Shown: piece after piece, positions 1-64,000 of the stretch
Numbering within the stretch: the stretch's first letter is position 1
How the letters are laid out: every line of letters begins with the position of its first letter
Assembly: GCA_964658305.1 (NCBI GenBank)
Contig: OZ210885.1
Location: 25,110,001 to 25,174,000, forward strand
From: Leptogorgia sarmentosa
Taxonomy: Eukaryota
DNA: 64,000 nucleotides
Reading direction: 5' to 3'
Made by a program: the position numbers and the translations under genes
The notes under the pieces: model-generated
The model's input: only the letters and a program-made list of their open reading frames with translations
The model's database searches: none
What the model was told of the DNA's origin: nothing

Positions 1-137
1 GAACGTTCATTTGGACGTTTGTAGGACGTCAAGCGGAGTCGACAAATAAACGTTCTCACAACGTTCAATTATAATGTTCGCAGAACATAAGTGTAACGTT
101 CGCACAACGTTTTGGGAACGTTCCTGTGCCAGCTGGG
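1..137. mobile_element. Right end of a probable non-autonomous DNA transposon (AACGTT-rich subterminal repeats, ends ...CCAGCTGGG)
   Basis: About 8 AACGTT/GACGT motifs in 125 bp ending in GCCAGCTGGG; the other end lies outside the window. Confidence 0.4.
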
Positions 138-149
138 ATTATATTAGCC

Positions 150-2848
150 ATGAGAAAGAGAAAAAATAGACAGTCTTTGAAACGTTATTTTGTTAAAATC
201 GTCCCTAGTTCATCCATATTGAACATGATAGCCACAAGTTTCAAGCAATATTGTTTTCAGTTTGTTCATATGCACCATATTTTTATGGCTTCATTTCGAT
301 ATTTTAAACTATCTTCTATGAACCGAATCCACAAAAATATCGATACGATAAAGCGCTCTTCGTGTAGTATTTTCTATAGTCAACCAATAGCTTGTAGACA
401 CAACATGCCTCCTAATCAACAGTACAACATATGTCAAAAGACACTTTTGTTATCAGGAGATATTGAAATGAATCCTGGTCCTGTTCAAAACACCAGTTCT
501 CTTTGTAGTATACCACCAAATACAATATTAAAACAAAGGTTGAGATGCTTTCAGTTAAGACCATTGGATGTTGGTGGTGGTGGTGATTGTTTCTTTCGAG
601 CTGTGTCACATCAGTTGTATGGTAACCCTGAACAACACTTAGATGTTAGAGCTGCAGGTGTTCAATATATGAGAGATAATCCTGAGAGATTCATTGAGAG
701 TAATACTGAAAACTCTTGGTTAGGGTATCTGAATATGTCTATGCAGGGGACATGGAGTGATGCTATGATCATACAAGCTGTAGCAGACCAGCTTAAGCTA
801 AGAATTGTTATTGCTGAGACACATGAAAGGTTTCGTGAATATAGCATAATCCAACCAGTATTGGTAACTCAGGAACTAACCACTGTGTATTTGGGCCATA
901 TATCATGGGCATTATGTGTCGACATTGCCATGCCCTTCATTGTTAGGTCCCTCTGATAATCAGTTCAATCTGCCTATAGCATTAGACTCTAGTCAACAAG
1001 CTGAAATAAATATTACTAATGAAAATGTTACCAAAAGAAAAGAAAATCAAACTGTCAATTTAATAAATCAGGTAAAACAATTCAAGAATATGAAAAGACG
1101 GTACATAAACAAAAACAAAACTTGTAGAACACAAAGTCCTAAGTCTAAGCAAATGAGCAAATGTTACTTTAGGAAATACATGAAACAAAGACAAGCAAAT
1201 ATGAGATCCAAACCAAGTGTTCCAAGTAAGCAAAAGAAAACATATATGAAAGAATACATGAGAAAGAAACATGCAGATAAGAGTTTCCAATCAAGAAGAC
1301 CATGTATTACATCTAAGCAAAATAAAAATATGTACATGAAAGAGTATATGAGAAAAAAACGTTCAGATGAGAGTTATCAAACCAGAACACCAACTGTTGC
1401 ATCTAAGCAAAATAAAAATATGTACATGAAAGACTATATGAGAGAGAAACGTGCAGATGAGAGTTTTCAATCCAGAACACCAAGTGTTACATCTAAGCAA
1501 AATAAAAATATGTACATGAAAGAATATATGAGAGAGAAACGTGCAGATCAGAGTTCTCAATCCAGAACACCAAGTATTGCATCTAAGCAAAATAAAAATA
1601 TATACATGAAAGAATATATGAGAGAGAAACGTGCAGATCAGAGTTCTCAATCCAGAACACCAAGTATTGCATCTAAGCAAAATAAAAATATGTACATGAA
1701 AGACTATATGAGAGAGAAACGTGCAGATCAGAGTTGTCAATCCAGAACACCAAGTGTTACATCTAAGCAAAATAAAAATATGTACATGAAAGACTATATG
1801 AGAAAAAAACGTGGACATGAGAATTTCCAGCCTTCAACACCAACTATCGCATCTAAGCAAAGAAAAAAACAATATATGAATGAATATTATATGAAACAAA
1901 AACGTTCTGCGAGTAAGTCATTACAAAGTTTAATATCAAAATTTCATGATATTGTCTCACAAGGTCCAGTATACATTTGCACTTGTTGTGACCAATTATG
2001 GTATAGGCATAGTGTTATCCCAGCTGCAACTCTTAAACAAAATAATCATGATATTGACAAGAAACTTTTGAATAAAAAAAGTTTCGACAATGTTGAATGG
2101 TTGTGTCAAACATGTAATAAGCACTTAAAACAGAATAAAATACCTCCCTGTGCAGCAATAAATGGAATGCAGTTCCCTGAAAAGCCTTTGTTTTTTTATT
2201 TAAATGAATTAGAATGCAGACTACTTGCTCCAAGAATTGCATTTCAAAAATTAATGCAGGCTCCTAGAGGCAGACAACTGAAAATCAATGGAAACATTGT
2301 CAATGTCCCAGCAGATGTTGTTAATACTGTTAGCATGTTGCCAAGGTTACCAAATGAAACCAGCACAATCAAAGTAAACCTTAAGAGAAAGTTACAGTAC
2401 AAAAGTTCCGCTTTGTCACTAAATGTGAGACCAAACAAAGTAGCAGAAGAAGGGAAATGGCTTGTAGATAATGGTAACCTCTAAAAAGAGGAAGGTATAA
2501 CTTTCAATGATGCATGGCTTGAAGATAATTCAAATACCTTGATATTTGATGATGGACCAGAGGGTTCAAAAAATGTTATGGATTGTAATGTAGAATGCTC
2601 AAATTGTGAGGAAAAAAGTAACATCCAGCAAATTTTACCATGTGATGATGATAATGATGATCACTGGAGTGAAGATGAGGCAGAGATACCTGCTGGAGTC
2701 ACTGACACTGTGTTAACTTCTCCAGATTTTGTGACTGAAAATGAATGTCAGTTTATTTTAAATCTTGCACCTGGCGAGGGTAATAGGCCTTTGAGCATAT
2801 TTAGAGATAGATATTCAGAAGAATTAGCATACCCTGGCATATTTCTTG
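150..2848 (+). pseudogene. Helentron polyprotein N-terminal part: 2A-like peptide, OTU cysteine protease, 30-aa repeats, Cys-rich pre-Rep region
   Basis: LLLSGDIEMNPGP at 444-482; OTU GGGDCFFRAVS...W...HYVS with a frameshift near 900-910; CTCC...CQTC; in-frame TAA at 2482-2484; cut by the MULE after 2848. Confidence 0.85.
1225..1900 (+). repeat. 90-bp (30-aa) coding tandem repeat, 7-8 units
   Basis: ATCTAAGCAA recurs at 1311, 1401, 1491, 1581, 1671, 1761 and 1851; unit about SKQNKNMYMKEYMREKRADQSSQSRTPSIA. Confidence 0.95.
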
Positions 2849-3712
2849 GGTAAGCAATTTATCCCGGGCGCTCTGTGACCCTTGTCTGCGATCTGATATG
2901 TCAGCGGCTCGCCATCACACGCGAGGTTTATGGAAATTTCGGCGCAAGGCGCAAAATATACAACATAGCCGGTGTGATGTCTTCGAGCACCAGCCATGGA
3001 GAAAACCTTACCGAAAGGGAGCTTATGTTTTTAAAAGCACAGTTATGTGATTTTAAGCAGAAAGATAATGTGTGCTACGGATATATTGAGGGTCACGATT
3101 CCAACTTGGAAGAATTTCTCGACAATTACATGTCTTTATCCTCCACGTGCTTTGTCCGTTCCCAATGCCACGACAAGACTAAAGGTGACAAAAGATTTTC
3201 AAGCTCAGGTAAGGCAATCACCAATGGACGAAGTTCTATACCTACAGTATTTACTATTTAGATAAATCATTGTAGTCAGGTGGTGTTGCTAGTAGCCTAA
3301 TTGTTAATGTGGTATTTATTTTAGTTAAATAATAGTATAATTATGAAATACATAAAATGCGGTTATGCAAACAATATTGCGATAACATTATCTTTTCTCT
3401 TTATAGCACAACCTATGTTTGAACACAATGCTGGGAACGTTCCAATATCATTTTTTTCCCATCCATTCACTGTGATTAGCAATGAAACACAGAACTGTAT
3501 TCATGGAACCATAAAGGTACTGTAAATATTAACCTCTTTAATTGGTGGCCACTACACAAAGTTATTTATTTATTAATTAATTATTACTATATTATTATAC
3601 AATTACCATTATCATACAATCTTTAATACAATTTCATATAAGCTTTCTCATTTCTGATTGGCTAATAACAGTGGTATTAAGTTTAAATCCTTTCACTAGA
3701 GGTATTAAAGAT

Positions 3713-4107
3713 CACTGTGACTATTTGACCGGCAGCCGGTCATTAGATTTTGTCACTAAATGACCGGCTGTATTTGTTTTGGAGCCACTGGTATATTGTT
3801 TTATATTTGAGTGATTTCAACGGAGCAAGCTTAGTGTAGTGGTTACATTGCTCGCCTCTCAACCTACAGTCCCGGGTTCGAATCCCGCATCAGACATTTA
3901 TTTTCTTCCATCTTTTTTTTTCTATTATATTGTCCAAGATTTTCATTCTAATGTAGGGAAAGGGTTAGAACTTAGGGTTAGCATTGGGGTTAGGGTTGGG
4001 ATTAGGGTTAGTTTGGGGGTTAAGGTTAGTATTTTCTGTCACTTGACTGGCTGCCGGTCAAATAGTATTTTTTGTAACCCGACCGGCTGCCGGTCAAATA
4101 GTCACAG
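3713..4107. mobile_element. MITE in a MULE intron, with an internal tRNA-like segment and TTAGGG-like repeats
   Basis: About 27-bp TIR CTGTGACTATTTGACCGGCAGCCGGTC; flanking direct repeat GTATTAAAGAT (3702-3712, 4108-4118); A/B boxes 3832-3885; TTAGGG-like tract about 3957-4030. Confidence 0.75.
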
Positions 4108-5197
4108 GTATTAAAGATAATCAATACCACATGTGGTATTTTCTCCTTAATACAATTTCAATCAATTTGAGTATAACTATAATTTGGCAATTTTCAGGAT
4201 GCTAGAGGAGGAAAAAAACAAAGAGAAGACTCAGAACATGACTACAAGAAAGGTTCTGGGGGTTATATAAAGGTGCAAGGTACTAGAAAACTTGACTGTC
4301 CTGCAACCATACAAATCCGTGCTGTGCAAATATTTACGGAGTATAAAGTTGGAGAAACAACCTCAAAAAAAGCACTTAGGAAGTCTAAGGAAGGAGTGTT
4401 GCAACAGCTTCGTGATGACTTTGAGCAAAACAAAAGCATGGTCAGTGTGATGCGCTATTATATAAAAATCCCATTGATGATGGAGCACAAATCTCATCCT
4501 GTAGGACACACAGCTACAGTTGGCCACTATGTGGATGGAAAGGTGATCGACAAAATCCATGAGCTAGTGGCATCTAACATCACCAGTCCTGTGATGGTTA
4601 GTAAGTGTTTGGAACAATATGTAGAGAAAGAACTTTTTGGTACGAGCAGCCAAAAACCAAGCAAGGCTAACCGTAGATACTATCCCAGCAAGCACTCATG
4701 TGAGTAAGTACTCATGTGATGACCAGGAGTCATTAAAAAAGAAAGTGGAGGAGTGGGAAAAGGCTACACCAAAATCCAACTATTTTGTGAGGACACGAGA
4801 TGAAGTTACTGTTAATGGTGTGACTAAGGAAAACAAGTTTCTTTTTGTGCACCAGGAAGAATGGCAAAGAAAGCTGCTGTTAGGATATGGCGGAGAGCTT
4901 GTTTTAATGGATGCTACTTACAAGATGACAAAGTATGCAATTCCACTATTCTTCGTCTGCGTTCATGGGAACACTGGCTACACGGTCATAGCTGAGTTTT
5001 TATGCCAGAATGAAGATTCAGCAAGCATCCAGGAGGCACTGGCAATTTTGAAGGCATGGAATCCCTGCTGGAACCCCAAATATTTTATGGTGGACTATTC
5101 TCAATGCTCGTAATGATATGCGAACAACAAATTAAGGACAAACAAAGGTATTATCAAGCATAATGGAATAGATTATGCGCATGGATGGGTAACAGAG

Positions 5198-5207
5198 CTA
5201 TAAAAGG
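5198..5207 (+). promoter_or_regulatory. Candidate TATA box of the YR retroelement
   Basis: CTATAAAAGG about 100 bp inside the left end and about 100 bp upstream of the ATG at 5302. Confidence 0.45.
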
Positions 5208-5301
5208 TGGAAAACGCCATGAACTCGGCTCTTGTTCAGTTACACGATTGAAAGCAAGTGGCGATCTTTTGGAAGCAAGTGCACGACTCACCCGAATTCT
5301 T

Positions 5302-5436
5302 ATGGCCGAAGAACAAGTTCAGTTCCCTCAGGAACCCGTACACGAACCAATGGAGGCTCAAATCGAACCAGCCGATCCCGCGCCGCTGGTGGAAAATCCA
5401 AATGACGCCCCAATGCCAACCGACAATGACTTGGAG
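5302..5436 (+). CDS. Predicted shared leader exon (45 aa, acidic/Pro-rich) of the YR retroelement
   Basis: ATG at 5302; MAEEQVQFPQEP...DNDLE ends at GAG|GTAATT, a phase-0 donor. Confidence 0.6.
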
Positions 5437-5890
5437 GTAATTACAATCCTTGTTCTGCATTCTTGTCATCTCAGACCTTTGTTATTTTACTGCCTCACAT
5501 CGGCTCCCTCTGCGTCGTGTTACGCTCACCAGCCTTCTCGTTCGCTGGATTCTCGCTGCATATCACGGTTCGCCCGATATATAGGTTTTCATGCTATTTA
5601 TTGTATTTGTCTTGGATAATTTCGTTGTTTCAGCATGGCCTGTCCCGTGGATTCGGGTGAAGTTCTGCATGATTACATCGCGATTAGTTGCTTTTGTGCC
5701 CACTCATGCCGTGTTAGTGATTGCCACATCGGCTGTAGTTTCGGGTTTAGTTACCGACCCTGGTGATTATGTGTTTCTCCTGTAGTTTGCCGCAGAGGTT
5801 CGCGATCCCGCCTATATTGCTATGGGCCGAGAGAACATGAAGTCTAGGCATACTTATTTGTTAGGAACGCGCCTACCTTTCTGTGCTATG

Positions 5891-6420
5891 GGCGAGATTT
5901 CGCCAGGATTGAGTTCACGGCGGTTAATATCGGCCAGGTTTCGCCAGATCACAGTGGTTTATACTGTGGGTGAGATTTCGCCAGAGACGCTGTGCTTGTA
6001 GTGCGGTGCTTTGGCCCGAGTTGACACAGTCGTTCACTAGGCGCGAGATTTCGTGAGCGACAATTACATGTTATATGGGCGAGATTTCGCCACACAGTAA
6101 TTATAGTGGTTGATCTGGGCGAGGTTTCGCCAGGCACGAGTTTACAGTCGTCAATAGGCGCGAGATTTCGCGAGCGACGAGCTTATAGATGCTGTAGGGG
6201 CGAGAGTTTGCCACACAGTAATTACAGTGGTTGATGTGGGCGAGGTTTCGCCAGGCACGAGTTTGCCATCGTCAATAGACGCGAGACTTTGCGAGCGACC
6301 GGCTTATAGATAATGTGGGGGCGAGATTTCGCCACAAAGCAATTACAGATTACAGTGGTTGGCGTGGGCGAGGTTTCGTCACGTACGAGTTTATAGAGGT
6401 TATATGGGCGAGCGTTCGCC
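5891..6420 (+). repeat. Array of 13 palindromic 14-bp motifs (GGCGAGATTTCGCC) at about 40-bp period, with a 121-bp higher-order unit
   Basis: Motif starts at 5891, 5932, 5969, 6042, 6078, 6118, 6159, 6199, 6239, 6280, 6320, 6367 and 6407. Confidence 0.9.
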
Positions 6421-6476
6421 AGAGCGACATTGCGAACCTGTATTTATTGATTGTTTTGTTTGTTTTTTTGGCCTAG

Positions 6477-7166
6477 ACCCTTAAGGCAGAACTCAAGAGT
6501 CTGCGGGAGTCGGTTGAGGTCTTAACCAAAGCGACGGTAGAGAAGGTGATCGCTAAGATATTGAATTACGCTGCGCGTCCTTTATCCGAATTCAACAAAT
6601 TTGAGGCGTTGGATATGGTGGGGAACCTCCATAATGTCTCACACGAGCAGCAACATGCCAAACATGCATATCATCGCATGGTATATCAAACGTTGCGGGG
6701 GGAAATGCCTGTCCAGACGGAGCAGTTTCGTAGTTTGCTCTTACGTTTGTTGGGTGATAAAGACCACAAACGTATTTTTGATATTGTCTCCAAGGTGGAG
6801 AAGCAATTTCAGCGCCGTGCTCGCGTTGGGCCACAGCTTCCCGATTTCAATGCTCGCGCCCGAGTTCCTCCATATCGTCGTAATGCTGGTCGGTGTTTCT
6901 ATTGTCAACGTTTTGGCCACTTTCAAGCCCAGTGCCTTCAAAAGAAACGTGATGTACCGCAAGGCCGGGGCAGCCCGGCAGGTTCCAGCGTACAATCAGT
7001 ACTGCGAAGCTTCTGTCAGTTTGCTGTACCGGCCTCGGCGTATACATATCTAGATTTTGTCAATGGAAATGCGCATATGTTAGATTTGTGTGTAATATTT
7101 ACTTCATTATATTTGGTTTCTCTGCTTTGCTTTTGTTGTTTCCATTTATTGGGTAGCATGTCATAA
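6477..7166 (+). CDS. Gag-like protein with CCHC zinc knuckle (3' exon)
   Basis: T-rich acceptor ...TTTTTTGGCCTAG|ACC, in frame with ORF 6546-7166; CFYCQRFGHFQAQC. Confidence 0.75.
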   Translation, partial: TLKAELKSLRESVEVLTKATVEKVIAKILNYAARPLSEFNKFEALDMVGNLHNVSHEQQHAKHAYHRMVYQTLRGEMPVQTEQFRSLLLRLLGDKDHKRIFDIVSKVEKQFQRRARVGPQLPDFNARARVPPYRRNAGRCFYCQRFGHFQAQCLQKKRDVPQGRGSPAGSSVQSVLRSFCQFAVPASAYTYLDFVNGNAHMLDLCVIFTSLYLVSLLCFCCFHLLGSMS

Positions 7167-7324
7167 GGTGGGGTCCACTCGGTCTTTTCCTGCGGGTCCG
7201 GGGATATGAGCGCTTTGAAACAGGGTATCTCAGTCAGCCCTCCCTGCGTTCGCGGGGTCTTGGCGATCATATCCTTGCCGACCTTTTCTGGGTCAGATCT
7301 GGGGACTTCCTTTGTCTGTTGTAG

Positions 7325-9559
7325 AGACGGGTACCTGCCACTACCGTAAGCGACCGATTTGGGCAACAAGTCCAGGAATCGGTGGCCCAGATGCCTGTCC
7401 TACAATGGATTGATTCTTCTGGCGGCCCCGTGTTGGTCGGTGGGGATATGACGCCCAATCAAGATCTTGTGGCACACGTTTCCCAGGTCGAAAAAGGCCT
7501 GGCGTTGGGAGACGTCACTACTCTAACCTTACGCGATCCACGGACGTTCCATGTGGGGGAACTGCACAATCATGTCGAGTCGTGGACGGCGATGGCATCG
7601 CGCAATCCTTCTCCCGATCAGGTGGAAGTCTTAACGTGGATTAAACATAGGGTCTCGGTTTTCCCCTATTTTCAACATTTCAAAGGGACCTACCAACGAA
7701 TTTCGTATGACTCGGACCGCCCACCGCCTACACAGTTTCCCAATAATAAAATATGTGCCCAGTTTCAGGATTTCATTACCACAACCATTCGGACTCGTGT
7801 TGCGATAGGTGCTTTTGAAGTAGTTGGACGAGTTGGGGTGGTCGAGCCCCCTCATCTCGTTCTCCCCCTCACCGTTGAGCCACGAAAACCTCGTCTTTGT
7901 TACGACGCTCGCTTTCTAAACCTGTGGATGAAGGATCAGCCGTTCAAATTGGACTCCTTGCGCGATCTTCCCCGTTACGTTGGTAAAGATTCCTACCAGA
8001 CCATTCTGGATGACAAATCGGGTTATGATCACATCTTCATGACAGACGAGAGTCGCCCGTATTTTGGCTTTCAATGGGAGGGATGGTATTTTACTTATTG
8101 CACACTTCCCTTTGGCTGGAAAATATCTCCATATGTGTACCATACTACTGGTTTGCTTCCAACAAATTTCTTTCATTCGCTAAGATTACCGTGTCTTTTG
8201 TATATTGATGACCGTCATAATGGACAACTTCAGGTGCCATTAACTGAGGGCGCATACGCTGCATTGGCGACAGATGATGAGCGCCAGTTTGCCGCTGCCA
8301 AATCGGCCATCTTTCTTGTCGTATATTATTTGGTTACTCTCGGTTACTTCCTTGAGCTGAGTAAGTCCATTCTCGTTCCGTCGAGGGTGGTTCCTTACCT
8401 CGGCTTCCGAGCAGATTCCATGCATCAGGCGTTCAGGCTCATCCTCACCAAACGCGATCGTTTTGTCCAGCTCCTACATGAGATGTTGAGAAAACCAAAA
8501 GTCACTGTTCGTGATTTGCAACGTTTAGCGGGAAAATGCATCGCTTTTTCTCTCACCGTTCCAGCGGCCAAGTTATTTACCAGAGAGATGCATTCTGCCA
8601 TTTCTAGACACGTTCGCCCTTTTCCCCTCAACGATGATCTTAAAGCCGAGATAGAGCATTGGTTATTTCTCGACAATTGGGATGAGCCTTTGCCGTGGCG
8701 GGATGAACGACATGTTCGTGTGTCTATGGCGACCGACGCGTCCAATTCGGGCTGGGGCGGACTGATGTTGTCACCCGTTTCTGAACATGTTTCGGATTAC
8801 TGGGTGGGGGCAGAGTGTAAATGGGATATTGCCACCAAGGAAGCTACCGCAATTCATCGAATGTTGTTAGCGCGTCGTGATTCGCTGCGGGACACTCATG
8901 TGGATGTTCATGTTGACAACCAGTCAGTCATCCATGCATGGAATAACGAACGTCCCCGCAGTCCTTCGCTTCTTCAGGCACTCAAACAACTGTTTTTCAC
9001 CACTCTTGACATGAATGTCGTGTTACATCTCGTCTACATTCCAACGCAGGAGAACCCGGCTGATTTACCGTCACGTCGCCTATCGTGCCTCGATAGTCAC
9101 CTAACGCATTCATTATGGAACGTCGTTCAGAGGGACTTCGGGGGCCCTCAAGGGCATACATGTGATTTGATGGCCCTCGACTCCAATGCTATGTCCGATT
9201 TGGCAGGACAGATTCTTCCCCACTTTACGCCATCACCTGGATCGGCAGGAGTCAATTTTTTTGCGCAGAATTTTTCTCAGCACCAGGATATTATGCAGTT
9301 TCCCTATGTTTTCCCTCCCGCGGTGTTAGTGGGTCCGGTTTTGTCTGTCTTGTGCAGCCTCCGTCAGCCCTGCACCATCGTGGTAATCGATGCTTATCCG
9401 AGGCAGTATTGGTGGCCGTTGTTGGTGTCTCGATCCCGCAAGTCACTCAAACTGGCGTTGAAAGACGAATCGGGAGTTCTGTTGGTTCCCTCTAACAACG
9501 GTTGGGTGCCTCATCCGGGTTTACCTGGGGACTTGTGGGTTTTTGCGCTTGAATTCTGA
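7325..9559 (+). CDS. DIRS-type reverse transcriptase-RNase H-adenine methyltransferase-like polyprotein
   Basis: LDDKSGYDH, LPFGW, YIDD; RNase H ATDAS..KEA..VDN..NPAD; C-terminal DLMA...PYVFPP...YWWP; frame opens right after acceptor CTTTGTCTGTTGTAG| at 7324. Confidence 0.9.
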   Translation, partial: RRVPATTVSDRFGQQVQESVAQMPVLQWIDSSGGPVLVGGDMTPNQDLVAHVSQVEKGLALGDVTTLTLRDPRTFHVGELHNHVESWTAMASRNPSPDQVEVLTWIKHRVSVFPYFQHFKGTYQRISYDSDRPPPTQFPNNKICAQFQDFITTTIRTRVAIGAFEVVGRVGVVEPPHLVLPLTVEPRKPRLCYDARFLNLWMKDQPFKLDSLRDLPRYVGKDSYQTILDDKSGYDHIFMTDESRPYFGFQWEGWYFTYCTLPFGWKISPYVYHTTGLLPTNFFHSLRLPCLLYIDDRHNGQLQVPLTEGAYAALATDDERQFAAAKSAIFLVVYYLVTLGYFLELSKSILVPSRVVPYLGFRADSMHQAFRLILTKRDRFVQLLHEMLRKPKVTVRDLQRLAGKCIAFSLTVPAAKLFTREMHSAISRHVRPFPLNDDLKAEIEHWLFLDNWDEPLPWRDERHVRVSMATDASNSGWGGLMLSPVSEHVSDYWVGAECKWDIATKEATAIHRMLLARRDSLRDTHVDVHVDNQSVIHAWNNERPRSPSLLQALKQLFFTTLDMNVVLHLVYIPTQENPADLPSRRLSCLDSHLTHSLWNVVQRDFGGPQGHTCDLMALDSNAMSDLAGQILPHFTPSPGSAGVNFFAQNFSQHQDIMQFPYVFPPAVLVGPVLSVLCSLRQPCTIVVIDAYPRQYWWPLLVSRSRKSLKLALKDESGVLLVPSNNGWVPHPGLPGDLWVFALEF

Positions 9560-9780
9560 TGTCTGCCTGGCTCATGTCTCCCCTCCTAGTATATTGACGG
9601 TGTTAGTGAAATGATGGTCACAGACTGCATGTACATATGTGTATATTGATATCCATAGATACATAGATATATAATTATATACCTGTAATGGTGTGATCCC
9701 TATTAAAATACCAGACGTGTCTCATCAGGTGGTTTGTATCGCTTATAGTTTCTCAGTTTGGCCGTCTGTTATTCTTTTAG

Positions 9781-11121
9781 GCACTGCCAAGTATTGCCAA
9801 GCTATTCGTTCCTTCTGTAAAATGCCCCCAATGTGGGCATGCTAATGACTATGATTTTTTATATTGCCAATGCTGTGGTTACTGCCGGAAAGTGGTTCGT
9901 CAGGCAAACTATGATCAGCCTATTGTGGTTGATGTTGCGGCTATTGATCTGAGGATCCAGCAATTGTGTAATTTTGATAAAGCCACGAGTTATTCCAAGC
10001 AGAAAGAGTCGTTGCAACGAGAGTTGGAGGTGTTTTTAGCTGCTCTCCCTGGCCGTCGCTCCATAGTGTCAGCTGCTCCCAGCGATCTATGTCGTTTTTT
10101 GGTTTATAAGGATAAAGATGGAAAAACCCAGGTTCATCAACACGGCTGCCAGTTTCTGGGTCAAAAGGGAAAACATGGCTGTGGTTGTCCTATGCGACTT
10201 TCCTATAAGACGGTGGATTCGTATATTGGTAAGCTGCGATCTATTTTTCACGCAAATGGTCGAGATGGTGAATGGGATAAGCGGCTGGGTCTAGGTAACC
10301 CGGCAGCTGATAAGTCAGTTAAAGACTATCTACGCTTGGTGACTGCTGAGCAACTGCAAGCACGAGTTACACCTAAGCAAGCTACTCCATTTTTTGTTGA
10401 CAAGTTGACACAGTTGTCTTTACACCTTGAACGCAAGCTGGAGTCTGCTACAACGTCTATTGACCGGTTTCTCGTCGCTCGAGATCAGGCGTATTTCAAA
10501 CTCGCCTTTTTTAGTGGGGACAGGCCTGGTGACCTGGGCCAGATAAAAGTTCCGGAGATTCTCCGCTTTCCCAATGACGATGGTATGCTGCTCAATCACA
10601 TTTGGGGCAAAACGCTACGTGACGGCGATCAGAATGTTTTTGGTGTTCGTCGTAATCCGCATATCACCATTTGCCCTATTCGAGGTGTTGAGCAGTACAT
10701 TCAGGTTGCCCGTCAGATGAAAGTGGACCTCACTTCGGGATATCTCTTCCGCCCGACGACTCCCAAAGGGGGAATTCAAGATGCGCCATTCACGTCTTCG
10801 GCGGCCAAAGCTCGTTTAAAAGTATATTTAGGACAAATGGGAATGGATGACGGGGAGACGCTGCATGGGTTTTGAGCGGGCTGTGCCATTACTCTTGCCC
10901 TTACTGGTGCTGATCTGGCGGACATTATGCAGCATGTTGGCTGGGCTCGGCGGCATACAGCTTTGTATTATATGCAGTTGGCCAAGGTCTTACATCCCGC
11001 CGGAGCTTCTGCTCGCTTGGCCTCTGAGGATCTTGGGAATGCGGTTAACCCGTGGCAGGATGCAAATCAATTGCAACGATTTGTGGCCGCATTTCCTGTA
11101 GGCGCCTCGACGCGTTCGTGA
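9781..11121 (+). pseudogene. Zn-ribbon + ALOG domain + tyrosine recombinase; catalytic HxxR Arg replaced by TGA
   Basis: CPQC..CQCC; ALOG-like GKTQVH..C..CGCPMRL..VDSYIGKLR..NP; SGDRPGD, GKT, TLHGF*AG (TGA 10873-10875), HVGW..ALYY continuing in the same frame to 11121. Confidence 0.88.
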
Positions 11122-11211
11122 GTTTGGTGGTGGGAGGTAAATGTAGGTGGCTACGAGTGTCGTACTTGGTGTGATAACTAGAGGATAGGTTCAGGAGGAA
11201 AGTTAGTTTTG

Positions 11212-11282
11212 GGGTTAAGGAATGAGTATTGGGTTAAGGAATGAGGATTGGGTAAGAAATGAGTATTGGGTGAATGAGAGGG
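11212..11282 (+). repeat. About 19-bp G-rich tandem repeat (GGGTTAAGGAATGAGTATT), about 4 copies, in the 3' end of the YR element
   Basis: Units start at 11212, 11231, 11250 and 11268. Confidence 0.8.
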
Positions 11283-14200
11283 TATGTTGGATTTGGTTCG
11301 TGGGGATGATGAGGATGGGCGTATAGACAAAAAGGATCAGGTTGGACGCTGGCGCTGATCAATATTGCCATACCTTAAATAAACTGAGCATGAAGTCGAG
11401 CATTGAGAAATAGTATACTATTCCCTTGCTGAGATTGATGCAATTGAGAAGTGTTTTCCAACAATCACTGTCTATATCTGTGATTTTCACAGGGTCCAAG
11501 CTTGGCAAAGGTGGGCCAAGGCCAGCAAAAATGGTCTTTCCCATGACCAACAAAAGGACTTCCTCAGGCTGATGCAAAACTTGGCATATGCAGGAACACC
11601 AGAGCAGTACAACAAAAAGCTTGAAGAATTGAAGAAATGAAATGTGTATGTGGAGAACCGCAAAGTTCGTGATTATTGTGATAAGGTGTGGCTGCAGTGC
11701 TTTGGTCGGTGGGCACATGCTTTTAGAAAGCAACAAGTGGCCAACATAGTCAACACTAACAATGGTGTTGAAAGGCAAAACCACCTTTTCAAGTACAGTT
11801 ATCTGCCACGATCGATTGACAAGTCCATATATGGTATAGCACTGATGCTGGTAGAGTCATTCATACCAGACTCATATCAACGGTACCTGGACACCAACCT
11901 GAAACTGAGCAGCTGCCACAGAAGATATAATGAAGCTATTCCAGAATATTTGCACAATCGGCCACCCAACTTTGTGAAACACTGCCTCAAAAGCAAGTTC
12001 CCCTCAGCTGAATACAAGCAGTATGACATCAGGTGTGTCAACCATGAAAGGGGTGAATTTCTAGTTAGAAGCACTCATGACAGCAACCTGTTCTATGCTG
12101 TTAAGTTTGAGACACCTAGCTGCCAATGTGAAAGTTGGAGAAAATCCCAGTACCCATGCAAGCATTTCTTTGCAATTTTTAATTTCTTTGATGAGTGGAG
12201 TTTTTCATGCCTCCCAGAATTCTACAGAAATAGCGTTTTTCTCACCCGTGACATTGACCATGTCACTGCTCATATGCCTGCAGGGTTAGATGTAGAGCCT
12301 ACAAAGCAACAGTGTAGCTCTCAATGTGGTTCAGTAAAGAGTAATGATGATGCCAACAGTGAGGGATTAGAGAATGAGAACATTATTTCTGTGGCAGAAG
12401 CTGACCATGATTCTGATCGGAAACCAGACGAAGGGAATCCTGATGAAACAGCGAAATCATCCACCTGGCAACCTAATGCAACGAAAGTCCGTAGGATTCT
12501 TCTGGAAAAATTAGACTCTCTAAAAAATCTTGCTTTTGTTGTTGACGACTTCAAAGCACTTGACGATGCCAGTTCAGCCATTGACAAAATCATTTTGGAT
12601 CTTTATGGACGTTGCACTGATCAAAATGGGCTTCCACTATGCCAAAGTCCAGTTAAAAAGAAGCTGAAGTGTTGATTACCATAAGGTGTTTCACAAGAAA
12701 TTGCCAAAGCGAAGAAAGTTTACGAAGAAAGTTGCATCTCATGTCACTGTAGAAGAGAAAAAGCCTGTGGAAACTATTACAACAGAGGAAGTGAGTTTGT
12801 TCAGTATTTTGTGATATTTATATAATATGAATGTTTAATATTTGATATTTGATTTATATATTATATATATTTGATCTGCAAGTTGTTTTATACAGGTTGG
12901 TTCAATTTGTGATGTTGAGGAAACAAATGTTGATGGCATTGATGAAGTACAACCAATAGATGTAGATGTCAGTGCGACTGCCAGGGCATCTAGCAAATGC
13001 CTCTTCAATAGGTATGAAATAAATGCACTGTCAGGCTGAACAATAAAGATGTCATTCAATCACAACATGACCTATTTTTGCAAAGTCTGTGTTATTAAAT
13101 GTCTTGTACATTAAGACTGAATTATACAAAGTCTATTTGTTTATTTTTTAGTGAATTAGATGATGGACAGTACCAAAAATGTGACCCGGTGACACTAGTG
13201 CAGTCAACTAAACTGTCTTTAAAGGCTAATGACTCTGTACTGACAATCGGTCCCTTTAAAGTCACATTATCAGACTTATGGAGTATCCTCCAGCCTGGGT
13301 CTGTGAGTCCATCTGTTTGCAAACAGATAAAGGATGACGTACATAGATTTGTGCCAGGATGGCTTGCTGACACTGTAAGTTAAAAAATAATTGCATTTTT
13401 TGTTGAATTCTAGATTAGGCTATTAAGCACATGCAGAATTATCAATATTTAATGTTTATGTCATACTCTGTAGATTATCGACTCAACCTTGTGGAAAATT
13501 TCTCATGCTGCCAAACACATTTTGTGTGCAGATACAACGCTTGGCGAAGTTGTAAAACGTGGCTCAAGCACTCGCCGTCTCTGGCATGGTGTGAAATTTG
13601 ACAACATAGAGAAGATTCTCATCCCACTGAACATCAGCGGAGTACACTGGAATTTGTTTGTAAGTGCAATTTCACTATTATATTTATATACAATAGTTAT
13701 GTTATTTACAATAATTATGTACTAATTAGTTCTTACTTTGTTGATGGGTGGTGTGTATGGCATGGAACTGTAGAGTATGTATTGTATATTAATGTACTGT
13801 ATTTTAGGCACTACCCTGCAGTTTGGGGGGGGACTCAATCATCCAATTGTGTGGCTAATTTGTTAAATTATAGAATAACAGGAATAGGTAACAGTGTGAA
13901 TATTATGGCCTTTATGGCCTCTACATGTACAGTCAGTTACCTGCACCCTTGCTATTTTATAATTTATTTATTTTTTATACTTTTTTACTCTAATCAAATC
14001 AGTTACTAACATTGTAAACTATTTCTGTTGCAAAGGTCATTGACAAAATTCAAAAAAGTCGTATCTATATGACCCCATGAATGGAAACACTGCTGCATTA
14101 AAAATAGAAGCCACTTCAAGTCTTTTTCAGCTACTTGATCAATTGAGGTACTGGTACTACCGTATGTTAATGTATTTCTCATTTCTTAGTGCATATACAT

Positions 14201-14670
14201 TCATGCCAGTTATTTTTGAACTAGCACTACAGTTATATACTGTATATTCTAAACCTAGTATAAACATATGGCCATTGTTCTTTCTTATAGCAATGTTGTA
14301 GATGTTAAAACAGGATGGGACAGTAGCCAATGGGAATGCACAGAGCCTCTACACTACAAGCAGACTGACAGTATCAACTGTGGAGTTCTTGTTTGTGTAG
14401 TAAGTATATACATAACTGGAGATGACATACAGGCCAAGGACTTTATTTACCTTTATTTAACTTGACCACAAAATTCAACCTTTTCTTGGAAAGACAAAAG
14501 ATTTTGTCAGGTCTTCTTGGATCATGCTATGATGATATCTTAAGGCAAGTATATACAGTGCATTGTACAGTAATATTTGACCTATGAGGAGAAACTGTCA
14601 GTATATACATTATTATGTGAATTACATACCTATGTACCGCAACACCTTTATGTCTTATTTGAATTTCAGG

Positions 14671-17600
14671 GAGCGAAATGTGGATGTTTGCAAAATCTGC
14701 AGACTAGCAGACAATGATGATTGGCTTGGATGTGATAAATGTGGCCAGTCCTTTCATGCAAGCTGCCTTGGTGTAAATTATGCCGAGGCATTATGTGATC
14801 CATTTTTTTATTGTCCGTGAATAGCAATCACTAATACTGTACAAATTTGTCATTTATCTACATTGAAAAGTTCATATATTTCCGCTTATTTATTATTTGT
14901 ATAATAATATTTTGTTCATTTTATATCCTCCAGTGGCTAGATTTGACCCCCTTTGGGTATACATATATGTATATATAGGTGACAGCTATAAAATAGTATA
15001 CATACTTGTGATAACTTGTGATAACTATTGTTATCATATTGCAATAGTAATACTGTAAATACTGTATTGGCTACAGTTTAGGAGTATGCATATACACAAT
15101 AAGTAATGACTATAGTATTAAGCTATTACATTTAATGACAGCACCCCCCCTGTCTGGGATGCTGGAAAGCTTCAGCTGGTCATGTTCAAAATAAGTAAAT
15201 GATCATTAACTTCTTTAGGAATTATTTAGGGGTAGGCTTTTTTGAAGCAAATTTCATGTCTTAAAATTTATTTCTGTGGGGTAGTTCATCTCAGATAAGA
15301 ATTTTTCAGGTTCAATGTTCAGGGTAGGTCTGTCTGTTCCAGGAAATCTTAATAGGGGTATTTGGAAATATGGGTCCTCAGCTGGGGGGTAAGAACATTA
15401 ACTGTAATAGCGAATTTAGGACGATATTTAACGTTTTTTAATATACAAAGGGAAAGTTAAGGAATGATATAATAATAATACTGACACTATTTAATTAAAT
15501 TATATATTATATAATAATACTAGTATACCAGTTGGCAGTTCACAATAAATGAATAATAAATATGTTTTCAATTCATGTTCAATATTTGCAGTTGTATTAC
15601 ATTTAACACATATTTATGACTAACCGGTAGTAGTTCCATACATCAGATATTGGAATTTTCCCATTATAAAATGACGATAGAACAGTGTAAATAAAGTCAG
15701 AGTCCAAATTTATTGAAGCAGCGACGTGCCGCAAAGGCAACAAGCTGCGTGGTGCGTTCAGCTTGTTCAGGCCTTGAGAGATGTTCACTACAGTACCGCT
15801 GACAGTATATGACCAGATCGCGGACACGGGTCACAGAGCGCCCGGGATAAATTGCTTACCTATTTCTTGGACAGAAAAGACCTGAAAATGTGCATAGACT
15901 CACTGATGTTAATTATAGTGACATTTGCAAATCTGAATTACGAAGATCTGACCGAAGAGCTGCAATGTGTGTTGAAAATATCTTCTTTAAAACTAAGAAA
16001 TTACAAATGAAGATTTTGCTTGGCCAGTCACAAGTTGCATTACGAAAGTCTCGAAGAAATAGTGGGACAATTACTGCTGGTCAACTAAAACAACCTGGTG
16101 CAATAACCTGGTGCAATAGAGAACATGATTCACCATGATCAAGGATTTAAATTTCTAAGAGCTGTCAGGGGTTCACCTCCATATTTTGAAAAAGCCAAAA
16201 AGGACATATTTGCAATGATTAGGCAATTAGGTCCTGCTTCATTATTTTGTAGTTTCTCTTCTGCAGAAACACAATGGGGATTCATTTACTGAGAATACTT
16301 GGTAAGCTTGTTGATAACAAAGAATACACTGACAGTGAGCTTGAAAATCTCAACTGGGAAGAAAAGAGCATCTTAATTCAAAGTGATCCAGTGACATGTG
16401 CTAGGCACTTTGATTATCAAGTACAGAAATTTTTGAAAAATTTTCCTTTGAGTGAACCTGCACCTCTAGGCAAAATTGCAGACTGGTTTTACAGAGTTGA
16501 ATATCAACAGAGGGGATCACCTCATATTCATATGTTAATATGGTTAGAAAATGCTCCTAGGTTTGGTGTAGATTTTGACTATGATGTTGTTTCATTCATT
16601 GATAAAGTAATCACATGTGAAAAACCAGTTGAAAATCCAGAGTTACTTGCACTTGTAAATAGACAGGTTCATTGCCATTCTCACACTTGTCGAAAGAAAT
16701 CAAAAACTGTATGCCGCTTTAATTACCCACAACCACCAATGAAGTCAACAACAATTCTATATCCATTAGATACTGATATAAATAATAATGAACTAGAACA
16801 ACACAAAAATGATTGGAAGTTTATTAAACAACATCTGAATGATATGAAAGAGGGCGAGGACATTACATTTGATCAGTTATTGATAAACTTGAAACTGACA
16901 GAACAAAATTATTTGCTAGCTATTCGATCCAGTCTGAACACACCAACTATATTCTTAAAAAGACAACCAAATGAATTAAGAATCAACAATTATAATGCAG
17001 CATGTCTTAGTGCATGGCGAGCTAACATGGACATTCAATTTGTACTTGATGTTTATGCATGTGCACTATACATTGTATCGTATATATCCAAGGCACAAAA
17101 AGGTATGAGCGAGCTTTTAAGATCTGCTTGTGAAGAAGCAAGAGCAGGAAACTCCAATATTAAGCAACAAGTAAGAGACATTGGAAACAAGTTTTTGAAC
17201 AATGTTGAAATAAGTGCACAAGAAGCAGTCTATATTGTACTGCAACTTCCTATGAGAAAATCATCTCGCCAGGTAGTCGTTGTAAACACTTCACCTCCTG
17301 AGGAAAGAGTTCAGTTACTAAAGCCATTGAAAGAAATAAATCATATGGAAGATGATTCCAATGAGGTTTATAAGGTTAAAAAGCGTTATACAAAACGACC
17401 AGCCAAACTTGAAAATTTATCTCTTACTGATTGGGCTGCCTGGTATGACTGTTCTGGTAAGCCATATATCAAACCAACCAATGAACTAGATAGTGATAGC
17501 TATCCTGTGGAGACAAATATGGATGATAATGATGATGATGATGATAATGACGACAAGGAAGAAAGAGAATATGAACTAAAAAATAAGAAAAGATCTAAAG

Positions 17601-20600
17601 CTAGGATTATTTGAAGTGTATGTTTAAATAAGGAAGTTGATTCTGAGAAACACTACTGTGAACTGATCATGCTATTTACATCATGGAGAAATGAAACAAC
17701 TGATTTAATAAAAAACTGTTCTTCCTATCAAGAGCATTTTTTAAAACTTAAAACTACAATTGATCAACAAATGAAACAGTATGCTATTTGTAGTGAAGAC
17801 CTTGATGATATCCAAGAACAGCTTGATAATATGGAAGATAACACTGACAACTATGATTTAGTTGCCCCAGGAACACAAAATGTTGAGCGTCAAGATGAGT
17901 CTGAAGGTACACTAGATCTTCATCCACAACTAAATCCAAACTATGATCTTTCTGGTGATCTTGGAATTCCTTCAACAGCATCCAATACTGAACAACTAAT
18001 ATTACATGAAGAACAGGATGATGTTTATAGAACTATGGTACAAAAGCTCAACAAAGAACAAAACGAATTTTTTTATCATGTCTTACATCTAATCAAAACT
18101 TCTGACAATCCTTTCTATTCTTTTCTGAGTGGAGGAGCTGGAGTTGGGAAATCACATCTCAAATGTTTATACCAAGCAGCTTTGAAATATTATAATACTA
18201 GAGCCGGTGATGATTTTCATCAAGTCAAAATTTTACTGCTTGCACCAACTGGTAAAGCAGCTTTTAACATTAAAGGCAACACAATTCATAATGCATTTGC
18301 TATACCAGCATCTCAGTCCTTAAAAAATTATAAAGGACTTGACTCAAGTAGACTAAACACTTTGAGGTGTCAGTTTGGTGGTTTAAAGCTAATATTTTTG
18401 GATGAGATATCCATGGTTGGTAGTACAATGTTTAATGTTCAGATCAATAATAGATTAAAAGACATCAAGGGGAGTAAAGATGACTTTGGGGGTGTAAGCA
18501 TAGTTGCATTTGGTGATTTATTTCAACTTCCCCCAGTAATGGATAGGTATATATTTAAGAGTCTAGACAACTCAGAATATGCAATTCTTGCTCCCAATAA
18601 ATGGGAAGAATACTTTAATATGTTTGAACTCGAAGAAATAATGCGACAGAGAGAAAGCAAGGTTTTTGCTGAAATACTAAACAGACTGAGGGAAGGAAAC
18701 CATACAAAAGAAGATATTATAGAAGAAGAGCGAAATGTGGATGTTTGCAAAATCTGCAGACTAGCAGACAATGATGATTGGCTTGGATGTGATAAATGTG
18801 GCCAGTCCTTTCATGCAAGCTGCCTTGGTGTAAATTATGCCGAGGCATTATGTGATCCATTTTTTTATTGTCCGTGAATAGCAATCACTAATACTGTACA
18901 AATTTGTCATTTATCTACATTGAAAAGTTCATATATTTCCGCTTATTTATTATTTGTATAATAATATTTTGTTCATTTTATATCCTCCAGTGGCTAGATT
19001 TGACCCCCTTTGGGTATACATATATGTATATATAGGTGACAGCTATAAAATAGTATACATACTTGTGATAACTTGTGATAACTATTGTTATCATATTGCA
19101 ATAGTAATACTGTAAATACTGTATTGGCTACAGTTTAGGAGTATGCATATACACAATAAGTAATGACTATAGTATTAAGCTATTACATTTAATGACAGCA
19201 CCCCCCCTGTCTGGGATGCTGGAAAGCTTCAGCTGGTCATGTTCAAAATAAGTAAATGATCATTAACTTCTTTAGGAATTATTTAGGGGTAGGCTTTTTT
19301 GAAGCAAATTTCATGTCTTAAAATTTATTTCTGTGGGGTAGTTCATCTCAGATAAGAATTTTTCAGGTTCAATGTTCAGGGTAGGTCTGTCTGTTCCAGG
19401 AAATCTTAATAGGGGTATTTGGAAATATGGGTCCTCAGCTGGGGGGTAAGAACATTAACTGTAATAGCGAATTTAGGACGATATTTAACGTTTTTTAATA
19501 TACAAAGGGAAAGTTAAGGAATGATATAATAATAATACTGACACTATTTAATTAAATTATATATTATATAATAATACTAGTATACCAGTTGGCAGTTCAC
19601 AATAAATGAATAATAAATATGTTTTCAATTCATGTTCAATATTTGCAGTTGTATTACATTTAACACATATTTATGACTAACCGGTAGTAGTTCCATACAT
19701 CAGATATTGGAATTTTCCCATTATAAAATGACGATAGAACAGTGTAAATAAAGTCAGAGTCCAAATTTATTGAAGCAGCGACGTGCCGCAAAGGCGACAA
19801 GCTGCGTGGTGCGTTCAGCTTGTTCAGGCCTTGAGAGATGTTCACTACAGTACCGCTGACAGTATATGACCAGATCGCGGACACGGGTCACAGAGCGCCC
19901 GGGATAAATTGCTTACCTATTTCTTGGACAGAAAAGACCTGAAAATGTGCATAGACTCACTGATGTTAATTATAGTGACATTTGCAAATCTGAATTACGA
20001 AGATCTGACCGAAGAGCTGCAATGTGTGTTGAAAATATCTTCTTTAAAACTAAGAAATTACAAATGAAGATTTTGCTTGGCCAGTCACAAGTTGCATTAC
20101 GAAAGTCTCGAAGAAATAGTGGGACAATTACTGCTGGTCAACTAAAACAACCTGGTGCAATAACCTGGTGCAATAGAGAACATGATTCACCATGATCAAG
20201 GATTTAAATTTCTAAGAGCTGTCAGGGGTTCACCTCCATATTTTGAAAAAGCCAAAAAGGACATATTTGCAATGATTAGGCAATTAGGTCCTGCTTCATT
20301 ATTTTGTAGTTTCTCTTCTGCAGAAACACAATGGATTCATTTACTGAGAATACTTGGTAAGCTTGTTGATAACAAAGAATACACTGACAGTGAGCTTGAA
20401 AATCTCAACTGGGAAGAAAAGAGCATCTTAATTCAAAGTGATCCAGTGACATGTGCTAGGCACTTTGATTATCAAGTACAGAAATTTTTGAAAAATTTTC
20501 CTTTGAGTGAACCTGCACGTCTAGGCAAAATTGCAGACTGGTTTTACAGAGTTGAATATCAACAGAGGGGATCACCTCATATTCATATGTTAATATGGTT

Positions 20601-22791
20601 AGAAAATGCTCCTAGGTTTGGTGTAGATTTTGACTATGATGTTGTTTCATTCATTGATAAAGTAATCACATGTGAAAAACCAGTTGAAAATCCAGAGTTA
20701 CTTGCACTTGTAAATAGACAGGTTCATTGCCATTCTCACACTTGTCGAAAGAAATCAAAAACTGTATGCCGCTTTAATTACCCACAACCACCAATGAAGT
20801 CAACAACAATTCTATATCCATTAGATACTGATATAAATAATAATGAACTAGAACAACACAAAAATGATTGGAAGTTTATTAAACAACATCTGAATGATAT
20901 GAAAGAGGGCGAGGACATTACATTTGATCAGTTATTGATAAACTTGAAACTGACAGAACAAAATTATTTGCTAGCTATTCGATCCAGTCTGAACACACCA
21001 ACTATATTCTTAAAAAGACAACCAAATGAATTAAGAATCAACAATTATAATGCAGCATGTCTTAGTGCATGGCGAGCTAACATGGACATTCAATTTGTAC
21101 TTGATGTTTATGCATGTGCACTATACATTGTATCGTATATATCCAAGGCACAAAAAGGTATGAGCGAGCTTTTAAGATCTGCTTGTGAAGAAGCAAGAGC
21201 AGGAAACTCCAATATTAAGCAACAAGTAAGAGACATTGGAAACAAGTTTTTGAACAATGTTGAAATAAGTGCACAAGAAGCAGTCTATATTGTACTGCAA
21301 CTTCCTATGAGAAAATCATCTCGCCAGGTAGTCGTTGTAAACACTTCACCTCCTGAGGAAAGAGTTCAGTTACTAAAGCCATTGAAAGAAATAAATCATA
21401 TGGAAGATGATTCCAATGAGGTTTATAAGGTTAAAAAGCGTTATACAAAACGACCAGCCAAACTTGAAAATTTATCTCTTACTGATTGGGCTGCCTGGTA
21501 TGACTGTTCTGGTAAGCCATATATCAAACCAACCAATGAACTAGATAGTGATAGCTATCCTGTGGAGACAAATATGGATGATAATGATGATGATGATGAT
21601 AATGACGACAAGGAAGAAAGAGAATATGAACTAAAAAATAAGAAAAGATCTAAAGCTAGGATTATTCGAAGTGTATGTTTCAATAAGGAAGTTGATTCTG
21701 AGAAACACTACTGTGAACTGATCATGCTATTTACATCATGGAGAAATGAAACAACTGATTTAATAAAAAACTGTTCTTCCTATCAAGAGCATTTTTTAAA
21801 ACTTAAAACTACAATTGATCAACAAATGAAACAGTATGCTATTTGTAGTGAAGACCTTGATGATATCCAAGAACAGCTTGATAATATGGAAGATAACACT
21901 GACAACTATGATTTAGTTGCCCCAGGAACACAAAATGTTGAGCGTCAAGATGAGTCTGAAGGTACACTAGATCTTCATCCACAACTAAATCCAAACTATG
22001 ATCTTTCTGGTGATCTTGGAATTCCTTCAACAGCATCCAATACTGAACAACTAATATTACATGAAGAACAGGATGATGTTTATAGAACTATGGTACAAAA
22101 GCTCAACAAAGAACAAAACGAATTTTTTTATCATGTCTTACATCTAATCAAAACTTCTGACAATCCTTTCTATTCTTTTCTGAGTGGAGGAGCTGGAGTT
22201 GGGAAATATATACCAAGCAGCTTTGAAATATTATAATACTTATACCAAGCAGCTTTGAAATATTATAATACTAGAGCCGGTGATGATTTTCATCAAGTCA
22301 AAATTTTACTGCTTGCACCAACTGGTAAAGCAGCTTTTAACATTAAAGGCAACACAATTCATAATGCATTTGCTATACCAGCATCTCAGTCCTTAAAAAA
22401 TTATAAAGGACTTGACTCAAGTAGACTAAACACTTTGAGGTGTCAGTTTGGTGGTTTAAAGCTAATATTTTTGGATGAGATATCCATGGTTGGTAGTACA
22501 ATGTTTAATGTTCAGATCAATAATAGATTAAAAGACATCAAGGGGAGTAAAGATGACTTTGGGGGTGTAAGCATAGTTGCATTTGGTGATTTATTTCAAC
22601 TTCCCCCAGTAATGGATAGGTATATATTTAAGAGTCTAGACAACTCAGAATATGCAATTCTTGCTCCCAATAAATGGGAAGAATACTTTAATATGTTTGA
22701 ACTCGAAGAAATAATGCGACAGAGAGAAAGCAAGGTTTTTGCTGAAATACTAAACAGACTGAGGGAAGGAAACCATACAAAAGAAGATATT
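14671..22791 (+). repeat. Tandem segmental duplication of about 4.06 kb (14671-18718 and 18728-22791)
   Basis: Near-identical copies at offset 4057, including the MULE right TIR+TSD (15860 and 19917); 9-bp filler ATAGAAGAA at 18719-18727. Confidence 0.93.
15870..18718 (+). pseudogene. Helentron Rep and N-terminal half of the PIF1 helicase, copy 1 (frameshifts, stop, truncated)
   Basis: [14 protein letters not shown] (HUH), [17 protein letters not shown]; +2 frameshift near 16277; TGA at 17612-17614. Confidence 0.9.
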
Positions 22792-24249
22792 CTGAAACTA
22801 AAAGAAAGGATAATAGATGGAAATAGAATACAAGAGCCAATGCATGCCCCTCATTTGTTCATACAAAATCAGAAAGTCAACGAATTCAATGAAAAGGTCC
22901 ATAATGCTGCAACTGGAGAAAAGGTTTCCATAAAAGCAGTGGACAGTGTCATAGGGGCAAACTCTTCTCAGCTTCGAGATAAAATTTTGAGTCAAATACC
23001 TGATGATCCACGAAAAACAAAACAAATTGCTTCGAACCTTCGTCTGTCAGTTGGAGAAAGAACTGAAATAGCATTAAATGTACGTACTGATGATGGCATG
23101 ACAAATGGTGCTGGGAATATTGTCAAGAAGATACAATTAAATCAAAGAGATAAACCATCAGGTATAATATGGGTACAGTTTGACCATTCAGATGTAGGTG
23201 AGAAAACCAGGCATGAAAATAGAAATCTTTATGGTCAAGGTATTCAGTCAACATGGACTCCAATAAAACCAATTACCACTCAATTTGGTGTGGGCAAGAA
23301 TCAAAGTGCACAAGTTGTAAGAAAACAGTTTCCACTTAGACCTGCTGCAGCAAAGACAATTCATCGTTCTCAAGGTGACACTGAACAAAAAATTGTGGTG
23401 AACTTTAACACAAGAAGAGCTTTACCTCATATACATTATGTTGGTTTGAGCAGGGTAACAACAATTGAAGGCCTATACATCACTGATCTTTGTGAAGAAA
23501 AGATAGCTATAAGTCCTCATGTTGTCGCTGAAATGCAAGCCTTGAGAAATGAACGTGCACTGAAACTTAGTGTTATTCCTATTTATAAGACAGATCAAGT
23601 CTCATTCAAGTTGTGCTACCTGAATACCCGTTCACTGCACAAACATATTAATGATGTTCGACATGATCTCAACTTCACAAACACTGACATCAATATATTT
23701 TCTGAAACACGAATTATGAACTCTGATGATGATAGTATGTATGCTATTGATGGTTACACCTTGTTCAGAAATGACAGTCACTCTTCAACTTCTAGACCTT
23801 TTGGAGGCATGGCTGTTTTCAGCAGAGTTGAATTCTTACCTGGATATCCACATTGTCATAATGTAAATGGAATTGAAATAACTATTATGAAAGTCATGAT
23901 TCTTCCACATGTTAGCATCATAGGTATATATCGATCACCCAGAATTCCTGTTCAGCAACTCTTAAATGCATTGAATGATGTTCTTATGTTACGTACTTCA
24001 CAGTTCAATATTTTCATAGGTGATTTTAACATAAATTGGTTGGATGAAGCCAATCGAAGACCTTTATATAATTTCTTTATCAATGGCAATAACTATAGAC
24101 AGTTGGTGTGCAGTGTCACTACAGATAATCAGACATTAATAGATCATATTTTCACAAATTTACCAGAATCACAAGCTAACTCGCACATTTTAGAAACATA
24201 TTTCTCAGATCATAAGGCAGTATGTGCACTCGTTAATTGCTTTCATTGA
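19927..24249 (+). pseudogene. Helentron Rep-PIF1 helicase-APE endonuclease, copy 2
   Basis: ORFs 20182-22236 and 22255-24249; Rep motifs; Walker A/B (GGAGVGK, FLDEISM), TIHRSQG; APE LNTRSL..SET..GDFN..IDH..SDH; 13-bp duplication frameshift near 20151-20175 and stop at 22234. Confidence 0.92.
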
Positions 24250-25431
24250 AGCAATCTGTAGCCTTACATAGGAATGTATACAGCAGTCTACATATAGTAT
24301 TTACATTTGGAAGTTATGATGATAATCTACTAATATAATCTGGATTATATAATATTAAGATATTAGAATTTGGAGAAATGCTCCCCTTGGCATTCACCTT
24401 GGTATATGCCACTAAATGCCCATAACACAAACACCAGGTAAGCTATTGTCAATATGAACTTTCTTTAGTTATTAAGTGCTAATAAACACGGTTTCCTTTG
24501 TAGGTCAGAACAAGAACCATCAACAAATATACTACATGATCTGGATCACCTCAACTTCCACGTTCATATTCACAAGACCAGACGTACTACATAAGAAGAA
24601 AACGTATGTTATTTCAAGGCAATCTGATTCATGGCAGACATAGTCACACTATACCATTATACTATCTATTGGACTTCCTCTCATATGTCATGGCAATGTT
24701 TATATTCAATGGATCTGGTACACTCTATGCTATTCCATACTTTATACATTGACTGTCCAAGAACAATATTACATGGAATGCGCCTGATTTTCCAAGTACA
24801 ATATTTCCTGCAAATATCACCTATGGACTCATATATTTATTTGGAATAAATTCTTCATTTGGATGGTCGTTCAACTCTTGCTGTCACTTTTCCTGAATCA
24901 AATACCTCGCTATAAACAGTGGAAACATTATTTCCAATATAATTGGTATGCTGTGTTATATACTTTATGCATTTCTGCCAAGAACTATTACGTCTATTAC
25001 CACAGACTTTCAACCATCATCAGTTTATCAATACAAATACCACCTACATGCAGACTAACTTGCAATGATTCAACAGCTGATTTAAATTGTTTTACTTCAA
25101 CCCTGGAATACCTAAGCTATGTTTTTAAAAATTATTTATAAAACTAAGCTATGTATATCGCAACATGTGATATCCTTACAATATGTCTACTTCTCAACAT
25201 GTATGCATTGCCTTCTCACATGCCTCACTACTGTAAGTAATGAGCTGTATCAACTTGTCAAAGCAAATCATTAGATTATTTAAAATGTTTATGTTATGAT
25301 GTCTACAACTTATTTATATAACCGTTTTTTCCCACCTGAACTGTATATTTATCATATATCCTCTGTGCTTTTGGCATGTCCGATTGTAGCCTGTGCTCCA
25401 GTCCACTCATTACGGGGGAGTGGACTGGACC

Positions 25432-28400
25432 CAGCGCTTCCACTTTGAAGGAAATTTCCTTTTGAACGGAAATTTTCGAAGAATGAAGGAAATTTGAAGG
25501 AAATAAATTTTGAGGGAAATATGAAGGAAATTTTGGAAGAACAAAGGAAATTCGAAGGAAAATGTAAAATATCGCGAAAATTAACGACATTCAGTATATT
25601 TTCAGAAATAAACGTGAAATGAGCCTCAATCTGATTAGAATTTAAACAAAAGTAGAAATTGTAGAATCTATATTCAGTGATCTTGCTAGAAAAAGCCCCC
25701 AAACCATAGAATTTATTAATTTAGTCTGAAGACTGGGGCTGATACTTCATGTAGTGTCAATATTATGAAAATAATTGCATAAATCATTATTCCTTCCACG
25801 CTTCATCAATTATAAACTGTGTTCGTTCTAACAATTAAAAACAAAGTGATTCTTCGGATTTTCCTTACGGACAAAAAAAATGTGAAAATAAACACGCAAG
25901 CATTACAGCACGGCATTATGGCTTGACCGAGCGAATTTTCAAAAAGTAAGACATGGATAGCGACGATTTATTGTCTTCCGAAAATAGTGACCTGGATGAG
26001 GTAGAAAGCTATGGCCGAATGGGCGAAAAAGCAACAACGTCAACGACAATGTCTAGAAAACGTAAATGTCCACCTCGGGATCAACCCTTTATGGACAATT
26101 GGCTAACGATTCCCGAGTTTAAAGGTTGGCTAGTGAAGAAACTGCACAGTAAAAAAATGAAACCGTATTGTAGCCTTTGTGAGAAAGTACTGACCTGCTC
26201 GAAAACTGGAATCAAACGCCATGAAATTAGTAAACGGCACCAAGATAAGGCCAAAACAACAAAAACAACGACCACACTCCGCCAAGTGTTCAATCAAGTG
26301 TTCAATCAAATGACAACTGATGATGCGACAACCACTATAGAATTAAAACTGTGTGCATTCATTGCACAGCACTATCTCCCATTGTCCCTTTCTGACGACA
26401 TGGTTGAATTGCTTCGATCCCTTTTTCCTAATGATGCCACACTAAAAAGAGTCAAACTTGGAAAACAGAAAGCGACGAACATTGTCCGTCAAGTTCTTGG
26501 ATTTGACTATTTGAAGGAATTGGTTTCGTTGTTGCGTAGTCGCTTTTTTAGCGTGATTATCGATGAAGCCACCGACCAAAGCACTAAAAAGCAGCTTGCG
26601 ATTGTTGCCACCTTCTTTGATATGGAGAGATTCGAAATGCAATACTGGTTGGTCGACATGCTGGAAACGGATGATGGAAGTGCAAAGGGCATTTACTCTA
26701 AGATGAAAGAGGCATTTAGCAACATGAATATTCCAATGAGTAACATCATTGGTTACTCGTCTGACACAACCAACGTTATGTTTGGACAGTACAACTCAGT
26801 CGTACAGCTCCTAAAATCTGAATTTAGCTACGTTCAAGCAGTAAAATGTTCTTGCCATTTGATCCATCTGGTATCCTCTCACGCAGCATCCAAATTACCG
26901 AAAAGCGTCGAAGATCTGTGCAGAGATGTATATGCACATTTTCATCGTTCTTCGAAAAGGCAGGATGTTTATCGAGAATTCCAGGCTTTTTACGGTACTG
27001 AGCCACTTAAGCTGTTATCTCCTGCACAAACACGTTGGCTTTCCTTACAAGAATGCGTAAATCGTATCCTTGAGCAATACGTTGCCTTGAAGAATTATTT
27101 TATCTTAACAGCAAATGAAGATCCGTCGCACACCAACGACCGTATTTTGGCATCGCTTCAAAATCCTTTCTTTCAAGCTTATTTGGAATTTCTTAGTTTC
27201 CAGCTTGAACGATTCAACGCCTTCAATCGGCTATTTCAGAGTGAAAGACCACTCCTTCACAATTTAAAAATTGAGGTGGAGGGTCTTTTGAAAGCAATTG
27301 CTAGCGACTTCATGAAGCTCTCAATTGTGAAGAAGACGAAAGCAGAAGATTTGGATCCAACAGACGTTCAACAACACGTCCCTCTACGCCAGACGTATCT
27401 TGGAATGGGAGCCACGACTTCTCTTCGTGAGATCGAAGCCAGTGCACAAGAAGAGGAGGTCAACAAGTTCTTAACAACCTGCAAAGACTTTCTCATTGAA
27501 AGCATACTGCAGATCAAAAGCAAGTTTGATTTAAACGCGGAATACCACGACATAGTGCAATGCCTTCATCCTTCCAACGCTGCTAATCTCAACCCTCGTT
27601 CACTGGCAATCATTTGCCAGAAGCTGCCTTATCTGAGCAACGCGGTTGACACAAACAACCTGGATGTAGAATGGAGATTACACGCACTGGATGAGAAAGT
27701 CAGCGAAGATCTTCCCTTCAATGAGTACTGGTTAGCCATACGTAATGCCAAAATACCAACAGGAGAAGCCAAGTACCCCAATCTCATCAAATTCATCACC
27801 ATTCTTTTCTCTTTGCCCTTCGCTAATGCTGCAGTGGAAAGAGTTTTCAGCCAGTTAAAATTAGTGAAAACAGATCACAGAAACTCGTTGAAGTCGACAT
27901 CTTTGGTCTCATTGCTCCAAAGTAAAATGAGCTTGAAAAATCGGCACGTTACTGCAGCTAGCTTGAAGCCTAGCAAGGACGTCTTGCAACTTGCCAAAGA
28001 TATGCAATCCAATGCTACTGAGAATCAAGTGATAGAGCTAAGAAAGGACTTTCTTAGCAAACTCTCTTGATTACGTGCGTCAAGATAAATACACTTTTTC
28101 TGTCCGCCCAGTAAAGGATAATAAACTCACTATTTACTGAAAAGGAATTTTGGTCTCATGAAAACACAGTATCGTGGACTCATTCATGTAGCTAACTACT
28201 AGCCACGCAGTATTTCAGTTTGTGTTGCATTTTCCAAACAACAGAAAAGTTTCATATTTTTCAAAAATATCATGTTTTGTTATGTTCATATTGATTATTG
28301 TAATTCTTACTGGAGATATAAGGTAATTCCAATGACGTCATTCTGTTTGTTGGTCTTTGGTTTGTCTAGCTTATTGGCAGGGAAGTAAAGTCATAGTCTG

Positions 28401-28610
28401 TCTTTAATGGGCAGTGATAAAATCATAAAATTAAATTGAACATCCACATGAATATTCTGCTCAGGTAAGACTACTTTGGAGAATATTCAACATGATTTCA
28501 TTAAATTATTCGAAGGAAATTTGAAGGAAATTTCACAATTTTTTGAAGGAAATTTTCGTCAAAATAAGGAGAAAAAAAGGATTTTTCGGTTTTTGAAAGT
28601 GGAAGCACTG
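25432..28610 (+). mobile_element. hAT DNA transposon, full length
   Basis: TIRs CAGCGCTTCCACTTT / AAAGTGGAAGCACTG; 8-bp TSD ACTGGACC (25424-25431, 28611-28618); subterminal GAAGGAAA repeats at both ends. Confidence 0.95.
25953..28070 (+). CDS. hAT transposase, intact, 705 aa
   Basis: N-terminal CxxC..H..H finger; IIDEATD, SSDTT, CSCH, TRWLS, C-terminal dimerisation ANAAVERVFS. Confidence 0.92.
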   Translation: MDSDDLLSSENSDLDEVESYGRMGEKATTSTTMSRKRKCPPRDQPFMDNWLTIPEFKGWLVKKLHSKKMKPYCSLCEKVLTCSKTGIKRHEISKRHQDKAKTTKTTTTLRQVFNQVFNQMTTDDATTTIELKLCAFIAQHYLPLSLSDDMVELLRSLFPNDATLKRVKLGKQKATNIVRQVLGFDYLKELVSLLRSRFFSVIIDEATDQSTKKQLAIVATFFDMERFEMQYWLVDMLETDDGSAKGIYSKMKEAFSNMNIPMSNIIGYSSDTTNVMFGQYNSVVQLLKSEFSYVQAVKCSCHLIHLVSSHAASKLPKSVEDLCRDVYAHFHRSSKRQDVYREFQAFYGTEPLKLLSPAQTRWLSLQECVNRILEQYVALKNYFILTANEDPSHTNDRILASLQNPFFQAYLEFLSFQLERFNAFNRLFQSERPLLHNLKIEVEGLLKAIASDFMKLSIVKKTKAEDLDPTDVQQHVPLRQTYLGMGATTSLREIEASAQEEEVNKFLTTCKDFLIESILQIKSKFDLNAEYHDIVQCLHPSNAANLNPRSLAIICQKLPYLSNAVDTNNLDVEWRLHALDEKVSEDLPFNEYWLAIRNAKIPTGEAKYPNLIKFITILFSLPFANAAVERVFSQLKLVKTDHRNSLKSTSLVSLLQSKMSLKNRHVTAASLKPSKDVLQLAKDMQSNATENQVIELRKDFLSKLS

Positions 28611-28730
28611 ACTGGACCACAGGCTAGTCCACATCTCATTTTGCTTCACAATTCGCAGATACATGTGCGCTTTGCGAACCTATTTTTCTTATTGTTACAC
28701 GTTTAAAAAGTCTAACTTCCATCAAGAAAT

Positions 28731-28849
28731 GTCTACAACCATACCAGTAGGAAAATACCGGTTCTCGTCTGATCACCGAAGTTAAGCCTAGGTGGGTGAA
28801 GTTAGTACATGGATGGGTGACCACATGGGAACAATTCGTGTCGTAGAAT
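28731..28849 (+). rRNA. 5S rRNA-like copy (divergent, probably pseudogene)
   Basis: GTCTACAACCATACC...TCTCGTCTGATCACCGAAGTTAAGC...GTTAGTACATGGATGGGTGACC...GTCGTAGA; no immediate oligo-T terminator. Confidence 0.75.
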
Positions 28850-29052
28850 GGCTGCATTTTATTGTATGTGTGTTTATAAACAGCTTTGCTTTCAATGTAA
28901 ATTTCAGGGATTTTGTTATTGCTACATCTGTGAATACTTCGTATCGTTGTTCTGCTAAAGTTTATTGTATGTGTGTTTGTAAATATCATTGCTTTCAATT
29001 CCAGCGTTTGTTATTGTTACCCGTTTAAAAAGTGTAACTTCCATAATCGGAT

Positions 29053-29127
29053 GTCTACGACCATACCAGTAGGAAAATATCGGTTCTCGTCTGATCACCA
29101 AAGGTTGGTTGTAATGGTTGGTGGATG
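29053..29127 (+). pseudogene. Truncated 5S rRNA copy
   Basis: GTCTACGACCATACCAGTAGG...CTGATCACC, then diverges; shares about 40 bp of upstream flank with the first copy. Confidence 0.7.
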
Positions 29128-29174
29128 TTTCCCCCCCCCCCCTCCCCCACTTTTTGGGACGGATTGACGCGCTT

Positions 29175-29210
29175 GCCGCCATGGCCCGGGTTCGATTCCC
29201 GAAGTTGGAA
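29175..29210 (+). pseudogene. tRNA-Glu 3' fragment
   Basis: CCGCCATGGCCCGGGTTCGATTCCC; downstream flank matches that of the tRNA-Glu at 31209. Confidence 0.55.
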
Positions 29211-29296
29211 TTTTTTCCGAAAATTTCAATTTGAAGCAGCTTGTGGTCACATTCTCAAACTCGTTCTCTGAAACCAACCCATTTTAACAGCGCTAC

Positions 29297-29369
29297 GACC
29301 TCATGGCGCAATTGGTAGCGCATCTGACTCCAGATCAGAAGGTAAAGTGTTCAATTCACTTCAAAGTCA
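29297..29369 (+). tRNA. tRNA-Trp(CCA), diverged
   Basis: GACCTCATGGCGCAATTGGTAGCGC..CTCCAGA; mismatches in T and acceptor stems. Confidence 0.7.
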
Positions 29370-29471
29370 ACTTAAGTCTTCTGGCCACACGCTGTCTCTC
29401 AAATTTTTTTTCCAAATTCAAATTAAAAATATTATCGTTATTTTCACATTCCGAGAAAAGAGAAATGTTTC

Positions 29472-29543
29472 TCCTGTGTGGTCCAGTGGTCAGGATCTGG
29501 CGCTCTCACCGCCAAGGCCCGGGTTCAATTCCCGGCATGGGAA
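29472..29543 (+). tRNA. tRNA-Glu(CTC)
   Basis: TCCTGTGTGGTCCAGTGGTCAGGAT..CTCTCAC..GGTTCAATTCCC..GGGAA. Confidence 0.8.
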
Positions 29544-30179
29544 TAATACTTGTGAAAGAAGGGGGGAAAATGCAATTTGAAAAATTAGCAAAACCATTGC
29601 TATTATACTAGCTCTATCCCCCTTACCAATTCTTCTGGTATTTTGCGTATTTAAAGAGAGGTTACATTCCCTTTTGCGCATGTGCTAGCTTTGTTTACGT
29701 CGGAGACTCAGACGGATGTGTCAGTATTATTCTCGGTCTAGTCTCACTTCCGGCAATAATAAAGGTGCGTTTGTTTTAATTGAGGAGTGAGCATATTATT
29801 TAAATCGGTGTAATCAGTGTCGTATGTCAGTGAGGAATTTTACATCTTTCAGGCACAGGCTAGTGAAATTGTTTGGGAGAAATTGTTTTGAGTAAAACAT
29901 GGCCAGTCTAAAGTTTATTTGTTTGATTGTTTTGCTGATGGAGATTGTTGAAGGAAGAACGCAATTTGAGGACGGACAGAGATGTCGCCAACATGCTTCT
30001 CAACGAATATATGGCCAGAAATGTTGAAGTTTGGTACATAGTAAAGTACGAAACAGTAAAAATTAACTTACATTACATTAAGAATCAAACATTTGACTGT
30101 TTCGTTAACTGCATACCTTGCAACCAATCACAAAAAGGAAATGGATGAATTGTTGTTCACGATGAATACTTATTGATAC

Positions 30180-30253
30180 AGCCTCATCAGAGAATTGAAC
30201 TCTGGACCCCTGGTTTTACGAAACCAGTGCTCTAACCACTGAGCTAATGAGGC
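30180..30253 (-). tRNA. tRNA-Thr(CGT), extra base in the anticodon loop (likely pseudogene)
   Basis: Reverse complement GCCTCATTAGCTCAGTGGTTAGAGCACTGGTTTCGTAAAACCAG...GAGGC. Confidence 0.7.
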
Positions 30254-30392
30254 AACTCAAAAGCTTGCTGTAGAATTATATTACTTTCGCATCCTGCACT
30301 GATGTGATGTTTCAAAATGGTAAAAATAAGAGTGAAGATTATGCACTTGTTTTCATTCTTTGTAAAACGTTAACATTTAGTCTTTGATATAA

Positions 30393-30633
30393 TATTTCAT
30401 AAACAAGGGCGAGCGTTTTAACAGGGTTTCCAAACACGCGAGAATAATTGAATTAACGAGACTGTTCATCAAGCGATTTTTATTGTTCTCGGGAGTTTTT
30501 ATTTTATGTCTTGAGTGTTTTACATACTCGAGAGAACAATAAAGAAAATCGCGCAGTGAACAGTCGAGTTAATTCAATTTTTCTCAAGTGTTTGAAGACC
30601 CAGATAAAACACGAGTCATAAGTTTATGAAATA
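30393..30633. repeat. Imperfect palindromic (foldback/MITE-like) element, about 240 bp
   Basis: TATTTCATAAAC...GTTTATGAAATA ends with about 100-bp imperfect inverted arms. Confidence 0.65.
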
Positions 30634-31054
30634 ACTTCTCAGGCAAAACAATAGTCTATTATTGTGGAATTCCCTAATTAGTTTTCATTGCTCTGGCTGT
30701 TTTTATAATTTAGAAATGTTGTAATGCACTCTTTTTGCTGTGTAAGCATTTATTATCTAATTTCTTAATTATTAAATCAATTGTTGGTTTATTACTTGGG
30801 TTTCACAACTCATGCACGTGACGAAATGTGTGTTTTGACAAAACACACATTTCAAATGACACTCTTAGTGTTCTCTGTATTTAAGTCTTTGTTGACATGA
30901 TCTTGCTTTTCCACAAAAAAATTGATTTTGCTGATCATGTTTAAAGTGCAACAATTTCCTAGAATTTACTCTGATTTATTATTTGAAGGTGTTTGGTGCA
31001 AACGTTTGGAATCTTGTCGAATATGAACATTATAACGAAAAAATTGGGCAACTT

Positions 31055-31125
31055 GCGTTGGTGGTTCAGTGGTAGAATTCTCGCCTGCCACAAGGCAGAC
31101 CGGGATTCGATTCCCCGCTAACGCA
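31055..31125 (+). tRNA. tRNA-Gly(GCC), diverged
   Basis: GCGTTGGTGGTTCAGTGGTAGAATTCTCGCCTGCCAC...TTCGATTCC..AACGCA. Confidence 0.78.
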
Positions 31126-31208
31126 GATTATTTTCATTTTGTTGCATTTCAACTGCAAAACGGAAACAAACTGGCTTTCTAACACAGGAATAGTAAACAA
31201 GTTATCAC

Positions 31209-31279
31209 TCCCATGTGGTCTAGTGGTTAGGATCTGGTGTTTTCACCGCCATGGACGGGTTTGATTCCCGGCGTGGGAA
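31209..31279 (+). tRNA. tRNA-Glu(TTC), diverged
   Basis: TCCCATGTGGTCTAGTGGTTAGGAT..TTTTCAC..GGGAA followed by a T-run. Confidence 0.72.
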
Positions 31280-31365
31280 TTTTTTCTGATAATTTCAATT
31301 TGAAGCAGCTTGTATTCACATTCTCAAACTCCTTCTCTGAAACTAAACCATTGTAACAGCGCTAC

Positions 31366-31432
31366 AACCTTGTGGCGCAATTGGTAGTGCGTCTGACTCC
31401 AGATCAGAAGGTTAACTGTTCACTTCAAGGTG
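31366..31432 (+). pseudogene. tRNA-Trp(CCA) pseudogene
   Basis: 5' half and anticodon arm intact; T arm partly deleted. Confidence 0.65.
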
Positions 31433-31773
31433 AAGCACTTGCGGCCACGCTAACTGAAGATAATTTTTGCTTTGCATAGCGCGGCCGCCATGTTTGTTTT
31501 GTTTTGTTGAAAACTGTTGCTTGAGCTCTAATTTGATTGGTTCGAAGTAATAACATAAAATTACACTGTGATTTGGGATTAACTGCACAGAAATGAGCCA
31601 ACCACAGTCGAGTAATACTTTCATTTATATTATCAAGGAAGAAACACCCAAAAGAATCCATTTTATTCCCAAGCAACCTTGGGCCCACGTCCCACGCTGT
31701 CACCTCAGAGTGTAGGTCAGTTGTAGGTGTGAATGTTTAGTTCAACAACGCGAAAGCTGTTGGTTGTAGCAAG

Positions 31774-31855
31774 GTAGTCGTGGCCGAGCGGTTAAGGCGA
31801 CAGACTAGAAATCTGTTGGGAGTTTCCCGCGCAGGTTCAAATCCTGCCGACTACG
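31774..31855 (+). tRNA. tRNA-Ser(AGA)
   Basis: 82 nt, GTAGTCGTGGCCGAGCGGTTAAGGC..CTAGAAA..long variable arm..CGACTACG. Confidence 0.88.
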
Positions 31856-32166
31856 TTATGCAAAGTCTTCAACATTTTGGCCTCGAATGTAAACATGATT
31901 TTTTGGGGGGAAAAACTCGATGAGAGGAAGTTCTGTTCTCGGTGGTGGTGGCTGAGTGGCTGAGTGTCTAAAGTGACAGATTCAATGCCCAAGTTTTCCA
32001 TCTACAAAATCAACGGAAAGAAGTCGCGTTTTTTATTGTATTAAGGTTATGAAACATGGCAAGAAAAATTGGTATTTGAATATAAAATTGAAAAAACAGA
32101 AGTTCGGGAATTGATTATAGTTGCGTTTGAAAGTATATGTACGTAATTAACCTAGTAGAGTACACA

Positions 32167-32238
32167 GGGAGTGTAGCTCAGTGGTAGAGCATTCGACTGC
32201 AGATCGAGAGGTCAGTGGTTCAAATCTGCCCGCTCCTT
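32167..32238 (+). tRNA. tRNA-Cys(GCA)
   Basis: GGGAGTGTAGCTCAGTGGTAGAGCATTCGACTGCAGATCGA... Confidence 0.8.
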
Positions 32239-32448
32239 CTTAACATACCTATAAACTGGAAAACTTTCAAAGTCTTTAAAGCGGGCTGATGGGAAATATG
32301 CGACCCAAAAGGTTGAGATGCAAATACTGCGATTCGTGTTTAATCTATCAACAATACTTGAAAACGATTACTAAAATATTTTGTTGGATTTTACTGGCAG
32401 ATTTGAAAATTTATTCAGTTCGAAGTGCAAGCGAAGGTCAATGGCAAT

Positions 32449-32530
32449 GTAGTTGTGGCCGAGTGGTTAAGGCAACAGACTTGAAATCTGTTGGGAAATT
32501 CCCGCGCAGGTTCAAATCCTGCCGACTACG
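32449..32530 (+). tRNA. tRNA-Ser(TGA)
   Basis: 82 nt; anticodon loop CTTGAAA. Confidence 0.85.
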
Positions 32531-32632
32531 GAACAGCAAATTTCCAGAATGTATTTGGCAAAATTTTGGTGTTATAGCATGCAATAAGGAGAAAAAAAAG
32601 AAAAGTTATAAAAGGAAGTTGTCTAAGAAAAG

Positions 32633-32670
32633 TAACCGAAAGGCTGTTGGTTCGAATCCAACCAGGGACG
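32633..32670 (+). pseudogene. tRNA-Asn 3' half
   Basis: TAACCGAAAGGCTGTTGGTTCGAATCCAACCAGGGACG. Confidence 0.6.
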
Positions 32671-32990
32671 TGTTCGGTGTGATGTTATTGAGATGTCGTG
32701 ACGGTAAATGTAACTGCGAGAATCATACCACTAGACCAGCAAGCCATTGATTGTATCAAATTGTTCTCTAATGTACTTTGTACTGACGAAGAAAAATATA
32801 GGATTAATGTATAATATCTCAGGCGTTGCAACTCGATGAGAGGAGATTCTGTTCTCGACGGAAAGAAGTCACACGATGACACATGCGGTGAATGAGTTTG
32901 TATTTAAATGCAAAATTGACAAAACAGAGGCAATGAAAAAATTGATACTTCCCTTGAAGGTATATGTAGGTAATTAACCCAGGTCGACTA

Positions 32991-33430
32991 CGTAATTTTT
33001 TTTCCGTAGACAGTCGGTAGCATCCTTGATGGTCGGTAGCATCATTTACATGTGACCGGCAGTCACAAAGTCGCAGCCTAATATAAAGTTGTTTGCTTAC
33101 GGTACATGCTTACGGCAAGCTGGCTGCTAGGGCTTTCGCTAAGGAGCGCAGCACATAACAAACCGAAGTGCGGTGAGGCTGGAATTTCTTTTCCCCGGAA
33201 GATTTGTTTATTTTTTTAAAAAAGTTTTTTAAATGAAGACATTTTTCCTGGCTTCATAGTGTTTAGGGTTAGACTGTTATAAGGTTAGGGTCAGGTTTAC
33301 CGTTTGGGTTTGGTTTATTTCGTAAAAATAAATGGACTTTAACTACAGTCGAAAATTTCCCGAATAAAAAGTCGATGATGCTACCGACCATCAAGGATGC
33401 TACCAACTGTGTACGGAAAAAAAATTTGCG
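32991..33430. mobile_element. MITE with about 55-bp TIRs and TTAGGG-like interior, inserted just upstream of a tRNA-Cys copy
   Basis: TTTTTCCGTAGACAGTCGGTAGCATCCTTGATGGTCGGTAGCATCAT and its reverse complement; flanks TCGACTA / TAGACTA; absent from the paralogous module near 32150. Confidence 0.8.
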
Positions 33431-33441
33431 TAGACTACACA

Positions 33442-33493
33442 GGGAGTGTGGCTCAGTTGTGGAGCATTCGACTGCAGATCAAGAGGTCGGTGT
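33442..33493 (+). pseudogene. tRNA-Cys(GCA), 3'-truncated
   Basis: GGGAGTGTGGCTCAGTTGTGGAGCATTCGACTGCAGATC, then a deletion. Confidence 0.65.
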
Positions 33494-33564
33494 TATCACA
33501 CCAATAAACTGGAAATCTTCAAAATTCTTGATTTATTCATTTCGAAATACAAGGCAATGCCAAC

Positions 33565-33646
33565 GTAGTCGTGGCCGAGTGGTTAAGGCGACAAACTTGA
33601 AATCTGTTGGGAAATTCCTGCGCAGGTTCAAATCCTGCCGACTACG
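33565..33646 (+). tRNA. tRNA-Ser(TGA)
   Basis: 82 nt; loop CTTGAAA; minor stem mismatches. Confidence 0.82.
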
Positions 33647-34152
33647 GTCGCACCTCCAGCTTTCAAATTTCAGACTGCCACTCCGTACGGTGCAGTCTTT
33701 CTATTTTGTATCAACAGTATTATTTCCGCTGATAAATTTTAGCCTGGGTTTGCTCATTGAATGATTTCTAAGCACCCGATCTTTTCATAAACTTGCCAGC
33801 GTATAAAGCATACAATTCAATGTATACATATTAATGATTATACTATTGAAGAAGGAAATATTTCGGACGTTTTCCTTCTTCTGAACACGAATCTATAAGA
33901 ATAATTAGGAAATCAGTATTTGATTTGAATTGCTTGCCATAGACCTATTTTTGCTGCTGTCAAATAACTAACATAGAATTATTAGAATCGCGTAAAATAC
34001 TGATTTTTTCTACTATCAAAAATGGTTAATCTCGGGAATTCCTGAGAAAGAAAAATCTGACCAATGCTCGAGCCACTTTCGCCACGGTCTGGATCCGCGC
34101 CTGAGACGTCAATGTTAAGTTGAATAACACGAAACCGATCGATTGTAGCAAC

Positions 34153-34234
34153 GTAGTCATGGCCGAGCGGTTAAGGCGACAGACTCGAAATTTGTTGGGA
34201 GTTTCCCGCGCAGGTTGAAATCCTGCCGACTACG
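34153..34234 (+). tRNA. tRNA-Ser(CGA), T-loop mutated
   Basis: 82 nt; loop CTCGAAA; GGTTGAAATCC. Confidence 0.72.
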
Positions 34235-34499
34235 TTATGCAAAGTCTTCAACATTTTCGTCTCGAATGCGAACACGATTTTTTTGGGGAAAAAACTGGAT
34301 GAGAGGAAATTCTGTTCTCGGTGGTGATGGCTGAATGTTTAAATTCCATCTACAAAATCAACGGAAAGAAGTCGCGTTTTTTATTGCATTAGGGTTATGA
34401 AACATGCCAAGAAAGATTTTGTATTTGAAAGTAAAATTGAAACAACATGTCCATGAATTGATTATAGCTGCGTTTCAAAGTATACGTACGTAATTAAAG

Positions 34500-34830
34500 T
34501 GCCGCTTCGCAGAAATTGTGAATAAGTCATATCGCGAAGAACGAACCAGTACGTGATGTTAACAGCCACTTTCGTCCCATTTCCCTTAGTGCGATTGTGT
34601 CGAAAATCGTGGAGGGCTATGTTGTTCATAATTTTATAAAACCAGCTGTGCTTACAAAAGTTGACCGATTCGAAACTCAAGCACCGATTTGAAACTCGTA
34701 AGCATGCTTAACTCTTGGAGTAAATCAACTGATGGCGGTAATGATGTACGAGTAATGCTATTTACTTCAGGAAGGCTTTCGATCTGATAGGTCAGCGTCT
34801 GTTAGTTCACAACCTAGGAGTGTACTGATT
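34500..34830 (+). pseudogene. Non-LTR retrotransposon RT fragment
   Basis: KNEPVRDVNSHFRPISLSAIVSKIVEG...FRKAFDLI-like translation with frameshifts. Confidence 0.65.
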
Positions 34831-34939
34831 ATATAATTTCTCTTTAGTAAACATTCTCATCGTTTGAAGTGGTGCCTTTTGTTGTACAAGAAAGGAAGAA
34901 ACGTGAAACAACTCGGAAACATTGTCATGATCGTGTTAA

Positions 34940-35011
34940 GGTTCTGTGGTGTAATGGTTAGCACTTTGGACTCTGAATCCAGTGATCCGAGTTCAAGTCT
35001 CGGCAGAGCCT
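34940..35011 (+). tRNA. tRNA-Gln(CTG)
   Basis: GGTTCTGTGGTGTAATGGTTAGCAC..CTCTGAA..GTTCAAGTCTCGG..GAGCCT. Confidence 0.85.
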
Positions 35012-35278
35012 ATTTTCGAAATTACATTTGATTTTTTTATAATGAAGCGAATGAATTTCATTACCTTTTTCTTCCACCATTCATTTGGCAATTTAGAGTT
35101 AATTGAAACAAATTGATCCAAGAACAAAATTAATGTGAAGGTGAACTTGATAATTTAATTACTAAAGGAATACTCGTATTTGGCTCACGTCAGTTCTCGA
35201 GAGAAATTCAGAACGGGATGTGGCATGTTGAAGGCAGAAAAGAATAAATGTGGTAGGAAATTCCATGTTTTCATGTGT

Positions 35279-35403
35279 GTCAGGATGGCAGAGCGGTCTA
35301 AAGGCGGCAGACTCAAGTGCAAAAACTTGTCACAATCAACCTTGACATAATAGGGCGTTCTGGTCCACATATGTGGTCGTGGGTTCGAATCCCACTCCTG
35401 ACA
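35279..35403 (+). tRNA. tRNA-Leu(CAA) with 40-nt intron (35318-35357)
   Basis: GTCAGGATGGCAGAGCGGTCTAAAGGC..CTCAAG[intron]TTCTGG..GGTTCGAATCCCACTCCTGACA. Confidence 0.82.
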
Positions 35404-35545
35404 ACAAATTTACAAAAAAATTGTGAACATTTCTTTTCAGAGCCGATCTATTTACTCAAATTCGATTTCACCAAGAAATGTTTCTGGTTTTTTACATAAA
35501 AATTCCAATGAAAAAATTTTCTCCATTTAAAAAAGCTCATATGTA

Positions 35546-35618
35546 TGTTTCCGCCCAGGTTCGAACTGAAGACCTTGCGCGTGTTAAGCGCATGTGATGA
35601 CCACTACACTACGGAAAC
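35546..35618 (-). tRNA. tRNA-Val(AAC)
   Basis: Reverse complement GTTTCCGTAGTGTAGTGGTCATCAC..TTAACAC..GTTCGAAC..GGAAACA. Confidence 0.85.
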
Positions 35619-35769
35619 TGACCATTTGTAGATGGAAAACTTGGACCTTGAACCTGTCACTTTAAACATTCAGCCCCCGGCACCGAGAACAGAATCTGCT
35701 CTCATCAAGTTTTTCCCCCGAAATATTCATGTTTACCTTTGAGGCCAAAATATTGAAGATGTTGTATAA

Positions 35770-35851
35770 CGTAGTTGGCAGGATTTGAACCTGTGCGAGA
35801 AACTCCCAACAGATTTCTAGTCTGTCGCCTTAACCACTCTGCCACGACTAT
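35770..35851 (-). tRNA. tRNA-Ser(AGA), diverged
   Basis: Inverted paralog of 31774-31855. Confidence 0.78.
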
Positions 35852-36064
35852 GTTGGCATTAACCTTGGCTTGAACTTCAAAATGAAAAAATGTTCAACCT
35901 GGCAGTAAAATCCAACAAAATGTTTTAGTAATTAACAGCAGGACTAATCGTTTTCAAGTATTGGTGGATATATTTAACACGAATCGTAGTATGTGGGTCG
36001 TATATTTCCCATCAGGCCGCTTTATTGAATTTGAAAGTTTTCCAGTTTATATAGCTAAGATTAA

Positions 36065-36135
36065 AAGGAGCGGGCCATTTGAACCACCGACCTCTCGATC
36101 TGCAGTCGAATGCTCTACCACTGAGCTACACTCCT
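36065..36135 (-). tRNA. tRNA-Cys(GCA), diverged
   Basis: Inverted paralog of 32167-32238. Confidence 0.75.
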
Positions 36136-36278
36136 GTGTACTCTACCAGGTTAATTACGTACATATACTTTCAAACTCAGCTATAATCAATTCACAGACC
36201 TCTTTGTTTTCTATTCAACATTCAAATACAAAATCATTCTTGGCATGTTTCATAAACTTAATACAATAAAAAACGCAA

Positions 36279-36460
36279 CTGGGGTCAACTTTTGTAAGCA
36301 CAGCTGGTTTTATAAAATTATCAACAACATAGCCCTCCACGACTTTCGACATAACCGCACTAAGGGAAATGGACCGAAAGTGGCGGTTAACATCGCGTAC
36401 TGGTTCTTTTTTCGGAATTTCTACAACATCAGCGTGTTTCCAAGATTGTGAAAGCATTTG
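36279..36460 (-). pseudogene. Non-LTR retrotransposon RT fragment (paralog of 34500-34830)
   Basis: SWKHADVVEIPKKEPVRDVNRHFRSISLSAVMSKVVEG. Confidence 0.7.
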
Positions 36461-36596
36461 AAAAAAAAACAATAATGGATGCTATTTTTCGACAAAAATC
36501 TGATTAAGTGCAGTGTTTGCAAAAGCCACATTGAATGGGAAAAAGGAACTTCAACGGTGACTATGCCCGCAATGGTGATTACAATACTGAAACTGA

Positions 36597-36668
36597 TGCC
36601 GTGACGAGGATTCGAACCTGGGTTATTGCGGCCACAACGCAATGTACTAACCACTATACGATCACGGC
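36597..36668 (-). tRNA. tRNA-His(GTG)
   Basis: Reverse complement GCCGTGATCGTATAGTGGTTAGTAC..TTGTGGC..GGTTCGAATCC..CACGGCA. Confidence 0.85.
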
Positions 36669-36749
36669 GACTTCGCTGCAAGATAGGAAAATCTTTCGGA
36701 ACTGCTGAGATATCACATTAACTCCATAATTTTCTTTGTCAATACAAAT

Positions 36750-36821
36750 GACTTGCTGGTCTAGTGGTATGATTCTCGCTTTGGGTGCGAGAGGTCACGG
36801 GTTCGATTCCTGTGCAAGCCC
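36750..36821 (+). tRNA. tRNA-Pro(TGG)
   Basis: GACTTGCTGGTCTAGTGGTATGATTCTCGCTTTGGGTGCGAGAGG..GGTTCGATTCC. Confidence 0.82.
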
Positions 36822-36840
36822 TAGTTAATTAACCGAGTAA

Positions 36841-37430
36841 AGCCGAGGTCAAACGTCTCTCTTTTAATGCGCCGAACTTAATGCAATAAATGCGACAAAC
36901 GACCAACTTTGGAACGGCTCACAATCAAACGTCGACCCAAATAGGTCGCTTTGAATTAAATTCATGATATTTACAAGAAGTATGGTTTATTTAGTGGGAA
37001 ATTAGAAAATGGCACCAGTGAAAAAAAAATTTTTTTCGAAAAATATTGGAAAATAGGAAAAAATGGCAAAACCTTAGGCAATAACCCTGTCCCTGTCATG
37101 CAGAAGACTGAATGTTTACAACTTCTTTCTTGCCATATTTCTGTTGCAATCGTTAAACTCACGGGTTTCATTTTTCGTTTTCAAAGAAACAATGGTTGGT
37201 GGAGTTTAGTGTGGAGCACCTATTCTGACGAACGTTTTAAGAAACCATTTCGTGTGTCGAGAGCAATATTTTTCTTCATCTCTCTCGCATACACCATAAG
37301 TTGGAGCGCAAAACAGTATGTGAGGAGCCAGTCTCACCGGAATGTCGTCTAGGTTTGTGCCTTTACCGTCTTGGTCGTGGTGATTATTTTTACTCCATAT
37401 CAGAAATGGTTGGTCTTGGTCAGTCTACCG
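36841..37430 (+). mobile_element. PIF/Harbinger left end and transposase 5' fragment
   Basis: TAA then AGCCGAGGTCAAACG..GCGCCGAACTTAATGC, similar to the terminus at 41649; RNNGWWSLVW..EEPVSPECRLGLCLYRLGRGDY. Confidence 0.65.
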
Positions 37431-39688
37431 GTGGCAGCCGCAGAATACCTTTCATAAATTTAGCGATGGTAAAGTTTCAGAATTTGCGCAAAGAACAGTC
37501 TCTTGTCGTATTCAACCACCACTTCCGCACCTTCACATAAGGTCTGGTTTGACTCCAGTATCCGTCTAACTTTGGTGGTAGGCAAAATGCATGTAGTCTT
37601 GTCTACTTCAAAAAAACCCAACATCCGTTTGGGTTGACAAGTCAGCGATCGATAGCTCATCTTGTTTCTATAACTAGTATTGGTCACGGAGTTCTGTGCT
37701 TCGGCTTTAGCGCGTATCGAATGGGTATGAAAATAAGTGACGTAAAATATTGAAAAATAGACTGTTTCTATGCCATTCTTAGGTATGCCATTAAGGGATT
37801 AATAAAAGTAATTTATCCAAAAATTATCATATCTATCAGGTAATTATGTTGTTATTATGATTTTATAATTGAGATAAGAAGTCGAAAATAGTTTAGTGTG
37901 TCCCTTCATAGTAAGGTGTTACTCGCACTGGTAGAACCATTGGATCAATTGACTTTATCGCCACCCATGCGCATGGGGTGGCATATATTCAAATATGGAA
38001 ATTTTACGATTTGAATATACGCCGCCAGCCTCTATTATTGTTATTGTTTGAAAGACATTGAAATAATTTATTGTGTTGTGGATTAACTGTGACATTTTTA
38101 ACATCCCATTTTCGAAACAAATTGAAATTAATGACAAAGGACTTGCGTTTGTAACATGTTAATAGCCAATACTGCGCGTCTTTTAGCTGTGCTGTTTTGA
38201 TCAAAACAAACTCACATTTAGCCGATCACTCATCACTAAACTTCATTATAGTAAACCGCAACGTTCATCACAAATTTCAAAAGCGAGACATATTTTTACG
38301 AGTACTGGGATTCTGAAAATTTCCTTAAACTCAAATTCAAAAACATATGTCAGGTAAGTCATTGTCGGAATTTATAGGCAATACTATTAGCGCCAATGAA
38401 TGTTATGCAACTGTTAAAATGTTTTCCATGTGATTACATTAATACATTTAAACGTTCCAATCTACGTTTCGATCCGAGTATATGTGTGAATATTTTTTAT
38501 GACAGTTGTAGACTCTACAGTCGAAACGTAAAGTATTTGCGACAATATTGGATCAAAATAACTACAAAATAATACACATAACCATATTATGTAGCACTAA
38601 TCATGACTGAGAATCTCCAATGGAGAATATTAACATGATTTTTATTACAGCATTGTCATTTCCAATAGTGGTTATGGTAAATATAACATTTTTATTTCAA
38701 TAAAACGCATTTTCGGAATGAACATTTTTTCCTCGTCAATCCGATCGCTAACCCTGTATTCTCACGATAAACTCCGAGCATATGGAAATGCTGTCAATTA
38801 CAAGAAATCAACAATTTCATTGATGTTTCATAGACCAACTAAATGTTGTGATCTACTTTATTATAACATGATCCAAACTAAAAATCAGTGCTCCCTCCCC
38901 TTGTTCGCTCCCCCATCTATACTGTAAGATATTGCAAATACATATTTGCAGCAACCCCTCGCCTTACTAACCAATTAATGCAACTATATTTTTGGAACAT
39001 GAAGTACTTCAAAGCCGCCTGAGGTTGTTGTCATGGAAACACGATTGGAAATTCATATTTCTGTATTTTTTTTGAAAACAGTCAAAATATCAGCTTTTAT
39101 CTTTGTTTTATTGGCCTTTTTTAATTTGGAGAACCATGTGTTATCCGTACGTTATTAGGAAAACGATAAACTTGAATTTGGTGCGAAATACTACATTTAT
39201 TTGGCTTAAAAAGTAAATAAAAAGCAAAAGTTCACTGCCGACAATATATTGACGAATTTATCTTGTGTTTTCAATCCGTTTGTTGCATTTTCTCAGCATT
39301 TTATATCTTCTGCGAAGGCTTTTCCAGTCTTATAGCATAGATCTTGTCTATGTTTTCGCCTTTCCAAAAGCTTTAAAAAGCTTCGGCTCTTCATGATAGT
39401 CGCCATAATTTTGAGATCAGTGAAGACCTCAGGTTTTATAGACTCAAACAACTCAAACAGTTTATAAACTTATAATAAGCTAACAAATCTGACTATGAAA
39501 ATTAAAGTAAAATGTACGGGAGGGGGTGGGGTTTCATGTGTATGGTAAGTATTTTTATCGAAAATCAAGCACGTTTGATAAATTGCACGGGGGAGGGGAT
39601 TTCCCAATCCAATAAGTTGCAGAAAGAAACTTGTACCCACGCAATCAAAGAGCGTGCAAAATATGCATTTTCCCACGCAAACATTTAA

Positions 39689-39830
39689 CACTTATTGACT
39701 GGGCCCAAGGGAAACAGTGTGTTTTGTGGACCCGAGACCGTCGATGTTTCCCGAGGCGAAGCCGAGGGAAACATCGATGGTCGAGGGTCCACAAAACACA
39801 CTGGTTTCCCGAGGGCCCAGTCAATAAGTG
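39689..39830. repeat. 142-bp near-perfect hairpin centred on CGAGGCGAAGCCGAG (foldback element)
   Basis: CACTTATTGACTGGGCCC...GGGCCCAGTCAATAAGTG inverted arms of about 65 bp. Confidence 0.85.
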
Positions 39831-40155
39831 CTTTATTATTATACCAATCGTCAAAGAAACGACAAAATAAAGTGGAACAAGTGAACAAGAAGAATGCACG
39901 AAATATTTTATTCTTAAAATATTAAATTAAATTAAAGCATTAGCAGGTCGTCCAAAGGTCGCGTCTTCACGTGATGGCGCACGTGATTTTTTGTTGTTGT
40001 TCACCGGTGAATAACGTATTATCTCCCTCTCTTGCTGATGCGAGGGAGACAGTCTAATTTCGTCACTCTCACGTGATACGCTCTCGACCAATGAAAAACA
40101 AAAAAAGGGAAACTTTGACGATTTGTATATAATAAAATTCTTTGTTGGAAGAATG

Positions 40156-40416
40156 GCATGCCTCTGATACGTATCTGGAATACATGCCTCTGATACGTAT
40201 CTGGAATACATGGAATACATATGTCTCTGATACGTATCTGGAATACATGCCTCTGATACGTATCTGGAATACATGCTTTTGATACGTATCTGGAACAAAA
40301 GCCTCTGATACGTATCTGGAATAAATGCCTCCGATACGTATCTGGAATACATGTTTCGGATACGTATCTGGAATACCTGCCTCTGATACGTATCTGGAAT
40401 ACAAGCTTCGGATACA
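40156..40416. repeat. 26-bp minisatellite with palindromic core GATACGTATC, about 10 copies
   Basis: Unit ATGCCTCTGATACGTATCTGGAATAC. Confidence 0.92.
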
Positions 40417-40475
40417 CTTGATGCAGTAACACAGTCAACTCGTTAAAACAAGAAAACCATAATTTTAAACCGTAT

Positions 40476-41649
40476 TTACCTTCCTTTCCTCCACCTTCCT
40501 TTCATTTGACCAAAAGCACCCTCTGTGACCATTCTTGCCCTACTCAAACGGTAGTTGAAATTGGACTGTTTCGTTGCGAGTACTGCATTAGTGTATGGTT
40601 TCATCATCCAGGTTTGTAGAGGGAATGCAGAGTCGCCCAAAAGTAGAGGGTAAATGACAGTTTTATCAACAGTCTGACCAATGTTTGGAATTGCATTAGT
40701 TTCAGTTATATTGTTCCAAAGCTCAAAGGACTGAAAGATAATGGAATCGTGCGAATTTCCTGGGAATCCACAGCTTGCCCACAGAAATCTATAGTTTGAG
40801 TCGACTATTGCCATTAATACCACAGAGTAAAAGTTTTTGTAGTTGTGGTACTCTTTGCATGCTTCAAGCCCCCCAGAGGGACACTTAATAGGTATGTGGC
40901 AACCGTCTATTGACCCCCAACAAAAAGGAAATTGCCAGAGTTCCTCCACATCTAAAATTCTTTTTTCAAAATCTTCTTCGGTTTTAGGCATGTGTTATTC
41001 TACAGATAAGTTCCATAAATTTGCAATAATGGCTTCAGTCACCTCTTTCACAATTAAGCAAACTGTTGCCACACCTAATCCGACCATTTCTGCGATTGTA
41101 TAATAATAATCTCCTCTGGCAAGCCGGTATAAGCATATGCCCAATCTACATTCTGGCGATATTGGTTCCTTGGTTACAACATGGTGCCGTATATCATGTT
41201 TTATGTGTTCTGAAATAAATTGGAATGTACCCCTAGAAATTCTAAGTGAATCACTTCTCTGAGTAGCTATTCCAAACCAATTCCCACCAACCTTGATTTC
41301 GCTGATATCGACGACAAGAACGACGACGAGCAGGTGTGCTTGACAGTATTGCAAGGGTTGTTAAACAAGTATGAAAAAGTACACGTCGTTTCCATAAGCC
41401 GTAAAGCAGCACAGTTAAAAGTCTTCTATGTTTATTGCGCCTGGCAATGTTCTGACGAAGTAATTGCAACCCAAGTTTTGACAAACACGCCAAAAGGGTG
41501 ATGATATACTTCATGTTATTTCCATATATGTGACCGTCCTTTTTGGGCACAGCACAATTAAGTCTGACGTCTAAATCACTTGCCGTACTTGTGTCGTACT
41601 GAATTGTATTAGGTTCGGCGCATGAAAAGTTCGGCGTCTAAACCAGGCC
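40476..41649 (-). mobile_element. PIF/Harbinger element, 3'-truncated, frameshifted transposase
   Basis: Terminus GGCCTGGTTTAGACG.. next to TAA at 41650; GSIDGCHIPI, GNSHDS, LLGDSAFP, FNYRLSRARMVTEGAFG in ORFs 41251-41550, 40995-41354 and 40476-40991. Confidence 0.85.
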
Positions 41650-41714
41650 TAAGACATTACAGAAATACATATTCACTGTAGTGTTTATACTGAGACACAA
41701 ATTACTGAAGTGCC

Positions 41715-42087
41715 TACCTCCTTTAGCATTCTTTAAGAAAGGGTAATCATGGAGAATCTTCCAAACTCGTGTGTTATTTCCAACCACATCTCGTCTTCGT
41801 TTTGGAAAAGTGTTATCCATTAAGACTTTAACTTTTTGGAGATCTTGGGAACCATGGTTGTATAACTGGACCAATTGCTTTCTTTGCTCCTCCAATGTCT
41901 CGTCAGTCTCTCCATCAGGAAATGGAGGCAATACATCAACAACGGTAACCTTAATTTTCTTACAACCAAGTTTTCCTTTCGGAATCACAATGCCTTCCTC
42001 CAAAAACTTTTTTTTTTCATTCCGTGCAGATTGCCTCCTTATGTTGAGCACTCTTTCTTGAATTTTTTTCGCCAAAAATTGCTGCAA
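41715..42087 (-). pseudogene. Exon of an unidentified, probably transposon-borne protein
   Basis: PDGETDETLEEQRKQL..LMDNTFPKRRRDV..YPFL followed by a GT donor; no complete gene visible. Confidence 0.4.
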
Positions 42088-43044
42088 AATGAGTTTATTT
42101 TACACACTTAGCAAAACATTAGTAACAACAAACTAATCACCTTACTTTTAACACTTTTACCTTTTTCAAACCCACTAATCGACTCAAAATGTCATTACAG
42201 AAGTCTGTATCGTTCCCGAATCTGAAATGTTGAACAGGCATTTTTGCATGTAAATAAATAAGTTGTGTAAAGTCTTTGGATACTCAAGCGTAAAAATGTA
42301 ATAACATGCGAATAGAGTTGGTAGTCCGCGACCACCAATATTCGTGAAATGGTATCTACAACATAGCCTACATTGATTTTTGTGACGCTTGCGTGCATAT
42401 TTTTTTCACAAAACATATAACACAACTTGGCGTTCTGAAGAGGGTGTGAAAACCGCCTAAATGATGCCCTGAAAAAGACGAAGACAACGTCCTAGACTAA
42501 ACCGGAAGTAAAATTCTTATTGCCACGCCATTTTCACATCGTCTTAGATGTCGCGTCGTGTTCTAAATCTATCTATTATAATTTTTATAAGAACCCGTTA
42601 ACACAGGCAGGCAGGCTGTAGCAAGGAAATTTTTGTGTCCCGGTAGAACTGAACTCACCAAGTATCAAATAATTATGGAATTCTGCTGATAACAAAGCCA
42701 TGTAAGAAATTGATGGAATATTTCAAAATATGAAAGCAAAAATATCCCAACCGCCTTATAACCGGTATATCCAAGAATACAAGGTTTGCTCCTCTGAAAT
42801 CTTTTACTGCATCTTTTACTGCATCTTGCAATGTAGCTGGGCCTAACTCCTCCAGACAGTTTCTCTCAATAACTCCAACCAGACTGCCCAAGTATATTTT
42901 TCAGCCTTGTGTAAAGGAATGAGTATGTGATGATTTGTATTTTGCATCCCCTTTCAAATCTTTTTTTGTCAATTTCTGTCCTTTTAACTTGAATGCTCTG
43001 TATGGAATGCCAGGACTGTCTCATGTTATTAAAACTGATTATTT

Positions 43045-43340
43045 TGGGTGCTTTTATATTTATATAGGGTGCTTTTATATTTATATAGGGTGCTTTTATA
43101 TTTATATAGGGTGCTTTTATATTTATATTCGGTGCTTTTGTCTTTATATTGGGTACTTTTGTCTTTATATTGGGTGCTTCTGTCTTTATATTGGGTGCTT
43201 TGGTCTTTATATTGGGTGGTTTTGTCTTTATATTGGGTGCTTCTGTCTTTATATTGGGTGGTTTTGTCTTTATATTGGGTGCTTTTGTCTTTATATTGGG
43301 TGCTTTTGTCTTTATATTGGGTGCTTTTGTCTTTATATTC
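43045..43340. repeat. 21-bp minisatellite GGGTGCTTTTGTCTTTATATT, about 14 copies
   Basis: Direct tandem units; explains spurious ORFs 42935-43403. Confidence 0.93.
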
Positions 43341-43470
43341 GGAAATATATTCAGTGCTTTTGTTTATGTGAGCCTCCGTTATTCTAAACCAGTAATAATT
43401 TAATGGCCGTAGACGACAACACGACGATACCTACCCGACAGCGTGCCGACATTGCCATTGAATATCCAAA

Positions 43471-44861
43471 ATGGTCGACCCTGAGAGTTCAAAACAAATT
43501 GCTGACATACTGAGGAAGTTGAACATGGAAAGTAAAATTGATTTATTTCGAAACGAAAAGATATCTGCCGACATTGTTTATCATTTATCGTCAGCTGATT
43601 TAGAGGCGCTTGGTGTATTAAACCGCACTGATATGATGTCACTAAGAATGGAATGTGTTAAATACGGATAACAGCAGCCAAACCAAAGTTCAGATGAATT
43701 ACAAAGTGGTTCGCCATCATTTTTTATTCCCAAATCGGTGCTCAAATCACATATTGAAGAGAATTTCACAATTTCTGAAATTGCATTGACGATATGATTG
43801 AAATGCTTGACGTTTCGGAAAGTACAATATATCGACGAATGCGATTGTATGATCTCAGCAAACTGGATTTCACCCTTATTTCTGAAGAAGACCTTGATCG
43901 CCATGTGCTTGAAATATCAAAGCAGTTTCCACAGTCAGGAGAAAACATGGTGAAGGGTATCCTTTTACAAAGAGGCATCAAGGTGCAGAGAATGAAACTC
44001 AGGGACAGTTTGCACAGAGTTGACGAAGAAGGTATCCAGAGATGGAGGCTAGGTCGCTTGACAAGAAGAGTGTATGCTGTGCGAGGACCAAATTACCTCT
44101 GGCATGTGGACACAAACCACAAGCTGGTAAGGTGGCATTTTATCATTGTTGGTGGAGTGGATGGTTACAGCCGTCTGCCTGTTATGTTAAAATACACTGA
44201 TAATAACAAAGCAGATATTTTGTTGCACTGGTTCATTACAGCAGTAAACCAGTATGGCCTACCAAGCAGAGTTCGGTCCGATAAAGGAGGCGAGAATGTT
44301 GCAATAGCGGATTACATGATATCCAGAAGAGGTACTCAACGAGGCAGTATGATAACGGGTAAAAGTACTCACAACCAGAGAATAGAAAGATTATGGAGGG
44401 ACATATATGAAGGAGTACTTGGTTTATATTACAGGTTGTTTTATTTCATGGAAGATCAGCATATCTCAAATCCTTTGAATGATATCCACCTAGTAGCACT
44501 GCACCATGTCTTCTTACCAAAGATTAACAATCACTTGGATGTTTGGAAACAAGCATGGTCGACACATAGAATGCGCACTACCAGGTCGAGTCCTCTGCGA
44601 ATGTGGGTAGCAGGCCAGTTACAAAATCCAATGGGCATTGAACTTACTACTGATGAAATTGACAATTATGGTGTTGATGGAAATATTGACGATAGCACAG
44701 TAGATAACGAAAGGCCGATTTTCTACCCTCCGTCTTTTGTGGTTCCAGAAGCCTGTGAACACATCCTCGACAATGAAGCACCTGCAACAGAGAGTTCTCC
44801 AAATTTCGGTATTGACATATATTTAAGAGCTCTTAACATTATCCAGAACTTTTCACATTAG
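43471..44861 (+). pseudogene. IS3EU-like (IS3/IS481-related) DDE transposase with N-terminal SAM-like and HTH regions; stop and frameshift
   Basis: [54 protein letters not shown] at 43669; frameshift near 43790. Confidence 0.78.
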
Positions 44862-45165
44862 TTTTTTCCTAATAAATGTTTAATACATGTTAAGTACATC
44901 ATAAAAAAGTATTACGTATTGCTCATTTAGAGGTCTTATTATATATATAATATATACATAGTACATACTCATGTTCGAACTTCACAGTATAGTTTAACAA
45001 TAATCTCAACAATAACCATAACAGTTTTCAAAGGCAATAACCATAACAGTTCTCAGCTATAAGGCAAAATTGATATACTTGTGTAGTTGTGTTTGCCAAA
45101 GTTTGTTTGAACTATAAATAGCTTCCAACATAGGCAAAATACACTGTATACGTCTTAAGTAGAAT

Positions 45166-45690
45166 TTATCTGTTGCCAAAGTAGGCATTAGAAAACGCAT
45201 AGTCATATAAATTGAACAACAACGTTTGGGATGGTAAAGCTACTTGATGTGAAGGACGAGGTAAACAGAGGCAATTGCTACATGTGTTAGATGTTGGCCG
45301 AAATGAAGAAGAAGCTTCATAAAACTGTAATGATGGATGGATTGAAAAGCCTAAGACAGGCTCCTCGTCTGTTGAAGTAGCAAATTCGAGAACATGTCCC
45401 AGAGTAATGTTGTTTCTTCTCCCAGCTACATAACATAAAAATTACATAAATTAAATTTACAATGCAAATATAAATTTAAACACAAAGAAACATATAAGCA
45501 AACTGTTACACTAACCTGCAGCTTCCCTCAAGTACTTTAGGCATGCTGAATATACAAGTCTCTCAAACGTGCAGTTGTTTGAGCCCTCTTCACTGAATTT
45601 CGGTTTTAGTAAGTTGGTTAGCACCTTGGGTCAGGGTTGTTTGTGTTGGTTGAAACACTTTTAGAAATGTTGGCAGCTGGCATCCAATCT
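45166..45690 (-). pseudogene. HECT E3 ubiquitin ligase C-terminal fragment (two exons)
   Basis: Manual translation ..LKYLREAA|GRRNNITLGHVLEFATSTDEEPVLGF..RPTSNTCSNCLCLP..AYFGNR*; GT-AG intron at about 45426-45515. Confidence 0.65.
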
Positions 45691-46399
45691 TTGAAAAAAC
45701 ACAAAAAAACCTGGTCATTAAGGAACTGGTCATTAAGTCTTTAGGTAGGGCGAGGGAAGAGTGGGAAAGTACACAGTTGCCCAAATGGTGACCCACTCCC
45801 TGTCGTGGGCGTAATTGTCGTTGTTATGTTAGTTTATGCTATTTGACTGAGAATCCCAGGTATAACATAACGAAGCAACATATTTACTATTTTATTCCGG
45901 CACTTAATATAAATAAAACTTTCTAAGAAACTTTTGACCTTAATTAAATTGTTTAAAAGGAAACGACACAAACCTGGTATAACCCAGTTTTCACTAATCA
46001 GTCCTTGCATTTGATCATCATCATGATGAAACGGCAGTTCATAACATATATAATGACAAAAGAGGTGATGAGTATAATACAACGGTGTCTTATGACGATG
46101 TGAACCAGGCACAGGCAGTATCGACGCTATTGTCAATTTCAGAGGAAGAAGAGGTGATTGTAATTCTACTTGTAATAGATGTTACACTTACATGGAGTTC
46201 TAGTTTCATGGAACATTTTCAACTGTTGTCTTTAATACTTTTACAACTTTACCGCATAAAAAAGGCGGAAAATATCTGGTATAATTCCAAGTTATGTCCA
46301 ACCTTACAATCTTACATGCTATATGTATAGCTCACTCTTTTAATTAATCCTCATTGCCGCCTTATACACTACATTTATCTTCTACTGACAACAGATTGA

Positions 46400-49315
46400 C
46401 ACTGACAGTGAAACAAATAACACGAATTATGGTGGAGCACACGATGATTCTGACATACAAGTCTCAGATGATCCAGAGATTCCTTGGATAGTCCATGCAG
46501 CAGAAATCAAGCGATTAGTAGATTACTCTCACCAGTGCGATAGTATTATAACAAAAGCTTTATCATCCGAGGTTATTTATCCTGAAGAACGTTTGACGGA
46601 TGTACTTGAGGCAATTTCAAAAGTAAGAGAACATTCAACAAATATGGAGAAAAACTGTGCAGCTACGCTTCATAGAATGGCCCCTACCAGCCGAAGTTGA
46701 AGCGATATCCAGAAAGCCAAGACATCTCAACAAGAAAACAGTGTAGATTTTCAAGCGGGTGGTATAAGGAATATCCACATCTAGAGTATAGCGTGAAAGA
46801 AGACACAGCCTCGTGTTTTGTTTGCTGTCTATTTCCAACTGGAGTTGGTAGAGAGAGATCTTCTGATGCTTGGGTTAAAGGCGTAAAAGGATGGGACAAA
46901 ATGAAAAGCGTCGGCAAGGAAAAGAAAGGGAAATTAGCACAGCACTTCTTAAGCCAAGCGCATAAAGCTGCATTAAGCGATCTTGCCCAATTTGCACACA
47001 GCATCAAGCATGTCGATGTTATGCTCAATAAGCAATTGAGGGCGGCCAAAATTCAAGAGGAAGAAAACAACCAACGAAACCAGGAGATAATAAAGATATT
47101 ATTGGACATTGCAAAAACATTAGGAAGACAACAACTGGCATTCAGTGGCACTAATGATGATGCTGATGGAAATTTTCTCCAAATAACAAATCTTGTGGCA
47201 TGCCATAATAGCCATTTAAAGAATTGGTTGTCAAATGAAAAGATCAAGCCATATTCTGTGAAATATTTATCTGCTATCTCTCAAAATGAGTTCATCAACA
47301 TCATGGCTGAAGATGTCAAAAGCCGAATTGTCAATGAAATTGAATCTGCAGGAATGTATTCAGTTATGTCAGGGAAATTCAAAGGAGCCCAAAAATGCCT
47401 GCAAACATTGATAGGCTGTAGCTTTCCGTACATTCCATGTCAGGGTCACCGATCCAATAGATTCATCGGACACTGCTCGAAAACAACGTTGTTTACTCAG
47501 ATGTATGACCTATTGGAAGCGCTCTATGACTTCTTCAGTGAAGAGCTGAAGAAAATAGAGAATGCGCTTAAGCTGTGTATCCTTTCGAAGACTCGCTGGG
47601 TGTACCGAAGCAAATCTATAGAAGATCATTCGAAGCCATCAAAGATGTCTTGTTGACCTTATCGACGATGGACGGCGTTGAATCACCGGCGCAGACCAGG
47701 GCAGCTTCTCTTCACAGCAAAGTGCTAAAATTCGATTTCATGTTTGCATTGATGTTCATGCGTTTGATTATGAAAATTACCAAAATACTTACCATTCAAA
47801 TGCAGAAGGAAGAGCTTAACATTTTAGATGCTCTCATGGTATACGAAGAAACTGTTTCTCCTTTAGCTGTTATATTTGCAAAATCGTTCGATCAGGATTC
47901 TGAAGAGGACTTTCGTCGCAAAAGAGTGAGAAGGATGAGCAGCCGACAGGATGACAACCCAGATACCGCAGCTTCCATTGAGTTTTATGCGACTACCGAA
48001 AGCTTATGATTGAAGTACTCGATTCACTTATTACAGAGTACAAAGAAAATAGGTACACAAAGTGTACATGTATGCGCCTATGTATCAAATTGCATAAGGA
48101 ATTGAAACTTGACGACATATGATATCGCATTTCATGTTATTGTCTCGGACTTAATAAACACACAAACCCGTTTTATTACAAGATACAAACTCTGTTTTCC
48201 TGGGATTGAATGTTTCAACCATTCTGTATGACGAAGCGTCAACATACAGTAGATATTCCGTGATCACAAATTCACAATAACACCGCGGGTCCGCGGGCAT
48301 TCCAAACATGTACGACACGCTGAAGAATCGTTGGAAAAATATACGCGCAATTTTGTCAAGACATGAAATTTCATAATCTTAAATATTCGCTGTGTTAAAG
48401 ATAATACAATGTATAATTTGCCTCATGATATTTTTTCTTTGATGATCGTAATTCTATAGCAAACCTCTTTAATATCTTTACAAGCAATGCCAATAATGTA
48501 TAATTTGCGTCATAAAATTTTTGTGTATCAATATCCTTAGTAAATAGTGTTCTAAACGGCGTAAACGCTTATAAATTAACCTCTATTTCTGTCAAAATAC
48601 TTGTCGCTGCGGCCATTACATTTTCTTTTTATCTGGCTATTCATGCGAAATAAAATCCACGATCAAACACATCACCACTCTTTAGCTCGCGCCTATATCA
48701 GTCGCCATTTTGTAATATTTAGCCCACAAGAACTTGCTTTGCCCTAGTGTCTAACATTTCCACATACACACAAACACACGCACGGACCCGATAGCAATAT
48801 ATCTGCGTCACTGCGTGCGCAGATACAAAAACGTCCAACAATGCTTGGAAAAGATTCGACCTCTTGCAGACGTTCTTCAACCTCTGATTACAAGCGTGGA
48901 TTTCAAGCAAGCCGAAGAAATCTCGAAGCTGTTTCCGCCATCTGATACTGTCGATCCTGCTTGTCTAGAAGCAGAATTTGAAATATTTCCACAGGTCGTT
49001 GGCAGGAGCCAAGTTCCTTTCAAGTCTGTTCATGATGTCCGTAATCTGGCATATGAACACATATCGATCTTCCCTTCCATTTTTGAAGTATTTAAGCTTC
49101 TGTTTACTGCCCCAGTCAGTGTGGCAAAAGATGAGAGGACGTTCAGCAAGGTGAAACTCATCAAGAATTTCCTGCGATCAACCATGTCAGACGAACGTCT
49201 CTAAGATTTGATTCTCTTAGCAGCTGAAAAGGATTTGACAGACATAATTGATCTGGACGAAGCTCTGAAAGTGTGGGATAGCAAAAAGAATCGGAAACTG
49301 AAGATTAAATTCTAA
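46400..49315 (+). pseudogene. Decayed hAT transposase (TTF-type zinc finger, ZMYM1-like), internally deleted and split by a HINE
   Basis: FSSGWYKEYPHLEYS..CFVCCLF; GNFLQ; YIPCQGH; LSKTRW; APVSVAKDERTFSK..STMSDERL. Confidence 0.8.
48049..48826 (-). mobile_element. HINE/DINE-1-like non-autonomous Helentron
   Basis: Minus strand: TTTTT|GTATCTGCG..CGCAGATA 5' inverted repeat, GTCCGTGCGTGTGTTTGTGT microsatellite, 3' stem-loop GTACAC-TTT-GTGTAC then CTA|TTTT; removal restores hAT frame EYKENVQQCL. Confidence 0.75.
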
Positions 49316-49520
49316 AGTTTAATAATTAGTCTTCAGTAACTTTATCGTATACAAACTGGCAAGCAGGAAAGCAAATAACTCTATAAATTTCTATTTGACA
49401 TTTTTGTTTGTGCTAATGTACCTGCTTGCCTAATTAGTTCTATACAAACAATAATTAGTTATTCGTTTTGCAACATAATAGATACATTGAATTTAAATGA
49501 CTGTATTAACATCCATACCT

Positions 49521-52500
49521 CATACCTAATTTTAAGAAATTTTTATCACTGCACATTTTGGCGCAAAGTTACCATGCCTTTAATGAAAATTTCTGTCCGC
49601 GACCTTATGAAATTTAAAAATAAAAGAGGCTACTTTTAGTATTTAGTGATAGCAAAATCGACTTTTTACATGGTGTTAACATTTCTGAGGAGGCTATAGA
49701 TCGTTAGAAATAGCATTTTGAGAATGTGATAAACCTTTACCTATCATTGTAGATTGTCACTTGCTAATTTTATTTCAATTCCTAGTCAATATCGTTCAAA
49801 TCTATAGTATGTTATAACAATGTCCAGATACATTTTAGTTTGATATAGTTAAATGTTGTCACAGTTCAACACAGAAGCCTTTTTACAGGCTTGTACAATG
49901 AACAAATTCTTTGGAACAATTGCCTAAAACTTTCGTTTTATTGGCTTTTCGTCCGCTTTCCCTTGAGCTAGTTCTGGATTATCAAAGTTGTTATCTTGCT
50001 GGAAAACGTTGCTGAACCAATCTTGCTCTCCTGCTTTCAGAGTATTTCTTGTCCTATAGTCCTTCTCATTCATCCATTGCAAAGTTGCAGGTCTTGGATC
50101 AAACTCAGAGAGAGGTGGCATATTCATGTTTATGTAGAGGTAGTCGCTCATAGTTTGACGTTTCAAGGATGATCTACATGTTGATTTTACTTTGTTGTAC
50201 AATGAAATGACTCTTTCACAGTCGGCAGAATGTGGCTTGCATGCTAGAATGCGGCCAAGAACAACAGAAACATTTTCATAGTAATGTTCCTGATCTCCTT
50301 TCACAATGCTCTGTAGGACTGTGTGAGGATTTTCTTTTGGTATCTCATCACAGTCTTGCAACTCCTAAAATTGAATAGCCAAATTTGCCAAACTGAGGTC
50401 AGGAGCAATAGAGTGATGGATATCTCTTATATCATCTTCGTTTGCTGTGAATTTGGTGAAAGAGGTGAACGCTTTTGAGGCATTTTTATTAACTTTAAGT
50501 CTTTGGTCCATAAACTGTTTTATTGCCAAAATGGATTCATTTCTTACAGCACTAAACAGTCTGTGGTCAGTAACATATAAGTTCGCCCTCCACACGGCGC
50601 CTTGTCTTCACCCAAGGCTTAATTCCACAAAATTCATTTTCTTCTTCATTAAACTTTTCTTTAAATGCTTCTTCCCAGCCTCCTAGGAGAGGGCTTGTGC
50701 TCAACTTATCGACTTTTTTCTGAAACTTTTCTGTTTCTGGTTCAATGTCCACAATTGTAAGTGAATCACACTGCAGCTTTTTTTGAAAAACTTTAAGGAG
50801 GAACAACAAATCAGCAACAAAGCACATCAAAAGGATATTATCTTTATTTGTAAGGAGTTTTAAGAATTTCCTCCCTTCAGTATCATCTTGCTCCTCACAA
50901 AATTTTACAAGTGCTTGCCAAGAACACAAAATAGAATCAAGAAGAGCAGCAGTAAACTCTGACCATCGGACTTCAAAGTATTTCGGAATGCGACGTACAG
51001 TTAGTCCTTCTTTTTCCCCAACTTTCTCTAAATCAGTGGTACGCTTTGCTGAGGTGTGGAAAAATGTAGCAATTCCAGATAACGTCTTTACCAAATGATC
51101 AATTTCTGGAACAGTCTTACACAAATCTTTATATGCATTTGCAGATGAATGCACTGCACAAACAGATTTAAGGAGAGGGAAACTGACATGTAGTTTTTCC
51201 CTTTCATCATCAAGAAGTTTCCAAAGCCCATTGAGATGTCCAGTATTCTTACTTTCCCCATCAGTTGATAGATGATTGACTACTTTGAGTACTTTGTCTA
51301 AGCCAACAATATCAGCTGCACCTGATTTAAGTGCTTGCAGATGACCAGGTGCGCCAGGTTCTGTCACATGCCCAATACCAATAAATTTTAGATCCCTTTT
51401 CCCATCGTTCTTTATGATATTGAGAAGCATGTATTCATTATCTTTTTGTGTTTGGTCCATAGATGCATCGCAACGAAAAGATGCAGCAATGCACGAATCA
51501 ATTTCTTTCTCAATTCTTGGTAAATCAGCTGACACTATGGTCTGTAAAAGTTCCTGCACAACTGGAGGTCTAATGTACTGCAGGTCAAAATTAGAAGGGC
51601 TGTACGGTTTAAATGGTTTGTTGTAATCAAACTCGTATGCCATTTTTGCAGCAATTACCCTTGACGGCCAGGAAAAAGCAGACGACGTTAAGCATTTTGC
51701 ATCATTGTATACATGAAGTATCAATGATCCAATTTTATTGGCCAGCTGCTGACGCTGTGAACTAAACATTTTTTCCAGTGGCATAGATTGAGATTTTTCT
51801 ACAGCTGAGATTTTTTTTAAGCATTCTCCTTTGAGACATTCCTGGTGCGCAATGCTCTGTAAGTGTTCTTGAACTGTTTTCTCTCTTGCTTCTGTCCCTC
51901 CGGGTTGACAAATTGGCGGCACCCTTCCCCTGTAACACGCATGCTTCACAATAGCAGGATTTGCTGAACATATGACACAAAAAACACGTTTTCGTTTCCG
52001 TTTCTGTCCTGCCACAGGCTGAATAGAATAGTCTTTATGAGAGGCAAATGATTTGGACGCATCCGGTTTCACAAATGACAATTGTGTTTCTGTTAGCTCA
52101 GATGCCAATGCTGTGGGTACAGAAGCAACAAAATTGCGACCACTGTCAGAACTACTGGGATATGTTGCAAAATCTTCGTCCATTTCATCGTTAGATTCTC
52201 CACTGGCAGTGCTATTACTAAAAGTCCTAGATGTAGGCTCTGTGGACGTAGTGGCTAATTCTGGGCCATTTTGTTCAATCTGTTGGTTGTTAAGCTGTCG
52301 TTGCTTTGATGAATGTGCATCGACTGATTTTAATGGTATAAAACTTTCAATCTTTCGCTGTTTTGCATCAGACATTTTAATAAATTCCGTTCTTCGGTGT
52401 TACCACATGGTGTTACCGTCGCTGGCAACTAAGGGTGAACAGTTGTGGAGTGATCAGTGCAAATAGTTCTCCACAAATAATGACGTTTCATGTGGAAATG

Positions 52501-52890
52501 GGCAATAATTATTGCAATAATGCAACTATATGGCTTGTCTGTAACTTCCTTTCCGCTACTGTTTGACTGTTCGTCCTTTGTTGCAAAAAGTTGCAACCGA
52601 CAATATCTTAAATTTCCATTTCCTGAAATTTCCCTTTCTTCATGATAGAAAGTGGAAAGTGGTAACACCATATTTTTCTTTGTTTACATTGGTTTACATC
52701 TTTATATATCGTGATTATAAATTTATCATGCTCTATATTTGTAATGTTTCACTGTTACTTGTTTTATCGTTCAATTTTTCAGCTCACTGCTTCTAAAAAT
52801 TTATTACTGCACATTTAGCATTTTATCACTGCACATTTTACTTTTATCACTGCACAAATTGGTTATCACTGCACACTAAAATTAGGTATG
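49521..52890 (-). mobile_element. hAT DNA transposon, full length, transposase disrupted
   Basis: 14-bp TIR CATACCTAATTTTA / TAAAATTAGGTATG; 8-bp TSD CCATACCT (49513-49520, 52891-52898); subterminal TTATCACTGCACA repeats. Confidence 0.92.
49924..52375 (-). pseudogene. hAT transposase (ZNF862/KIAA1586-like), frameshift and stop
   Basis: CDASMD, STDGES, CAVH, EVRW, KPHSADCERVIS across ORFs 50567-52375, 50365-50595 and 49924-50361. Confidence 0.85.
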
Positions 52891-53159
52891 CCATACCTTT
52901 GACGATGATGTTAAAGTAATATATAGTGCATATTCATAATATTGTTGTGCATGTATGTAAATTATTTATTGTCTTTAATCCTCATTGTGCTTGTCCATGC
53001 GTTTAATTGTCCTATTGTTGTCTTTGTATATTTGTTCTTGTGTTATGTAAATTATGTGTGAAACGTGGATATATAAGTAAGCCACGAAGTGTACTAACAG
53101 TGTTATTTTTACTGTAAAATAAAACTATAAATTTTCTGACTTGTCTCTTGGCACAACAT

Positions 53160-53177
53160 TGGTGGCAGTAGTGGGAT
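53160..53177 (+). promoter_or_regulatory. Primer-binding site complementary to the tRNA-Leu 3' end
   Basis: TGGTGGCAGTAGTGGGAT, one base after the LTR CA. Confidence 0.7.
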
Positions 53178-53298
53178 CGTTTTGTTAAGTATGGCCATAG
53201 AGACAAGGTCACGAGCGAGGGTGAATGTTGAAGAAACGGCAAGTTTTGACGATACGGGCTAGAGAACACAACAACAACAACAGCCAGAACAGCGACAT

Positions 53299-54771
53299 TT
53301 GATGGGCGACGAAGAATATAATCAATTGGTTTCGATGTTGGGAAAACAAATGGATCTTGTGGCGGAACAGAAAGTTATGCAAGCAGAACACATGGAACGA
53401 TTTGGGTGTTTACTCGGTAGCATTGAAGAGAAGCTCGAAGAAATTAATACACGACAAGACCGTTTAGAATCGAAACAGCAGGTACTGGAGAAAGAGCTAA
53501 TAATGGCTGAAAAAATACGACGAAGCACCCCGCCTATTAATGTAGAATGTGTTGAAGCTCGATTAGACGCGGTAGAGAATAACGTAGAACGATTTGGGCA
53601 CCGATTACAACGAATTCACGAGGAAACACTACTGGGGTTGAAAGAGACCGTTCTTGAAGAGCTGTTGAAAGAAATTCGTGCGAGGGAAAGAAACAATGAG
53701 AAACCACGAGTCTCGCAAGCTAGCAAAAAAGTTCTAGAAAATCGGGTTCAACATCCAGTCGATAGACGGACCACTCCCAATTTTCCATCATCTGAAAGGT
53801 GAAGTTTTCCACTTCGTGGATCCAAATTTCAACAGCCTGAATTTTCCCACCATTTGAGTTCAACCGACGTCTATAAACCGGAAACATTAAACTCTAGTGG
53901 ACGTATTCAAAAACCAACTTCTTTTGATGGATCGGGATTATGGGAGTCCTACTATGCGCAATTTGAGATCGTTGCTGAGTTGAATAATTGGAACGATCAC
54001 CAGAAGGCAGCATACCTGGCTACAAGTCTGAAGGGCCCAGCCTTGGCAGTGCTCGGAAATTTAGCTCCGGAAGATCGTCAGAAGCTTGATGTGTTAGTAG
54101 TGGCTTTAAAAAATCGATTTGGTACCAGTCACCAAACCGAACTGTCGAGAATGAAGTTTAAAAACCGTACAAAACAGAGGGACGAGTCGTTACCAGAATT
54201 GGCTGAAGATATAGAACGATTGAGTAGGCTCTCGTACCCCGATGCTCCCCCAACGTTACGCGATGTACTTGCGCGTGACCAGTTTGTGGACGCCTTACCC
54301 GACGAGGATACCCGCCTGCGAATCAAGCAGGAAAGACCACCAACATTGCGCAGGACTTTAGAAACTGCCCTTGAACTCGAGTCCTTCACCATCGCAGCTC
54401 ATCAACGTCACAGAGTGGCAAGAGGGACTGAGCTCTTGACTCCACGAACACTGCCCTCCCCCACCATTATACGAACACCACCAGCAACCTTGGGTCGTGA
54501 GTCACAAGCACCCGCTGCAAATTCTAACCCGTTGGAAGAAGGCAGTTTACAGGTAATGAAGACCCTCGAGCGGTTGGAGAGGTCAATGAAACAGTGCCTT
54601 GATGGAATTGTAGCAGTGGCTAAAGAACGGCAAAGGCCCCCGAAGGGACCTGGCTGTTGGAGCTGTGGCGATCTTAACCACTTAAGAAGAAATTGCCCGA
54701 AGGCAGGCCGGTTTTCAAAGCGAACTGACCAGGAAGAAGGTTCTCCTCAGAGGCAGGGAAACAACAAGTAG
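53299..54771 (+). pseudogene. Gypsy gag (coiled coil, capsid, CWSC..H..C knuckle), one internal stop
   Basis: ORFs 53299-53802 and 53854-54771 are in the same frame. Confidence 0.82.
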
Positions 54772-56730
54772 TTGGTTCTGGGGGACAAGAGCCAGCTGAC
54801 CAGAATGTCCCAAGAATAATTGTGAAAACGGGAACGATGCAAGGCTTTGCTGATAGTTTAGTGGTAGTTGGTGCAGTTGAAGGAGTGCGTTGTGAAATGA
54901 TCGTTGATACTGGTTCGAATATTACCGTTGTGAGACCAGACGTTCTGAGACGGGTGGCCAAAGACGTGGTTCTTGACGTGCATACTGTGGACAGTTGTTT
55001 GAAAACGGTAACGGGTGAGACAACAGTCGTGCGAAGCCGTGGCAGAGTTAATCTACAAGTGGGAAACTTCCAAACAGTGCATGACGTCTGGGTTGCGGAA
55101 ATCGAGAATGAATGTATCCTTGGTTTGGATTTCTTAATTCCAAATAACTGTGTAGTTAATGTAGCAGAAGCATGTTTGCACATTGGCAGCGAGGAAGTGC
55201 GGTTGAAACGGATGACAGCCTCGAGGAAACCGGTGTGTCGTAGGGTTGTAGTTGCAGAAAATTGGCCTGTCCCTCCAAGGAGTGAAGCAATTATTCCAGG
55301 AATGTTGGACAGGGATGGAGATTCAGAAGAAGAATGGGGAGAGTTGATTCCTAGCCAAAAGCGTGGGTTACCTAAGGACATGCTTGTGGCAAGAGCAGTG
55401 GTTGATTTGAGAAAAACAGTGGTTGCTGTACGAGTGCTCAATATGTCCGACGAAGAGAGAGTAGTTCGCAAGGGAACAGATGTAGCTAGCTGTGAAGTCC
55501 TTGATAGTCTCACTAATGTGAAAAAGTTGGAAGAAGAGATGCAGGCGGAGTCAACTGTTGTGGACGGGAAATTGAAAGGAATGGTGGAAGAACTTTACGT
55601 GAGCAGTTCCGACGGGCTCGACGGTAGACAGAAGGAGAAATTACACGCGCTGTTGGTGGAATTCGAAGATGTATTTTCGACCGGGCCTGCTGATATGGGG
55701 AGAACATTGTTGACGTCACATAAGATCGACACGGGTAGCCAAAGGCCAATCAAACAGCAACCGCGACGTTTGCCATATTCTAAATTGGAAACCGCACAGA
55801 ATGCCATAAAGGAAATGCACGAACAAGGGGTCATTGAACCATCCATTAGTCCGTGGTGTGCACCGATTGTGTTAGTTAAGAAAAAGGATGGAACTCAAAG
55901 GTTTTGTGTTGACTATCGCAAGCTCAATGAAATCACGAAGAAAGACTCTTTTCCGCTTCCACAAATTGACACCACTTTGGATGCTCTAGCTGGATCACGA
56001 TCATTGATATGAAGAGTGGTTATTGGCAAGTGGACGTGGACAAGTCTGACAGGAAAAAAACAGCATTCTCGTCGGAATGTGGGTTATGGCAGTTTACTGT
56101 GATGCCGTTTGGCCTATCTAATGCACCAGCCACATTGAAAGATTGATGGAACTTGTATTGTCTGGTCTACCTTGGAGTGTATGTCTTCTCTATCTAGATG
56201 ACATTTTGGTCCATGCACGAACGTTTTTTTGAATGCAGGTTTTTAACTTACGACAAGTTTTCAGTCGTTTACGAGCGGCTAACCTTAAGCTGAATCCGAA
56301 GAAGTGCGTGTTGTTTAGAACACAGGTATTGTACCTGGGACATGTGGTGACGTAGGAGGGAAATCTCGACTGATCCAAGCAAGATTGAGGCTGTGACGAA
56401 CTGGCCGACGCCCAAAAATAAACGGGAGTTGAGAAATTTCCTTGGACTTTGCTCATATTACCGCAAGTTCATTAAATCATTTGCCAACATAGCTAGCCCA
56501 TTACATCGTCTCACAGAGAAAGAGACTGAATTCATTTGGACCGTACAATGTAACGGAGCATTTCTTAAACTAAAACAGTTACTGACCACTGCTCCAATAC
56601 TTGCTTATCCTATTGCCTCAGGAAGATACACATTGGATACTGATGCAAGCGAAAAGGGAATTGGCGCTGTCTTGTCTCAAGAACAGAACGGACACGAGAG
56701 GGTCATAGCATACTACAGTCGGAGCCTAAC
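54756..56730 (+). pseudogene. Gypsy pol (protease, RT, RNase H), degenerate
   Basis: Open in the -1 frame from G GGA AAC; VDTGS; RFCVDYRKLN; MPFGL; YLDD; LDTDAS. Confidence 0.85.
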
Positions 56731-57009
56731 ACGTAGGAAAACATCTGGAGGAAAAAGATGCGCCAAACGACGCAATTGATGGTACAGACAGGAGACTCGA
56801 CTGCAAAAGAAACATTGTCAGACGTACGACCAAACCAACCCAACCTTTGTTGCTTTCTTGGAACTGAGGACTATGCAAATGCAAGATCCAGATATCGGAC
56901 CAATTGTAGAATGGAAACATCGTGGTAAAAAAAAACAGATGGCAGGATATATCGGCAATGAGCGTAGTTACCAAGTCGTACTGGGCGCAGTGGGAATCGG
57001 TTTCTATAT

Positions 57010-57440
57010 TTTACCATACGGTGTAGATAAAACAAGTGGTGGACTTTTGGCATTGCACATACAATTTTCTTAAAACGCGATAACCAAACAAATTGTTTGC
57101 TCAGCTGCCATGGTATTTCCATCAGGAAGCTCTCTTTTTAGTATTGCCGGATCATACTTTACTCTGCATGATGCATCTTTGTGGTTGGTAATATGAAGAC
57201 TATCAATGATCTTGGTGATTGAAATCCAGGAATTGTGCCATGGAGAAGGAAGGGGAAAAGGATTTCGAGAGGCTTTCATGCCATCCAAATGACACATTGT
57301 CATATGCCAAAAATATTTTTGGCCAATCATTTGGGTCGATGTCCTTTTGAATGTTAAAAAGCCACGACAAAATAATGATAAAGACCTGAGAAGGACTTTC
57401 TGATCTAAACGATTAGTGCATAAAACAATGGTAAATGTCA
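57010..57440 (-). pseudogene. KDZ (Kyakuja-Dileera-Zisupton)-like transposase fragment
   Basis: MCHLD..IIDSLHITNHKDASCRVKYDP..NTMAAEQ motif pattern. Confidence 0.55.
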
Positions 57441-57881
57441 TTTGTAGAAAACGTCATGTTACTTTAGATATAGGAGAGAGTGAGCACGAGGCGTAGTGAA
57501 CGTTTATGGGTTGTGAGTTTATAGTTTATATTAAAAGAAAGACTATTGTCTGAAATTTGTGAGTTTGTGCATTGACATTTTGTGAATAATCATTGAAATC
57601 CATTAGCTTGGCTTCGTTTGACATTTGGGACTTATTATCTGGGTTTCTTAAACGATATTTTTCGAATTTTGTGCTATAAACTGTTGATTTTTGTGGAAAT
57701 ATTTATCGGTGTTGTGCCGACCGCGCATTCGCAAACACCCGGAGACCTGGGAACGAAATACACCTCTACTTCATTTAAACAAACTATATCGTACTATAAG
57801 TTATTCGGGGCGTTTTGGTCGTAAATTTCGGGAACGTTGAGCTTTAGTAGAACTATTCTAGCTAAAAACACCCAAATTAAG

Positions 57882-60800
57882 ATGGATAAATCATTGGAAC
57901 TTTCATGCAAGATAAAAACATTAACGTTTCGGATGAACAAGACCAATGACGTCATCGATAAAAGGGATAGGGAGGCTCTGGAGCGACAACATTTATCAGT
58001 TGCGTCAAGTGCAACGGTAAAGAGACCATTGAAGACAGCATGTTTGCGAAGGGAGAAACAGAGGAAAAGGTTAAGGAATGGTCACAGGAAGTCGAAGGGT
58101 TGTTAGCTGAGGCAGATCAATGCACCCGTTTGATCACCAACGAACTAAAGGGTATTGAAGCAGCTGCCCAAGAGAGTGTGATCTTAAAAGAACAACAGCA
58201 GAAGCTGCAGTTTGAGAAAGAATTGACAGAGCAACGTTTACGTCAAGAGCAAGAATTAATTCTAGAGAAAAGAAAACTTGACCTGGAATATCATGAAAGG
58301 TTGAAAGAGGTACAACAAAGCTCAACCCCACATGAAACTGGGTTTGTAAAAATGCCAAAGCTGGTTATAACTAAATTTGACGGAACACCTCAAGACTGGG
58401 TCAGATTTTGGGGACAATTCCATGCACAAATCGACAAATCCAATGTGGATCCTGTTACGAAGTTTTCGTACCTCAAAGAGCTAGTGGAAATTAAGGTGCG
58501 CAAATTAATTGATGGGCTCCCGTTTACAGATGAAGGATATGAAAGGGCGAAGAGGCTTTTGGAGAAAAAATTTGGAGATTCGAGTGAAGTAGTTGGTGCA
58601 TATGTGAGAAGTATACTGGAGTTACCGACCATTGTGATTGGCAATACGCCTATAAAGCGAGTTAGCACCACTAAATCACTGGGTGTGATGATCGATGAGA
58701 CTTTAACCTGGCATTCGCAAGTTGATCTTATAACCAAAAAAGTAAACAAGGGTCTTTATGTCCTCAGACGATTAAGGGAATTTACGGACTTAAAGACTCT
58801 AGTTACTGCATATAAAACTTTAGTCCAACCACACTTTGACTACTGCTCACAAGTTTGGGGGAGCCTGGGAATCACCCTCCAAAACAAATTGCAGCGGTTA
58901 CAAAATAGAGCAGTACGTATCATTACAAAGCGAGGATATGACTACAGATCAGTCGACATACTTAATGAGTTACACTTGCCAAATTTAAATGTAAGAAGAC
59001 AAAATCAATTATGTAATATAATGTACAAAGTTAATTGCAATGAGGTACCTGACTATCTTGTAGATCTGTTTACTAAAACAAGTTCAACACATGGTTATCA
59101 AACCAGACAGGCCGAATTTAATTTTGTGCCCCCAAAACCAAACACGAACTTTTGTAAAAAATCATTTTCATATAGAGGTGCTGTGGCTTGGAACAAATTA
59201 CCTAACCATTTAAAAAGCTTGAATCAATACGCAACATTTAAAAGAAGTTTAGTATTAAGTAATACAGTATGATATTTTTAACGCTTACTTTTGTTATATT
59301 ATTAATATAAGTATTTATTTTTTTGTAATGTGCATGTGCACGGCCTATTGGAAGATCACTTCTCATTTTGTAAATAGTTTTTAACTTTATTGTGAAATAG
59401 TACCGTGGGTAAATAAAGTCATTATACGAGAAAGAGACGTGGTGAAAATACACAACTTTTATGAAACACTGTTATATAATGTGGAGTCTTTACAAACATT
59501 GGACAGTCTTGGTAAGCCGGATGCGGCAGTTAGATTCACCGTTGACAAATTGGATGCGATTAAGAGCGAGTTAGCGATGACTAACGAAGACTGGAACCAA
59601 TGGACCTTTGAACAATTTGTTGAAGCTCTTGGAAAGTGGACGAAAAACAATCCAGTAAAGGATAGTCAACAGAAGAAATTTCCAAGAGAAAGGGGTAGAT
59701 CGTTTTTTGCAAATAGAGACAATGGTAATCACACGAGAGGCTGTCTCTTCTGTTCTAATGAAAAGCACAAGGCTCTTAACTGTGACAAAGTTGTTCGATG
59801 TGAAGACCGGAAGAAAATCTTCGCAGAAAAGCATCTGTGCTTCAACTGTGCGGGGGGCAAACACAGAGCTGCGGATTGTAAAAGCAAAGGTAGATGCCAG
59901 ACCTGCGGCGGAAAGCATCACACTACGATTTGTGACAAGAATACGGAACGTAAAGAACCTGGTATGACCGCCAATCACGTCGGCTGAAACAAAGTGGTAC
60001 AACAGCCATTGATCTTAGTGGTGCTAAGGTGAAATCTACTAGCCGTCGTCAAATTGCTATGCTAACGGGAATCACCACCAGAACCATGCAAGTGTATAAC
60101 GTTCAAGTCAGTTCCTTAGCCAACGATTTTAGCTTGAATGTAAATCTCACGAAGATTGAGAACAGGGAACTTTTGTCATTGGAGAACCCCCGCTACAGGA
60201 CACTCATTGAAGAATACGAGCATCTTCAGGTAGTACATATGGATGATGATGATCCCAAGGATCTCCTTCCAATTCACCTCATACTTGGCGCAAACGACTA
60301 CGCAAAGATACGCACCGGAGAGAAACTACTCGTGGGTCGCATTGGGGAGCCGGTGGCAGAACCTACAAGATTCGGTTGGGCTATGATGTCACCGGGCACG
60401 GAACAAGAAACAACGGTTGGTTGCTTGGCCGTTAATTCGACAACCGACTACGATAACCTTTGTTGATTGGATGTACTTGGACTGGCGGATACTCTCAATC
60501 ACAAGGAGCAATTCATGGACGAGTTTAAAGAACAGCTGACAAGGAGTGAGGATGGACGATTTGAGACCTCTTTACCCTGGAAGCCTAATCACGAACTACT
60601 GTACAACAACTGCGACGGAAGTTTACGAAGAACAAACGGACTTGTGCGCAAGCTAAGGCGAACGAACATGCTTGATGAGTATGACGCTGTGATTCGAGAT
60701 CAACTTAGCGAAGGGATTGTCGAAAGGGCGCCACAAGAGGTAACTGGCAAAGAATTTTATCTTCCCCATAGAGCGGTTATTAGAGAAAACGCTGAATCCA

Positions 60801-63800
60801 CCAAGATTCGTGTCGTGTATGATGCGTCAGCCCGTCCTAGTGAAACCTCTCCCTCCTTGAATGACTGCCTACTTACTGGCCCTCCGCTGCATAGCCAACT
60901 TTGGTCAGTCCTCATTAGAAATCGTTTCAACCCAGTGGCATTCACAGGTGATCTTTGAAAGGCCTTGCTTCAAATCGTGATTCGTCAAGCTGATCGAGAC
61001 GCCCTTCGCTTTCATTGGATCCGTGATTTACAGTCCACTGAGATGGAAGTACTTCGTTTTACTCGTGTCGTTTTTGGCCTGACGTCGTCGCCCTTCCTAT
61101 TGAATGGAGTCATCGCTCAACACCTAGAATCTATAGAGCCCAGATTTCCCAAGAGTGTTGCGGAAATTCGTAAGAATCTGTACGTCGACGACCTCATATC
61201 TGGTGGACCCACAACCGAGAAAGTTGCGAACCTTAAACGTGATGCGGTTGAGATATTGGAAGATGCCCAGTTCCATTTGCACAAATAGCATTCTAATGCT
61301 ACCGGACTTGAGTCCGACTTGAACGATGGCGAACTCACCTTCGCAAAACAGCAACTGAATGGCGACCACACGGATAACCAATGTAAACTCCTCGGTATGA
61401 AATGGAACAAACAAAGGGATGTTCTTCAGGTTGAATTTCCGACTGTACCCGCTGTCTTAACGAAACGTGGTGTGTTAGCGTATCTTGCCAAAATCTACGA
61501 CCCCCTGGGGGTAATCTCGCCAATGTTACTCGAAGGAAAGCTAGTCTTCCGAGAAATTTGTGAAGCCAAGATTGGATGGGACGGAGCTATTCCAGACGAA
61601 TTGCGAAAGCATTGGTCCAAATGGGAGAGTGGTCTACCAAAAGTCGTGTCGCTTCCTCGTTGCATCCCAATCTATCGTGAAACGCTAACTGAAATTCGAT
61701 TACATTCCTTTAAGGACGCTAGCAAGAAGGGAGTCTGTGCAGCTGTTTACGCGGTGATCCAGCAAGAATCCGGCAGTGCACAAGCTTTGGTGACAGCAAA
61801 ATCCCGACTAGCTAAGACAAACCTAACGATCCCAAGACTTGAACTGGTAGCAGGGCACATGGCTGTGAACCTCGCCGTCAATGTCAGAAATGCCCTTCAA
61901 GGTTTCAAGATAGCAGATGAGCTCTACTGCTGGCTCGATAGTACGGTCGCATTGCATTGGTTGAACCATGACGGGGAGTATCGGCAGTTCGTTGAAAATC
62001 GGGTCACGAAAATGAAAAGTCATCAAAACGTGATCTGGCGACATGTACCCACGGCTGAAAACCCCGCGGACTTGGGGAGCCGTGGCGGTAGCGTCGAGGA
62101 GAATGATCTCTGGTGGAACGGGCCTACCTGGTTGGCGGACTCGGACCGATGGCCACCCAATCTTGTGACGAAAGTGAGCGAAACGAGTGAGGCCGAAAGG
62201 AAAGTCCGACGCGAACTGTTCGCGGTTGGTGTCGAAAGAGAAAACAGTCTCATCGATCGAGTACTGGAGAGGTTTGATTTGCCTAAGTCGTTGAGAATTC
62301 TTGGGTGGATTTCGCGATTCGCCCATAACTGTCGTCACCCGTCGGAGAAGATCACCGGAGCGATGACTACAAACGAGATTCTGGTACAAGAGAAGATATT
62401 AGTTAAAGGAACGCAGCAAGAGTTCCTGGAGTCCGAGAAATTCAAAGAGGACAAGGATCAACTGAATTTGCAACTGAATGTTGATGGAGTCTGGGAATGC
62501 CATGGAAGAATTCGCGGCGAGTACCCGATCTACTTACCGGATCAAGCTCTCTTTACTTCCAAGCTTGTGGAGAGAGCCCACCATCACACTCTGCATGGAG
62601 GAGTTGGACTGGTTATGTCAAACCTTCGCGAACGGTATTGGATCCCGCGCCTCCGTAAGCTGGTGAAGAAAGTCATCCGTACGTGTTGGGGGTGCAAACG
62701 GTTTCGGGTTGTTCCGGCAAAAGCTCCACCCCCAGGCCCGCTGCCAGAAACGAGAACAATTCCATCAAGCCCGTTTAACATCATCGGGGTCGACTTCGCT
62801 GGTCCGATCAAACACCAGAAGAACGGAAGGGAGACGAAAGCGTATATTGTTTTGTACACTTGTAGCTTAACTCGAGCCGTTTTCCTGGACTTGTTGCCGA
62901 GTTTAGAAACGAGGGAATTTATCAAGAGTTTCAAACGATTGGTAGCCAGACGAGGGAGACCGTCAGTTATTTATTCCGACAACGGGTCTACTTTCGTTGC
63001 GGCTTCAAAGTGGTTAAAGTCTGTCCGTAAGGATGAAGAGCTAAACGAGTTTCTGTGTGAGCTTTCTATATCGTGGAGATTCAATCTCAGCAGGACCCCC
63101 TGGTGGGGAGTCCAATTTGAAAGACTGATAGGTGTCATGAAAGGCTGTTTCTACAAAACAGTGGGAAATGGATTGTTGTCGTGGGATGAACTGACTGAGG
63201 TGCTGCTCGATATTGAGATTGCAATGAATAACAGACCATTGTGTTACATGAAGGAAGACGAACAGCAGCCGACCTTAACGCCAAATGCTATGTTGCTTGC
63301 CAATCCTAACTTTTTACCGGAATTAAAACCGTATCATGAGGAAGAAAATTTGCGAAAACAAGCGAAGTATTTGAAGAAGACAAAGGAAGATATGTGGCGG
63401 CATTGGACCAACGAATATATGAGAGCCTTGAGGGAACGTCATAGGTTGAAACACAATTCTCGAGGACCAAACCTCTCGGTTGGCGACGTTGTGCTGATTA
63501 AGTCGAGCGAACGAAACAGAAATGCTGGCCAATGGGAATTGTCAAAGAGCTCATTAAAGGCAAGGACGGAGTCTTTCGTGCAGCAAAACTGAAAAGCGGC
63601 CGTGATTGTTTAGAACGTACGCCACAACATCTGTACCCTCTTGAATTAAGCTGTGACACCTTTAAACGGACGGACGGGGAGAATGTTATCGCCCAGAAGC
63701 CAGTTGAGTTGAATCCAGATGCGCTCAGATTCATGCCGAAAAGACATGCTGCTGTCGAGGCACGGAAACGGGCTTACGAACAATTGCGTGATGAACAGAC

Positions 63801-63810
63801 ACTTGATTAA
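57882..63810 (+). pseudogene. BEL/Pao gag-pol, with several stops, frameshifts and a LINE insertion
   Basis: ORFs at 57837, 58040, 59439, 60029, 60467, 60965, 61319 and 63532; stops at 60464, 60956 and 61286. Confidence 0.88.
58634..59423 (+). mobile_element. 5'-truncated L2/CR1-group LINE inserted in BEL gag
   Basis: KSLGVMIDETLTW..YKTLVQPHFDYCSQVW..LQRLQNRAVRII..SFSYRGAVAWNKLP; 3' AATAAAGTCATT; BEL frame resumes ELPTI|RERDVVKIH. Confidence 0.88.
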
Positions 63811-64000
63811 TGATCTTATCTCTGAACATAACATTAACATAATCGAACTCTATAGGTCGAACAGTTACTGTTGAGTTTTCTTTTGTTATACATGCATATG
63901 ATTTGCAACAATATGCATGGGGGAGGGTGTAGAAAACGTCATGTTACTTTAGATATAGGAGAGAGTGAGCACGAGGCGTAGTGAACGTTTATGGGTTGTG

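Follow-up and report, generated by a model that had tools for sequence, protein, structure and literature searches.

We consider it moderately likely that the retroelement at positions 5094–11416 of the window (the whole 64,000-nt stretch of Leptogorgia sarmentosa DNA analysed, OZ210885.1, 25,110,001–25,174,000, whose numbering is used throughout) is a unit-length, recent insertion of a PAT-like element with an ALOG-type recombinase, placed by that recombinase from circular double-stranded DNA into an ACTATT of a MULE gene. Judged by sequence, each of its ends is one half of a lox-like palindrome, and we read tandem or mini-unit copies as the source of terminal redundancy for the family.

The insertion, its host gene and its coding content

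The 6,323-bp element lies inside an open reading frame (ORF) for a MULE/ZSWIM-type transposase, the left part of which matches the Pfam families ZSWIM1-3_RNaseH-like (E = 8.6e-10) and MULE (E = 1.3e-5). A 5093→11417 joint that skips 6,323 bases is present in contigs from all four public runs compared (three samples, two studies), and seven letters, ACTATTC (5094–5100 and 11417–11423), can be assigned to either side of it. The sequence-only reading had recognized these letters as shared with the target, and they are indeed ambiguous at the joints in 4/4 runs; the span of 5101–11416 given there is better stated as 5094–11416 or, equivalently, 5101–11423. Joining the flanks restores the MULE frame, as had been proposed: it runs on through the insertion site (...KYFMVDY / YSLAEIDAIEKCFP...) as far as an in-frame stop of its own at 11638–11640, followed by a SWIM-finger ORF to 12675. 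The empty-site contigs differ in the flanks at 4883 and 4926 and are roughly twice as deep as single-copy sequence, so that they probably represent further copies or alleles of the MULE rather than excision products. The features, all on the + strand, are as follows.

4625..5093, +, left part of the host ORF, MULE / ZSWIM1-3 RNaseH-like transposase (Pfam)
5094..5099, +, left copy of the putative crossover core ACTATT (seven letters that fit either side of both joints)
5094..5251, +, left-end 'A' region, multi-copy in the species (read-contig depth)
5097..5110, +, left-end arm ATTCTCAATGCTCG of the palindromic site
5302..5436, +, predicted gag exon 1, 45 codons, ATG at 5302 (from sequence)
5437..6476, +, predicted intron (acceptor, a T-rich tract and CCTAG/ACC)
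6477..7166, +, gag exon 2 with CCHC zinc knuckle (tblastn matches to relatives' gag)
7325..9559, +, pol ORF: reverse transcriptase, RNase H and C-terminal methyltransferase-like domain (Pfam, AF2)
8993..9559, +, methyltransferase-like C-terminal domain of pol (predicted fold)
9781..11121, +, zinc ribbon–ALOG–tyrosine recombinase ORF with in-frame TGA (Pfam)
11212..11271, +, short tandem repeat of 18/19 bp in the 3' non-coding region
11351..11416, +, right-end 'B' region, multi-copy (contig joints at 11351, 11362 and 11385)
11398..11411, +, right-end arm GAGCATTGAGAAAT of the palindromic site
11412..11419, +, 8-nt spacer of the site, AGTATACT, its last 3 nt part of the core
11417..11422, +, right copy of the putative crossover core ACTATT, target- or element-derived
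11419..11637, +, in-frame remainder of the host MULE ORF before its own stop

The earlier assignment of Gag, RT–RNase H–methyltransferase and recombinase stands as to domains, the methyltransferase by fold only, but a TGA in the recombinase (10873–10875) had been overlooked. The predicted phase-0 donor of gag exon 1 (GAG/GTAATT; the ...LE/GTA donor is common to relative L005) opens an intron containing a tandem array (5887–6428; period 121 bp at 6026–6348). The knuckle in exon 2 has the form CX2CX4HX4C (CFYCQRFGHFQAQC), with a Pfam zf-CCHC match of E = 0.013, below the cut-off. The 744-codon pol ORF, open in this copy and in many relatives, has 386 homologues (best 57–63% identity) and matches RVT_1 (E = 5.8e-7) and RT_RNaseH (E = 4e-5; 24.2 bits, slightly below the 24.8 cut-off). 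A Pfam search of the element's coding sequence returned no methyltransferase domain. An AF2 model of the C-terminal part (pLDDT 83.7) gave VIA matches to adenine methyltransferases at Z 10.2–9.0, the best being PCIF1 (Z 10.2, rmsd 3.3, 137 aligned), with KsgA/Erm (Z 9.8–9.5) and T4 Dam (Z 9.1) behind it, and weak Foldseek matches (best E = 7e-3); as modelled, the domain is class-I methyltransferase-like as to fold alone. Adenine methyltransferases carry a (D/N)PP(Y/F) motif, whose position is taken here by an invariant F-P-P. The recombinase ORF has an ALOG domain (E = 8.4e-23 to 1.4e-22), weak zinc-ribbon profile matches at residues 13–33 and, when read through with X, a Phage_integrase match at residues 231–401 (E = 1.5e-6). 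Its catalytic pattern in alignment A2 is R..K..H-x-x-(stop)..W..Y, the TGA column being the Arg of H-x-x-R in all three relatives.

The ends and the palindromic site

The 13-bp inverted arms previously described are exact: the left arm TTCTCAATGCTCG at 5098–5110 has its exact reverse complement at 11397–11409, and these are its only two exact matches in the 64 kb. Allowing a 1-nt gap lengthens the inverted repeat to 17 matches over 18 positions (local score of 29; the best of 200 shuffles reached 23). The core lies off-centre in the palindrome, comprising the spacer's last 3 nt and the right arm's first 3 nt. The B region begins at a conserved motif (GCGCTGATCAA...CCATACC) common to L005 and L039. 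Neither a repeat search nor self-BLAST against the whole window found a long ITR, an ICR or a split direct repeat in the window copy; both returned only the 121-bp tandem array, and the self-comparison revealed no terminal repeats. The terminal 60 and 150 nt, compared with the interior on both strands, scored 20–23 (shuffle means 19–22, maxima 23–31).

A TATA-like box (5199–5206) and an AATAAA (11378–11383) are both present, as had been noted, and the box recurs at +106 to +108 in L005, L039 and L020. The AATAAA is not conserved, none of eight further junction loci having a poly(A) hexamer in the 120 nt that precede the core, which undercuts the earlier argument that a transcript would lack the termini.

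The relatives are metagenome contigs with 37–63% RT identity, the window copy alone coming from a genome assembly; of 80 loci, those inspected had been picked out by a motif, a palindrome or a comparison of families. The gag–pol–recombinase order is conserved across families at this distance, and several relatives retain open reading frames. The joined ends do form a recombinase-type palindrome, as had been proposed, and unbroken junctions were located at 11 loci of relatives (L005/L001, L004, L047, L020, L013, L015, L039, L038, L011, L034 and L058). L005 and L001 overlap at 99.5% and together hold two full copies head to tail; their junction is homologous to the window element's right end, core and left end. 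Two full copies are also joined in L047, and the L013 and L057 contigs are self-closing (end overlaps of 55 and 46 bp). The layout of arms and spacer recurs at nine relatives' junctions, with inverted arms of 11–15 bp and spacers of 8–9 nt. Across the ten sites tabulated, the arms differ in sequence between families yet stay complementary (11–13 of 14 positions in six of the ten as scored; a 1-nt shift made by eye, not computed, gives 13/13 for the window site and 12/14 for L020). DNA hairpin folding gave z of −4.8 to −6.9 for all four junctions tested, equalled by none of 200 shuffles.

Right ends with flank occur in eight relatives (L043, L048, L022, L019, L017, L045, L031 and L065) and solitary left ends in seven (L007, L043, L024, L032, L029, L045 and L042), with an ACTATT core at those of L007, L043, L032, L029 and L045. 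Eight of ten target-side cores are within one mismatch of ACTATT. The short shared sequence had been taken for an overlap core; because ACTATT-like cores recur at independent insertions in several families, it is a crossover core rather than a target-site duplication. Target homology is not obligatory, since the right flanks of L045 and L031 (one family) are unlike the core.

L043 and L045 are complete solitary copies without A2B2. Mini-units follow the junction on its 3' side in L020 (320 bp, with two identical junctions), L038 (278 bp) and L039; by its sequence, this arrangement, a left end plus a right end after the junction, is the A1-ORFs-B1A2B2 form of PAT/Ngaro. Neither 'right end + flank' nor 'two junctions' is fully reliable in these contigs, because identical B repeats may be skipped or traversed more than once in de Bruijn assembly. 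The reported absence of ITRs, ICRs and split repeats holds for the window copy, with its shuffle-level scores, but not for the family, in which L020, L038 and L039 have the split-repeat layout.

Joints in the same species and the mode of integration

An end-to-end joint, 11416→5094 (going back 6,323 bases, with seven ambiguous), was found as expected in DNA contigs of all four runs, at depths of 601/475/63/83 against 85/99/~3/~3 for the interior. The joint is thus 6–7 times single copy in X1 and about 20 times in X4/X5, whereas the interior of the window element is at single-copy depth. The A region reaches ~1,500–1,600 against 85–99 for the interior, the element ends being 15–18 times deeper, and one 128-nt contig ends at 5094. 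Short left-to-right joints are 5251→11385 (X1, X2) and 5245→11351 (X5); the former is one fifth as deep as the right-to-left joint, and X4/X5 lack it. The same-species contigs are short, and full copies, deleted copies, tandems and circles look alike in them. Because the joint is multi-copy and the interior single-copy, its depth is better explained by deleted derivatives arrayed in tandem on the chromosome than by free circles of the window element, as originally proposed. The high depth of the ends suggests solo AB-type units. The family therefore does not stand outside known repeat logic, as had been supposed: given A2B2 in part of it (the mini-units) and 5251→11385 beside the right-to-left joint in the species itself, it is PAT-like in layout, and the window copy is its A1-ORFs-B1 form.

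Most likely, a circular double-stranded DNA was integrated by the element's own tyrosine recombinase into ACTATT of the MULE gene. The recombinase would bind the inverted arms, with strand exchange over the ~6-bp overlap ACTATT, an overlap-like target being seemingly preferred, not required. The putative promoter probably lies ~105 nt inside the left end, so that a solitary copy's transcript would start short of the left terminus. On this view, replication in the family probably depends on copies that have a further left end behind their right end. The additional left end could belong to a second full copy or to a 190–320-bp mini-unit of left end plus right end, which together with the full copy would make up the split direct repeats A1-ORFs-B1A2B2 of PAT/Ngaro. 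Recombination between two directly repeated sites would convert tandems, unit circles, mini-circles and solitary copies into one another. The window copy would be a dead end, both because it lacks terminal redundancy and because a stop interrupts its recombinase at a catalytic position.

It is rather unlikely, in our judgement, that the copy was inserted as a canonical PAT-like A1-ORFs-B1A2B2 and lost A2B2 later, whether by B1 × B2 recombination or by the recombinase acting on the internal junction and the right end, in which case its repeat-less state would say nothing about the mode of integration. Such a loss would agree with the A2(B2) units after the junction in three relatives and with a right end exactly where B2 would finish; solo AB units, a reciprocal-type product, are known for Ngaro (PMC8547959, cited in part), and the depth of the ends suggests their like here. 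However, B is only 32–66 bp in the window element, the copy is young, as its nearly intact coding part with a single stop indicates, and A2B2 is missing (although assembly could hide it) from the eight relatives' right ends and the solitary L043 and L045.

We find it improbable that solitary copies excise, or persist as episomal circles, and are transcribed across the junction in a pararetrovirus-like manner. The joint in the DNA of all four runs and the self-closing L013 and L057 contigs would be expected of such circles, and a promoter-like box downstream of the junction in four families means that complete RNA could come only from a template with a junction upstream of the left end. The depths show, however, that the joint does not derive from circles of the window element; L005/L001, with two tandem copies 94% alike, is chromosomal; the empty-site contigs are paralogues or alleles, not excision scars; the viral contig collection held no relative; and the window copy's recombinase is broken. 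Crypton-like cut-and-paste by the recombinase, with no reverse transcription in new copies, would account for ends that resemble a plain recombinase site with no terminal redundancy, but is very improbable indeed in view of the open pol ORF, the gag–pol–recombinase layout conserved across families at 37–63% identity, and internally deleted derivatives that keep both ends and outnumber the full copy, as in other retroelements.

Comparison with known systems

By domain content and layout, not by a tree, the element appears to fall within a branch of the DIRS order that is already known from marine invertebrates, the PAT-like elements with an ALOG recombinase; the 'undescribed route' earlier envisaged is supported only in part. 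RT and RNase H occur with a tyrosine recombinase and no DDE integrase, as in the DIRS order, and the methyltransferase-like domain after RNase H, by fold only, places the element with the DIRS group (Dirs1-like and PAT) rather than Ngaro/VIPER. A Gag zinc finger (its match below the Pfam cut-off) is shared with PAT-like (Pat1-like) elements, and zinc ribbon, ALOG and catalytic domain with ALOG-recombinase DIRS1-type elements. The window copy has neither the ITRs of 66–316 bp with two ICRs near the 3' end of DIRS1-like elements nor the A1 ... B1A2B2 of PAT-like ones, which is present in L020, L038 and L039.

The zinc ribbon–ALOG recombinase architecture was found in cnidarians by Iyer & Aravind (2012; PMC3537659, cited in part), who, in the passages used, define termini for Ectocarpus only (~9 kb, 159-bp terminal direct repeats) and call all metazoan copies inactive. 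Recombinase architecture, methyltransferase-like domain, gag knuckle and cnidarian hosts are the same here; by contrast, the present analysis defines termini, and the reading frames of several relatives are open. PAT/Pat1-like elements are known in Nematostella, Saccoglossus and Lottia (Piednoel 2011, PMC3266345; Szitenberg 2014, PMC4157794; both cited in part). Their 'echinoderm form' shares the knuckle gag, the RT–RNaseH–methyltransferase and a same-strand recombinase 3' of pol (same sources, in part), and our relatives' internal repeats, where present, likewise lie downstream of the recombinase; however, the window copy lacks A2B2, hence the defining split direct repeats, and many relatives are full–full tandems or solitary unit-length copies.

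DIRS1-like elements have ITRs of 66–316 bp and ICRs of 85–130 bp, the ICR being essential for DIRS-1 (PMC7192593), and most start and finish with ATT (PMC3266345, Table 3, cited in part). The order-level genes, the absence of a target-site duplication and a short junction ending in ATT are common to both (PMC3266345, in part), whereas the window element has an inverted repeat of just 13–18 bp and lacks an ICR. Ngaro elements share the A1-ORFs-B1A2B2 logic and scattered AB units, solo AB units having been described by Hackl et al. (2021), but differ in having no methyltransferase domain and another recombinase N-terminus (PMC8547959, as far as the cited part extends). The AB units of the window element's family are its left-end plus right-end mini-units and high-copy ends.

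The site itself has inverted arms, a short spacer and a palindrome that is kept while its sequence changes. In loxP, FRT and dif, inverted arms likewise surround a short spacer, and a site on a circle recombines with a chromosomal partner. The arms of 11–15 bp and spacer of 8–9 nt in the family of the window element agree with this plan, whereas its putative crossover core is off-centre, unlike that of simple lox/FRT-type sites, and its chromosomal partner would need a likeness of 6 bp, sometimes none.

Insertion site and coding content

The element, a tyrosine-recombinase retrotransposon, is an insertion of 6,323 bp (5094–11416) within a MULE/ZSWIM-type transposase ORF, whose left part matches ZSWIM1-3_RNaseH-like (E = 8.6e-10) and MULE (E = 1.3e-5) in Pfam and whose right part carries a SWIM finger. 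Read contigs of four public runs (three samples, two studies) were compared with the window over 4800–11700. In all four runs 5093 is joined to 11417, with seven letters ambiguous between the sides, and these empty-site contigs set the insertion boundaries independently of any reading of the sequence. The host frame continues across the site, bearing out the earlier claim that removal of the element restores the MULE frame exactly; ACTATTC stands at 5094–5100 and again at 11417–11423. The empty-site contigs, which lie at about double the single-copy depth, differ from the window's flanks at 4883 and 4926; this points to additional MULE copies or alleles and led to the rejection of these contigs as evidence of excision. 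The host ORF has an in-frame stop of its own at 11638–11640, some 220 bp past the insertion, and the host element had therefore probably lost function already or is broken in some other way. No second copy of the element was found within the 64-kb window.

Reading frames of the window copy
6477–7166: gag, with a CX2CX4HX4C knuckle
7325–9559: pol, with RVT_1 and an RNase H-like domain
9781–11121: last ORF, with a zinc ribbon, an ALOG domain (E = 1.4e-22) and Phage_integrase (E = 1.5e-6, detected after the in-frame TGA at 10873–10875 was read as X)

The gene list of the sequence-only reading (Gag, RT-RNaseH-MTase and tyrosine recombinase) is correct, with the amendment that the recombinase of this copy is broken: the TGA at 10873–10875, the sole interruption observed in its reading frames, falls opposite the Arg of H-x-x-R in three of three relatives, the remaining catalytic positions being intact in the alignment. 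The C-terminal 189 residues of pol match no Pfam family; for methyltransferases this holds at any E up to 10. Modelled from a 17-sequence alignment (mean pLDDT 83.7), they find their best structural matches among adenine methyltransferases, led by PCIF1 (Z 10.2), followed by KsgA/Erm/DIMT1 (Z 9.8–9.5), T4 Dam (9.1) and TaqI (8.4); a Foldseek search of the model against the PDB gave weak matches (best E 7e-3). Upstream, gag (5302–6477) appears to be split by a predicted 1,040-nt GT..AG intron in phase 0 (donor GAG/GTAATT at 5436/5437, acceptor CCTAG/ACC at 6476/6477), inside which the 121-bp tandem array of the window sits. The family of L005 and L001, two overlapping metagenome loci, has the same ...LE/GTA donor and a strong in-phase acceptor, and most relatives carry tandem arrays at the corresponding place.

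Ends, junctions and the crossover core

The ends of the window copy carry exact 13-bp inverted arms (5098–5110 and 11397–11409), which extend, if one 1-nt gap is allowed, to a terminal inverted repeat matching at 17 of 18 positions; its score of 29 exceeds the 23 that 200 shuffles reached at most. A two-mismatch match to the arm at 6844–6856 lies inside gag and was taken as chance. No long inverted terminal repeat, internal complementary region or split direct repeat was found in this copy by three methods: repeat search and self-BLAST against the whole window detected only the 121-bp tandem array, and the terminal 60 and 150 nt, aligned with either strand of the interior, scored as shuffled sequence does. 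Their agreement upholds the reported absence of canonical DIRS/PAT/Ngaro repeats from the window copy.

In contigs from all four runs, 11416 is joined back to 5094, again with seven ambiguous letters; the end-to-end joint that had been predicted by joining the ends on paper is thus present as DNA, and right ends frequently abut left ends in this species. This joint has depths of 601, 475, 63 and 83, compared with 85, 99 and about 3 for the element interior, and the element ends (5031–5261 and 11037–11498) are 15–18 times deeper than the interior. Copies in the species other than the window's are visible as short contigs only, among them a 128-nt contig that terminates at 5094 and contigs with the following joints.

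Internal-deletion joints in Leptogorgia sarmentosa contigs
6434 to 7165: 25 other letters between
7723 to 11211: 25 other letters between
6263 to 11362
5251 to 11385
5245 to 11351

Taken together, the depths and deletion joints point to one full-length copy at this likeness and at least a dozen deleted derivatives that retain both ends. The derivatives are several-fold commoner than the full copy; one lacks 6435–7164 (gag exon 2), with 25 other letters in its place, and another joins 7723 to 11211. Combined, these two joints describe a non-autonomous element of about 2.1 kb, drawn from 5094–7723 and 11211–11416, at roughly 7–12 times single-copy depth.

Homologues of the pol ORF number 386 at E up to 0.001, the best with 57–63% identity; the few with names belong to sea anemones, an octocoral and a hemichordate. 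Scanning metagenome contigs produced 80 loci (numbered L0xx), of which those flagged by motif search, palindrome scan or family comparison were examined; the viral contig collection yielded no relative. Eleven of the loci were found to have an intact junction, that is, right end, core and left end in succession; eight show a right end that runs into flank, and seven a left end standing alone. These counts are unreliable as proportions of the forms because a de Bruijn assembler may skip or loop through A2B2 (a further left-end region A and right-end region B) when the B repeats are identical. L005 and L001 overlap at 99.5% and contain two full copies, 94% alike, head to tail; between them lies sequence base-for-base homologous to the element's right end, one core and the left end. 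Two full copies are joined likewise in L047, of whose family L043 and L048 are solitary copies. Contigs L013 (6,722 bp) and L057 (8,664 bp) have identical ends (55 and 46 bp, respectively) and hence close on themselves, each being either a circle or a tandem array. In L057 the recombinase match precedes pol, which points to a composite or to genes in another order. No right end was found for L007, which seems 3'-truncated, and no left end of its own for L039.

Ten sites, from the window and relatives, were aligned in register. They have a common layout, consisting of an arm ending (A)AT, a spacer of 8 nt (9 nt in L020) that mostly ends ACT, and an arm starting ATT. As scored, the arms pair at 11–13 of 14 positions in six of the ten sites and less well in L005 and L039; with a 1-nt shift, read by hand without computation, the window site pairs at 13/13 and L020 at 12/14. 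The inner arm parts (TGAGAAT / ATTCTCA) are widely common, and the outer parts vary by family and are still complementary, a pattern as would be expected for binding sites of two recombinase subunits. DNA hairpin folding of junctions is far above shuffles in all four tested (z −4.8 to −6.9). The att/lox-like reading of the ends is in this way supported, and extended, by junctions and half-sites in relatives. In the L058 (3817–3898) and L011 (3935–4003) families, inverted symmetry around the junction reaches about 35–40 bp per side at about 74% identity, a step towards longer, DIRS1-like ITRs.

Similarity between copies begins and ends within ACTATT, which lies off-centre relative to the palindrome. 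Left ends start with ACTATT in the window, L007, L043, L032, L029 and L045, and with GCTATT in L024 and L042; right ends run through ACTATT in the window, L022 and L019, and with one mismatch in L043 (ACAATT), L048 (ACTGTT) and L065 (ACTATG). Elsewhere in the species itself, CCTATT occurs at one left flank and ACTATA at one right flank. A 7-bp target-site duplication was rejected, since insertions independent of one another share the core, its versions on the two sides often differing at one position, and intact junctions contain it once. On the target-derived side, 8 of 10 cores are at most one mismatch from ACTATT; the exceptions, L045 and L031 of one family, stop just before the core and continue into unrelated sequence. 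From these comparisons, the shared 7 bp would be a recombination overlap that is preferred, and not obligatory, in the target.

Mini-units, tandems and a proposed scheme for replication

L020 has, after its junction, a left-end stretch of 186 nt, roughly 60 nt of other sequence and a right-end stretch of 80 nt before a second, identical junction, which makes a mini-unit of 320 bp; the mini-unit of L038 measures 278 bp. In L039, left end, C-rich tract and partial right end are followed by host DNA, with a tRNA-Thr gene (L039:7299–7374, minus strand) about 130 bp past the truncated mini-unit. A full copy plus a mini-unit is A1-ORFs-B1A2B2, the arrangement by which PAT and Ngaro elements are defined in the accessible text of PMC4157794 and PMC8547959; the latter also describes scattered solo AB units for Ngaro. 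The own-species joints 5251–11385 and 5245–11351, seen in short contigs, together with the right-to-left joint, fit this mini-unit picture.

Between the left- and right-end parts of mini-units stands a C-rich, quadruplex-type tract (L020:6264–6322, L038:4950–4965 and L039:7065–7080), behind which L020 has 16 nt of the 5' leader in inverted orientation; G-quadruplex motifs are confined to mini-units of relatives, with none in the full-length window copy. In an own-species contig, 5300 is followed by a G-rich stretch and, behind it, by 5254–5263 in reverse complement, which looks like a fold-back. Such tracts and fold-backs may mark a point at which DNA synthesis stops or turns back. The motif GCGCTGATCAA ... 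CCATACC opens the right-end part in three families and, as the short joints re-enter the element there, is a candidate priming or stop signal.

Positions of the GCGCTGATCAA ... CCATACC motif
Window: 11349–11376
L005: 11327–11360
L039: 6812–6836 and 7139–7165

Four families have a TATA-like box 106–108 nt inward of the left end, and a fifth has one at 29 nt, so that the transcript of a solitary copy would probably lack the left terminus. The earlier proposal that a linear transcript lacks both termini thus stands, as a prediction, for the left end and lapses for the right: AATAAA at 11378 was rejected as a conserved poly(A) signal, being present in 1 of 10 sites, with one ATTAAA at −96.

From these observed structures we infer a scheme of replication and integration. 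DIRS-1 cannot do without an internal copy of its joined ends, according to the accessible part of PMC7192593; here the only such copy is the junction, which exists only where a left end follows a right end. On that footing, replication-competent forms would be tandems, or copies with a mini-unit; one-junction circles would integrate to give unit-length copies like that in the window; and the recombinase, acting on directly repeated sites, would interconvert tandems, circles, mini-circles and solitary copies. A bolder form of this scheme is possible but less likely than not: half-site-bounded unit-length copies would be what a one-junction circle primarily yields on integration, and PAT/Ngaro split direct repeats would be a full copy plus a solo left-end/right-end unit joined at the lox-like site, arising as side products when site-specific recombination acts on directly repeated sites and not rebuilt by reverse transcription, with only tandem or circular templates replication-competent, as in tandemly integrated pararetroviruses.

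That the element inserted in canonical form and lost A2B2 secondarily, which would leave a copy like the window's, is a doubtful alternative. Episomal circles serving as transcription templates would account for the right-to-left joint; however, the interior is single-copy whereas the joint is 6–20 times deeper, and the L005/L001 tandem is plainly chromosomal, and we regard this reading as improbable. Mobility as DNA only is very unlikely, because the pol ORFs are conserved and open.

Relation to known elements

The window element shares its recombinase architecture with the ALOG class of Iyer and Aravind (PMC3537659), whose recombinases were found in cnidarians, molluscs, echinoderms and amphioxus; in the accessible text of that paper, termini are defined for Ectocarpus only (159-bp direct repeats) and all metazoan copies are called inactive. 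Gene order, gag knuckle and methyltransferase-like domain match the Pat1-like 'echinoderm form', reported from Nematostella and Lottia in the portion of PMC4157794 available, and the corresponding portion of PMC3266345 describes one PAT-like family common to Nematostella and Saccoglossus. DIRS1-like elements, as far as the same accessible literature describes them, have ITRs of 66–316 bp and ICRs of 85–130 bp, both of which are absent here, and most start and end with ATT (PMC3266345, Table 3), as the core here also ends. By its termini, then, the window element falls outside the DIRS1-like group.

A literature search whose reach did not include the founding papers found, for this branch, no description of a lox-like palindromic junction with co-varying arms, of a 6-bp core or of repeat-less unit-length copies. 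The specificity of DIRS recombinases had not been investigated experimentally, according to the accessible text of Malicki et al. 2020 (PMC7192593). For tyrosine-recombinase retrotransposons in general, no earlier site-level definition of integration is known. The observation is real and well bounded, and its value lies in a recombination site defined, by sequence comparison, for a eukaryotic retrotransposon recombinase. For the marine-invertebrate branch this site comprises arms of 11–15 bp that co-vary between families, a spacer of 8–9 nt and a 6-bp ACTATT-like core, with natural intact junctions, both half-sites and empty targets, a compact definition from which recombinase-site assays can be designed directly. 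It also offers a simple account relating split direct repeats, solo AB units, tandems and repeat-less copies. The undescribed replication route considered in the sequence-only reading is not needed: the element would be the repeat-less, unit-length form of the known PAT-like/ALOG family, its terminal redundancy residing in tandem neighbours, and the finding refines that known class and does not found a new one.

Follow-up and report, generated by a model that had tools for sequence, protein, structure and literature searches.

A coding leader exon and conserved acceptor-like signals before Gag, Pol and recombinase suggest alternative splicing in a DIRS-like element of Leptogorgia sarmentosa

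The element, its insertion site and its genes

The window, i.e., the whole stretch of DNA analysed here, covers 64,000 nt of Leptogorgia sarmentosa (GCA_964658305.1, contig OZ210885.1, positions 25,110,001-25,174,000, forward strand). It holds a DIRS-like element with a tyrosine recombinase (YR), whose features are collected in Table 1.

Table 1. Features of the element, in positions of the window; splice sites and intron are predictions.
Feature	Position	Strand	Remarks
Whole element, DIRS-like with YR	5094-11416	+	6323 bp
5' terminal arm, ACTATTCTCAATGCTCG	5094-5110	+	imperfect inverted repeat of 11397-11416; half of palindromic junction site
Leader exon, coding part	5302-5436	+	ATG + 45 codons; acidic, Pro-rich, ends ..DLE
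Predicted 5' splice donor, GTAATT	5437-5442	+	phase 0
Predicted intron 1, leader to Gag	5437-6476	+	1040 nt, between donor and Gag acceptor
Tandem hairpin-forming repeats inside intron 1	5878-6435	+	units 40 and 121 nt, core GGGCGAGATTTCGCC
Predicted 3' splice acceptor before Gag	6455-6476	+	pyrimidine tract + TAG
Gag ORF	6477-7166	+	229 aa; CCHC knuckle from 6894; first ATG = codon 47
Predicted 3' splice acceptor before Pol	7305-7324	+	pyrimidine tract + TAG
Pol ORF	7325-9559	+	744 aa; reverse transcriptase, RNase H-like, C-terminal domain of uncertain kind; ATG at codon 23
Predicted 3' splice acceptor before recombinase	9761-9780	+	pyrimidine tract + TAG
Tyrosine recombinase	9781-11121	+	zinc ribbon, ALOG DNA-binding domain, catalytic domain; cut by in-frame TGA 10873-10875
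3' terminal arm, CGAGCATTGAGAAATAGTAT	11397-11416	+	other half of junction palindrome

In one contig from each of three DNA-like runs, position 5093 is joined directly to 11417, i.e., the 6323 bases of the element are skipped, and seven bases (ACTATTC) at this joint can be assigned to either side. The insertion hit a MULE/ZSWIM-like gene, whose reading frame across the insertion point is MVDYS/LAEIDA. Since this empty site is present in the same sample, the insertion is not old.

The terminal bases are inverted over 13 perfect or 17-20 imperfect positions only. The first ~35 nt of the element are conserved with the head-to-tail junction of a relative (L011), GAGAATA-N6-TATTCTC is found at the equivalent place in two others (L008, L031), and a loose end of the run contigs at 11423 continues into the element's own 5' start, i.e., a head-to-tail junction. 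When the ends were compared with the interior, no inverted or direct repeat of at least 20 nt was found, that is, neither the inverted terminal repeats nor the internal complementary regions of DIRS1-like elements. Self-comparison with 7-nt words gave no split direct repeats of the PAT-like/Ngaro kind (A1..B1A2B2), and no long terminal repeat was found by repeat comparison. Head-to-tail tandems of relatives occur in L001 and L011; an element cut out of one of these tandems could look as if it had split repeats.

As the first-pass annotation had described, the stop-to-stop frames of Gag, Pol and YR do not overlap (Table 1; YR, 9781-10875, 364 aa). Gag has 24 homologues at E<=1e-5, the best with 72% identity. 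The reverse transcriptase of Pol is recognized by Pfam RVT_1 (5.8e-7, 29.9 bits, cut-off 29.6; 32.3 bits for the Pol of L001), while RT_RNaseH stays just below its cut-off of 24.8 bits (4e-5, 24.2 bits). Pol residues 540-744 have no Pfam match and yield a mere lead in the Atlas, i.e., a cluster scoring 0.94 with the Dam family in 13% of its members; a methyltransferase-like domain at this end of Pol would set the DIRS group apart from Ngaro. The recombinase matches ALOG_dom (8.4e-23) and carries the motif CPQCGHAND..CQCCGY. Its in-frame TGA is matched by the DNA run contigs, and the frame resumes at 10876-11121; the window copy is unable to make a whole recombinase, since this stop cuts the catalytic domain. 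An intact relative (L001, 9671-11020) matches both ALOG_dom (2.1e-19) and Phage_integrase (7.8e-8, 32.7 bits, cut-off 27.1), and zinc-ribbon families match its residues 12-35 at 1e-4 to 1e-5, under their cut-offs. The window copy is 73% identical to proteins like this intact recombinase. The closest named relatives of the element's proteins come from sea anemones and an octocoral. Judged by its domains, the element carries a tyrosine recombinase rather than a DDE integrase, as elements of the DIRS order do.

Leader exon and acceptor-like signals in the window and in relatives

The 45-codon ATG exon ending at GAG/GTAATT (5436/5437), the starting point of the first-pass annotation, was recovered, with its ATG at 5302-5304 and 45 open codons. 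The leader comprises 135 nt, such that its donor is in phase 0. Likewise confirmed was that each of the three ORFs opens after a pyrimidine-rich stretch plus TAG, with 12 of the 15 bases before it being pyrimidines. The sites read, in the order Gag, Pol and YR, gtttttttggcctag/ACC, cctttgtctgttgtag/AGA and ctgttattcttttag/GCA. The further claim that no in-frame ATG lies nearby holds for Gag and for YR (first ATG at codon 138) but fails for Pol, which has one at codon 23.

Taken alone, the window proves little, since the + strand of the element has 29 AG sites with comparable pyrimidine tracts. In addition, the "phase 0" of the acceptors is automatic because a TAG-delimited ORF begins directly after its TAG; within the window, only the donor phase is a free coincidence. 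For the 33 other window ORFs of at least 150 aa, we find seven that begin after TAG and one that begins after TAG plus a pyrimidine tract. That the pattern goes beyond chance is argued by its conservation in relatives, for which we compared 79 related metagenome loci.

The signal is clearest for YR. Here, a pyrimidine tract plus YAG is found at the homologous codon in 56/59 loci and within a few codons in 58/59, while the rate at random positions is 0.68% (1077/158000). The triplet is TAG in 47 of the 56 loci and CAG in the other nine, i.e., the splice signal is kept even when it is not a stop codon. Sequences upstream of this acceptor fall into 41 distinct 25-mers or about 30 clusters. Of the Gag starts, 13/15 show a phase-0 AG whose tract is at least 73% pyrimidine (9 of them at the exact codon), and 12/18 Pol starts pass the acceptor test; for both, the chance success of a window search of equal width is 15.6%. 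An abundant paralog retains the AG at 7323-7324 among the matches listed.

Protein-level conservation starts with the codons directly after the acceptor ([DE]LP.VAK[LM]F; R/K-L-x-E..K), which argues that reading enters from upstream. An ATG within the first 8 codons is seen in 12/59 recombinase ORFs and absent in 47/59; across the family, Gag and recombinase ORFs mostly have no early ATG, and several relatives have a Pol ATG 3-7 codons from the acceptor. In gene models of amphioxus and acorn worm, the recombinase exon begins at the homologous xLP, and two of these models have a short N-terminal exon (48 or 78 residues).

The leader is conserved in design. An ATG leader in phase 0 that is rich in Pro/Ala/Gln/Glu, spans 39-54 codons and ends in LE/GT was found in five lineages, i.e., the window, L011/L001, L012, L048 and L032 (identical to L050 and L056), and three further lineages have an LE/GT leader without intact ATG. 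Its "phase 0" is partly by construction, since the donor set the frame in which leaders were read. The donor of relatives reads GAG/gtaatt, gtagtt, gtaaat, gtgaat or gtttgt; GTAATT is identical in the two paralog contigs that bridge it, and in a paralog contig compared with 5252-5402 indels are confined to the sequence upstream of the ATG. The peptide itself is of low complexity and 19-31% alike between lineages, with one invariant column. For L031, only the following tandem copy shows the ATG. The leader is decayed in L063, L067 and L042 (frameshifted in the latter), it is terminated by a stop in L047, and no leader could be found ahead of Gag in L043, L054 and the first copy of L001. A loose end of 30 letters suggests that the most abundant paralog in the genome is short of 4 nt before the exon end, a loss that would disrupt the reading frame. 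L008, a more distant relative, has no intron here, its leader-like ORF being continuous with a coiled-coil ORF in the place of Gag; the similarity of this Gag-like ORF to the window Gag is not significant (E = 1).

Between leader and Gag, relatives have an interval of 871-1625 nt. Within the predicted intron 1, the RNA fold of 6026-6440 has a z of -6.67, and tandem repeats of unrelated sequence are found at the equivalent place in L011/L001, L012, L031 and L063/L067.

Homologues keep the donor, the acceptors and the phase, and, as judged from the comparison of sequences, the leader and the three acceptor-like signals are a real, conserved feature.

Splicing model and competing readings

Given a short coding exon and a conserved acceptor signal before each of three genes, alternative splicing is likely. 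The primary transcript would be alternatively spliced such that the leader exon (ATG 5302, donor 5436/5437) is joined in frame to one of the acceptors at 6477, 7325 or 9781. The products would be leader-Gag, leader-Pol and leader-recombinase, with translation presumably beginning at the leader ATG; the N-terminal peptide that they would share might act in assembly or targeting, as the first-pass annotation proposed. Unspliced RNA would serve as genome and as template for copying, which fits with all copies retaining the introns. We rate this reading, taken as a whole, at somewhat better than an even chance. Within it, we infer both the use of the predicted sites by the spliceosome and the pairing of all three acceptors with the one leader donor. 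With regard to the alternative splicing proposed in the first-pass annotation, the conservation of its signals stands, while the single-donor pairing is less firm, as many relatives have, where Pol ends, another donor of compatible phase.

This second donor opens another way to make the recombinase, i.e., the leader donor would serve Gag and perhaps Pol, and YR would be produced as a Pol-recombinase fusion after removal of the Pol-YR spacer as an intron. A phase-0 GT lies 1-8 codons before the Pol stop in many relatives, and the spacers have the size of short introns (45-340 nt). In 7/13 lineages, which were hand-picked and are mutually related, this GT is a GTA, compared to 15% of 405 Val codons from the coding part (p about 0.001). 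In an amphioxus protein, itself a gene model, the end of Pol runs into the recombinase at the corresponding position (..ELWA/PLPLV). The window copy, however, has no GTR at its Pol end but only TGG/gttttt, six codons before the stop, and several lineages have no such GT at all (L071, L005 and the L031 type). Furthermore, the final Pol residues (V.F, then stop) are conserved as protein, i.e., Pol would also end at its own stop. Overall, we regard production of YR through the Pol end as unlikely, though by no means negligible; given the phase-0 Pol-end donor of many relatives, the recombinase may be wholly or partly such a fusion. The same idea can be extended to serial splicing of all three introns into a leader-Gag-Pol-YR polyprotein, where partial splicing would set the product ratio. 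An acceptor-like site at the end of all three spacers is in accordance with it, as are four phase-0 GTA codons after the knuckle in the window Gag tail and a GT overlapping the Gag stop in L001/L011, L043, L047 and L063. The latter GT is in phase 2, however, and by-eye inspection of the L001 Pol acceptor shows no AG placed such that a phase-2 donor would be in frame. Across 5 loci, no conserved in-phase donor was found at Gag ends, and the L001/L011 Gag tail holds no phase-0 GT, such that there is no general alternative donor for Pol. A polyprotein of this kind appears improbable to us.

If the leader were not spliced in cis at all, ribosomes would have to reach the ORFs through internal or non-AUG initiation or reinitiation, or else a host spliced leader would be added by trans-splicing, and the pyrimidine tracts would have another role or none. 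Pol indeed has its own ATG in the window and in several relatives, and no protein joining the leader to Gag, Pol or YR of the family was found in two large protein collections, nor do the contigs of the DNA-like runs contain joints between the donor and the acceptors. We nevertheless give this little credence, as it leaves the YR tract and YAG at one exact codon (56/59 vs 0.68% by chance) and the protein conservation from the first codon behind the AG to be explained; trans-splicing would moreover require an ATG in every ORF, while 47/59 YR ORFs have none in their first 8 codons. It is very improbable that the window pattern arose by chance in a dead copy and is irrelevant to expression. The interrupted recombinase and the 29 similar AG sites would be compatible with that, but Gag, Pol and leader are all open in the window copy, its site also occurs empty in the sample, and diverged relatives show this architecture again, with comparative counts that contradict a chance origin. 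We thus keep alternative splicing from the leader as the favoured reading.

Comparison with known systems

Iyer and Aravind (2012, PMC3537659) report ALOG-domain DIRS1-like retroposons from hosts that include cnidarians. Much like the window element, with its RNase H-like region and a Pol C-terminus of uncertain kind, these combine a zinc-knuckle Gag, a Pol with RT, RNase H and a further domain, and a recombinase composed of zinc ribbon, ALOG and catalytic domain. Their metazoan copies are called inactive owing to stops and fragmentation, and the Ectocarpus element has 159-bp terminal direct repeats; introns or splicing are not mentioned in the paper. In contrast to that description, the window family shows a conserved design of three separate ORFs, each behind an acceptor-like signal; for the window insertion, the same sample also yields an empty site, and we could find no long terminal repeat.

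Inverted terminal repeats plus internal complementary regions define DIRS1-like elements, and split direct repeats define PAT-like ones (Piednoel et al. 2011, PMC3266345; Szitenberg et al. 2014, PMC4157794); the former paper, an overview, mentions neither introns nor splicing. Both groups share with the window element Gag, RT, probably RNase H, and tyrosine recombinase, an integration apparently without staggered-cut duplication and a circular or head-to-tail junction. They differ from it in that the window element has only inverted arms of 17-20 nt and ORFs that do not overlap. Among open-access papers, we found no description of splicing from a leader to three ORFs in DIRS elements.

A further parallel to the model comes from retroviruses. 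In these, a single main donor close to the 5' end is combined with several acceptors ahead of the downstream genes, while unspliced RNA is kept as genome, and foamy viruses make Pol from its own spliced mRNA. One 5' donor, several acceptors and an unspliced genome are thus what the predicted layout shares with retroviruses, above all with foamy viruses, as well as a structured region downstream of the donor that would be part of unspliced RNA only. Unlike in retroviruses, the element has no LTRs and uses a tyrosine recombinase instead of a DDE integrase, Gag itself would need splicing, and the leader is coding, i.e., all products are predicted to carry a common N-terminal peptide.

The inserted element and its coding regions

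The DIRS-like tyrosine-recombinase (YR) retrotransposon occupies 6323 bp of the plus strand (5094-11416). One contig in each of three DNA-like sequencing runs (one sample) links 5093 directly to 11417, and the frame of the host, a MULE/ZSWIM-like gene (Pfam), is continuous across the site. The limits of the insertion are thus exact, and it is missing from a second allele or paralog. Seven bases (ACTATTC) can be assigned to either side of the empty-site joint. The unique parts of the element show a depth of 85-110 compared to 170-265 in the flanks, i.e., about half. The transposase gene split by the element matches the ZSWIM1-3 RNaseH-like, MULE and SWIM domains, and these runs also include a contig with the uninterrupted MULE/ZSWIM-like gene, its depth being roughly double that of the element. 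No second copy of the element was found within the window.

For comparison, we used 79 related loci from a scan of metagenome contigs with a recombinase-homologue alignment, several of which carry whole elements (coordinates of all features are collected in the table below). The ends of the window copy form inverted arms (5094-5110 with 11397-11423), which give a palindrome when joined; judged by sequence, this palindrome resembles an attachment site for the recombinase. In one run, a loose end continues from the element's 3' end into its own 5' start, two related loci (L001, L011) hold tandem copies sharing a conserved junction, and GAGAATA-N6-TATTCTC is found at the head-to-tail junctions of two others (L008, L031). 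About 100 nt around the junction are kept in L011 and L001, though their Pol identity is only 57%. The insertion target has 7 bases in common with one arm.

The stretches 5088-5331, 6064-6551, 7040-7771 and 11188-11431 reach 5-100 times the depth of the remaining element, and run contigs contain the joints 7723>11211, 6434>7165 and 5251>11385. Together, these high-depth parts and joints suggest that short elements with common ends, either internally deleted or related, are abundant. The 3' untranslated part holds a tandem repeat of 18-19 nt in about 3 copies. A TATA-like motif (~5200) and an AATAAA (~11381) were considered as promoter and poly(A) site and dropped, as their position is not kept in L011.

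Coordinates of the features in the window copy and in related loci
Feature	Locus	Position	Remarks
Leader exon	window	5302-5436	45 codons; donor gtaatt
Leader exon	L011, L001		41 codons; donor gtagtt
Leader exon	L012		54 codons; donor gtaaat
Leader exon	L048		39 codons; donor gtaatt
Leader exon	L032 (identical to L050, L056)		45 codons; donor gtgaat
Gag ORF	window	6477-7166	CCHC knuckle
Pol ORF	window	7325-9559	RVT_1 match; RT_RNaseH match just below cut-off
Recombinase ORF	window	9781-11121	zinc ribbon and ALOG domain
Split host gene	window	4183-5093, 11417-12675	MULE/ZSWIM-like
3' tandem repeat	window	11212-11271	
Leader-Gag repeats	window	5878-6435	
Leader-Gag repeats	L011	1847-2406	
Leader-Gag repeats	L012	3482-3843	
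Leader-Gag repeats	L031	306-828	
Leader-Gag repeats	L063	1574-2175	
Leader-Gag repeats	L067	1981-2694	
Head-to-tail junction	L008	3946-3991	
Head-to-tail junction	L031	6526-6563	
Head-to-tail junction	L011	1300-1345	counterpart
Leader-like ORF	L008	4131-4607	intron-free
Gag-stop GT	window	7160	phase 2
Gag-stop GT	L001	7020	phase 2
Gag-stop GT	L011	3050	phase 2
Gag-stop GT	L012	4462	phase 2
Gag-stop GT	L043	4993	phase 2
Gag-stop GT	L047	2624	phase 2
Gag-stop GT	L063	3115	phase 2
Pol-end GTA	L001	9577	phase 0
Pol-end GTA	L059	3964	phase 0
Pol-end GTA	L067	6118	phase 0
Pol-end GTA	L032		phase 0

The leader, Gag and Pol frames are open in the window copy. In the recombinase, an in-frame TGA (10873-10875) truncates the catalytic domain at the conserved H-x-x-R box, and the run contigs concur. 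Its closest relatives share 73% identity with it, and those with a name are from sea anemones; a named Gag relative is from an octocoral. An anthozoan host is thus probable. A Pol search of viral contigs gave no match.

The first-pass annotation had described a leader that starts with an ATG and ends at GAG/GTAATT (5436/5437), followed by Gag, Pol and YR ORFs that do not overlap and that each begin behind a pyrimidine tract plus TAG. All of this is present in the sequence. Its statement that each ORF lacks a nearby in-frame ATG has to be given up for Pol, which has one at codon 23. Furthermore, phase 0 at the acceptor is inevitable for any TAG-delimited ORF. On the plus strand of the element, 29 AG sites have a pyrimidine tract of this kind, such that the window by itself is insufficient for a splicing claim.

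Acceptor signals and leader exons in related elements

We therefore turn to the relatives, for which the homologous first codon was located by tblastn and a YR start was counted if its YAG is preceded by a stretch with ≥73% pyrimidines. The YR start passes at the exact codon in 56/59 loci and within a few codons in 58/59, while this motif occurs in only 0.68% of trials with positions drawn at random from these loci; as the loci are related, these counts are not independent events. The acceptor triplet is TAG in 47 and CAG in 9 cases, i.e., the motif is retained even when it is not a stop. The upstream tracts are diverse (41 different 25-mers that form about 30 clusters), and this spread shows that the putative YR acceptor signal is maintained beyond mere inheritance. 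With a looser window search, for which 15.6% of trials succeed by chance, Gag starts pass in 13/15 and Pol starts in 12/18 loci, the failing Pol starts being mostly from decayed copies. The residues directly behind the AG are conserved as well, e.g., [DE]LP.VAK[LM]F.

An ATG within the first 8 codons is present in only 12/59 recombinase ORFs. Since database proteins begin with MAKLF, we considered that the window recombinase had lost its own ATG. This was dropped, as the DNA of the relatives mostly has Val codons at this position (GTA, GTG, GTT); a genuine ATG at the MAKLF codon is found only in L001, L002 and L011. The 'M' of the called recombinase proteins may reflect GTG or TTG starts.

Several lineages have, upstream of Gag, an exon rich in Pro, Ala, Gln and Glu that opens with ATG and has Leu-Glu as its last two codons, directly before GT. 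The leaders were read in the frame of the donor, i.e., their phase-0 count is partly built in, and their peptides are weakly conserved (19-31% alike). Among the more degraded cases, L031 retains the leader exon end, an ATG being visible only in the tandem copy that follows, L063 and L067 also retain the end but lack an ATG in frame with it, the leader of L042 is frameshifted and that of L047 terminates in a stop. The search for a leader was negative for L043, for L054 and for the region upstream of the first L001 copy. Both L048 and L032 are dead copies derived by deletion, with leader exon and recombinase kept but Gag and the greater part of Pol lost; recombinases of the L032 type end at codon 258. 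Within the genome of the window, one paralog has leader frame and donor intact. In the most abundant paralog, the indels within 5252-5402 all lie upstream of the ATG, and 4 nt seem to be missing just before the leader exon end.

None of this family's database proteins turned out to have a leader. A search with the leader peptide gave no match among the longer proteins of the collection, the examined recombinase homologues of 454-500 aa either contain translated pyrimidine tracts or begin at the ORF and none represents a spliced form, and there was no leader in the 16 of 24 Gag homologues examined. In L008, a leader-like ORF (MAEAEP.., Pro-rich, ..PPLE) is continuous with a coiled-coil ORF in the position of Gag, no intron lying between them. 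The locus may belong to a lineage that lacks the intron or may have been copied from spliced RNA; given that BLASTP against the window's Gag and leader is not significant, we regard it as a weak lead only.

The leader-Gag interval of the window contains tandem repeats that fold far better than shuffles (z = -6.67). Such repeats are found there in five lineages, window included, with unrelated units of 40/121, 141, 70, 68 and 96 nt. These intron 1 repeats may plausibly serve as a mark of unspliced RNA.

Donor-acceptor pairing and proposed expression

In the proposed expression, leader, intron 1, Gag, Pol and recombinase would all be contained in one primary transcript. Joining of 5436 to 6477, 7325 or 9781 would yield three mRNAs, the products of which would all begin at the leader ATG and have 45 residues in common; the homologous sites in L011 are 1684 for the donor and 2556, 3366 and 5701 for the acceptors. 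The contigs of the three DNA-like runs showed no joint between the leader and any acceptor. The unspliced RNA would serve as template for reverse transcription, which fits with the introns being retained in all copies. Integration appears to proceed via a circle or head-to-tail form.

At the Gag end, we found no conserved in-phase donor, and the Gag tail of L001/L011 is without any phase-0 GT. Several distant lineages have a phase-2 GT that lies immediately before the Gag stop or overlaps it, with GTCATAA common to the window and L012; judged by eye, the L001 Pol acceptor offers no AG that would suit a phase-2 donor in frame. In many lineages, a phase-0 GT is located 1-8 codons ahead of the Pol stop. 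The recombinase may therefore also, or instead, be produced as a Pol-YR fusion from a candidate donor GTA, which 7/13 hand-picked lineages have at a distance of 1-7 codons from this stop, compared to 15% GTA among Val codons elsewhere. The window copy, however, lacks a Pol-end GTA. In amphioxus and acorn worm gene models, the recombinase exon begins at the homologous xLP, and the varying upstream exons include a Pol end as well as short N-terminal exons (48 and 78 residues). As gene models, these show the homologous site read as a predicted acceptor in other phyla.

The first-pass annotation had named conservation among related elements as a check of its reading, i.e., one leader alternatively spliced to Gag, Pol and recombinase. 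The signals are indeed conserved in the relatives and the architecture is real; the splices and the donor-acceptor pairing remain predicted from sequence, such that the leader-splicing reading is partly supported. Its extension to a whole clade of YR retrotransposons, from cnidarians to amphioxus, is more tentative: we consider it possible rather than probable that this clade uses retrovirus-like splicing in which one coding leader is joined to Gag, Pol or recombinase, giving a common N-terminal peptide, and in which intron 1 repeats mark the unspliced genome RNA for packaging and copying.

Relation to known systems

The closest described class is that of ALOG-domain DIRS1-like retroposons (PMC3537659). 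Introns or splicing are nowhere mentioned in that paper or in an overview of DIRS1-like elements (PMC3266345). By repeat criteria, the element belongs to neither the DIRS1-like nor the PAT-like elements and is thus filed in the DIRS order, ALOG class, outside both superfamilies. A search of open-access papers found no description of splicing from a leader exon for DIRS, PAT or Ngaro elements; it may be in print in subscription papers, e.g., the original Goodwin and Poulter descriptions. Likewise, no explanation was found in the accessible literature of how start-codon-less ORFs are expressed in DIRS-type elements.

If true, conserved splice signals would account for the many copies that seem 'broken' to ORF finders and gene predictors, and annotators would gain a rule for spotting intact copies. 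The concrete junctions are checkable in any anthozoan transcriptome. Furthermore, a retroelement without LTRs or DDE integrase would have converged on the retroviral solution, in which a single donor serves several acceptors and the genome stays unspliced, its introns surviving reverse transcription. Foamy-virus Pol is the nearest case of such retroviral splicing, and the likeness is here predicted from sequence signals. In contrast to retroviral splicing, the element's Gag itself would require a splice, and the leader is coding.

Follow-up and report, generated by a model that had tools for sequence, protein, structure and literature searches.

In retroviruses, packaging and dimer-linkage signals sit downstream of the major splice donor, as do the MLV Psi palindromes and HIV-1 SL1, and RRE or CTE elements serve the export of intron-containing retroviral RNA. 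Tandem units in the 5' part of a retrotransposon are familiar from mouse L1, in which the 5'-UTR monomers are promoter units of ~200 bp, variable in number and located at the very 5' end. To our knowledge, how DIRS-order elements select RNA for reverse transcription is not known. According to a report on Dictyostelium DIRS-1, retrotransposition factors are presumed to be located at the 5' end of the transcript, from the left repeat to ORF1, and to compete there with splicing (PMC7192593). ALOG-containing DIRS1-type retroposons, which occur in cnidarians, encode a Zn-knuckle Gag, RT with RNase H and a Zn ribbon/ALOG recombinase, and an Ectocarpus element of this type carries 159-bp terminal direct repeats (Iyer and Aravind, 2012; PMC3537659). 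That paper contains the word "intron" 0 times and the word "repeat" three times, i.e., for LRR or terminal direct repeats. In PMC3266345, the terms tandem, intron, hairpin, stem-loop, palindrom and minisatellite have 0 occurrences, and in the open-access literature that we searched neither arrays of the kind reported here nor introns in DIRS-type elements were described.

The 64-kb stretch of DNA that we analyzed (the window) contains on its plus strand a DIRS-type (ALOG tyrosine-recombinase) retrotransposon copy of ~6.3 kb, located at 5094-11423 by Pfam matches and junction reading, with the same domain set as the ALOG-containing DIRS1-type retroposons (PMC3537659). Its limits are 5094 and 11416/11423, the 7-nt sequence ACTATTC being present at both edges (5094-5100 and 11417-11423), and contigs of the family start to match at 5094. 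The insertion splits a MULE/ZSWIM-type transposase gene, the halves of which lie at 4183-5093 and from 11424 on; Pfam matches were obtained for ALS2CR8 (4183-4707) and ZSWIM RNaseH-like/MULE (4625-5113) in the left flank and for SWIM (11641-12675) in the right flank. A gag-like frame (6477-7166, plus strand) encodes a CX2CX4HX4C knuckle. Its 24 homologues at E<=0.001 include a single named one, from the octocoral Paramuricea clavata, which makes a cnidarian host likely. The gag-like frame is followed on the same strand by an RT/RNase H frame (7325-9559) and by a Zn-ribbon, ALOG and tyrosine-recombinase frame (9781-11118). RT and RNase H, as expected of the DIRS-order ALOG class, were recognized at 29.9 bits for RVT_1 (cut-off 29.6) and 24.2 bits for RT_RNaseH, the latter just below its cut-off of 24.8, and the ALOG domain (PF04852) in the recombinase frame scored 81.3 bits against a cut-off of 26.6. 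For the putative catalytic domain of the recombinase, conserved boxes were read by eye, with no Pfam or NCBIfam recombinase match. Within one of these catalytic boxes, the frame is broken by an in-frame TGA (10873-10875), so the window copy is not intact. Unlike the Ectocarpus element with its 159-bp direct repeats (PMC3537659), and lacking the long terminal repeats of DIRS-type elements, this copy has only inverted termini of 13 nt (5098-5110 and 11397-11409), extending to 13-19 nt at most. No second copy of the element was found in the 64-kb window by DNA or protein search.

Transcription, splicing and the transcribed strand of the element are those that we infer from its sequence signals. 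A TATA-like box, TATAAAAG, at 5199-5206 on the plus strand, lies ~100 nt upstream of the leader ATG and may act as promoter; a related element, L073, likewise has GCTATAAAAG, ~119 nt before its own leader ATG. The predicted leader exon (5302-5436, plus strand) comprises an ATG and 44 codons (MAEEQ...TDNDLE), with a phase-0 end at GAG followed by GTAATT. The predicted first intron of 1040 nt (5437-6476, plus strand), defined by sequence signals only, ends in tttttttggcctag followed by ACC and holds the array that is the subject of this report. Immediately before each of the three long frames (6476/6477, 7324/7325 and 9780/9781), there is a polypyrimidine tract followed by an in-frame TAG, an acceptor-like site that reads ttattcttttag in the case of the recombinase, and none of the frames has an early ATG. 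In particular, the first position of the gag frame is 6477 and no ATG precedes residue 47; gag relatives start at the same TLK position. The array begins 454 nt behind the donor (5436/5437) and ends 56 nt before the first acceptor (6476/6477). Because splice-like signals flank it and the downstream frames are ATG-less, the array would be present only on unspliced RNA. A first-pass annotation had placed it inside the first intron, and it does lie between this donor and this acceptor, although both are predicted splice signals.

The array (5891-6420, plus strand) consists of 13 copies of a palindromic 16-nt motif, G-GGCGA-GATT-TCGCC-A, the 14-nt core of which (GGCGA-GATT-TCGCC) recurs ~40 bp apart and always on the same strand. 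When up to two mismatches were allowed, the pattern GGCGAGATTTCGCC had 15 matches in the 64-kb window versus 0.22 expected, a number reached by 0/100 shuffles. All but one of these matches (14/15) fell within 5891-6420, where the plus-strand sites number 11, and three perfect ones among them match on the minus strand too. Two further sites, 6042 (CGCGA..TCGTG) and 6280 (CGCGA..TTGCG), have 3-4 mismatches each and were found by direct reading. Successive units are spaced by 41, 37, 73, 36, 40, 41, 40, 40, 41, 40, 47 and 40 bp, and the 73-bp gap possibly contains a decayed unit at 6003-6016, in which 8/14 letters agree. TRF detected a plus-strand higher-order repeat of 121 bp with three unit types at 6026-6348 (2.7 copies, score 437, 84% matches), the period of which splits into 40/41-bp sub-periods; the adjacent 121-bp copies at 6065-6185 and 6186-6306 are 87% identical. 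The GC content of the island in which the array lies is 47-50%, versus 34-39% elsewhere. Pattern search and direct reading bore out the 13 copies ~40 bp apart that the first-pass annotation had claimed, sequence reading confirmed its CGCGA..TCGCG type at 6042, 6159 and 6280, and the TRF period agreed with its three-motif 121-bp super-unit. A known RNA family was dropped as the identity of the array, Rfam having returned 0 matches at E<=1 over 5000-7400. A CRISPR array was likewise rejected, given that the linkers are interrelated and repeat with the 121-bp period and that the array lies in a retrotransposon of a eukaryote.

The array is real, non-random, constrained below the level of the unit, and family-wide. 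In a gapped MAFFT alignment of all 13 units, mean pairwise identity was 0.82 over the 16 motif columns and 0.47 over the 25 linker columns (Mann-Whitney p = 6e-6), the latter value being consistent with the earlier statement that the linkers are related to each other. Conservation extends to positions that do not pair, i.e., the flanks G0 (11/13 units) and A15 (13/13), and to the loop letters G6 and T9 (13/13 each). By hand count, recent 121-bp copies differ from one another about as often in the motifs (4/42 positions) as in the linkers (12/79); this counts against a packaging/dimerisation signal and is as expected for a dead copy.

These data bear on the explanation of the array as a hairpin-driven minisatellite without function, which we regard as somewhat unlikely, albeit a serious contender. 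Here, pausing and slippage of the reverse transcriptase or of the replication fork at the hairpin would lead to more frequent duplication of those units in which it is retained, and the array would grow and shrink. The head-to-tail units and the 121-bp higher-order structure found by TRF are those of a minisatellite, and the leader intron is the element's one long stretch without coding constraint. Furthermore, non-coding tandem repeats of retrotransposons that seed satellites are well described (PMC7004042). Like those repeats, the window array is a minisatellite with higher-order units, apparently amplified beyond element number; unlike those repeats, it has a constrained 16-nt sub-motif and strand-specific pairing. 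Among the units of this copy the palindromes are better kept than the linkers, so that plain neutrality, under which all unit positions would diverge alike, is rejected by the two identities. Nor does slippage alone predict the kept flanks and loop letters.

Since a palindrome pairs on both strands, only G.U pairs discriminate between them. On the plus strand, 64/65 cells of the 5-bp hairpin stems and 88/91 cells of the 14-nt self-duplexes were paired, compared with 59/65 and 67/91, respectively, on the minus strand. The 5-bp hairpin was able to fold in 12/13 motifs on plus RNA versus 7/13 on minus RNA, and an unbroken 14-bp homoduplex was obtained for 10/13 motifs on plus RNA and for 0/13 on minus RNA. 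Stem transitions were C>T, giving G.U on the plus strand, in 5/5 cases, with 0 G>A (one-sided binomial p = 0.03); the strand test rests on these five events, four of which are at CpG. Differences between this copy and the X1 family contigs over 5000-7400 were unskewed (C>T 18, G>A 13, A>G 17, T>C 14). A G-C outer pair is present in 10 units and a C-G outer pair in three, and the motif centre is A-U in six units, G.U in four and C-G in one (a double change, 6407), the centre variants GAUU, GGUU and GCGU all being self-complementary given wobble. Covariation in the array amounts to one or two independent events. The compensatory swap of the outer pair that had been pointed out earlier is present, but it is one event only and is equally explained by a symmetric DNA site. 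Because the G.U and strand measures are all better on the plus strand, the sequences favour plus-strand RNA as the level where pairing would matter, on few independent events. The better-kept hairpin pairing on plus-strand RNA also lends support to the structured RNA proposed in the first-pass annotation. Under the minisatellite explanation, a hairpin pausing the enzyme in the RNA template would account for the plus-strand G.U bias as well.

Thermodynamic folding of the whole array gave -230.1 kcal/mol (z = -7.98) for the plus strand, with long inter-unit helices, and -152.9 kcal/mol (z = -2.55) for the minus strand. When the whole putative intron was folded, local hairpin pair probabilities were 0-0.36; in this model, 13 separate local hairpins are disfavoured and the motifs pair with each other, which corrects the hairpin array of the first-pass annotation and counts against a packaging/dimerisation signal. 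The self-complementary RNA with an intermolecular duplex that is expected of a dimer signal was obtained in the 14-bp homoduplexes on plus RNA. The strongly negative free energy and z-score of the plus strand and its long inter-unit helices would also suit a source of small RNAs, in which the plus-strand array, as long imperfect dsRNA, would be diced to siRNA or give piRNA precursors that silence the family. We consider this very improbable, and it leaves the conserved flanks and loop unexplained.

Our tentatively preferred reading, which we hold to be plausible though short of probable, is that the array is a multimerised Gag-binding packaging/dimerisation signal carried only by unspliced full-length RNA. 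Transcription would start upstream of the leader, near the TATA-like box at 5199, and the single leader exon (5302-5436) would be spliced to three phase-0 acceptors at 6477 (gag), 7325 (RT) and 9781 (recombinase). Each spliced mRNA would shed the array and the genomic RNA alone would retain it. On the genomic RNA, each motif would form a 5-bp tetraloop hairpin or, together with the same motif on a second RNA, an uninterrupted 14-bp duplex, the latter being possible because GAUU, GGUU and GCGU are self-complementary with G.U. The multiple copies would provide avidity for the zinc-knuckle Gag, acting in cis or in trans, and the Gag-bound array would mark the RNA for reverse transcription. This reading draws on the conservation of motifs over linkers, the plus-strand pairing and array fold, the covariation, the position of the array, its retention in other copies, the parallel array of L073 and the presumption made for DIRS-1 (PMC7192593); the small number of covariation events, the L073 array with its lack of a structure signal and the array-less L062 speak against it. 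Like retroviral Psi and SL1, the array is predicted to be absent from all spliced mRNAs, its self-complementary motif could pass from a hairpin to an intermolecular duplex, and the element has a zinc-knuckle Gag. Unlike them, the motif is short, is present in 13 tandem copies in a tyrosine-recombinase retrotransposon and is known from sequence alone, and most copies of its family are without gag. As with the mouse L1 monomers, units are repeated in tandem within 5' non-coding sequence of a retrotransposon; however, the units of the array measure 40 bp, and both the predicted start and the leader exon precede them.

The positional and strand evidence for the packaging/dimerisation signal applies equally to a splicing or export signal on RNA, whereby the repeats would delay splicing or recruit an export factor and so bring full-length RNA to the cytoplasm. 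A spliced retroelement must get its unspliced RNA exported, and the last motif ends as close as 56 nt before the acceptor. Nothing separates export from packaging, however, and the relative L062 does without an array; we judge this explanation to be quite improbable.

Other copies of the family were assessed in contigs from sequencing runs of two organisms, A (X1 and X4) and B (X5). Summed word depth over the array, which does not equate to copy number, was up to 15028 in X1, 58 in X4 and 124 in X5. Over 6458-7105, where all coverage came from error-free contigs of this locus, depth was 100.3 in X1, 1-4.5 in X4 and 0 in X5. Coverage gaps in X5 and X10 were not counted as evidence unless a contig joined across them. 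X1, X4 and X5 each have one contig in which 6434 is linked to 7165 through 25 other letters; an abundant family form thus lacks the gag segment (6435-7164) yet keeps the array. Absence of the array from other copies, which the first-pass annotation had named as evidence against its proposal, was not observed, the array being present in contigs of two organisms. Conversely, its suggestion of packaging by the CCHC Gag is weakened, as the CCHC gag segment is missing from the very form that retains the array. Indeed, neither the abundant family form nor L073 has an intact gag, which argues against the packaging/dimerisation signal. Ngaro types without ORF1 have been reported in Cafeteria (PMC8547959).

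The depth of the array units also argues against packaging, being far above that of the rest of the element, as in an expanding minisatellite. In X1, the units reached 15028 compared with 842-2747 for the rest of the element, i.e., ~150x the unique segment and ~5-15x the rest of the element, an excess that suggests longer arrays, or free-standing arrays elsewhere. Retention of the array by the gag-less form, on the other hand, speaks against a minisatellite without function.

Just before 5094, X4 and X5 contigs have loose ends whose sequence is that of the right end of the element, from which it follows that a right-end-to-left-end joint exists in both organisms, as tandem copies or circles. 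When the ends are joined head to tail, a 14-nt perfect palindrome, AATAGTATACTATT, is formed within a ~37-nt near-palindrome centred on GTATAC. The sequence ACTATTC occurred once in the target gene and now flanks the element on both sides (window 5094-5100 and the 11385-11423 region). The ACTATTC flanks and the junction palindrome would be compatible with a crossover made by a tyrosine recombinase within a common core of 7 bp.

These ends are relevant to a further explanation, which we rate as unlikely, namely that the array is a set of DNA-level sites for a dimeric protein, either a host transcription factor or the element's own Zn-ribbon/ALOG recombinase. Such sites could serve as an enhancer downstream of the start, or as accessory sites that help the recombination complex to assemble. 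The 5+4+5 palindrome puts the half-sites about one helical turn apart, the flanks and centre are kept beyond the needs of pairing, and all sites share one orientation. That the motif is specific to the family would be in keeping with co-evolution with a DNA binder encoded by the element, ALOG domains being recognized both in the window (81.3 bits) and in L073 (97.3 bits). Sequence-specific DNA binding by the ALOG domain is proven; in plants, the domain binds YACTGTW, and it does so as a monomer, as found for Arabidopsis ALOG, which is at odds with a dimeric site (PMC10927535). Based on the window-wide density of this motif (54 per 64 kb), ~0.45 exact matches are expected in the array, versus two found (6223 and 6351), both in linkers. 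The palindrome was therefore rejected as the known ALOG site, with two exact YACTGTW matches in 13 units and 0 within palindromes, and the ALOG-YR DNA-binding array put forward in the first-pass annotation is weakened. Moreover, a G.U pattern confined to the plus strand is unexpected for double-stranded DNA, and the start is ~800 bp from the element end. The recombinase has to work at the ends of the element, which have a sequence of their own and lack the motif, and the palindrome was dropped as the recombinase core site. At the joined ends, AATAGTATACTATT contains two inverted TACTATT, each one letter off YACTGTW. Because the joined ends carry this near-match to the ALOG motif, the recombinase's own sites are more likely to lie at the termini than in the array, as judged from sequence. 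An E2F-like reading of TTTCGCG/TTTCGCC was also discarded, as the match to the E2F consensus is imperfect.

Two related elements were reached, L062 and L073, both in the 12-Mb bin G001. This bin is filed as "MAG: bacterium" and contains eukaryotic retrotransposons with introns; it is thus at least partly host DNA. A search of 60 other genomes for an ALOG recombinase, as relatives of G001, found none, and G001 itself yielded the two elements only. The decayed L062 is 41% identical to the window element in gag and 50-60% in the recombinase, and its ~200-nt intron-like stretch upstream of gag contains no array. L073 (G001:C101, 783-7367) is 42% identical in RT and 45% in the recombinase and has intact RT and recombinase frames, with gag reduced to a 37-codon remnant. 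The ALOG domain of L073 scored 97.3 bits, and its protein matched the solved ALOG structure 8p5q at E = 2e-10 and Cre weakly at E = 0.34. L073 is bounded by split direct repeats (A1 783-974, B1 6926-7021, A2 7005-7196, B2 7272-7367). Its layout comprises a TATA box, a proline/glutamine-rich leader exon ending in AACGAG followed by GTAGAT, and acceptor-like sites before three frames, i.e., the gag remnant, RT and recombinase.

At 1237-1900, downstream of the donor and upstream of the acceptors, L073 carries a palindrome array of its own, with ~16 copies of GTGCC-N6-GGCA in 59- and 104-bp periods. This array gave no thermodynamic signal (z = 0.11 and 0.04) and no covariation, the four inner pairs being kept at 56/64 versus 55/64 on the two strands. 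In local alignments among the two arrays and the L062 stretch, 49/300, 53/300 and 97/200 shuffles scored as high, and common descent of the three introns or arrays was dropped. The survey of other ALOG-YR elements called for by the first-pass annotation thus had a divided outcome: L073 has a different array at the same position, whereas L062 has none. The shared position of the L073 and window arrays is suggestive; it also fits repeated birth of minisatellites in an unconstrained stretch. The family-specific sequence counts for the minisatellite explanation too, with another motif in L073, none in L062 and no significant similarity between the arrays.

A broader proposal, which we put forward as speculative and on balance doubtful, is that spliced tyrosine-recombinase retrotransposons evolved a retrovirus-like discrimination between genomic and messenger RNA. 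A family-specific self-complementary motif, multiplied in the shared intron, would dimerise full-length RNA and recruit Gag, and gag-less derivatives would keep the motif for mobilisation in trans. If the array is a packaging/dimerisation signal, the DIRS order would gain its first defined RNA signal acting in cis, and the location of this signal in the spliced-out part would be a case of convergence with retroviruses. If it is a hairpin-driven minisatellite, it would be an ordinary case of satellite birth inside a retroelement. The array supplies a concrete 16-nt candidate ligand for the element's Gag knuckle and ALOG/Zn-ribbon domains.

Searches beyond G001 gave no further relatives. No relative was found in viral contigs scanned with the array pattern and with RT, gag and recombinase queries, and a protein search with the frame that reads through the array gave no candidate. 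The array-pattern scan of metagenomes returned 61 loci, none of which encoded gag, RT or recombinase or matched the DNA of the element. Most of these loci (L001-L061) are metagenome contigs of ~60% GC from few samples, with an unrelated 10-bp satellite, GCGAGAYTKC. At L030 (4678-5024), a minisatellite of 41/51 bp at the contig end has units with GGCGAGGTTTCGCG followed by AAAATCTCG; this contig resembles the element neither in protein nor in DNA.

Several other features were observed in the window. Frames with an OTU protease domain and DUF6570 are located at 75-2484, and a 90-bp unit is repeated seven times at 1144-1977, inside the 880-2484 frame. Just upstream of the MULE-type gene, inverted repeats of 27 nt that are perfect and a tandem pair of 36 bp, all within 3715-4107, may represent the terminal region of that transposon. 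Inverted copies of a 47-nt sequence (2849-2895) occur at distances of 13 and 17 kb (15814-15860 and 19871-19917), and a perfect 300-nt direct repeat occurs at 14671-14970 and 18728-19027, 4057 bp apart; together, these probably reflect another mobile element or a segmental duplication. Further tandem arrays are present at 40211-40415 (26 bp, 7.8 copies) and 43039-43339 (21 bp, 14.3 copies).
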